A stretch of DNA of 55,355 nt, the filler included, from Sphacelaria rigidula (lineage: Eukaryota): the NCBI GenBank assembly GCA_964200075.2. It is 5 parts of 5 records of this genome, joined end to end, with 100 filler letters (N's around TTAATTAATTAA, not from the genome) between each part and the next. Parts side by side here need not be neighbours in the genome. Positions count along the whole stretch, not along the records: positions 44,368 to 55,355 come from CAXNAA020005569.1; 4 more parts are not named here. One strand, written 5' to 3'. The translations under genes and the position numbers were made by a program. This document shows, piece after piece, positions 1 to 55,355 of the stretch (position 1 is its first letter; each line of letters begins with the position of its first letter). The notes beneath the pieces were generated by a model that ran no database searches, had not been told where the DNA came from, and was given only the letters and a program-made list of their open reading frames with translations.

Positions 1-789
1 CAAAACAAATTTGGACAATCTTTGAGAAACTAAGAAATTACGGATTCTGCATACTTCTGACGCTGACTACTGTACTACTAACTAGGCTCATCAACATGCT
101 GAACGGTTGCTCCTGCCATACACACTACTCGTAGGTCTCGAATGTAGATGCCTGCATGTTGTGTTCCAAAGCACATACATGGTAGCAGTTAGTAGTAAAT
201 AAAATACCCGGAGACCTTCGCGTACCGTACAACATATACATGTACGTGAATCAACAAACAAACAACGTTGCCGGGAACCGGGATTCAAATCGAAAAAAAA
301 TGAACTGGTACAATTTGATTACGATCTGAAACTCATCCCAGTCAATTTTGTCCAGCTCACAGATATAGCCTTTCTTTGCTTGCTGTCCTGCAACTATGTA
401 TGTCGTCGTTGCAGTCACTTGTACCTTGATTCTTCGACGGCGTATCGCAGGGTATGATTATGTCGGGCCGACATGAAACGACCGGTCTGCGGGGGAAAAG
501 GGGGGCGCGTTGGGAGGAAGATAAAGGGTCCCCTACCCCCGGGGTCTTGCCGTTGAGTGATGAGAAGACCTTGTTGGTTGAGCAGGGTAGCACAACAATG
601 AATGTATCTGTGCAAAAGGGACTAGCACTATCTGTGACACCGTTCAAAGAGTGGCCTACTACGAAAACACGTTCAAGTGCAGACCATCAACAAAAAAAGG
701 GAAAATCAGAATGTGATATGCACTGGAACTTGCTAACTGGAGCTGCATGTATGTGAATACTTTGGGATGGGACCTTCCTCGGGAAAGCA

Positions 790-1047
790 ATGCTACGGTA
801 GGGGTGCACTTTTCGCGCGAAATCTTGTCTGGTTCAGGGGCTCTTCACGATTCTAGATGCACAAGAATATGGGTCAGGGCATCCCCGTTTGCAAATTCTT
901 TCGGGATATCCCCAGCACATTGGGAAAGCAATCCTGGTGTACTCTCAGATATTTTCATATCTCGTGTTTTGGATTAGATCAAGGGCTCGTATCATTTTTA
1001 ACCTGAAAAAAAATATTATATGTGCAACCCTACCGTAGCATCACTCG
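790..1047. mobile_element. MITE-like element with terminal inverted repeats (TGATGCTACGGTAGGG family)
   Basis: Left end ATGCTACGGTAGGGGTGCAC and right end GTGCAACCCTACCGTAGCATCACTCG are near-perfect reverse complements. The same terminus GAGTGATGCTACGGTAGGGG recurs at 22018 and 33098. Confidence 0.7.
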
Positions 1048-2047
1048 GGACTCGGGAGATTCCAATCTCTCCACTGATGAATGCCTGACATTTTGATACG
1101 ATAAACACTCCGGAGTATAATGTTATAAGTTGAACGAAACAAAAAGCCGTCCGTGCATGTATGTATGTTGTGCTTTGAGTCACCGGGGTATCGACCCCCC
1201 CCGTCCCCCCACTAAAGGAACCCCGATTATGTCAATATCGAGGAAACAATCATTACTACTAACGTCCAATAATAGGCACTTCATAGGCAAATGAGTGTAT
1301 GTAGTAGCATCACACTACCGGCCGCCCACAAGCTTCTTTTCGCGCGAATTATATCTTCTGTTACCTCGCGTGTGTCTGTAAGCATTTATTTTGCATACCA
1401 CCACGGACTATTACTACACTTCGTACGTCTTCTTCAAATTAAACACTGTGTACCGAAATTTTGACAGTAATATCTTTCAACATGGTAATACGCACTGTAA
1501 ACCAAAACTTCGCATCTCTCGCGTGTGCTTGCGCTGAACTACGCAATCATATACGACGAGTAGTATGTAGTATTTCTTGAAAAAGGAAGGCTGATTATCC
1601 GCCGAAGAAAAAATCGTTATGATGAGGAACAAGCCGTTTTTCGGAGCATGTTTTTTTTTTTCATTTGAACAGTAAATAAAAACTGGCGTTATTGTTCTGA
1701 AGAACTTCATCAAGGGCAGCGAAGCAGAGAGGAAGATGGGCTGAATTTGAGGAGCTATATACGCCGGTGGGGACCACGCATAGTTGCACAACCATGCCTT
1801 TGGAACCCCCTAAAGATTTTTGCGCCAACCGTTCAAGTCATGATGATCAATTAATAATACCAAATTGTTCCTCGTGCATGCGTCTCGCGTACGATACATG
1901 ATACATACATGACCGATCAAAACGAAACAACACATACGTGCTACCACGAATGGAATAGTTATTCACGTCAACCTACGCAGCAGTTGTTGCACTTATTGCG
2001 ACGTATGCAACCCGATCAGACGAGTTATAGACCGTTAACTATGCCGA

Positions 2048-2295
2048 GCCCCGGTGGTGTAATGGTCCGACTGTCGCCATTAGGGTAGAGAGAACGGGGA
2101 TTCGATTCCCGATGCGTTGGTATTTTTCTTTGTAATGTATGATTTCCACCGTGGAAAGCATGATGGCGTGAGTAAACAAGGTAGTCGACTGGGTTCGTGC
2201 GACGTGAGTTTACGCGGTGTGGGAGTGCTGCCTCAATCCGCGAGACCAAAATGAAAGGCGCGTACCGGGGAAGAGATGGGTTAATCCCTCGAGAT
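2048..2295 (+). mobile_element. Putative tRNA-derived SINE remnant
   Basis: A-box-like TGGTGTAATGG and B-box-like GATTCGATTCCC, but no acceptor-stem pairing. The tail GGCGCGTACCGGGGAAGAGATGGGTTAATCCCTCGAGA recurs in reverse orientation at ~33526-33564 on contig 4. Confidence 0.45.
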
Positions 2296-3883
2296 CACGG
2301 ACCCATCCCGAGGAAATGGAGGGGTTCAAAGTGTAAGGAAACAAAAAAAAAAGTATAAGTGCAAATTCCGAATTTGCAGAGACTTATTGAATCAACTGTG
2401 CAAATCAGGGTGACCCGGAATTGAGAATTGCGAACGTCAGATTTGCGAGTCGAAGAACAGGCAGACTGTGAATAATTCTTCAAGTACAGTGCCGTATGCC
2501 GTACTGTGGTACCCTAGGGTTATGCAGCTAAGGTTTCAAAAAGGCCACCGCACGTCACTGTACGTCACTGTACGTCACTATACGTACGTGACTCTCCTCC
2601 TACAGATTGGGGCAAACTCGACTTTCTCTGTACGTACTCGTACTCGTACGAGTATTGCATATTCGTGCGACAATCGAAAAGCCCGATCTGATACTACCCC
2701 CAATATAGGGTACAACAACAGTAAAATATTATTATTCACCCCTAAACCCCAGTATAGTGTGGGGAATTAGACGCGGAAGGAAGTTTTACTTTGCTGCTTT
2801 CAACGTCGATCGTCCACCACACCAGCGTTGAGAACATAATATTTGTATAATAATGGAATATACATACAGGCGTTATGACAATTGTTACTGTTGTACTCGT
2901 AGTATATAATTGTAATGAACTTCAATCGATTCACGTGTGTGATGGTGTGTGTGGTGAAATGATGTTTCTTATTTGATAGATGAATGTAAGGTTCCTCGCG
3001 GGTAATATTAGTATTATAATACTCGTAGTGTGGTGAACAAGAAGTAATACCGGCTCGTGCCTGTCGCCACGACGCCGTGCGGAACACCAGAAAACTACGG
3101 GGACAAATAAATCCAGTCTGCGTACAGATCCATATTATTATTTGTGTCACAACAACAATGATAATAATAAAGAGTCATTTTGCGCTACAGCATTTCCGAA
3201 GAAATATGATTTTGGATAAGTTCTAAAAAATTGGAGAGCTCCAAACGGCCCGCGCAATTTTTACCGAGTTCTGCCATAATATCGCCGTTTGATCGCTCAT
3301 CACGGACACAGTGCTGTCTCGTCGGCGGAGTTGCAGTCCAATTTTTGAATTTTTCGGACGTCTCTGAAAATGTACCTTCGGGGAAAATATCAAACCGGTT
3401 CGTTCCTCGAGAAGTCTGAACGGAGAGTCCGGAGAGTCCGAAAAGTCCGAAGTAATCCGAGACACCTGAACAACGTTGGGAGTAAGTAAGAGCATAATAA
3501 ATTATAGCCGAAGGCGCGATCGCATGCGCCATGCAGTGAGAGTCTACGATAAATAGTAGTAATTCGCAGCCTTTTCTCAACAGGCCACTACGTATCGTTG
3601 CCGTGCTTTTGCATTGGCTATACAACTGCATGAGTATTGTTGCGAGCACCATCATCCCATGGTGGCGGCATGATCATTATTTTTCCATCAGGCGCGTTCA
3701 CCGCCAGCTACGCGTCGCATCGCCGTTTTCGTCCAGGTACTTCTACTGTAATATAATATGCTCTGTAGGATAGGTTCGTGCATGCATGTAAGTACTCGTA
3801 CGCATGAAGGATGCCGCCAAAATACATGCAACGTCACGGGAAGAATAATATCCTCATACCATTAGATATAAGATAAGAGGTAT

Positions 3884-3950
3884 GTCATGGCTCAGTTGGT
3901 AACCTCGAACCCTTCCGACAGTTGAGTCATGGGTTGAATTCTCGGAGCGA
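3884..3950 (+). mobile_element. tRNA-like Pol III head (SINE fragment or tRNA pseudogene)
   Basis: A-box TGGCTCAGTTGG (3888-3899) and B-box-like GGGTTGAATTCT (~3931-3942) at tRNA-like spacing. No convincing cloverleaf. Confidence 0.35.
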
Positions 3951-5565
3951 TCTGGGATTTTTTCTCACACCATGCCCGACAGTGGAGAGCGCCTCTGCCG
4001 TGGTTACACAAAATTCAACTTAACGGTTGACGAGGGAAAGGGACTGCTGAACCCCTCTCGCGATAAAAAATAAAGACAAGCACCGCAGAAGGAAGGTGTA
4101 GTTCCAAAAAAATAAAAAAATAAATAAAAACTCCTGTGTTGACCTTCCTCCTGTGTGACGCGGGCTGGTGCGCCCACATATACACCGAAAGGTGAAGACC
4201 GTCGTCCAGAATAGATGGGCGACAACACACACACATATCTCGAACTCGAAGTTCACGGTATGTTGGACGACAAATTACTGCGAAATATACCGGGAACCTT
4301 GAGTTTGAGATACCTGTACGGATACATATCGTACAGATCATCTGTTGAATCTCGGTTGAACCGTCATCGATTTCACTTGAAAAAATTATGCATGAGGACT
4401 CGCGGATGCCTCGAGGTCAAAGGGGCAGGAGGTAGCCCTCTCGTCCACTCAATACTTGTAAACGCTTTTGATGCGTTTCAACTTTGAAATCATTGCACAT
4501 GTTGTCACTGATTTCAGCATAATATACAAGAGGCCTACTTATAGGTGCGCTTTCACAATGTTGACGATGTACCGACGGATGGCACTCCCTTTCGTGGCAC
4601 AGAGGCAGGTGTTGTAGCCGCTAGAAAGTAAGGTGAACGCATTCAAACCGCAGAAAAATTACTTCCAGGCAGTATGAGATCAGCATCATATCGCTCGGAA
4701 CTTGGGCTTTCCCGTGTAGTTGGCAAGATTGCTTCACCGGATCAACCCTTGGGGGTGTTATCCACCGTCATCAACACCGGGGCCCTGCAGGGCCATGCCT
4801 CGTCCTGCATTCGCTGTAGGGTCCCAGTCATTTGTTGTAAGGGGGAAGAGAGCCATATCCAATTATATCTTTGCGCATGCATGCCCACGGAACGATGCGT
4901 GGATACCGACATCGCTCTAAAGCAGCAGAGTATATTGTGCGTGTGGTATGAACCTCTTCGATATCCAGATTCGGATCCGCAGCAGCACTTGTGGCCAGAA
5001 CCGTTCGAAACGGCCAATATAATCTGAAAACTCTTGGGGTCAACATAAAAGTCATATCTGGAAATATATATCCCACCCTATAGGAGCACCCACCGACACA
5101 GCAGTCCCACTCCGAATCAACCCACCCGTCAAAACCGATACCCCCTCCTCATACCCCTGCCAAGGGATCCTGAACCGCCAGTATATATAGCTTTTGTGGG
5201 ATCCATCCAACCACAGGCAAACTTCACCAACTGGAGTCGACATATCGTGGTACCGAATTTACGGCCATCACATCTGATCCCCGCGCCGCGCGCTTGAGGT
5301 CACTTCAGCTGCGGTGAATCTGCCTTTCACTTCGCATTTTCAATTCGATAAAATTCAGGAAACGGAGTCAGCACGTTGGTAAACACGCCAACCGCTGAGC
5401 AGCGTGGGATATATCTCCAGAGTATGCCCGTGTGGCGTACAAGTAACAGCAGACAACAGCGGTAGTGGTTTTCATCGAACGCTGCTGCTCGAGAGGTCAA
5501 CCGTTCATCATTGTTGCGAGTATCCGACATCATTGCGGATATATTCGAAAACTTACTTGGGCAGC

Positions 5566-8500
5566 ATGACATTAACGATCGACCTCTCTGCGGGAGGAGG
5601 GTTGCGAGGGAATTGCAGGGATGAAGAACTAGGAACGCCCGACGGCCGACTCCTTTTCAAGAGAAAGCTTGGCCAAGGCGCGGAAGGGTCTGTATATCTC
5701 GCCGTTCCTGCCGAGCGTAGTGGATCATCGCGTAGTTGTTGCCGTCGCGATACTCAGCAGGAGCAACGGCACAACGGGCGTGCGTCGTCATCTGCATCTG
5801 CGTCGTCTTCACCAGCCACCGTCGGGCGTCTGCCGGTCGCGGTTAAAGTTGTGATTGGCGATGCTTTCAGACGATATAAAGAGACACGTTGCTTGTGGCC
5901 ATCTCTACGCCACCCTAACATCGTATTTCCGCGCAAGACTACGTTCGACAATTCAAATCAGAGATGCTTCCTAGAGATGGAATTTTGCGAGATCGATTTG
6001 CTAGACTTGGTGAAACGAGACGGGCCTCTGAGTGAGGCCCGCGGGGCGTTGTTCGCGGGCCACCTCGCTGCCGGACTCGCGCACTGTCACAGCCTAGGCA
6101 TCGCGCACCAAGACATAAAGCTGGAGAATGTATTTCTGAGACACGGCGTTGCGAAGCTGGGCGACTTCGGCAGCATACGCCAGGTCTTGCCGACGTTCCC
6201 GCAATACCAACAGCAACAACAAACACCAGAACCAGCACCAACACAACACCGGCAACGGGGGACCTCGCGAACGGCAACGGCGGGCCCAACGGCCGTGCGG
6301 GGTCACAGCGACAGCAACAAAATCGTTCCATCTCCAGAGTTTGAACAAAGTTTCACCCCACACCAAGATGCGGGGAAGGCGGCGGCCCGCCGCACCAACA
6401 AAAATGTCAGCATCGCAGCAGCATCACCTTCACCGTTCGTCGGGTCACCGCAGTACGCGCCGCCCGAAGCCTTTGAGAACGCGTTGGGCAAAGGGGCCGG
6501 CTCATTCGACCATGCCGCTGCGGCGGCGGTTGCAGAGGTGACGACAGCGGCGCAGTCATGGGGGTACGATTCATTTGCAAGCGATGTGTGGTCGTTGGGA
6601 ATTTTGTTGTACGCGGCGGTCGCCGGGTGTCTACCGTGGGAGAGGGCTTGCGTCCGCAAGAGTGCAGAGTTTCGGCGCTACGTGGAGCGTGGTGCGGAAG
6701 AATTTTTCCCCGAGAGCTTTTCTCCAGGTTAGTGTATTAACAGTGCCATGACATTGATAGCACGATGTCTTCGTGGCCTGTTGTTATTACTGCTGCTGCT
6801 GCTGCTGCTGCCGTTGTTTTTAGTTCGTTCAACGTGCATTGAGGTTGATCCGTTTCTCTGCTATCTGCGCTTGTGCATGGGTTGGTGGCGTCGGCATTTT
6901 GATGAACGATCTGTTTTCGTGGTGCGTCGCTTGCATGTGTTCAGTGTACAGTTTTCTTGGAGGCGAATTGATTGTCCTCTCACAAAATGTCAGTATTTTT
7001 TATGGGTTGAGACACTTGATGGTGTTGCCCATGGATTACATCGATGGCAGTCTCCGGGCTCGGACGCGCGCCGTGTGCATCGCATTTGTCTCGGCAGCTG
7101 CCTCGTCTACTACCTCAAGTTGCATTGAATCGACCTGTTTCTCTCGATAATTACTCGTACATCCCAAGGCTGTACGGTAGACCTTTGACGCTTTCATGAC
7201 CAAAATCTCACGGTTTACAGTAGACCGCGAGATCAGTCTTTCTGGATTATGCATACTTTTTTTCACTTGAAATTGATGCCGATTCAACTGAAGACTAAGC
7301 TCGCGGTCTAAGGGTTAAAAGCATACACGTGTGCTGTGGCATAAGCGTCTTGCAGATCCTGCGGGCAAAAGCGCGTGGATATGCGGGGTGCATGTTCTAT
7401 TACGTGTGCGAATCCTTGGCCGTCACCCTCTATAATACCGTGTGTATACTGCTTACATGGCTGAAGGCTCAGTCACGTTGGATTATTTCCCCACCCCTTC
7501 AGGATCAGCATGGTTTAAGCTTTAGAATCTACCGTGCACCTGTTCCGAACACAACTAATACTACTTGAACTCCCCCTTCAAATACAAGTCGCTGGTATTT
7601 TTTCTCGGCGTATTTCGTGTCCCCTCTGTCTCTTATTTTTACTTCCTGCGCCAACTCCTTTGTTGCCAACTTATTTGTTGTTCTTGAGCTCTTCATTTTC
7701 GTCCCCGCCTATCATTACAGCAACGTCCAATAATCTTTGTCTTGGGTTCGTGTTTTCATATCCATTACTTTTTCGCCGATTCAACCAAGAATACCCACTC
7801 ACATATACTTCAGTTTACTCGATGCACACGTGGGTAGTTATGTACTTCGTATGTATATCTATATATATATATATGTGTGTGTGTACGGTAATAGTCTGCT
7901 GCCTGCCCCGCGAACGCGCAACACCTGTAAATCCCACAGCATAGTTACCAGAATGTCGAGTGTCGATGTCGTTCTGTCCGGCCTTGCCATGCGTGAAGAC
8001 TTTACGTCTTTTCTGTAGACGCAGCTGTTTACTCAGTCGACCGCTTCTCTGTTACTATGTGCAAGGTTTTTTGGCATTCGTAAAAATAGCACACGACCTA
8101 CAAAAAGACTGTCGTGATACGACGGCGGTCAAGGACACAGAGCCACACCACGTGGCGGCACCTCACGATCGCCTTAAAAAATGCATCGGTGATCTAATCG
8201 TTCAGAGTGTGGGAACCCCAGGCCTTTCCAGACTGGACCGAAAACTCCGCGTATTACACAGAAAAGAAAGAAGCCAATCGCATGTTGGCTCCCTCCCTTT
8301 TCTACACCCTGCACACGTATCCTTCATGTAGTATTTCTCCCCTTTTGGCTTCTCACTTGTCCCTCTATTTCTCCGCATATCCAGGTCTGGCATCCTTGCT
8401 CTCTCGAATGCTCTCCATAGACCAAAGGAAACGCCCGACAGCGGCCGAGATTCTCCATAACGACCCCTGGGTTACGACTCCTCCGACAACACCGCCATCC

Positions 8501-9568
8501 CTGTCGTCGTCACCGTCCGTCCGTCGGCCAGCGGCGGCGACACAGCTTACTTGGCCCTCTACTACTACCCCCGTACAAGCCGTCGGGCACCGACCGATCC
8601 CCGTCACTCCTCCTGAAGAAACTACACCCACCGCTGGCGCTGGCGCTGCGGCTCTCCCCCTCAGCCCGACTAATACCTCGCCCATCCCGCTGCCGGCCAA
8701 GCTTTCTGGGGTGTCATCATCTACGGTGCAGCAAAAGCGGGCTGTCTGTGGCCCCACCGCCGGCGCCTTTGCCGGCACCGGGCGACCAAGCAAGAGGGTA
8801 AGACTGCCCGATGATCGTGGATCCGCCGGCGCTGGCAGTACCACCGCTGTCGATTCGGCGGCGGTGGGCGCTGCGGTACCCGTCGCCATACACACGGCTG
8901 GCAAGGACTCGAAGGCCGCGACGGACAGAGTGATGAACACTGCTGCAATCGACGACCACAGTTGCGCAAGAATTACGCCCCCCCTCACCTCACCGTGTCC
9001 TCGCAGGCAACCGCCCAACGGGAGTTGTTCGCCTGTGCTGCGGCTACCGGAGTTAGAATCTAACGATATATTGGGCGGCGGCGGCGCAGCCAGCAGTGGC
9101 AGCGGCAGCGGCGAGAGCGTGCCGCCCTCCTTCGATCTCGTTGCGCGAGAGAGGGAAATGGAAGCGCAGTCGGGGCGGGGTACGGACAGTATCGCTCGGC
9201 TGGTTCCTAACCCGTCGCCGTGCTCGCGGTCGCCGCCACCGGCCGCCTCCTCCAACTTCACGCTTTCACCGGCGATCGGGGCGGCAGGCGGGAGCACAAC
9301 CAACGCGGGCTCTCCTGGGCAGAATTTCATATTACCGAGATTCATTGCGGGGAATCAGCTGCGAACGACCGGGATGAAACGGCCGGCTCCGACGGGGCGC
9401 GCAGAGTGTTGCCGCTCTGATCGAGGCCGCGAAGACATGCGTGCGGAACGGGGGGGCGGGGAGGGTTGGATAGCACCGGGTGCGACCACTGGTACTTCGA
9501 GAATCGGTGCTACGAAGAGCGCCTTCAAGAGGTGTAAGATGGCTGGTCCTACTAATGGTGGGTTTTGA
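5566..9568 (+). CDS. Ser/Thr protein kinase (CAMK/SNF1-like fold, non-RD) with long Pro/Ser/Thr/Ala-rich C-terminal tail; exons 5566-6727 and 8385-9568
   Basis: Motifs GQGAEGSV, VAVK, LRHPNIV, HQDIKLEN, DFG, YAPPE, DVWSLG. A phase-1 intron (donor GTTAGT at 6728, acceptor CAG ending 8384) joins FSPG to LASLLSRMLSIDQRKRPTAAEILHNDPW (subdomain XI). Start taken at the first in-frame ATG (5566); stop TGA ends at 9568. Confidence 0.9.
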
Positions 9569-10934
9569 TTGCGATGATTACAATGATCTGATCAAATTTT
9601 GCGTCCGTCAGGTTCAGATTGGAGGACCTTAGAGCATCATGTGTGGGGATTTTTGTCGGGGATGCGACTTCCGGTAACTGTTTCGTGACAAGAGTCATTT
9701 TGCTCGGCTCGCCTACTAGCGCAGATGTTTCGGCCTCGCATGTGATAGAGGACTATCTGGTTAATGGGCCTCGATCTCTCTGTTGTTGGAGTCATCATCT
9801 ATCTCTTCAGTGATTCGTTTTGGAGCCACGGCGCCCTCGTCCGTGCTTTGGGGTTGGTCGTGCAGTGTTTGAAACCCCTCAGACGCGCGTTGTAGAAAAC
9901 CGAAGGGCGCTGAGTGGTGTGCGATGGATAACGAAACATCACATCGACAGCCACCGTTTTTTGTTTGCCGTTATTAATACGTATAGGTTCTTCTTCTTGT
10001 CCCCAATCCTCATGAAACGACCGCCATGGTCGTCATGTGTCAAGATATGAAATACAAGTAGAACTGGAGAAAATGGCCAAAACCACCGTGTTATTGTTCA
10101 TAGAACGAGCCTTGCTTGTTTCGGTGCCCTGTTTCCCACGCATATGTCTGTGTGTGCCTGTGTAGATGTGCGTCTGTTCCAATGTGTCGATGTGTCTCTG
10201 TAAATGTGTGTGAAGACTACCGATGTTTTCCTGCTTGTTCAAAATATCGTGTATGTTGAGGGACGTATGGTGGTCAGGTGCATTCAGTAGGCACCCTGAG
10301 CAACGAGAGGGTGAACCAAATTCGTGTAGGTTTCAGTTGGCAATGCCGAGAGGTTTTTCGGACGTGCTCGCAACTGAACGGTGATGTGTTGCCACTTTTG
10401 TCTCTTTTACAACGAGTACAACTGCTGTACTTGTGCTTTACCGCGAAGGCCGAAAACCGGCAATTTTTCCTCTGTACATACATTTTCTCTGAATGTATGT
10501 CGTGTTTATATGTGTATGTGTGTGCGTGAGTATGTTTAGTCTTCCTCGAGGGGCGGAACGTCCGACTATTTCCTTCCACCAGTAGCCCAGGCAATTATTA
10601 TCCCCCCGAAAAACTTGTGTGCGTCCTTCAGAAGTAGCGAATCTACCTCACGGGACGGTCCTACCTCACGGGACGGTCCTACATGGCAAGCACGTCGTGT
10701 CCACAACCTGGATTGCACGGACCACACACCTTAGCACAGCCGAGATATCATGTCGGTACTTGTTTTCTGTTCGCAAGAATTTTTCATGTGTTTGTCTTGC
10801 ATCGTGTCCGCTGCCATTTCCACTACTTTGTCGTACGTCCCGGTTCCTGCACCGCTGCTGCTTGTATAGCAACTACGAGTAGTGTGTTCTGTTTTCGGGG
10901 ATTTTGCTCGTACGTGTCTGTTTTGTGTGTGGTG

Positions 10935-10935
<1 letters not shown>

Positions 10936-10992
<57 letters not shown>
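10936..10992. repeat. (GT)n microsatellite at end of contig 1
   Basis: Pure GT run ending at the N linker. Confidence 0.95.
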
Positions 10993-11092
10993 NNNNNNNN
11001 NNNNNNNNNNNNNNNNNNNNNNNNNNNNNNNNNNNNTTAATTAATTAANNNNNNNNNNNNNNNNNNNNNNNNNNNNNNNNNNNNNNNNNNNN
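10993..11092. other. Artificial contig linker 44N-TTAATTAATTAA-44N
   Basis: Identical 100-nt linker occurs four times; the core gives stops in all six frames. Confidence 0.97.
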
Positions 11093-11669
11093 GAGGTGAA
11101 TGGTCTTATGACTATGGCATGCATGATCATGAGTACACCCCCCCTCCTCCCCCCCCCTCCTTTGAGGGCTAGCGAGGGTTGGCAACGACGCTGTAAAACA
11201 TGTAGCTTACCACGTGAGCCAGGCAACCAGGTTTGCAGGATTTTTTTCGCATGCGTTTTTTGCGGTGACCATGATGGTGGTCGAGTGAGATCATATTCTG
11301 CGGGGTGAAGAACTTCAACTTTGCGTGAGGAGAAGGATCGTAAGATGTAGTGTTCGGATGGTGAGACACCCGTGAGGTAGTGTGTAACCCGTGGCTATCT
11401 CTTGGACGTGGCGACACCAGGAAATGAAGCACCCCATTTGAGGCTGCCATCCATACTCAAGATAATCAATACGCTTTGGGCCCAACAATCTTGGGAAGAT
11501 GCAGCTCACCCTTAATGCGACTCGTCGAACACCTCACGGCGCTTTGCGCTTGCTGGTTACGAGCTTGATCCGGCGAAAACCGGCGGTGCTCCGTCCTGGC
11601 TCACTAGGAATGCGAGGTCAAAGATCTTATGACCGCGACATGCAGAATCATTAATATCCCCCCCCCCCC
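11093..11669 (+). mobile_element. ~0.55-0.6 kb non-coding repeat with ~80-bp terminal direct repeats ending in poly-C (copy 1)
   Basis: Aligns by eye with 22262-23185, 23958-24641 and 31426-32369 (shared blocks GGCAACCAGG, GAGACACCC, GGCTGCCATCCAT, GATGCAGCTC, GTGCTCCGTC). Confidence 0.85.
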
Positions 11670-12562
11670 TAGTTTGTACAAATATTTTACACATCGACCG
11701 CAAATCATTGAGGAAGTGATATTAAGGCATCTGAAAGCAGCTGCATCATCAGGAGGAGCGATTCAGCGCACATCGATAAATATTGAGCTGAGTGATTTTT
11801 CCTCGCATCCCCCTCCTATACGGCGTGGCACGGTCTTTGGGCGACTCCAAAAATCAACCGCCCCCACTGGTGCTTGGTAGTCACAAACATCTGTTCGCTC
11901 TTTCTGACTCGCGGTCAGCTCCTACCAATATCTTGAACACGGCGTGCATCCTTGCTCCGAGTCCTGTAGAATACTCTCAACATATGAGCCAAGTTCAGTT
12001 TCAGAAGTCTGATACGTCTGGGAGTCTTATTACTAAAATTAAAATTTCCTCCACCCCGCGCGCGTGCGCCAAATATCGGCAAATATATAAAATTTCCTGT
12101 GCAGTTTCTTATTTCATGTGAAACCGTTTGCACCGTTTCGAAATCAATTCTAAAAACAATGAAGGAAAAAACTTGGACATGACCTGTGTGTAGCTAGAAC
12201 CCAAGGCGCCTGTGCTCTTTGAACGAATGCGGTGATATACACAAGTCAGCATGACCCAGCCATGGCGTCGCTGGGGAAGGGTTGTATCAGCGTGTGTTAC
12301 TCGAATGTTTTGTCCACGTGTGCACCTATACCCAGAAATACTCGAAAGGTGTGAGAATAGCGGTTTGAAAAGGATTGTCACTTCGAAGGATTCTCACAAT
12401 AGCAACCAGGGGGTGTTTTGATGCACTACGTCGCCACGGCCCGGTAGTCTATCGGTCACATCTTTAGGCCTGTTAAAACGAAAGGACAAGGGTATAAATT
12501 CCGGAAAATGCATTTATAATGCAAATCGACGCCCCCCCGCCCCCGCGCCGCCCCGCGCCCCT

Positions 12563-12636
12563 ATCTCCATCTCGAAAGCATGCGTACTCAATGGTCAAAC
12601 GACGAAGGCAAGCAACAAATGAGTACGCTCCCCCCC
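12563..12636 (+). repeat. ~72-bp poly-C-tailed short element (solo copy)
   Basis: Matches the consensus GTGCTCCGTCTCGAAAGGGATGCGTGGTCAATGGTCAAACGACTAAGGCAAGCAACAAATGAGTACGCCCCC seen in five other copies. Confidence 0.8.
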
Positions 12637-13466
12637 TCCCGCGCCCCCTTCTCTCCCTCTGTTTCTGTTCTTTTTCAAATCCCGAAGGTGAAGGATGAAA
12701 CAATGGGTTATCATAATTGATAAACTTTTTTTTTTCTTCTTTAGTACGCGTTAAGGTCTATGTACGAACGGGCGTGTACCCAAACGCGGGGAGAACATAG
12801 GACGAGTTAGTCACGTTTGTGTTGATTTCCAATCTCGTACGTCCAATATCTCCCCATCCTCGGGTCGAGGCCGTGGTCTGGAAGAATCAAATAAAATCTC
12901 GCGCCCGGCACCTGCCTGACATTTTGCTGTCGAAAAATGGATCAGCGCTCCCACACGCCGTGAAGTCTTGCCGAAATTGATTTTGCTTTTTACGCCCTCA
13001 TTATTTCGACTAGGAAACTAGATTATTCTCTAGAGGATCGTACCTGTTGCGATTCTAAACCGCAACTTTCCACCCTAGTTGGCTGATGACTGTCAGGGAG
13101 TCGGAAAAGCTGTTTTTCACGTGTCGGGATGTTGTTTCGGGGCGTTCCTGTTGCGTGCTTGCGTGGGCCGCGGCGGGTCGAACACCATTCATCTTGATTT
13201 ATAAAGCATACGTGCCGTTCGAAGTGTGTACTGTTTATATGTGTTCTCAACCCGAGAATCCCTTCCGTGGAAATCACCGTGCCCTGGTAGGGATACCCGA
13301 TGAGTTCACGTATTTATCGCCACTAAGATACTGTGTTAAAGCATGCATACATAGCCCCCGCCGGTCCTTCTCCCGTGCCTCGCTCCCTGGTTTATGTAAT
13401 CCTCACCGATTGACTTGCCACTTTCCGTGAATTGTCTTGGACACGTCTGATCCGGTGTGCACGCAG

Positions 13467-17338
<3,872 letters not shown>

Positions 17339-19000
17339 AGGATAGTGGCGACGATGGCCACAAGGACGCAGATACAAGCATTCAAAAAGGAGCGGACGAG
17401 GGGCATGCCCAGGTTTCCTGAGCGCGTCCGGCGGAATGATAGCCAGCACACAAAAGAGCCCACTCAAACACGAGCCGGATCTCGACTTACGGATTTGCGA
17501 GTGAAACTGAAAGTGCACGCACGGTTCTGCGTTCAACGCAAATTCTAGAGCTTCTCAACCCTTGTAAGGCTTATATCTGCGAGAGCATGAATGGTATACC
17601 GTTTGTACGTGGAATGTGGATATGCGCATCGTCCAGACCCGCCCTGACGCGACGAGACACCGAATTCTGCCTCGAAGCTTGAAGCTTGCGTCCCTCTGAA
17701 GAGGTCCTGCGTTGAGCTCAGACGAGTAAACGTCCCGTGCCCAGATATCCTCGGAGCATCCACCGTTGTGTGGATTCCCTCAGATCTCGATTTGCTGAGA
17801 CCACGGACATCCCCTCTCTTCGACACAGGCACAGGGATGCTGCGCTTTTGGTCTGTACACGAAGAAGCTCGTGGCCCCCGGGCTTGACCCTCGGTATTTA
17901 ACGAAAATACGTTTAGTTTCACATATGAAACATTCACCAGATGATTACAGTGGCAGCCTTGACGAACCCCCTTGTCTGCGCTTGAGGCACCATTTCGCGC
18001 GTGCTATTTTCGGGACTTCCTCGGTCGGGTGCATCATAGTTGACATCATTGTAATTTCAAGTGATCTTCATGAAATGTACCTACTTTCGCATCGCGTTTA
18101 CAGCCTCCTCCTCGTTGTGCTACACAATTCCAATTTTCCGACGCTCTCTAGCCGTTTCAGCCCAGCCCTCTTGATAACACCTTCTGATCGCCGCGACTAT
18201 CATCGTGCCCTCAGCGCGCTGGTTGCGAAAGTCGGTCCCCCGATTCGCTGTAACCTATACGGTGGCCGCCATTGTGATGCCAGCCGCCGCTAGAGTACGT
18301 CTTGAGCGACACATGGGTTAACCCCTTTTTCGCAGTCGTACGCCTTTCCGATTGCTCTGTAGCCCATGCGATGGCTGCTCAGCGTTGCCTCGCAGCCGGT
18401 ACCTCCTTTGCATCACATCCATCATTCCCCCCTGGCTTGCTGGCTTAGAAATCGCACTTTGCGGCGCCCTCTAGCCCATACTATGGCCGCTTGAAGCAGA
18501 TCTCAGGGCAGTACATCTGTCGCACAAGAGAAGTATGTATTGGTTAGGGGTGCAAGGTAGCCCCTAGATGGGTTGCATTGTATACGCAAGGCATCCTAGG
18601 ACCCTCTATTACAGCTTACAACGGCTACACTAATAATGCAAACTCTCTACGCCACGCCAAGACCATGCATACCTCTTGCTTGTCGAGCCGATTTGCTTTG
18701 CAGAAGAGGAGCGGCAAGCAATGAGCATTGCGTATAGCATGTAGGTTATCCTTGGTAAAGGGTGGGTGATGTCGCATTCAGTGTTCAGCAGTGGTGCAGT
18801 GCAGTTCAGTTATCGTGAGACGATGTGCCATATTTGCCCTCGGATTCGAATGGTTCGGTCGTTCTTTCTTTCTGACCTCGTGTGCTCTTGCGGGAGTATA
18901 GCGTCTTTATCTTTTATAAATCGTCATTGGGCTGAATAATGGTTCGGCAGACCCGCAATCGCATCACCCTATAGCCTTCTATTCAGGGTCATCATCCACC

Positions 19001-20460
19001 CTGTAACATCCCCCCTTAATAGATTTGCCAGGTGTTGTACCAGGTATAACCTATCGAGTTGACATGAAAGGGGTAACTCCATACACACTCCTACATGGCT
19101 TTTCATCGAGGAAGCACGGGATAGAGGCTTGTTTCGGCTGCACCTAGATTCGGCTGCACCCAGATTCGGCTGCTAACCGTTTCGGCTGCACTCATGGGAC
19201 CGGGTAACTTTCTCATCTCCTACTGCATCTCCGAGCTTCAGTAAAACTTTCACCTTTGTTCATCCTGCATGGGGTTCTTCACCTGTAAACCACTCACTCG
19301 GAGGGGGTGCGCGTCTGGTGGCACGGCTTCTGCTACCTAGAGTTTGCAGTTGTCGGTGTGTACTGGATACCACTCACTCTAAACTAACTGCTAATTTTAC
19401 GCAATTCCCCCCTGCTGAATTTCAACCACACGTTGTTCGGGTATTTCACGCGCTCGTATGAATCAAAGTAATCATATAGCTCACCTGTCTCTACTCTATC
19501 GCCGACGTTCCCGGGACGTGTCTTCTGATGCTTGCACTCCGTCTCTGTCGGGCCTTTTGCTTGTTTCCCTGTTTGGCTTCTAGGACTACCTTCACCTGGT
19601 CTGGTTCACGTTTTAATGTTTGTTTCACGAAATTCTCTAGACCTAACGCGGTGTCAGTGCCACTCATTTCTCGTACAAGAGTGTTTACGGCAGCCGGGAG
19701 AGTACGCTTGTAGAGTGTTTGAAATGGGGGCATGTTGGAAGGGACGGATGGATCTGGGGGTGTACGTTTGGTCCAACACATTGGGTCTACGTACCCGTCC
19801 CACTTGTCCCTGCCCTCTCAACGGTACCTTGACCTCTTGGGTGATGTGCGGGACGGTAGTCCATCGATATCTCAAGCCATCTACATGAATACCTCACTCA
19901 TAATGCTGCCGGCTCCCCTCTTTTTGGCTGAAAATTAGTCTAGGCATAACGGAGGTTTGACACAGAGTCAATAGTAGGATGCGGGCCACCGGTATCGACT
20001 CTTTCGTCGGTCGGGGGCAGGCAAGAGGTTTCGGTGCCCAGTCAATAACCTTTGGTATGTCTCGAATACCGGGTGTACATATGCAGTGAGTGTCCTGGAA
20101 GTCGATCTCCAGAATCAACCAGGGCTACAAAAGGCAAATCTTTAGCATCGTCAGAAGTGGAGACCGGCCTTTTCCTAGCGTCTGCAACCGTATGATCGAG
20201 CGTACTTGCGGCAGTCCCTGTTCGTACTGTTCGGGCAGAAATGATCCTGCAAATATAGCATGGTGTGTGCAAATTCAGTCTGCGCGTATCTAGTGTGTAC
20301 CAGTGCTGTCAGGTCACAAACCAGTTGTCGCTGGATGACTAAAGTTGACATATGCTCATCACCGGTACCCACAACAGACAAAGATCGTCCCTGGTGTAGC
20401 ACTCTGAAAAGCATTCTTACAGCCTTTCCTCTTCGTATCGTTGAATAGAGCAGCTCGTGT
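19001..20460 (-). mobile_element. Degenerate Ty3/gypsy LTR retrotransposon: integrase remnant and polypurine tract
   Basis: Frameshifted minus-strand peptides ILEIDFQD, PTKESIPVARILLLTLC...PRLIFS, DYRPAHHPRGQGTVERAG (rve HPxGxGxVER motif) and KWDGYVDPMCWTKRTPPDP...PF. AAGGGGGGA followed by TGTTAC at 19018-19003 resembles a PPT plus 3' LTR start. Confidence 0.7.
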
Positions 20461-22017
20461 TCGGTCAAGTTGGGGACTGTTGTTTCTTTTCTCCCCCCAC
20501 CTCCTTCTTTTTTACACTATCTTTTAATAACTACACTGGGTAAATGGGGGAAAGTGCTGATAGCGTTGGGGTTTTGGATATGAAACTGAACGAATCCGGA
20601 ACACAACCCTGAGGTGTTCAATACTCCTGACAAATTACTGCAATAAGCGACTATATCTGGTTCAACACTTCCAGACATGAAATGCTATGAGGACGATCGT
20701 TCTCAAATCTTGTAAACAGTACAGCCAAAGGATAGCGTAGCTCCACAACACCCAAACGCATACGTTGTAAGACGGAAAAATAGAAGAATAACTCGATGAA
20801 CAGATCTGGAATATATTTACATAAAAATATTACATGAGTTGACAGTAATGTAACAGGATATTGTGTCGGATACCAGTACTTCCAACATGATCGAGTCGTG
20901 ACGATGGAGTCGCGATACGGTCTTGATATACCACACCGTTAAAGAAAGGACGATTGTCATTCGTTGAGTGTGAAGGTACAGTGAAAGCAACATAATAAAA
21001 TAAATGAAACACAGAAGCATCCACACTCGAGATAAATACTGTAACACCAGAGTGAAGCGTGGCACGCACAATGGACTAATGGCGGTAGCGACAGTTACGA
21101 AAGCGATTATCATAGCCCTTGGCAATATAAGATAAGATACGCGATGTTCCGTCACACCTAACAGTTAGTCCTGTTATGTAAACAGAAGACGTACAGCAAT
21201 CACCCAACCAAGCAAACCACTAAATGGTATTCAACGCGGACGCATACCGTCCTCGATGTACCGTGCTTTCGCGTCCCGGCGTGGCCTGGTGGAGGATGTA
21301 CGGTCGCCACCGCATTTAGCGCCGTTTCTCTTGAGATGACACATATACCCAGGACAAGGGTGTGGGGTGCAGATAGTAAAGTGTAAGATCAGCACAAGTT
21401 GGGAGCACTGAGTATATGAAGATAAGAGCATGCCCTGGTCTTGTCACTCCTGTCTCGTATTGACTTGGTCCGTGTCGAGCTCTGAATTCGACACATGACT
21501 TGTCATATAAATAAGGGTACGACAAGGGCTCCATCATCCAATGCAATGAGTACAGACATATCAGTAAGCGAGGAAATGTATGTGTGTAGAATATGTACTG
21601 CAAGTAGAATCTCAATTTAAGAAACATGCGAAACCCACTGAAATCGTTATTTTCCAGAAAAGTACGGTCACCGCAAAGATGATATCCGATGATGCCGTAC
21701 AAGCGAAAACACAAGGGTGGCAAACACAAACACGATCGAATATAGCTAGCAAGGTTCTTCACGAAAGACAATATCACACTCCTCACAAGCTAAATTGTCA
21801 CCGCAAGTATGAAACCCTGTGGTGTACGGGCAGCGAGAGCGTCGGTAAGGTGTGAAGCCTGACGCAGGGGTCGTCGCGGGGAAAAGCCCAAGAGCATTGC
21901 GGATGAGTGGCAATTCAGATTGTGTTGTTGTCATCACATGTGCTCTTCTCCAGAGTTTTAGAGCTCGTGATCGTGAAGCTGTTGTTGCATGAGATGCAAG
22001 AGTGGTAACCTGTTTTT

Positions 22018-22084
22018 GAGTGATGCTACGGTAGGGGTACAGAAATAATTTCTGAGGTTAGAATTGTTAGGAGCCCCTTATCTT
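22018..22084. mobile_element. Truncated terminus of TGATGCTACGGTAGGG-family element at contig end
   Basis: GAGTGATGCTACGGTAGGGGTACAG matches the TIR of 790-1047 and runs into the linker. Confidence 0.65.
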
Positions 22085-22184
22085 NNNNNNNNNNNNNNNN
22101 NNNNNNNNNNNNNNNNNNNNNNNNNNNNTTAATTAATTAANNNNNNNNNNNNNNNNNNNNNNNNNNNNNNNNNNNNNNNNNNNN
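22085..22184. other. Artificial contig linker
   Basis: 44N-TTAATTAATTAA-44N. Confidence 0.97.
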
Positions 22185-22261
22185 CCCACGTCAGCTTCCC
22201 CCCTTCCCTCCTCCGGCCCTTTCCGCTCTTGTTTGGCGCAGATGGCGGGTCCCCTCGTGCT

Positions 22262-23185
22262 CCCCCCCCCCCCCCCTCCTCTTCAAGGGTTGGCGTCGGT
22301 TGGCAATGACGCTGTAAAACATGCCACTTAGGTAGGCAACCAGGTTACCGAGGGGGGTTTCGCTTGCGTTCTCTGTGCGATAATCATGATGATGGTCGAG
22401 CAAGACCATATTGTGTGGTGAGAGAAGCTCAACTCTACGCAAAGGGGATGATCATACTGCGTGGTGATTGAATGGTGAGATACCAATGAGGCAGTTTGTA
22501 ACCCATGGCGGTCATGTTAGTAAAGACGGAACCCAGTACATCCTATAGTAACAAAGCATTGTCGGCACCCCTGGAGATGTTACAAGTGCCCGAAACGAAG
22601 GCCATGTCCTTCGAGGGTCCGAACTCTTGGACAAAGCGAAGCTGAACAAAATCCCTAGCTGTATGCCCCCCCCCGCCTGGTCCGGCGAAAACCCGACGTG
22701 CTCCGTCCTGGCTTTGTAGGGACGGACGCCTATGGGGTTGGCGTCGGTTGGCAATGACGTCTTGAAACACGCCACTCACTGCGTAAGCTAGGCAATCAGG
22801 CTACCGTTTTTTAACGGTAACCATGACGGTGGTATAGCTTGATCATATTGCACGGGGTGGGAGAACGTCGATCTCGCGCAAAGGCGATGATCGTACTATG
22901 AGTGTTCATATGGCGAGACACCCATGAGGCGGTGTGGAACCCGTGGCTGTCTCTGGAAGTGGCGACACCAGAAAATGAGGCAACTCATGGGAGGCTGCCA
23001 TCCATATGCAAAATATCAGTACGCTTCGGGCCAAACAATTTTAGCATGATGCAGCTGCTCACCCTTCATGCGACTCGCTGAATACATCACGGTGCTTTGC
23101 GCTGGGTGATTGATTGCGAGCCTGGTCTGGCGAAACCCGGCGTGCTCCGTCCCGGCTTTGTAGGGATGCAAGGTCATTGGTCATG
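22262..23185 (+). mobile_element. Two head-to-tail copies (first one rearranged) of the ~0.55-0.6 kb repeat
   Basis: GGGTTGGCGTCGGTTGGCAATGACG starts at ~22287 and again at ~22735; each unit ends in GTGCTCCGTC(C)nGGCTTTGTAGGGA. Confidence 0.8.
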
Positions 23186-23250
23186 GAACGGTTCTCCGTC
23201 TCGAAATGAGTGCCTGGATGTTGGAGGTGTCTCTATGAGGAGTAGGAACG

Positions 23251-23322
23251 GTGCTCCGTCTCGAAGGAGATGCGTGGTCGATGATCAAACGACTAAGGCA
23301 AGCAACAACTGAGCACGCCCCC
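23251..23322 (+). repeat. ~72-bp poly-C-tailed short element
   Basis: GTGCTCCGTCTCGAAGGAGATGCGTGGTCGATGATCAAACGACTAAGGCAAGCAACAACTGAGCACGCCCCC. Confidence 0.85.
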
Positions 23323-23376
23323 TTTGCCTCTCTGACCTTCTACGCATGCTCGCCTTCTTCGAACGTCCGCGAACAG

Positions 23377-27689
<4,313 letters not shown>

Positions 27690-29357
27690 GTGAGTGGGTC
27701 GACAGTAGAGGGGGGGGCTCGCCGCGGGAAGCGGGGGAGGGGGAGAAAGCGACCTAAAGTTTTGATCGTATATCTATGGTTAATTGAAAAAAAACTAACA
27801 ATAAAGCTAACGCTAACCCTAACCCTAGCCCCGAACCAAGGCGCACGAGACCCTCGGGCAAGGGGGGTGCATAGCTTCCCCTATAGGCAAAGGGTGCGTT
27901 GGCAGACCTGACAAAAACACGCCCTGGACGAGCTGTATCCACTGCTCACCTGCCCCAAACCATAACTTTTCTCAGAACCTTCTCGAGTCTAAAATTAAGT
28001 AGGGTGAAAACGACTGGAGTTGTTCTTGGTGATTATCAGGGAAGTGTTGGGGACGAATATTTGGGGGGAGGAGGGGTTGCACATACAGGGGATCAGCGAA
28101 AAAAATGAGCATGGCGCATACGAACGATCCTGAAGACTCTCGGACAGCGGTGGCTCCTGGTGTTTCGAAGCCCTAATATCAATATTCAACGCGAGGCATT
28201 GTGTAAGAAACTTCTGGGTTATCGGATGCGCATGGCTACCTCTGTCTTCACTTTATTTCTTCGAGGAAAAGAGGGAACAAATACACGAACCTGCCGAATG
28301 AACCTTTCGAATGAACCTTTCGGAAGATTTCGGGCGTGGCCTTTGACCAGCGATACATATACCTAATTATTGGCATCACTACCACCATTGTTGCCGTTGA
28401 AAATTGGACCTGAAGAATGATATCAAGAGATGTGTGTTAACCCCTGCCCATATTGGTATAGACCGTGCTTATTTCAAAGCGTAGTACTGGGATTCGGAAA
28501 ATACTCCGTCTTTCCTCACGTCCATTACTGAGAATTCGTGATGGAAACATATCTTGCAGGGGGAAATAGCGATAAACCGCGATAAACGTTTCACTTGGAT
28601 CCCCCGTCGAAACAGTTGAGCTCCGTTCTTTGAGGCCTTGGGCAGTGACTTACTCCCTAATCTCGGCACCTCGCGTCACTCCTCGCCTACCTCGTCTACC
28701 TCGCGAAGGTCGGACGGGGTCTCTACCCCACCCGGATAGTCACCTCATATATACATAATATTCATTAAAGTGCCAACAGCCTCATGGCCGTCGATCTTTT
28801 TATAATCGATGCAATTTTGATGCATCTTCAAACCTCATGGGTCCCCCTTATTTATGTTGTGTCGCTAAGTATATCGTGCATGCCACACCTCGGACTATGA
28901 AGGCTTCGGGATATCTACAACAGGAGGATTTTCGCCGTGAAAAATCAAGCCATAAAACGCTCGGAGTCAGAGGTTATTATAGCAACAACGATTCGAGGGA
29001 CTCGCTGAGCTCCATGAGCACAGGCTGAGATCTGCGGTCTGCAGAAGGGGCGCACGGCAAGGTCATGAGAGAGGAGGAATTCTTATGACCGTCCTCTTGT
29101 ACAAAACAAAATCTCCGTCCGAACGAGCACCCACATGGTCACTGATCAATTCATAAAGTAGCACTGGGTACGCCTTCCTTTCTCGCCAGGGCGCACCCAT
29201 GGCAGATGTTTGGGGAGGGGGGGGGGGGGGGAAATTGAGGGTTATAGGGTCAATATGCCAGACAAAGCCTGTTTTTTTTCNNNNNNNNNNACCTCCACAG
29301 ATAAACAAATTTCTTAAAAACTCACGCGGGTGCCCCCCCCGTTCCCGCCCGGGGGCG

Positions 29358-29395
<38 letters not shown>

Positions 29396-31425
29396 AAATT
29401 GAGTGTTATAAGGTCAATATGCCAGAAATAGCCTGTTTTTCTTCATTCTGCAGGTATTTCGGTCGCTCAGGCACGTGCGTGCCCGACGATGATGGTATGA
29501 TACACGGTGTCTTCTACCACAATACAAGCACAGGCTATACTCCACGGGGGAGAGAGTATTTCCTGAGTTCATCTGATGGGTTACAGGCGCCGCGCACCAC
29601 GGGGAAATATGAACTTCGGCCGAGGCTTGATGTCTCAATTGTGGAAATGGTGGTCTACATCATTCCCCCGCTAAATTACACAGGAGCGAGGGCACGGTTT
29701 CTAATTAAGTCTAATATCTTAAGCCCTTGACGGTGATCCTCGGGATCGCAGTATCGCTGCCTGACAGCCCGGGGAGGGTGGAGGGAGAGTTTTCCGCCTC
29801 AACCGAAGTTCTTTCCAGATCCACCATGAGTGTTCTCAGGAAACGGGTCGAGAAGCCTGCCCAGACGAGAGGAGAGCAATGCCACGGTGGGGGTTGCACG
29901 TTTTTAGCGAAAACTTTTCTCGTGGCTGCTTGGGGGCGTTGGACGGATCATTTTGAGAATCAGCATCATTTTTACTTCAAAAAGACTGAAAATGGTGCCG
30001 ATTCACGAAACGCCCCCTGAGTACAAACACCATGTCTCTTGGAACCCGGTCCCCGGAGATCTGGGTTGCACAGTAAACCCCATATATTTGGGCTCCTACA
30101 AAAAATAGACCCAGGAACAAAAAGTGCAAACTCTACCGTAGCCCCTGATCAGGAGAGTCAAAACTTTAGTGGTCTTGATCGCTTGGTCCATCGTGCTCCA
30201 TTATAGATGGTCTGTCTTCGCCTTCCCTCGCAACTAGGCTGTGCTTCAACAAAAATGTGACGGCCATTGGGCTATTCAAGCACACGAAGGCAATGGGCAC
30301 TGTTCGCTCGTCGCGCAGTCTCCGCGAGCTGCCTGCAAACTCATATGCCGTCAAGGTGATTGAACGCTGTCAAAAGAAAAGCACAAGCAAGTACAGATGA
30401 AAAACAGCGCGGACCCTCTGCGGTGGAGAGCAACGCTCGTGACAAACCCATAGTGTTGAACTGTTGAATTTAGCTGCCGATGAACAAGGTCTGTCTGTGT
30501 GTGTACGGTACAGCGGCCCCACAGTACAGTGCAATGCGTATGCTCGAGGCTATGCACATGAGGTGAAACGGCGAAATATGTGCCAGCAGAGCATCGACAA
30601 TGTCAAGATTCCCGTATACATGGCCGTTGTTTGCGTGTATCGCAACAGCAGTGGCAATCAAACCAATCGAACCAATACATCAGTGGCAACCAGGGCGCAC
30701 CACTTGCACAACATGGAAGCATGGACGCCCACGGAAAGCTCAACGGGGACATCCCTTCTCTCGGGTTGATTCAAAGTAGTTCAGGAGTTCTTGTGAGGTA
30801 GCTTCTATCCGAATGGCCGCGTTGTGTCGATGGAGAAGCAACAGGTGGTCCGTCCGTGCACGTATTTCTTATGAAAAAGAAAGGTCACCGAAGCATACTC
30901 TCTTCTGTTGCTTTCGTGTTTATGTGAGTATTACCACACAGAAGAGGTAAATCTCACAAGCGCTTGTCGAGAAATAACCGCTTCACATTGGCGACACCAT
31001 GGGATAACTCGTACGCTCCATGAACACGAGGTCCCGAATGCACGACTCACGCCATAGGAGGGGAAAATTCCCACAAGTGTCCGTGGAGGAATCACCTTTT
31101 CACATTCCTTTACAACAACCCGCGTCATGTGAAACACAGAAGGATCATTGTCCACATCACTCTCATGATGGGAGAAAATCGCAGCATGGCATTATGGCTT
31201 ATGTGAGAAACCCTTGTATGATCCAGTAGTACGAACGCTGCATCGTTGAAAGCTGAAAGGAAAAGAAAATGTATTTTGTACTCAAATTTCTCTGTGATGA
31301 CATACGCATGGATGGATAAGAACAATAGTGCTTTACAACGATGCTAACAAGTGTAAATTGCCATCGATACATCGGGCATGGTACTGTAGCGGCAGCGCTT
31401 TCTCTTTCCCCTCTGTAAGTTACCA

Positions 31426-32369
31426 CCCCCTATAGGGTTGGCGTCGGTTGGTAATGATGGTGTAAGACAGCCCTTTCACTGCGTAAGCTAGGCAACCAGG
31501 TTACTGAGTTTTCTTGCGCACTTGGGTTTTTCTTTGCGGTAATCATTACAGCTCGGAAATGGTTTGTCCAACCATTAACCAGTTGAATGGTTACGCGTAG
31601 CGCACTCATTAACCAATTAAATGGTACATAATGGTTTGGTCATCGAGCGGCGCAGCCGCGAGTCAAAACGCCCCCCTCGGCAGAGGGACCCCCGCCGGAG
31701 GCACCCCCGGAGGGCCCCGCTGGAGGCGCCATGCGGGAGGCACGTTCTTACGTGATTTGGCTTCACTAGAGCTGAAAAGAACGTGAAATTTGGGTCAACT
31801 TTCAAGGGCTGCATGTCGCATACGTAGCCGGTAACGGCTAATAAAGCCGGTAACGGTAAATAATGGTTTGAAACCATTATCACAAATTTTCATATAACCA
31901 TTACCATTATTACCATTATAATGATAATGGACAGTTATAACTGGTACCATTTCCGAGCTCTAGTAATCATTATGGTGGTAGAGCTATATCATATTGTGCG
32001 GAGTGGGAGAACCTCGATCCCGCGCAAAGGTGATGATCATACTACGTAGCGCTCAAATGATGAGACACCCATGAGTCAGTGTGTGTGGGCTGTCTCTAGA
32101 AGTGGAGATACCAGAAAATGAAAGAACTCATTCTGGAGACTGTCATCCAAATGCATAATCTGTACGCTTCGGGCCGAATAATCTCAGCAGGATGCAGCTC
32201 GCACTTCATGCAACTCGCCGAACACATAACGGCACTTCGCGCTTGGTGGTTGGTTGCGAGCCTGGTCCGACGAAAACCCGGCGTGCTCCGTCTCGACGTT
32301 TTAGGGACGCGAAGTTAATGGTGTCATGACTACTGCATGCAAGATCATCAGTTCACCCCCCTCTCTAGG
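31426..32369 (+). mobile_element. ~0.55 kb repeat copy interrupted by a hAT-type MITE
   Basis: CCCCCTATAGGGTTGGCGTCGGTTGG at the start; the body resumes at 31963 and ends GTGCTCCGTC...CAGTTCACCCCCC. Confidence 0.8.
31547..31962. mobile_element. Non-autonomous hAT-like DNA transposon (MITE)
   Basis: TIRs TACAGCTCGGAAATGGT and ACCATTTCCGAGCTCTA; perfect 8-bp target-site duplication GTAATCAT (31539-31546 and 31963-31970). No ORF. Confidence 0.85.
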
Positions 32370-32702
32370 TCACCAATCCAGCAGATGATCAGGCAGCGAA
32401 GGGGGTAGGTAGGTATGTTTAAAATGAGCACAAGTTTTCTACCAGCACTAGAGGGCACTACCTCTCGACGCAGGCCGCCGGAAATATATGGTGTCCTTCA
32501 CCTGCGAATTGGTGAAGGAGCAGCGAGACTTGCTATGTATAATTCACGAGTGACTCACTCGTCGCGAGTCCGCAGTGGCGAGTCGAGGGCAAGTCCCTTG
32601 AACATCAAACATTGAGCGGGGCCCAAGGCCATCAAAAGTCCAGGAGCAGTGCACCTCCCCTTGTGTCGAAACGTTCGTTATTGAAGCCGCAGAGAAGGGA
32701 GT

Positions 32703-32778
32703 GGGGGACGGTGTGCTCATTTGTTGCATGCCTTAGTCGTTTGACCTTTGACCACGCATCCCTTTGTAGACTGAGCAC
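32703..32778 (-). repeat. ~72-bp short element (diverged copy)
   Basis: GTGTGCTCATTTGTTGCATGCCTTAGTCGTTTGACCTTTGACCACGCATCCCTTTGTAGACTGAGCAC. Confidence 0.8.
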
Positions 32779-32916
32779 CACTCCTACTCCTAATAGAAAC
32801 ACCTCCAACATTCCGGCGCTCATTACGTTTCTTTCACACACTACACAATAACTGTACATATCTTATCCCCGCCCTGTTTCACCGTCTTTGGCCATCATCT
32901 ATCTCCTAGTAGAGGC

Positions 32917-32991
32917 GGGGGGGGGCGTACTCATTTGTTGCCTGCCTTAGTCGTTGGATCATTGACCACGCATCCCTTTCGAGACGGAGCA
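32917..32991 (-). repeat. ~72-bp short element with 7-bp flanking duplication
   Basis: Consensus match; TAGTAGA at 32907-32913 and 32992-32998. Confidence 0.85.
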
Positions 32992-33096
32992 TAGTAGACG
33001 GTCTTGCACTACACCAGAACTGAGTCGTTTACGAAGCGTACGAAGAGCGACAACGTGGTAACCATTGAGCACTCTAAGCTAAGTAGTTGGTTCCCA

Positions 33097-33176
33097 CGAG
33101 TGATGCTACGGTAGGGGGGGGGGATTTTGCCCCATTTTTTCCGCGAATTTCCACGTCGAATTGTCGTTGGAAGCAG
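33097..33176. mobile_element. Truncated terminus of TGATGCTACGGTAGGG-family element at contig end
   Basis: CGAGTGATGCTACGGTAGGG is the exact reverse complement of 1028-1047. Confidence 0.65.
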
Positions 33177-33276
33177 NNNNNNNNNNNNNNNNNNNNNNNN
33201 NNNNNNNNNNNNNNNNNNNNTTAATTAATTAANNNNNNNNNNNNNNNNNNNNNNNNNNNNNNNNNNNNNNNNNNNN
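33177..33276. other. Artificial contig linker
   Basis: 44N-TTAATTAATTAA-44N. Confidence 0.97.
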
Positions 33277-34459
33277 ACTCCAACTACTGGCCGGCGCATC
33301 CGCCTGCAAACTTTCATGCAGCCTCTAGGCTGGCCCAGCTCGTAGTCCTCTGCGTCTTTGGCGCTGCCCTTGCTCACCTTTTTGATTTTTTTTGTTTCTT
33401 GACGTGCTTCCAACCTACCCATGGAGGATAGGGGTTGGGTGCGAGAGAAGTGTAATGTACTAGGATTCAAATCAGTCTCGTGGACCTGTCTCTCTCCCCC
33501 CTGTCCTTCGGACGCGGCTTTGTAGTCTCAAGGGATCAACCCATCTCTTCCCCGGTACCCGCCTGACAAACTACCATCGAGCGTTGGATGATGACCATCA
33601 CCACTAGCGCAGCCCTTGAAATTTGATCATAATTATTGCATAGAAAAAAGGTATGGTCATGCTCTTGTGTAGCTGTGCCTTGTACACGGTGTAGGCTTTC
33701 AGTCCCGTGGGACCCGTTTATTTTTGCGTGATATTTGACTCAGGGTTTTTGTGTTGCCTTGACTGCGGGGGTGGAGTGAACGTTTTGGACAGGCATTTCA
33801 AGCGCGTCTTCGCGGAACTCTGCGAGCAGAGCAGACGGCAACCATTTGATTTCTTTTTTTGCGTGTTTTCTGAGAGATTGACTCAGTTTCGTCATATTAT
33901 CATGTTTCTTTCATAATACAGTGAAAACCTAGGTGACACGCTGTGCTACATCAACAGGGAGACCACGGAATATGAACGATGAAAATGACGGGGAAAACAG
34001 TGAAACCCGGAAGTCATGATTTTTGTACTCGGCTGTCAAATTTTGTGCATAAAAAAAGCGGCCGACGCCCGAGGTAGTAAACTCGGCAACAGCTTCGTGA
34101 CCGTAATCCATTAGCACGCAACGATGCGAGTCCTCGCAGCGCTACAGTACGGTACTCTGCTTGTGCAGCCGTTCTACAATCGCACTGCTTACACTGAAAC
34201 AAAAAAGTGACTGGTTGTTCAGGACGCCGTTCCGTACGTATGCTGATGCGTCTGCCTACCTCTTCCTCAGCGCGTTAATTGACAATCGCTGCGATGTTGG
34301 GTATCACCGGCGAAGACATTATAAGCTCTGACCCGTGCATATTCTGTTCAGCATTCGTCACCTCAAAACAGATGATGACTCACTTTTGAATTAAATTAAA
34401 TTCAATTGGATGACTGGAAATTCTTCCGCCCCCACAAAACACGTACTTCTTCGATTGAG

Positions 34460-34643
34460 AATATTCCACACCTTGGACAAATTATGGCCAATAGTTGCAA
34501 TAGACGAGAAACGTACTGCATAAAGTATGGGCCTATTGCGACTGTTGTCGGCCGGCAATAGTTGCAATAGACCCATACGTGATGCAGTACACTTCTCGTC
34601 TATTGCGTCTATTGACCATATATTGTCCAGGGTGTGGAATATT
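34460..34643. mobile_element. ~184-bp palindromic (foldback) MITE, copy 1
   Basis: AATATTCCACACC...GGTGTGGAATATT ends with an imperfect palindrome throughout (CAATAGACGAGAA / TTCTCGTCTATTG). Second copy at 38017-38200. Confidence 0.8.
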
Positions 34644-35190
34644 CCGCTCTTTTTTCTTGTCACACTATTATAATAACCCCTCCCATTCCTTGGGGGACCA
34701 GTCCGTGTTCTCGAGGAATATATGCTCATCTCTGGTCCGGTACACGCCTTACTCTGCGGTATCGCGGATTGGATGACCACTGCCGCACTGCGTCAACTGT
34801 CGTCCAACACACTCGGACAGTCTTCATGCCACTCACGTTCTCACATTTTCACGACGGAAATGAGATACTTTAGAGCAAGAAAGACCAAACTAGACGCATC
34901 TGTCAGGAATCAAACTCGCGTTTTTTTCCGACCTGATGTGAGTCAGTTGTGCCACTACATCACCAGGGTGCGATAGGTTGTGCAAACTCATGTCCGGTTG
35001 CCGGCATCCACTGACTTTCAGTATTGTCTGACGGCGGCGCTGTGGCATGGTGCTATACGCCGGCGTAATGTAATGTGGATATATCCTCGTGGGTCTTTGG
35101 AGTATGGCTCTACATGTGTCAAGGCGTAACCCCTTCACTTTTCGATGTGCCATGTGTCACCGCTGGTATCTTTGCCTCGTTATTTTCCAG

Positions 35191-38100
35191 AGGGACGCCT
35201 GCAGGGGAAGGAGCTGCAGAGGTGGAGGGATCTCTCAAGGAGGAGAGGGTCGGTTTCCACCAGTAAGTTGTACGCAAAGCCCAGGAATGTCTCTACTAGT
35301 AAGGTACACCTCTCAAGTACGACAATCGAAGTATGATGTACATTTCATGCGTGTGACCGTGCTAGCACAGAGCAGTTAATACTTTTTTTTTTCACCTGTT
35401 GTGCACCTTCTGTCAGCTAAGTGGAGTTTACGGAGCTGCATGCCCCGAGAGACGAGGCCAGAGCAATAGGGGGTCGAGTGGTGGATCCCGATAAGCAAAA
35501 CTCGAAACGGTATTGGCAGGGCCCCTGTTGTAGGAATAGTGTAGCATTGATCAATGCATCAAAATGTCAACGCTTGGCTCGTCCAGCATGGGTCAAACCT
35601 ATGAAATTTGATGATCATACCTGTCTGGCCGTATTCGTGAGCAGTGGTGAAGCGTTTTATGTAATGATCGATGTAATCTTATCCTGACTCACCATATCTC
35701 TAAACAAGTACGCTAGCATTGATGACGTTGGCCAATACGAAACCATCCAGGTTGGTATTGTGTGCATGCGCACTTTATTTATTGCTTCACGGTTTGTTTC
35801 TCGCGATCGGGCGTTCTGCGGACTGGGCAGACCCGCAGGCGGTCCTGGAGACGATCATGCGGAAGGATCAGGAGATCAAGGACTTGCGAGACGAGGTCAC
35901 CAGGTTGACGGCGGAGGTACGTACGTGCTTTATTATCCTATACGTCACGTTTACCTCATGTCATGGCTTTGATTGATCGATTGATTGGCTCATTGAGTGA
36001 TGTCCCGGGCACACAAGGAGGACCCAGCCGTGGTCACAAGATAGATATACCTAAGGTGCCAAGGTGAAAAAAACGGGAGAGCTTGCTGAAGAGAAACAAA
36101 GCCAAAAAGAAAGGAAACTAAAAAGAACAGGGAAGAACCAGAAAAATAATGAGATCAGTAGGCAAGGGGGGTATACCCGGTGGTTCTAGGAACAAGAAAA
36201 AGTAGCGCACTTTCGGTTCTAGGCGAGGCGCTGCACGCGGGCTGAGCACCTCGAAAACACCTTTCGGCGCCTTAGCCCATTGCCCAATGTGCTCGAGCAG
36301 CATGCGAAAGTTTTTTTATATATGGCAACGGGCTTGAATAGCGCGCGGAGGCCATGCTGTTGGAGCACCCGATTTTGTTCACAAACCAGCAGGGTACACC
36401 CGACTCTCATCTGAATCGTCAGGTCATACCCGTTTTTGTCCATGCGCGTGCCCTTTTATGCTCATGTGCATGCCCCCTTTTTGCTCAAAGGTAAGTCTAG
36501 CGCGGGCTCCGCAGACAATATCCGGAACAGTCGCAACCATACCCTATTTGGTCACAAATGCCTCACACTACTCTGGGTTTGAAGCCTTGGATCAGCACTC
36601 CGGCAGTACGTCAACCGTCGACTTCGACCTCATATTTCCCCCGCATTTTTGACGTGTCGACTACGGGAAGCGAATTCCTGATATCAACAGCATTGTGGTG
36701 GCATTCATCTGTCGGGATTCGAACACAGAAAATCCCCTCCCAGGTCTTCTGACTATGACATGCATGACTATGAGTACACTCCCAAACTAGCGGTTGGTGT
36801 GCAGCATTCTGACGACCGAGGTGAAACCCGCATTTGGCTGTTTGCTGCTCGTGGTATCTGCGCATGCGCCAATTTGCTTTGTCCGCAGTAAACAGCTGCT
36901 CGCTTTTGTAGCCGAAGTCGTCATGCAGGACGCCTGCGAGTCTTGGATCATTAAAACGCTGCCCGAGACGGTCATCATCCATCGTCTATCCGTGAAGTAA
37001 TTTTTTCCGTGTATTATTTCATCTTTACGAGAGTCCTCTTCATACATACAGATCTACGGTCCAACCATGATTCATGGTAACACGGGATACATAGCACTTG
37101 CTGAGTTACGTGTTTTTTCGTCACTTGTAGAGTCGTACACGGTGTAAATATGTGTTATCCTCTAAGTCGCTTTACAGGATAAGGAGTAGGTGCAGTACGC
37201 GAGTAGTGAAATGAACCAGGGTCCAACTCATGGTCTCGTGGGGAGACGGTAGATGAAGTCATTCTCCAGCAGAGCTCGTGCCAGGAGAAGCTTATCCCTC
37301 ACCTCCTTTCTCGTGACGAGTCCGTGGTCTCAATAGATGAACTCATCTCTTCTCCGGTACATGCATCAACAGTTCTGTAACGCGGATCGGGTCAGCGCTT
37401 GTGCACCGCGTCGACGTGGATGGCGTTGTCTCAAGTTGCTGCAATATGGAAGGCTGCCAAAAAAAAAAAGTGTAGCCAAGCCGGCAAATATTTTTTTCAG
37501 GAGGACGTCGGAGACGCTCTCCTTTTTTGTCAAACATAGCAAGTACGCCTTTCGTGTACATTCGTTACACCACTCGAAATTGTTCCCACTGCTGACTATA
37601 TTTGGCGCCAACCCCCGGTTTATGTTATGTTCCACCTGCTGATGATGATGATGGCGACTACCGGCTCTGCACTGTTGGTGTGTGTAAACCCGGGGAACTT
37701 TCATGGAAATTGCAGAACAACAACCTGAAGACGGCGTCGGGCGGAGCCTCCACGACAAAAGGCGAGAGAATGGACTCAATTATTATTTTCATTTATTGCT
37801 GTGGCTCTGTAGAGAGTTTATTCGCTTGAGTAACCGAGAGCCACACTTGATTAATTGATTGTCGCACATTGGGTATTTCATTGACTAATCCCCGTGTGAT
37901 GCAGCCGTGATTGTGATTAGCAAGATCGTCGAAACCAAGGTGAAGATGAACCAAATGGAAACACTCGCTCGAGGAAAGTCGGGGGATGGAAAAGACAGAA
38001 ACATGGTGTGAGAGGAAATATTGCACACTCTGCACAGTATATGCTTAATAGATCCAATAGACAAGAAATGTGCTGGATAAAGTATGGGCCTATTGCGACT

Positions 38101-39405
38101 ATTGACGGCCGACAATAGTTGCGATAGCTTTATACTTTACCCAGTACACTTCATGTCTAGTGCATCTATTGACCCTATATTGTCAAGGGTGTGAAATATT
38201 GGCAATGGATGAGAAGTTTGTGTGGAGTGTTGCCAAAAAAACATCACTCCAGGCTTCTATCAGGGGGGGCGGGGGGTGGGGGCTTGATTCGATGGTGGGC
38301 AGTTGACAGGTTCGTATTGCGTACAACGAACGAAGGATCTCACCGAGGTGCTACCCTCGTCGGCAACTTGTCGCGCTTCTGTCACATGGTGTTCCGTGTC
38401 GCTGTTGATACTTGTAGGTTTATTGTGTGTCTTGATTTCGTGCCGTCTCGCGTTGTTGTTTTTGTGTGTTGGTGTGCTCCGTGTACTGCGTTGTACGAGT
38501 TGCCCTTCTCCCTCAACATGTTGTTCCGTTGTCATCTTCCACTGCAATAGCGACCCTGCTTCCAAGATTTTGTTGTCGCCCCTCATCCTCAGTGTAATGA
38601 AGTCATAATACCCGAATATATTGGAAATTACTGTGGGGCCAAGGGGATTTTCCCGGTCCTTTCGGCCGGATTTATTCGTTTTTGAAAAAAGTGAGCCTCG
38701 GTTTCTTGATTTCGAGCCATTCCACGGTAGGTATGAATGAGTTAAATTGTTACACGAACCAACAGCATTCATGGGCATCCTGTACAGTGACACTCCGAAG
38801 CATAGTACCGATGTGTCGCGAAATATTGACACGAAGGGCGAGTTTGGATACGATAGGTGGGCCCAGTTGAAGTATGTTCCTATCAAGCATCAGGCCCAAA
38901 CCTCGTATGGTTTCCCCTGGAACACCAAAGATGCCGATACAGAGGTCCAGCAATGTATCGGGTCCATCTGAATCGACAATTGCGTACTATGTTAACCCTG
39001 TTAGAACTCATTGACGATTTCTGTTTCGTGAATCGGCATCATTTTCAGTCATTTTCAAGTCAAAATGATGCCGATTCACAAGAATAAGAATCGTTGATGA
39101 GTTTCAAAAGGGTTGAGTACGTTTCCTTTCTGGACATAACCATACTTCGGGTGAGTCCCCCCACTGCCTCAAGCCGGCGCAACCTAATTGCAGGTAGGGT
39201 ATGCAAATAAGAGGGTGCAGGTCGCCAAAGCCTCCAAAACTAAATCCACGATAAACCCATTTTCAAATCGAACTACTGCACACACTAATAACGGTCAGTC
39301 GTATCCCACAGCAGTCCACAGCAGGGTAGGCAAGAAAGGATCTTGTCGTAGAGCAGGAGACCAAATTACGTCGGCGGCGATGAGCTCCCTGCCCGATATT
39401 GACGG
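35191..39405 (+). CDS. Probable internal exons of an unidentified coiled-coil protein: 35191-35262, 35831-35916, 37716-37761, 39357-39405
   Basis: Phase-consistent joins give EGRLQGKELQRWRDLSRRRGSVST|NPQAVLETIMRKDQEIKDLRDEVTRLTAE|NNNLKTASGGASTTK|GDQITSAAMSSLPDIDG. Donors are GTAAGT, GTACGT, a GC donor (GCGAGA) and GTCAGC. No family recognised, and the last two exons are tentative. Confidence 0.45.
38017..38200. mobile_element. ~184-bp palindromic MITE, copy 2
   Basis: Shares ATAAAGTATGGGCCTATTGCGACT and the AATATT termini with 34460-34643. Confidence 0.8.
38996..39112. mobile_element. Short palindromic MITE with piggyBac-like ends
   Basis: TTAA|CCCTGTTAGAAC...GTTTCAAAAGGG|TTGA; internal arms GTGAATCGGCATCATTTT / AAAATGATGCCGATTCAC. 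A related core occurs at ~29957-30010. Confidence 0.6.
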
Positions 39406-42400
39406 GTCAGCAATCGTCTTGTGTTCTTGGTCAACCAAGCACCGCGCATGCTCGATTGGATGGATGCTCTGAACACACCGACTGTATATGCATCAGCTGC
39501 TTGCTATTGCCGCTTGTTGTGCTGCTGTTGTACAAGACAACACGCTGTCTGTACACTGTGCAGGCTATCGAGGCGTCAGCACGAGTAGTAGGAGTGTTCC
39601 TCTATCGCAGTACTTGTCAACTGTACAGAGCACTACAACCCCTGTACAGTATGATGCTACTGCACTATTGTCGCCTGTTGTCGGCTACAGAGCGCACAGT
39701 CCACACAGCAGACAGCATACGTTACTTGCAGTACAATGGTGGTATGATTTCACAAGTCCACCCCCCTCCTTGCGTGTACATGGCCGTGTATCTTATAGTG
39801 CTCAAGTGTACCTGAGTATCCACCAACTTGTCGTTATCTGCCCGAATACACTGTTTTCCCGCGCATAGGCTGCGGCGGGTGTGGACGGTTGTGACTACGT
39901 AATCGCACACACACATGACAGGACGGCGTTTGAACACTCCATGACGCCGCAGCATCAACATTCTTTTTGTTTTTCGAGAAGTTGCCTTAAAGAAGTGCTT
40001 GAAAATATGACAATTCACTTGATGATTCCCGGTAATGTCGAGCAGAGAACTCATCGCCGCCGACGTTTGGTATCCCTCGATACGACGAAAAACAAGTCTC
40101 AGGTGTTACTGCCCTGCTGCGAGCTGCTGTGGAGTACGATTGTTGTTTCGTGTGTTCAGCGTCTGAAATTGGGTTTCTTACGGATTTCGCTCTGGAGGCG
40201 TCCGCGACCTGCACGCTCTTATTTGCATACCTCACCTTCAAATAGGTCGCGTCCCTCAAACAGCGTCGCAAACGTGACTGCCTCCGGGTTCTTCAACACT
40301 TGGTCGACCTCCTCCCTCCGTTCCGAGTTATGATTTCCTCTGTACTTGTGTTGGGCTTTATTGGGTAGCCACGTTTCCTCACGATTCCAACACCTCCGTG
40401 ACGATTTCCCCACTGTTGAAAAATAAATGCTTGCTATTCGTCGTAGTGGCTTATAGACCCGCCCCTGCTCGCTGCCATGGACGCACCTGTATCTGAGGCG
40501 TTCTGCTCAGTTGTTGTTTTGGTGCATAACACTGCGGGCACTGAGTGACGATAATTGTTTTCACTCGTCGGCTTGGCTTCGTGTCCTCAACAGCAGGATT
40601 CTTCAGCAGGAGGAGAGTATGAAAATATTCTGCCTGGGGTGGTTTGGCAGAATCCTGACTGACGGGTGTAGGCATTTCCATCAAATACTGCTCAGGATAC
40701 TGGACGGGCCGTGCTCAGGGACCGTTTAAGATGAGAACTTGCCACGTGGTTGTCAAGTAGGACGGCTAAGTTCTGACGGATATGTGATTCACGCATAATT
40801 ATGGTGGCGGCTTCGTCACGGACAACGTGAATCATTGCAGACATATCTCATGGCGTGTTGTGCAGGATGTCTGATGAATTTTGCTGAGGATCTATGATGG
40901 ATGATCCGTGCAAACTTTCTGAAGAACGTTGGATTTCGCGTATTTTATGTGAGATTTGTGGAGGAATATCTTACAGATTGTGAATATATGTTGCAAAATC
41001 AGTCCAGTTTCTTCCATCGCACGTGGGTGCAGTATGTGGATGTTGAAAATATTCGGCTGTATACTCGAGATGGTGTTGCATCGAAAAGTGGATATAGTGG
41101 GGGCCTGGACGGGTGGTGGAGACGGGAAATCCTGGGACAGCATGTTCAATTGAGCCGGAAATTGTTCAGCTTTTCTCGCAGTGACGCTTCACAAAAATGG
41201 TAGTAAATAAAGGTCGAGGGGGTGGGACAGGTCGCACAAAGAGTATCTCTACTCCTGTAAGGGGAAGGGTGGGTCAAATTAGCACGGATGGGGGATGAGG
41301 CGAGATCGCGAGAGGCAGGGGGAGAGGAGGAAGTGCTGGACCTTGGACGTGTGGCGCGCATGCCATCCAGCGCTGTGATCCATGGAACCCTTCCCCCACG
41401 AAATGTTTATTTGGACCCGGGTTATCGTTGCACTTCTCGCGTACCCACCCGCCGGTCCTGTAAAAAAGGCACTAATATATGTCACCTACTTCATGCAGCA
41501 CGCTGTTGGCCACGTATCCTTATAGGGAAGGGTATTTGTACCAGATGGAGCGGTCGGCGATAGTCGAGGCGGTAGGAGGCGCCAGGAGGATTAGTCGGTG
41601 TTGCCCCTTGCTCGTTCGGGCGTCTGGTATGATGAGAGCAGTCGGCGGTGCCATGTGATTCCAAAGTCCGTAGTAGTTGTCTACACGACCTTGTATCGGT
41701 CGGAAAATGGCCGTTCGAGTATTTTTCGTGTTTTTGTTTAACTTGTCGCAGACACGAGCGGGTGATAGGCATGCTGTGTTTTTTCGGAATCGTTTGCAAC
41801 AAAATTTACGCTCTCAGGTCTCGTTTTTGTTTCGTCTACCGCTCATTCAGGCCCTCTCTTCGTGTGGTGTACATCCTAGATTTGAGACTTTTGGCGCGGT
41901 TGCAGTCTTGCGCGTGTTGTGGACAGCAAGGTAGTGCGAGTCTTGTGTATCTGTGTCATATTTTGCTTTCTGTTGCGCTCACCACAGCTGTGTTCTTCGC
42001 TTGAGAGTTGCCAGCGGAGACTCTGCTGATCGCGTTCGTTGTACTGCCGCTGGCACGTGTAAGTATGTTCCGACTCGTTTTCTGTTTGCACTCACCACAG
42101 CTGTGTTCTTCGCCTGAGTGCTGCCAGCCAACATTCTGCCGATATCGTTCGTTGTACTACCGCTCGCATGAGCTTTCGAAGCGCGAAATGCGCGGTTTAT
42201 CTCACGGGCGCGTTGATGTCTAACGTTGGTTTTTCGGAAGGTTTTCTTCTGCGCCGCGGTTTGGCTAGTTGGCAGGACACCCCTCTGAATGAGTTGAAGA
42301 CGTCAAGTTACGCAGCCGGGATACACGCGATCGAGTACCATGGGTGGGCTTACCCATACAACACAACATGGGGGTTTTGCGTGGCATTATGTGTGTCATT

Positions 42401-43378
42401 GAGCATGATGATGCGGTGGGGAGTATCACGTGGTGGGCCCGGGTCGTGTCTATAGCAGACTTGATCGCCTTCCGAGTTAAGAACGGTGATGGCTGAAGCC
42501 AACCATTTAAATACGGTGTAGTAAGATATTTACAGTGTACAGTGCGGTAACTCGATCGCGTTGTTTTTTAGCTTCTATTACTGTAGAACGATTGTGATTG
42601 ATGACCTTGACTTTATTGGACGTCCGTGAACCAGGCATTTTTATCCTCGTTTCCACATCTTTAGTTCGAGTTTTCGGTGCGGGGTTGCCACTGTACCGCC
42701 GGAAGTCAGCGCTTTTATGGGGCTACGAGTCTGCGTGGCAATAAATGGTCTCGCTGGCATACGGGAAGACCTGAGGGGACGAGGCGAGCGTATTCATGCA
42801 GTAGATGGGCCTTTGATTAAGTCCCGATCTACCGTCCACGACCTTTTTTAATGTACGCTTGAATCATATTTTCTTCCCGCGGTGCTGTGTTCCGAACGCC
42901 ACGTGTTGGCACGACGCCAGCATGACCTTGTGCGGCTGTAGGTTTTGAGGGATTGGTCTTTCGCAGTGCGTGCCGTATCATTAGCGAAATTATGCCGGCA
43001 CGAACACGATCATCTTCGCCGTTTTACGCCCACTGGCCGTTGAATGAATGAAACGAGCATAATTTTCCAAGATTCCTAGGATAGGGTACGAAAAAAAGGA
43101 ATTCCCGATACTGAACGAGCTCTCCACGACGTACTGAGAATACTTGGAAAGTCCAGAGTACGCAGGGTATCGTACTCCATTTCAAGATACTTCGCAACTG
43201 CCAAGCATTATACTCTATCTTGAGCACCTGTGCAACTGCCAAGAGCAATATCTGACAATTGGACACCCTATACAGAACAATTTGTTTTCGAATCCAATTT
43301 TCAAATTGGTACTTGTCTCAGGCCATTTCACATTCGGCATTGGACTTCAGTGACAGAAAAGTGTTTCGTTTTTTTCAG

Positions 43379-43488
43379 AATGCATTTTCAGAATCAATTA
43401 GAACTTTTCAAAAACCAATCAGAACTTCCCAGAAACCAATAATAAGTTTTCGAAAACCAGTAAGAACTTTTCAAGAACCTGCCCAAAA
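43379..43488. repeat. Degenerate ~21-bp tandem repeat (AGAACTTTTCAAAAACCAAT-like)
   Basis: About five imperfect units visible. Confidence 0.6.
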
Positions 43489-43838
43489 CGTGACCCCTCT
43501 CACATGCTTGAGTTCCTGTTGTTGTTGAAAAACAGAAGTCCTACAGTTTATATAGTAGTACAGAGTAGATGCGCACAGCTATATCTCCCAGAACTTCGCC
43601 GAGTAAGCAAGCATGGACCCATCGGCGGGTAGTACGCACTAGTGCTGTCCAGCACGGTAGCTATTACTAGCAAGGTGCGTGGGTGTTGTCGCACGGTCGA
43701 AACGCTGACCTGTTGCAGGTTAAGGGCCACGCCCGGTGGCCCGTCTACGATGAAGAGCAGCAAGCAGCGGCACCAGCAACGGCTGATTCAGACCGACCCC
43801 CAGCCACGCACATTTATCGGCAATACATATGCTGCTGA

Positions 43839-43870
<32 letters not shown>

Positions 43871-44267
43871 ATGGTGCTCCTTCTCGTGCGGGAGGCGGTC
43901 CGCGTTTCGAAGTGCGACAATTCCCATGCACCTGTCACGTTATTGCCCCCTCCTTTTTGAAGATGACTCTGATCTGTTTCCGTGTTGTTACCCCTATAGC
44001 TTTTTCAGTACGACTATCACTTGTTTTCCCCTATACTGGACGCTGACTTTATTCCCATCACCAGCAGTAGCCACGCGTGCGAGACACACCCGAAGTGCAC
44101 AGCTCGCACAGAGAGATACCCACAGCTTTATCTCCCAGCACTTAGCCTAGTCGGGAAGCATAGAATCATCAGCGGGTAGTACGGACCAGCGCCTATTCCG
44201 TGGCCCGTGGCGAAGGATAGATAGTTTTGTCTTTTGTATTATTGGAGAGTGCCTAGACTGAGTTGAC

Positions 44268-44367
44268 NNNNNNNNNNNNNNNNNNNNNNNNNNNNNNNNN
44301 NNNNNNNNNNNTTAATTAATTAANNNNNNNNNNNNNNNNNNNNNNNNNNNNNNNNNNNNNNNNNNNN
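44268..44367. other. Artificial contig linker
   Basis: 44N-TTAATTAATTAA-44N. Confidence 0.97.
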
Positions 44368-45950
44368 TGTATTCTAGCGCCTTGTCTATCTGTGTCTGTA
44401 ATCCTTCTGGTGTTTCTAAAATCCCCACAAAATCATCCGCAAACTTCAATCCTGATACCATATCTTCACCAACTTTGACCCCTTGCTTCGCTGCTGCCAT
44501 AAATAATATCAAGTTCTTGATAAATACCTTGAATGAAGGGGTGATAACGTACACCCTTGTGCAACTCCTTCTAAAATATGTAACATTTTCGATAGTTCCC
44601 CGTCTAGCATCATGGCACTTTTGGCACATTTTGTCATCTTCTTCACCATTCTCCACATCTTTCCTCCGATCCCAGCTTCCCACAGCTTTTTCCACAGTCC
44701 ATTTTTCCATGCTGTGTCATAAGCTTTTTGCACGTCCAGAAAGAAACAGTACGTTGTCAGCCCGGTGTCTTTCCTACCTTGAATAATCTTACTTAGTGTG
44801 TACACATGGTATACGCAACCACGGTTTGGTCTAAATCATGCTTGTGCCTCGCTGATTTTGTCTTTCTTTTCTGGCATCGTTCCTACTCTATCGTTCAGAA
44901 TCTTACAGGATGCGTTTCCCACCGTGCTCAGTAGCGTTATCCCTATGTAGGGTTAGCCGTGTCTCATTTTGTGCAAAGATTGACAACTACTCCTTCTCTC
45001 CACCTCTTGGGTGTGTACTCGTTTTCCCAGATCCAGTTACACAGCATAAACATCATGGTCATCATTCCTTCTCCCCCGTACTTTAGAAATACATTCACTA
45101 TTCTGTCTGCCCCTTCTGCCTTTCTGTTCTTGAGTTTAGCTACACACTCATTTACTTCATCTCTGGTAAACTCTCTCTGCAATCCTTTCTAGCCTCTATC
45201 CTCCCGTTTTGACGTCTCTACATTTGCCTCTGCCCACTCGTTGATTTCTTTTTCGAATTCCCTGTCGAACTCCGTGGTTGCTTCTGGTGTTCCTAGTTTA
45301 CGGTAATGCTCGACCGGCACTTCTCTCTTTCCCTTCGGTTTACTCACAATTTTACCGTTCTATGCCTGGAGTGTAGCTATCCTCTTGTCCCTCTTTCCTG
45401 CCTGGTTTCTCGTTATCCCTTCTGTCCCTACCCACATTTATTTTATCCCGCCGTCGAAATCTTCATTTGTTTTTCTCACTACACCTTCCCAAACTTCCTT
45501 CTTTTTCTTCTGTGCCGTCGTTTTTACTTTCTTTCAAACTTCAGTATACTCCTTCCATCCTGCCGTAGTTTTGTTCGGCATCAACCTCGCGTGGGCCGTC
45601 TCCTTACTCTGATAACCTCTTTCACTTCCTCATCCCACCAGTTTACCGCTCTGTTGCATACGATCAGTGTCCTCCCTATGACTTTACTCGCTGTGTTGTT
45701 GACCATCTACTCCCATCCTTCTTCGACCTTCGCTCCTGCCCGATTTCTTTCCATTTCGATATCAACTGTACCTACGCGTTCCAACAGCTCGGGAAATTCA
45801 CTGCATTTTTGGCCATCTCTTCTCGGAACTCTTGCTGTTTTCCTTCCATTTCTAGTTTATCGAGTCTCCATTTGCACATCTTCCTATCCCGCCTATTTCT
45901 TTCAGCTCTCATATGTTGGCTTTCTGTCCATATTTGGCGATGATATGTTC
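44368..45950 (-). mobile_element. Degenerate non-LTR retrotransposon (LINE) reverse transcriptase region, apparently 5'-truncated and cut by the contig end
   Basis: Frameshifted peptides EFTRDEVNECVAKLKNRKAEGADRI, WREGVVVNL, FFLDVQKAYDTAW, GVAQGCTLSP and LKFADDFVG, which are typical LINE RT motifs. Confidence 0.92.
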
Positions 45951-46037
45951 TTCCCGCGTCCTCCGCGCAGGAGGCGGGGGGAGGGGGAACTGAGAGAAAA
46001 CAATCATTCAAGTATACACCGTGGTGCGATTGGGTAC

Positions 46038-49000
46038 CTGCTCGACGCACTGCTCTCTCCTTTCCGGCTTCCTCTCCGTTTCCCGTGTCGATTGCGATGA
46101 CTCGTGCCGTCTACTGAACCCTTGTCTTCGTAGCTTGAGTCGCTGATCCCGCCCCGTCGCCGATATCCGCGTGCGTTTTGTCTGCCGCCGTCTGACGATG
46201 GCCTACCGCTAGACCTCTCCCTTCGTCCACTTGCATCGTCACGCCGCGTGGGTGACACCGACCGACTCCTTCGATTTCTGCTCGAAGAGTCACCGCGTAC
46301 AATCCTCTTCTTACTAGCAGCCGACGAACCTTCACGACCATTTTCTATTCCATCATATTTGTCCCGGTCCATCCCTTTTCTCTTCCGTCCCCTTTGGTCA
46401 TGACCGCTGGAGCTAGTATCCCCATCCTCACTGTCGGAGCTACTCAGGTCGCCCTCGTCATTCTCGCGCCCGGTGAGACTGTCGTCATCGTTACGCCCCT
46501 TGCGACCACGAGCGTTTCTTCGTCGCCTTCGGCCGCCAGCATTGCAACTTCGACGAGAATCGTGGCGAAGGTAAGCATCTGCGTCGACCTCGCGTCCGGT
46601 ACCATAGATATGAGGACTAGAGGGTGCGAATCCTGCAACGTGCGCTCCGGAATTATGCAGTCCGAGAGCGGCCATTGATCTCAGAAACTCGAAGAATGTA
46701 ACCTACAAATACGCGAAAGAGACACAGGCGTCCTGATATCGATGAAAGAAAATGTTCTCGCCACCGCGTCGCTCAAACAGCTTCCCGCCGAGGGTACGGC
46801 GTGCGAGCTATTGTCACAGTCGGTGCTCGTTGTAAGTCCTGTTCAACAAAAGCACTATGCTATATGCTGAGATGTGCCATCGCAGCACGTACAGTAGACC
46901 TGGGCGAATGCATGGCACGAACCCTTTTGATAACCGTATACAATAATATCCCGTGATGCTTCTTGCTTTTTGAGCGATCTACCCAAAAATATGCTGCAGG
47001 CCTACCGTGCCTCTCGCTTCGTAGTTTTCACTTACCTCTCTTCGTAAACCAAAGAAACGGCGAGACCGGAGGTATCTTCCCGCGTGGGACCGAGGAGCTG
47101 TGCAGCCAGTCTCTGTGAGTGCCTGCAGAGCCTCGTTAGCAGTCAGCATTCCGTCAACAGCAAAGCGATCGAAAACGCGCTTGACCTCCGCTAGTTTCTT
47201 CACAGATCGGAGGGCCTCGAATGTCTGCCCATCGCTGTCACCGACTTCGAAATCGTTGTTGTTGCCTGTCGCCACCCCCCGACGCGACTGCGTATCTCGT
47301 ACAGGTTTAGTAACACGGGAGGAAAACTCTTAGGAGCACAGCATGGAAATAGTATGCATCAAAGGCGCTTCGCATCAGACATTCTAGCAGGTAGTGTGCT
47401 AAATATTCGGATTTTTTCTAGACGTTAGGTGGCTAGCTGATTTCATCATGTGCTCCCCAGGTGTACGTTCGCAGCTACCAGGGTTTCTTCTCCCCTCCAT
47501 CGAGACAGAACCATGGTAAATATTCCGGATACCTCTCACCTTACGGGATGATATGCCCCTCTCTTTAGGCCCTTCCATAGCGTCGCTGTCAGAACTGCTC
47601 GCCGCCCAAAAGCCCTGTTCGTCAGCACCAGACTTACGTTGACCATCTCGTGATGACTTACTGCCACCGCGTGACGTCCTTTCGTTGAGACGTACATGGC
47701 CAGAATCTGTGACCTTCACGCCCCCTGCTTCTTGGGTCTGCGCGTTGTTTTCTTGTCCAAGATATACATCTGGGTCATCGTCAACAAAGATTGCAGAGTA
47801 GCTGCAGCAGGTGCACGACGGAAAGCAGAGCGCGTGCGGGCAGTTGGCACCGGTAGAGGAGATCATTTGTGTTTTGTTTTTACTGGTAATATGGCCGATA
47901 CGCTTCACTACCACGACGAACTGCATGTACCACCGGCTTGACGCAGTACCCATTCACGAGCAAAAACGCGAGGTGCATGTCGTGCGATGCACCACTCGGA
48001 TTCTCCACCGATAAACGATGGGCTCCGTAGATAGCTATCGATAATGTGATTCAATCTATTTCCCACTGTTCTGCACTGTGCCTAACTTGGAGCCTTGCAC
48101 TATCGTGCAACCTACGTATGGGATATCACGTTTATTCGTCACATCCATCTCGGATATCAACGTCCATTTGTGATGATCATCTGGCATATGGACGTCCCTC
48201 TGGGACATCCACCTAAGATATCATATCCATCTAGGATGTTCATATGGGAGATCCATCCGGGAGATCCATAACCATATAGACGTCCATATTCCAGATGGAT
48301 ATTGTAAGCTAATGCAAGAACGTGCGTCACTCACGCTGTTGTGAAGTCCACAAATGAGATTCCACTCTTGTTCTTCTCCATGTCAACCAGCCACGACGCG
48401 CAAGCTTCCGCTGTCACGTCGCGACCTATATACTTCAAGGCAGCGCGAGCGTCAGCAGCCGAAAGATTCCCCGTGTTCCTTCGATCGAAGCGGTCGAACA
48501 CCACCTATTGTGTACATAGAGATGGGAAGGCGCCTAGGGGTTATCGCTGCAAGGGCAAGATGGCGGCTCAGCGACTCGGTCTGCAGCATGAATGAGCACG
48601 TACAATCAAACACGATTTTACTTCAGCGGCTTCGCCTCTAGCACAACTGGTTACATGCAGTCTGGCACTCTTGTGACGTAGCGTAACAATACTGCAATAC
48701 GCGACGGCTGGTTTCCCGCATGATCTAGAGTTTTTTGCAGTCACACTGCCTCCCCGGGACTGCACAAAGCTTGTGCGAGCTTCACGCCAGACCGTGAAAA
48801 AGGACTTGACTTGAACGGAAAGTTTTAGTTACGTCCCATGATATACGTCCATGACTGCCCCATCCTAACGTCTTGCAAATGAGCAGTGATTCTCGCCGAG
48901 GCAACCCAACCGCCTTGTTCTTCCAAGGAAACATGTACCGTTCGCTTCCATACTATCGTGTTTGTCGACGCAACGCATCGAAAACCACACGATGTTCTGT

Positions 49001-52000
49001 TGCATGTCTCCCTCGGTCAAGACTGTCTCTCGACATGAGTGTATCACATCTGGGTGCTTGTTTCGCAGCTACCGCCTGCACTTAAACTGACATACGAAAA
49101 GGCACGTACCTTTAACTTGGTGATAAGACGTATCCTGTCCCTATCTAGGTGTCGCACGTAATTTTCTATGTCCGTGTGGCTCTTTCCGACCTTTCTTGTG
49201 ATGTGGCAAAGGATTGAGCCGATTAGAAATTCGCACAAGACACGAAGAAACGCAAGCAAGGGGAGATACGATAAGTGTATTTTGTACGTCTGTCGACGTA
49301 TTGCGTTCACGCGACGTCACCCATCTACAGACAAAAAGGTGCCATAAACGCATTCATCAGACCCACGGACGTTATCTCGTTGACTACGCAGCGTGGTTGG
49401 TCGCCAGCCACGTTGCATAGTTGCGAGTAGCCAACAGCATGTATGTATAGCCATATATATTCCTCTGCGGGGCTACCGTAATCAAAATGTCGTTGCATAT
49501 GTACCTGTGCAGAACTGCTTCCATGGCCGTAGCAAATTATACAAGAGTGAATCCCCTCTCGCCTCCCCCGAACCGCTGGCCCTCACCTCTTCAGCTTCCG
49601 TATCCTTAATCTTCTGTATACCGAGACATACCCGCCGACGGTGTAACGGGTGGGTTACACCAAGCATGTGCTGCAAGTCGTTTTCCTCGAGTTTAAGTAG
49701 GAGAGCTCCGTCAACCTTGGCCCTTGAGAACTCTCTTCGATACTCGCCAAGTTCTAGCTCGTCTTCCAACCAATCTAATACCTGGCCCAGTATAAAATTT
49801 TTCGAACAGTATGTGCAGAAAATGCTCTGAAGCTGATTCGTTGATCGACGTAGTGCCGACGACGAAACGTCATTACCTCCATGGACGTGGGAGCATTCAT
49901 GGCCGGTGTAGGTACTAGTCGCTCACTTGTAGACTATTTGAAGAGCCCAAGCCCCAGGGTAAAATGTCTTCCTCTGTCAGCGCTGTGCTTTGCATTTCGC
50001 GATTGGCTTACACCGTTTGATACCGTTACCGCTTCAGGTGTAGCACCATCGTCGCTCGTGGCTGGTTCTGTTATCGATCATATAGGCGTTCCGTTCCGGA
50101 TTTGAACTGTGTGAGCTCGCTGCTGTGAGTTTTCAGCTCCATATACACATGATCGTTCACTGACTGTCACTGCGGGCCTACGCTTCAAAGGCCCACCCTG
50201 CACATGCGGCCATGTGCAGCCCATGAACTGTGACTGTACCTCCTGCACACCCCAATCGCACGGAGATTGTCTCTGTCTGTCCCTGCTTGCCGCAATAATG
50301 GCCTCATCGCGCGCCACGCCAGGTCCCAGGCCTCGACCGGACTGACTGGGTGGCATCATGGGATAGAGCTCGCCAGTGGAAGCGATTTTCACCTGAGTTG
50401 GTCAGAAACGAGAAAAGAGGACGGATGAAAGACAACCATGTGTTCATAAACTCCGATAGACTCGACATGTCGCTCCAGATGATGGATACGTTCCCGTGCT
50501 CTCAAGGGTTGATTCCACTTTATCGCCGTACCACCACAATGTTTCCCAAGCGCTTCATCAAAAACGTATCCCTTGCTCATCAAACATGTATTTTGCGTCT
50601 GTTTCAAACGGAATAGCCTTGCTCTCCTCTACCCCAACGCCGCTCTCTCTGGCGTCACTGGTCCAAATATTTGCCGCAAGACAAATCACCGTGGACACGT
50701 TTGCCTTGCCTGCATGTCTCGGTTGACGAGGTAGATTGGGATGTCGCCAAACTCCGCAAGAAACTGCCGACCGGGTCCATCCGGGGAAGGAAAATCGCTG
50801 TCCGTGTCGCTAGCCATGGCCAGCGAGCGAAACCTAGTCTCGCCCTCACTCACAGCTTTCAGCACGGTAGTGCGCTCGGCCCCTATACTGAGATCAACTG
50901 AGGCGGATTCTACATTATGCCCGGAGTAACTGTGGATACAATAAAAAGTGCAGACGGCAATGAGGTCTTTGTTAGAGCGGCGAGATGGCCAACCAATGAG
51001 TGACGTAAGTGGAACTTTCATATACGAAGCACACCTCATAAATGACTGCGCACTTGGCGTGGAAAGAGCGCTCAACTTAGCTGCACCAACACATTTCAAG
51101 GATCGGAGATTTGAGAGCAATACTCGTCATGGCGCGGGGGGTACGCACAAACGTCAACATGTGCGATGTTTCATTGCAATCCCCTCGCGCTCCGTGCCGG
51201 ATTCTTTTAGTTGGACCAGAAATATCGTACACAGACAAAAACATGGTCATCCGAAGCACGCAGGGAATCACATGTAACCAAACAAGCCATCCGCGACTCA
51301 CATTTTTCCTGAACGAGTGAGAAGCGCGGCACCCGTAACTCTCTGCTGCCCTTGCGTGTGCCCCATATCGCAGGCTCGAAAGGCAGCGTCTATAAGCTCC
51401 TCAAGCACTGTCATTCCACTCTCACCGTATGCCTGGGGTGGAGGAACGCGGTGAAACCGCCCATGTTGATTGGCCCACTACATGTTCCGAGTACGAGTTC
51501 GTGCCGGTCTTCAAAAGAGCACAACTCTCTCAAAGTTCAGCACACAAAAATGCCGCATCATGGACGGTATCCCAGCCGCTCACCTGCTGTCTTTTCAATA
51601 TTCGAATATACTGCAAGGCTGTAGACCGCAATCAACTCGATACAACAATATAATGTGGCCGACTTTCCTGCCAAACGGAATATTATTGTATGTCCGCGTT
51701 ACCTACGAACGAGAGCAGCCACTATATACCTGCATGCCAGAAAAGGTTTTGGTGTACGTCTCCCGAGCCATCGACCTCTGCGCCTCTCTTCCATCACCGC
51801 CATCAACTTGTACACCACCACCTTTGAAATTGAATCCTATTCGTGTGTCGATGCCACCGCGACTTCTAGGTGGCGTCGTTGTTGCAATAAGCTCTGTTAG
51901 AGACACTCCTCCTCCGGAGTTTTCGTGGTGGGGGGATGAGACCGCACCCCAGCCACCGCCACTCCGACTGGGCCCTAAACTCGGGCCGTCGCGACCACCT

Positions 52001-54065
52001 GGTGTTGACTTGGCCGTACTTCGCTGGCGAGTGGGCGAGTCAGCGGCGAACGCTTCGAGGCGTGATGGGCTGTTTTGGCGGGCTGCAGCAGCCGCTGCTT
52101 GCTTCTCGATCAGAGTCTTCATCGCGACCGAGCTAGTGTTGCAAATGTTGGTGTTCGCAAGAAGTTGCAGGGGGGGCGATAGTATTTGCACTCGTCATGT
52201 GGAGTTGCAGTATGAGTACGTCAGTGATATTTCTGTGGGCCGGCTCCTATTTCATTGTGTGTCTGTTTTCATCCCATCTATTCTTAACGCCAGTCTACAT
52301 CTTTCGGTGTATGTAGGCGCATCAGCCGGGGTCACACTGGAGGAAGGTCAAGACAGGCGTTTGTTTTGGGGGAGAGGATCGTATATGCGCTATTAAAGAT
52401 GAGTACAGTAGCAGCATCAACGTCGAGGGTCTTACCATAACCCCGGTCACCTGTAGCTCTCGGAGTTGAGAAGCCACAGCGAATTCTTGCCCTTTGCATA
52501 GGCTCTGAGCGGACTCCTAGATGACTGCGCATTATCTCTCGCTGTGTGCTACGCGACACCACGCGATATGGAGGAAAGACGCAATATGGGTGAGGGTGCG
52601 TGCGCTTTCACAGACAGCGATGTTTAGCCCACAACAGTGCTGGCACGGATCGATTGCGATTTTGTGGACAATTCAAGGACTGGGAGGTGTCAAAAAAGCG
52701 ACAGCACTTGATTGCACTCCATTTTTATCTTTGTTGCGCCCCTCCAATATATACGCCGTTAAAAAACATGCCCTGATACAGGCGCGCTCACCTTGCTGAA
52801 AAGGGTGAAAGTCCCTTGTTGGCGAAAAAACTCCCACACTCGTGCCAAAAGGCATACACATGGGTAAGGCGATCAACTCCTTGAATTTCCGCGTGTATCC
52901 TTTCTCAGCATATTTTCTGGATTACATCTCGGTGGGGATAGCGCGGCTATATTCACCGTGTTCCTAGAACCGCATCTCTCGCTGTAGACCGTGCACATGC
53001 ACCCATCGCGTAACTTTGAAGCTGAATGCACAGCGGTACTACGTACAGTAGCAGCACCTGGCTTTTTGACCGTCGAGGTGGGGTACACAGCGCCGAAGCC
53101 TGTTGTGGCCGCCGTTTCCGAGCAGGCGTAGTAACTCCCCGTGGCACAAGATCACGTGCTAGATCTAGAACCTTTTCCGGGGAGCACATGGTTGCATGTT
53201 GGCGTCAGAAGCAGTTATAATTACGTGTACAATACCGCTGCGGAGCCATTGTGCCCACCCGACCTCACTCTGTTGCGACCTCGACATGGGTTCATTCATC
53301 TCTCAGGCGGAACACTTGACAACAACCAGCTTCACATATACCACGATAAATGTTACGTCTGGGTCTATATAATGTTGGAGAGTAAGATGTACCCTCTATT
53401 TCAATTTGCGTCGAGCTACGTGGGAGTTCTCGTGCCTTGCCGTTATGTGCATGCGATCAGGCTCTCAAAGCCAGCACCAGCCGTCTGTGTTACTGCTTCT
53501 GTTTCCAGCCATATCTTGTTGGCTTTGTGCCGAAAACAGTTTGCGACACTAACCTGATCTGTGTGTTCCAGGGTGCGCTTGAACAGGGGACTAGAAGGGG
53601 CATCCCTGACTCTGTCGTTGCTGAAATGTGTGGCCATGTCACTGTCACGGCTAACTGGCCTCTGCTATACTCATCAGAACGAACCTCGCTCGCTGGCAAC
53701 GGGACCGTTTCAAGGCACGATCTTAGAATATCGCAAGGGTTGGTCATCCTCCGGTATTCGAGATTCGCCGTTTGTTTATGGATCAAATATTCGGAGGCGT
53801 TTGATCTCAAACATTTTCGCCTTTAGTATAGTGCAGTATAGGCGTACAGAAGAGTAGTACAACAGTCCTCGTTGGGTACACGCTGTGCTTCTGTTTTATG
53901 TGTCGAGAAGAAAAGCTACTCTACAAATACACACAATGGCAGAACGAAGATGAGGTAGTGCAGCGATGAGCTTACGTCATCCGCCGCGATCATAATCCCG
54001 TCGTTGCCGGGATCAGGCGGATCCCGCCTTGTTGCGCGAGGGGTTGCGGGATAAGGATTTGGCAT
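46038..54065 (-). CDS. Multidomain protein: N-terminal unknown region + cytidine-deaminase-like domain (Zn ligands absent) + SAM + two EF-hand-like pairs + R/S/D-rich tail. Exons 53976-54065, 53554-53664, 53047-53171, 52792-52899, 52451-52516, 51730-52132, 51302-51432, 50710-50929, 50240-50392, 49587-49781, 49110-49190, 48335-48504, 47540-47801, 47036-47287, 46038-46702
   Basis: All 14 joins are phase-consistent (3032 nt, ~1010 aa). CDA-like: ELIDAAFRAC...[42 protein letters not shown]...SPDGPGRQFLAEF...STGELYP. SAM: DWGVQEVLDWLEDELELGEYRREFSRAKVDGALLLKLEENDLQHMLGVTHPLHRRRVCLGI. EF-like: VFDRFDRRNTGNLSAADARAALKYIG...ISFVDF and VFDRFAVDGMLTANEALQAL...VTFFEFL. The five 5' exons are less certain. 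The 3' end either splices at 46037 (GTACCC) or stops at 46004. Confidence 0.8.
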
Positions 54066-54219
54066 CTTCCGCGGGGAGAGCACTCGTACACTTGAATAAA
54101 GTGGAGCACGTTCACATTGGCGTGTATGGGCGAAATATGACTACTTGTCGTAGGCGGGGTTCTCTCCTAGTTGCGAGTTACGACACCAGCGAACGCATCA
54201 CCTGGTAGCCGAGATCACT

Positions 54220-54228
54220 TGTGTGCTT

Positions 54229-54275
<47 letters not shown>

Positions 54276-54655
54276 TGTGTCTGTGTCTGTGCATGTGTGT
54301 GTTTCTGTGTGTCTGTGTGTGTGTGTTTCTGTGTGTCTGTGTGTGTGTGTATGTGAGAGTGTGTGTGTGTCTGTGTCTGTGTTTGTATGTGTCTGTGTCT
54401 GTGTGTGTGCGTGTCTGTGTGTATGCGTGTCTGTATCTCTGTGTGTCTGTGTGTCTGTGTGTCTGTATATCATGTCTGTGTGTCTGTGTGTCTGTGTGTC
54501 TGTGTGTCTGTTTGTGTGTCTGTGTCTGTCTGTCTGTCTGATCTGTGTCTGTGCCTGTGTCTGTCTGTCTCTGTCTGTGTGCCTATGTCTCTCTGTCTGC
54601 GTCTCTGTGCCTCTGTGTCCGTCTTTGTCTGCGTGCCTGTGCCTGTGCCTGTGCG
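54220..54655. repeat. Long degenerate (GT)n/(GTCT)n microsatellite
   Basis: ~430 bp of GT, GTGTCT and GTCT units; source of the Cys/Val-rich spurious ORFs. Confidence 0.95.
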
Positions 54656-55355
54656 TAATGAGAACAAGCAGACCTCACACGCCCATCATAGAGCAGACCG
54701 TCGAGGGTAGCATGTTCTGGTATTCGATTGAAGCTTTAGCCGTGTACCATTATTATAAGGTGCATGCATGAAATGCATATTGGACAAGTACATACATCTT
54801 GACTATGCTGGGCCCCACTCGGTATTAGAACTACCGTATACATGAATGCAGTGGTGTCGTTCTTATTTGCCGTTGGTGATAAACTAATCACATTGGGAGA
54901 CTATGGAACGATCACCCGCCCAGCGACCAAAAATGAGCGATTGATGTTTTTTTTTCACGTAGGAAAAAAAGCGGCGCTGCGCCGTATGCTTCGCTGCACT
55001 GTGCTCTGGCACCACCGCACAGTACTGTACTGCTGTGGTACTGACCGTGACCGGTGTTGGGCAGCACTCTCTTGAGAATGCTGCGTGGTTGAATTTGGCC
55101 ATGTGGCATCCTCTGCACTACTGACGATCAGCCAGCAAAATGCGCTTTTGGTCATTTGCGAGTGTGCGGGGCTCAGAAAAACGTGAATCTAGTACAAAAA
55201 AAGTACCACCAAAAGAGCTACTTTTTGCTCGTAACAATAAATTGTGCGAATTGAGGTTTAACTCCGAGATGAGGTTCAAGCCTAAAACAAACAGTGTTTT
55301 CGTGAGATTGAGAGTAGATGATACGATTGAGAGTGAAAAGCGGTCAATCAGTGAA

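Follow-up and report, generated by a model that had tools for sequence, protein, structure and literature searches.

A transcribed gene of Sphacelaria rigidula encoding a deaminase-like domain predicted to be catalytically dead, a SAM domain and EF-hand-like modules

A minus-strand locus of the brown alga Sphacelaria rigidula raises the question of what a cytidine deaminase (CDA) fold is doing in a long multidomain protein, and whether the reading frame that suggests it belongs to one gene at all. The window analyzed here, the whole stretch of 55,355 nucleotides including filler, joins five parts of five records of assembly GCA_964200075.2; the gene lies in the part taken from CAXNAA020005569.1 (positions 44,368 to 55,355). 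A sequence-only reading had proposed 15 exons, a start at 54065, and at least 1010 residues carrying a deaminase fold, a SAM domain, two EF-hand-like pairs, and a charged tail.

Splicing of 11 minus-strand exons from 52548 to 46038 (Table 1) gives 2630 nt, or 876 codons, with no stop. The acceptors are all AG; the donor is GT in ten cases and GC in one, so every intron is of the GT-AG type except for a single GC-AG one. The product is collinear with P0002 and P0003, annotated orthologs from Ectocarpus fasciculatus and Scytosiphon promiscuus, at 65.2% identity over 716 columns and 65.0% over 709 columns, respectively. Among the ten internal introns, six show up as joints with GT..AG ends when contigs from the RNA-like runs X1 to X3 are aligned, and none of the exon joints occurs in contigs of the DNA-like run X5. 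These joints are 51431/51729 (cut +1; exons 3/2; X1, X2), 50929/51302 (exons 4/3; X1, X2, X3), 49778/50237 (cut +3; exons 6/5; X1, X2), 47801/48335 (exons 9/8; X1, X2), 47287/47540 (exons 10/9; X1, X2, X3), and 46700/47034 (cut +2; exons 11/10; X1). A 984-letter contig (X1 record 2) joins exons 2 to 8, running from the deaminase through SAM to EF pair 1, and a second contig covers exons 8 to 11. Three junctions had been singled out for confirmation: 51730/51432 and 50240/49781 correspond to the exon 3/2 and 6/5 joints, and 50710/50392 was deduced by counting letters in X1 record 2, which has 155 letters between its pieces 49585-49778 and 50709-50929. We conclude that these exons form a single spliced transcription unit, in consistent phase as had been read.

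Table 1. Exons of the verified gene model and neighboring features, with splice sites where noted (a slash marks the cut)
Feature	Positions	Strand	Evidence
Possible first coding exon, candidate	53058..53189	-	ATG 53189-53187; 44 codons; donor CAG/GT at 53058/53057
Exon 1, conserved N-terminal motif region	52451..52548	-	98 nt; tblastn to P0002 and P0003, 69% over 32 aa; donor GTGACC at 52451 scores best
Exon 2, disordered N-terminal region up to start of deaminase-like domain	51730..52132	-	403 nt; tblastn support; X1 record 3 piece ends at the 52132 boundary
Exon 3, first third of deaminase-like domain	51302..51432	-	131 nt; 93% identity to P0002 over 45 aa; acceptor CAG, donor GTGAGT
Exon 4, middle of deaminase-like domain	50710..50929	-	220 nt; 83% identity to P0002; X1 record 2 covers 50709-50929; GC donor CAG/GCAAGG
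Exon 5, last third of deaminase-like domain and linker	50240..50392	-	153 nt; tblastn support
Exon 6, SAM domain	49587..49781	-	195 nt; X1 record 2 covers 49585-49778; donor GTGAGG picked by best score against P0003
Exon 7, part of long helix into EF pair 1	49110..49190	-	81 nt; tblastn 59-66% identity over 29 aa
Exon 8, EF-hand-like pair 1	48335..48504	-	170 nt; EF-hand_7 match
Exon 9, disordered linker	47540..47801	-	262 nt; contig joints on both sides
Exon 10, most of EF-like pair 2, FDRF signature	47036..47287	-	252 nt; 78% identity to P0002 over 78 aa
Exon 11, last helix of EF pair 2, then R/S/G/D-rich disordered tail	46038..46702	-	665 nt; X1 record 1 covers 46038-46700; donor CAG/GTACCC
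Non-LTR retroelement (reverse-transcriptase) fragment in intron after exon 11; belongs to the locus but not to the protein	44400..45811	-	sense strand

The verified model is shorter at its 5' end than had been proposed: the 11 exons and 876 codons stand, and the count of 15 exons, the length of at least 1010 residues, the four additional 5' exons, and the start at 54065 are unconfirmed. Upstream of 52548, no ortholog residue maps apart from a weak nine-residue match, and an in-frame stop codon lies directly 5' of that position. The candidate first exon joins 52548 in frame, and its last nine residues weakly resemble the N terminus of P0002; the RNA-like contigs are unspliced across 52579-53168, so this stretch may instead be 5' untranslated region or a retained intron.

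The deaminase-like domain is split over exons 3 to 5, as the sequence-only reading had it. Once spliced, the domain (residues 178-295) matches a profile built from 31 bacterial CDAs at E 5.3e-26, over profile positions 6-123 of 132. P0003 aligns by sequence with human CDA (1mq0, E 7.4e-19) and Bacillus subtilis CDA (1jtk, E 2.4e-18); its AlphaFold model has a pLDDT of 85-98 across roughly residues 150-285, and the best PDB matches of the model are CDAs (1ux1_B, E 1.4e-10, target TM 0.84, rmsd 1.9 A, 121 columns). The domain shares fold and length with the homotetrameric CDAs (1jtk/1ux1, 1mq0, and mouse 2fr5; the ortholog model is 37-40% identical to them, with TM 0.81-0.85), with a sequence E of about 1e-18 and common Glu, N-x-E, and Arg-Gln motifs. 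Those enzymes stand alone at about 130-145 residues and hold three zinc-binding Cys, whereas the brown-algal domain is embedded in a protein of some 1,000 residues or more and has lost all three. Exon 4 encodes GAE where CDAs have CAE, and PDGPGRQ where they have PCxxCRQ; Gly, Asp, and Gly occupy the three zinc-ligand positions in the window protein, P0002, and P0003. We tabulated these motifs for 55 rows: the window, 4 bacterial CDAs, and 50 database proteins whose domain E was below 1e-5 and whose match exceeded 85 profile positions. At least one zinc ligand is lost in 37 of the 55, the catalytic Glu is present in 54, and the second ligand is Asp in 25 of the 37 ligand-losing rows. Judged by alignment, the domain is complete and without all three zinc ligands, in keeping with its earlier description as a homotetrameric-type pseudo-enzyme.

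Close behind the deaminase, exon 6 matches SAM_1 at E 7e-14 and 52.4 bits (cut-off 23), and its enclosing ORF matches SAM_2 at E 1.3e-11; by these profiles the SAM assignment, also made before, is solid. Two EF-hand-"like" helix-loop-helix pairs had been described, and that cautious wording was apt. Pair 1 matches EF-hand_7 at E 5.3e-6 and 27.1 bits, below the cut-off of 30, and in the ortholog P0036 the region aligns to the N-lobe of calmodulin (best E 4.7e-4); it is calmodulin-like in its alignment, with degenerate loops. In the ortholog model, residues 372-425, exon 7 included, form one helix, and pLDDT falls below 50 at residues 498-591, in the exon 9 linker. Pair 2 matches no Pfam family, unlike calmodulin-type pairs, whose four-helix fold it shares in the model (P0048, pLDDT 82.5): its best PDB neighbors are EF-hand proteins (TMq 0.5-0.66), with weak Foldseek E-values (best 0.029, none at or below 0.001), and it is EF-like by predicted fold only. 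Measured against the canonical EF loop pattern, the window copy has Arg at loop position 3, and orthologs deviate at position 3 or 12; the brown-algal loops lack the canonical ligand residues of calmodulin-type pairs. Calcium sensing, which had been suggested for these modules, is doubtful on this sequence evidence in the brown-algal form. The charged tail is as expected, with 221 residues comprising R 18.6%, S 17.2%, G 14.0%, and D 10.0%.

A phmmer search with P0037 identified 514 proteins at E <= 0.001, 16 of them at E <= 1e-30. In a Pfam scan of 14 members, SAM_1 was above its cut-off in all 14 and EF-hand_7 in 8, and Tudor_5 was listed in 8. Members of the family begin with a CDA domain and SAM, continue with EF-hand modules and a disordered basic/acidic linker, and end in a Tudor array; the EF-type modules between SAM and Tudor number one to three, and oomycetes and brown algae have this domain order in common. 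The ortholog repeats, which are absent from the window, match Tudor_5, Agenet, and 53-BP1_Tudor, and so resemble Tudor domains of the SETDB1, Agenet, and 53BP1 types. At the level of structure, the triple Tudor of SETDB1 is matched by the P0003 model at E 4e-6, with a global TM of only 0.25 because the repeats are loosely placed in the model. PF00567, the Pfam TUDOR family of SMN/TDRD type, was not among the listed matches.

The architecture, which the sequence-only reading did not recall as described, is not new. A stramenopile deaminase-SAM-Tudor branch of the CDD/CDA clade is listed in the survey by Iyer, Zhang, Rogozin, and Aravind (2011, Nucleic Acids Res 39:9473; PMC3239186), which calls the Ectocarpus version inactive, predicts a role in RNP assembly for the Tudor arrays, and suggests RNA editing for active members. 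The window gene agrees with the branch in having an N-terminal CDA-type domain followed by SAM, in a stramenopile, with an inactive brown-algal version; as to the Tudor part, orthologs of the window gene end in repeats and the window itself holds none. A word search of the survey's text returned no mention of EF-hand, calcium, or calmodulin. In the literature searched, this survey alone was relevant, and no bench work on any member was found.

That the deaminase fold serves oligomerization, as had been suggested, is plausible from modeling. Four copies of P0003 residues 145-295 gave a predicted tetramer scoring 0.88 against 0.01 for the best of three controls; the prediction ran without the family alignment and its pass may reflect memory of solved CDA tetramers, which counts against building a scaffold on it. 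Among proteins of solved structure, 21 of 30 same-chain pairs reached the mark, against 0 of 23 single chains. Agreement between the runs is at least 91% of contacts (partner pLDDT at least 79), and the predicted interface takes in residues 250-255, the former zinc motif. With a probability of roughly 0.55, we read the gene as the catalytically dead brown-algal ortholog of a stramenopile-wide family, acting as a noncatalytic multivalent scaffold. The protein, we infer, would no longer deaminate. Its dead domain would retain the CDA-type homotetramer as a four-armed hub, SAM would supply further self-association or partner binding, and both EF-like pairs would be structural or peptide-binding modules. 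In the full-length protein, a Tudor array would dock the assembly on methylated lysine/arginine marks of chromatin or RNP proteins, and the R/S/G-rich tail may be both a methylation substrate and a condensate-promoting segment.

The zinc-less pocket might instead take up a ligand, whether nucleoside, nucleotide, or flipped-out base, and signal to the SAM, EF, and Tudor parts, which is the nucleoside sensing that had been proposed. We think this distinctly improbable, although the retained Glu speaks for it, as does the recurrent Asp at the second ligand, which indicates that the substitutions are themselves conserved. The N-x-E motif, which in CDA binds ribose, and the Arg-Gln that follows the former CxxC both line up with those of the B. 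subtilis and human enzymes, and across 40 family members conservation is at least 90% at the positions of E218, P249, G251, and R254 of P0003. Such survivors (Glu, N-x-E, Arg-Gln, and the second-ligand Asp) are not obviously needed for pure oligomerization, a point against the scaffold; yet the conserved residues sit in the predicted subunit interface and may be kept for assembly alone. Moreover, Phe24 of B. subtilis CDA, which stacks on the base, aligns with Arg in P0003, and pocket geometry is uncertain without zinc. An editing deaminase working through another metal site or none is very unlikely indeed: CDA enzymes require zinc, and its ligands are all replaced here, which outweighs for us the kept Glu and the complete site of oomycete relatives. 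The 2011 survey (PMC3239186) points both ways, suggesting editing for the branch and calling the Ectocarpus version inactive.

Other alternatives concern the gene itself. The ORF does not close at 46038, which is a splice donor; the earlier "at least" was justified, and the donor was overlooked and the protein is not whole. Beyond 46038, X1 record 1 has 1081 more letters and X3 record 13 has 64, and therefore some downstream exon exists. Orthologs run on into Tudor repeats and relatives end in 1-20, but in none of the window's frames did tblastn (E <= 10) detect Tudor-coding sequence, and a profile of 11 brown-algal repeats reached no better than E 0.41 against 2250 window ORFs of at least 15 aa, while recovering 5 of 6 control proteins. 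The array is central to the scaffold idea, and its absence here weighs against it. A retroelement-bearing intron or rearrangement may have cut the gene from its array, leaving a Tudor-less or otherwise changed C terminus, or the assembly may be misjoined here; either is compatible with any functional reading. The reverse-transcriptase fragment (RVT_1, E 3.2e-8 on 44512-44835) starts about 226 nt past the exon 11 donor in sense orientation, all four runs show very high word depth across 44400-46029, the unique DNA contig X5 record 26 stops at 45812, and plus-strand kinase exons lie further downstream (23336-23734 and 5383-6729). Even so, we hold an altered 3' end to be unlikely: the 876 codons are intact, the donor is canonical, the RNA-like contigs continue past it, and tandem Tudor repeats are difficult to assemble and may simply fall outside the window. 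Fusion of two or more adjacent genes in the model has next to no probability; the database orthologs are automatic, "partial" models, but the two contigs together span exons 2 to 11, and the same domain order recurs in oomycetes, a labyrinthulomycete, MAST-4, and brown algae.

The named members with all three Cys are oomycetes only (Pythium oligandrum, P. insidiosum, Aphanomyces cochlioides, and Thraustotheca clavata); those without the triad are E. fasciculatus, S. promiscuus, the labyrinthulomycete Hondaea fermentalgiana, and MAST-4. In the deaminase-domain tree 26 of 52 inner branches are open, so that it cannot tell a single from a repeated loss of the zinc site. Oomycete members (e.g., P. 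oligandrum TMW64049.1, T. clavata OQS06562.1) share the domain order of the window gene, with 33% identity over 351 columns between P0068 and the window protein; they differ in keeping Cys-Cys-Cys and Glu, with dCMP_cyt_deam_1 above its cut-off, and in having canonical EF-hands (EF-hand_7, E 1.7e-19) and usually one C-terminal Tudor. They probably represent the ancestral, active, Ca2+-responsive state. Beyond the 2011 description, the analysis adds to this family the EF modules, labyrinthulomycete and MAST-4 members, the oomycete Cys triad, and a predicted tetramer.

Between 52548 and 46038 the minus strand of the window carries stop-free pieces with recognisable protein signals, which are collected with the other features in the table below. 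Exon 51432-51302 is bounded by an AG acceptor and a GT donor, and exon 50929-50710 by an AG acceptor and a GC donor. We used the 73-aa translation of exon 50928-50710 as a query for longer proteins, which gave 64 candidates, 35 of them matching at E ≤ 0.001. The four best share 84 to 88% identity and include orthologs from Ectocarpus fasciculatus (P0002, 1191 aa) and Scytosiphon promiscuus (P0003, 1150 aa); the remaining 31 are ordinary cytidine deaminases (CDAs) of 132 to 157 aa, at 49 to 53% identity. A tblastn search of P0002 and P0003 against the window returned eleven collinear minus-strand matches, running from 52548 to 46586. Exon boundaries were set by enumerating GT or GC donors and AG acceptors and scoring the joined translations against the orthologs. 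The resulting 11-exon model spans 2630 nt and 876 codons with no stop, and uses ten GT donors and one GC donor. The spliced protein is collinear with both orthologs, sharing 65.2% identity with P0002 over 716 columns and 65.0% with P0003 over 709.

Coordinates of the features of the window, with the evidence for each
Feature	Positions	Strand	Evidence
Exons 1-4	52548-52451, 52132-51730, 51432-51302, 50929-50710	minus	ortholog-guided model
Exons 5-8	50392-50240, 49781-49587, 49190-49110, 48504-48335	minus	ortholog-guided model
Exons 9-11	47801-47540, 47287-47036, 46702-46038	minus	ortholog-guided model
Faint deaminase signal	50686-51126	minus	dCMP_cyt_deam_1, E 0.14
SAM ORF	49482-49922	minus	SAM_1, E 7e-14, 52.4 bits, cut-off 23
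EF-hand pair ORF	48331-48504	minus	EF-hand_7, E 5.3e-6, 27.1 bits, cut-off 30
R/S/G/D-rich ORF	46004-46702	minus	
Non-LTR retroelement fragment	44400-46029	minus, sense to gene	RVT_1, E 3.2e-8 at 44512-44835; RT-like ORFs at 44964-45188
Protein-kinase coding piece	5383-6729	plus	Pkinase, E 2.2e-26
Protein-kinase coding piece	23336-23734	plus	Pkinase, E 4.4e-7

The model was compared with sequencing runs over 44400-54150, using three RNA-like runs (X1 to X3) and one DNA-like run (X5); that four small runs of one study are RNA is a guess, from their holding 15 to 39% of the sampled words, as expected of exons alone. Contigs from the RNA-like runs show joints with CT..AC ends, equivalent to GT..AG on the minus strand, at 46700|47034 (cut +2), 47287|47540, 47801|48335, 49778|50237 (cut +3), 50929|51302, and 51431|51729 (cut +1). 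Thus, six of the ten internal introns of the model are seen among the joints listed from the RNA-like runs, and none of the six in the DNA-like run. One contig of 984 letters (X1 record 2) extends across exons 2 to 8. Exon 5 fits the 155 letters between its pieces 49585-49778 and 50709-50929, and the GC-AG intron 50709-50393 is therefore accounted for as well. A second contig of 2416 letters (X1 record 1) spans exon 8 through exon 11. Since X1 record 2 links exons 2 to 8, the deaminase exons belong to the same transcript unit and are neither skipped nor a separate gene, either of which the sequence-only reading had named as grounds for withdrawing its claim. That neighbouring genes have been read as one is, given such a contig, hardly credible. 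The observation of a spliced fusion gene is largely right, and the interpretation first placed on it partly right. In the intron between exons 8 and 9, a 44-nt tandem repeat of 2.4 copies occupies 48185-48289; the DNA-like run holds a 42-nt skip variant there (48239|48282), possibly a length polymorphism.

The 5' end of the model differs from the one first drawn, which began at 54065 and carried four extra exons; tblastn with the ortholog N-termini gave these no support. The RNA-like runs are uninformative on this point either way, with zero cover over 53854-54150, where that first exon and start lie, and thin cover over 53202-53853. Exon 1 is closed in its frame by a stop codon immediately 5' of 52548. 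The interval 53189-53058 is a candidate start exon that keeps the frame when joined to 52548; over its final nine residues it bears a weak resemblance to the N terminus of P0002, the one match of the tblastn search at E ≤ 1000, at approximately 53129-53046. RNA-like contigs are unspliced across 52579-53168 and 52377-52582. Translation may begin in an upstream exon or at the Met of exon 2 (residue 37 of the model), or an intron may be retained. All four runs show very high word depth in the bin 52224-52549, covering intron 1 and exon 1, with loose ends at 52290-52357 and DNA contig breaks at 52322-52330, signs of a further dispersed repeat in intron 1. At 54220-54628, just 5' of the gene, an imperfect but long microsatellite of the (TG)n type (60 copies of a 6-nt unit, 74% matches) is succeeded by repeats of 14 and 20 nt; the microsatellite gives rise to long Cys/Val and Thr/His pseudo-ORFs. 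Paired 44-base N runs at 10993-11092, 22085-22184, 33177-33276, and 44268-44367, spaced by ∼11,092, and a 10-base run at 29281-29290 look like withheld sequence and not like biology.

Residues 178 to 295 of the spliced protein match a profile of 31 bacterial CDAs with an E value of 5.3e-26, over positions 6 to 123 of 132, and the whole domain of P0003 matches human CDA (1mq0, E 7.4e-19) and Bacillus subtilis CDA (1jtk, E 2.4e-18) by sequence. The AlphaFold model of P0003, built from a 40-sequence alignment, has a mean pLDDT of 64.0 and a pTM of 0.36, with pLDDT of 85 to 98 over roughly residues 150 to 285. Its best neighbours in the PDB are homotetrameric CDAs: 1ux1_B (E 1.4e-10, target TM 0.84, rmsd 1.9 Å, 121 columns, 40% identity) and 1mq0_A (TM 0.84). 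Homology to CDAs thus extends over their full length, in the window domain by sequence and in P0003 by both PDB sequence match and model. In a profile-guided alignment the window protein, P0002, and P0003 have G-A-E where CDAs have C-A-E, and P-D-G-P-G-R-Q where CDAs have P-C-G-x-C-R-Q. The C(H)-A-E motif is accordingly broken in the window by a Cys-to-Gly change that spares the catalytic Glu, and P-C-x-x-C-R is missing from all three proteins. The term "pseudo-cytidine-deaminase" was well chosen: all three zinc ligands are lost, with the catalytic Glu retained. An ordinary salvage CDA is ruled out by the missing ligands.

A SAM domain begins at approximately residue 336, directly after the deaminase-like domain, and scores well above the Pfam gathering cut-off (PF00536). 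Its nearest relatives by sequence are those of diacylglycerol kinase delta, the liprins, Shank, TIR-1/SARM1, and polyhomeotic. Neither EF-hand-like pair reaches the Pfam cut-off; pair 1 falls short by score, and pair 2 matches no family. Models of both regions show four helices with short loop strands, as expected of paired helix-loop-helix units. The pair 1 region of a further ortholog, P0036 (residues 22 to 108), aligns to the calmodulin N-lobe (best E 4.7e-4), and the best 60 of 177 sequences matching it at E ≤ 1 are all calmodulins or calmodulin fusions. In a canonical EF-hand, positions 1, 3, 5, and 12 of a 12-residue loop supply the ligands. Pair 1 of the brown algae departs from this pattern: position 3 is Arg in the window, and the orthologs place Gly or Ser there and Asp or Asn at position 12. 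Oomycete members have canonical loops. Pair 2, encoded by exon 10 and the start of exon 11, is conserved more strongly than any other signature in the family; K, F-D-R-F, T, E, Q, L, E, G, and R are invariant in 15 sequences. Confident models give it four helices and short strands in the loops (P0003 residues 593 to 673; pLDDT 82.5 in P0048, the protein modelled for this pair); the nearest PDB folds are L-plastin, calmodulin, troponin C, and myosin light chains (TMq 0.5 to 0.66), with weak Foldseek E values (best 0.029, none ≤ 0.001). Six oomycete-type members (P0068, P0085, P0087, P0091, P0109, and P0120) have an additional EF-hand pair, of canonical type, placed between the two conserved EF-like regions, and a long acidic stretch interrupts their pair 2; the brown-alga form has neither. 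The tail is a mixture of R, S, G, and D, not an RS dipeptide array, and is predicted to be disordered in the ortholog (P0003 pLDDT < 50 over residues 677 to 962). No RRM appeared in any Pfam scan of window ORFs and orthologs, which rules out reading the tail as that of an SR splicing factor.

The gene extends past the point at which the first-drawn ORF stopped. The open-ended exons down to 46038 stand, but they are not the whole gene: a canonical donor, CAG|GTACCC (46038/46037), bounds exon 11, in codon phase 2. RNA-like contigs continue past this position, by 1081 letters in X1 record 1 and 64 in X3 record 13; X2 record 6 stops there. P0002, P0003, and P0036 carry 3 to 7 or more Tudor/Agenet-type repeats at the C-terminal end, after the tail (Tudor_5, E 7.9e-15 in P0003 and 4.9e-21 in P0036), resembling the histone-reader types of SETDB1, Agenet, 53BP1, and SGF29. 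Tudor coding was not found in the window by tblastn (E ≤ 10). A profile of 11 brown-alga repeats reached no better E than 0.41 on the window's 2250 six-frame ORFs of 15 aa or more; as a control it found repeats in five of six proteins, the sixth, the distant homolog P0037, stopping before any tail. Below 46000, Pfam scans of 82 ORFs that are 100 aa or longer returned only Pkinase (two ORFs) and RVT_1 (one ORF). The plus-strand kinase pieces, which lie downstream of the gene described here, probably represent exons from a single kinase gene or from two. A search with the tail exon for homologs among longer proteins gave none at E ≤ 0.001 among 8000 scored candidates, low complexity having probably crowded them out.

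In the intron after exon 11, approximately 226 nt from its start, a sense-strand reverse-transcriptase fragment begins. The unique DNA contig stops at 45812, and word depth below that point is very high; across the element it is counted in thousands for the RNA-like runs and in hundred-thousands for the DNA-like run, which marks the element as a high-copy, possibly transcribed repeat. The Tudor exons may lie beyond a very long intron, the repeat may be the site of a rearrangement or mis-join, or the gene may have a different 3' end. That the locus itself is altered at its 3' side in Sphacelaria rigidula is a doubtful explanation; the repeat and the Tudor-free window would fit it, and the intact donor and the contigs that continue past it fit an unaltered gene.

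P0037 (662 aa) shares 28.5% identity with the window protein over 596 columns. A phmmer search with it against 1.84 billion representatives gave 514 matches at E ≤ 0.001, 98 at ≤ 1e-10, and 16 at ≤ 1e-30. Among 14 longer members, Pfam placed SAM_1 above cut-off in all 14, EF-hand_7 in 8, and dCMP_cyt_deam_1 in 6, and listed Tudor_5 in 8. The named members are the oomycetes Pythium oligandrum, P. insidiosum, Aphanomyces cochlioides, and Thraustotheca clavata, the labyrinthulomycete Hondaea fermentalgiana (19 Tudor stretches by Pfam, 20 by the brown-alga repeat profile), MAST-4, and two Ectocarpales. We tabulated the zinc ligands in 55 rows: the window, 4 bacterial CDAs, and 50 database proteins kept from 72 domain rows (domain E < 1e-5, more than 85 profile positions). 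All three Cys are present in 18 rows, comprising the 4 bacterial CDAs, 2 unrelated fusions, and 12 family rows, of which the named ones number four, all oomycetes. At least one Cys is lost in the other 37, with Asp at the second ligand position in 25 of these; the Glu is kept in 54 of 55. The site is thus complete in oomycetes and dead in brown algae, the labyrinthulomycete, and MAST-4, with the rest of the architecture kept. In a tree of the domain, 49 family rows stand apart from other CDAs (SH-aLRT 93) and the window groups with P0002 and P0003 (SH-aLRT 95). The tree is otherwise poorly resolved (26 of 52 branches open) and sets a lower bound of two on the changes at the zinc site. The two fusions outside the family have the look of joined salvage-pathway enzymes or of merged gene models: P0038 (Rotaria socialis, 1325 aa) joins an intact CDA to DDHD and IP_trans families in a precomputed list, and P0039 (744 aa) joins one to Metalloenzyme and DeoC.

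The architecture, proposed as undescribed, was published in 2011, when Iyer, Zhang, Rogozin, and Aravind (PMC3239186) set out a stramenopile deaminase-SAM-Tudor branch with 1 to 22 (23) C-terminal Tudor domains and suggested that its proteins might assemble an RNP complex editing small non-coding RNAs. Like that branch, the window gene has a CDA-clade domain followed directly by SAM, and it is orthologous to the E. fasciculatus and S. promiscuus proteins (65% over about 700 residues). The window contains no Tudor domains; the gene is open at the 46038 donor, past which RNA-like contigs continue, and the orthologs have them. It belongs to a computationally described family and opens no new category. 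The main text of that paper does not contain EF-hand, EF hand, EFh, calcium, or calmodulin. No experimental work on family members was found in the literature searched, only the 2011 survey or unrelated papers.

If the deaminase-like domain is no longer an enzyme, it may still assemble as one. Four copies of P0003 residues 145 to 295, run without a family alignment, gave a predicted assembly score of 0.88, against 0.01 for the best of three controls, on a mark reached by 21 of 30 proteins solved as one-chain pairs and none of 23 solved as single chains, a calibration on two copies and so unlike the four-copy case. Contact agreement between runs was at least 91% and partner pLDDT at least 79. 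The prediction, made on the P0003 domain, favours a tetramer, but because CDA tetramers have already been solved, this pass may reflect likeness or memory rather than binding. The predicted interface takes in residues 250 to 255, the former zinc motif, which would give a non-catalytic reason for the conservation of that motif.

We favour the reading that the protein is a non-catalytic multivalent scaffold, at a probability of roughly 0.55. Built around a tetrameric hub, it would display four SAM domains along with EF-like modules and disordered R/S/G/D arms, and in the full-length form Tudor arrays would dock the scaffold on methylated chromatin or RNP proteins. The retained Glu is what a still-active enzyme would need to keep, but with the zinc ligands gone such activity is very improbable; a ligand sensor built on the surviving pocket residues is quite unlikely. 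A bolder version of the scaffold, which we regard as unlikely, holds that the zinc-less domain is not a decaying relic but a re-purposed hub building a methylation-dependent condensate, oomycetes having kept the ancestral editing enzyme. Brown algae and many unnamed relatives have the replaced site (small residue-A-E ... P-D-G-x-small-R-Q/E) in conserved form, and in the model it falls in the putative tetramer interface. The four-armed hub, SAM, R/G-rich tail, and Tudor array would then together form a condensate on chromatin or RNA, and the oomycete members would represent an ancestral Ca2+-regulated, Tudor-targeted editing enzyme.

The gene has its value as a well-supported example, in which spliced transcript contigs, orthologs, and models agree. 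Canonical EF-hand modules in oomycetes, and degenerate ones in brown algae, suggest from their sequences a calcium input that would go beyond the 2011 survey. The family also offers a clean natural comparison, between a complete site in oomycetes, some of them crop or animal pathogens, and a dead site elsewhere, and makes two questions testable: what a Tudor-targeted cytidine deaminase edits, and why a dead tetrameric enzyme is kept. Were the re-purposed hub real, it would provide a natural enzyme-to-scaffold series inside one family.
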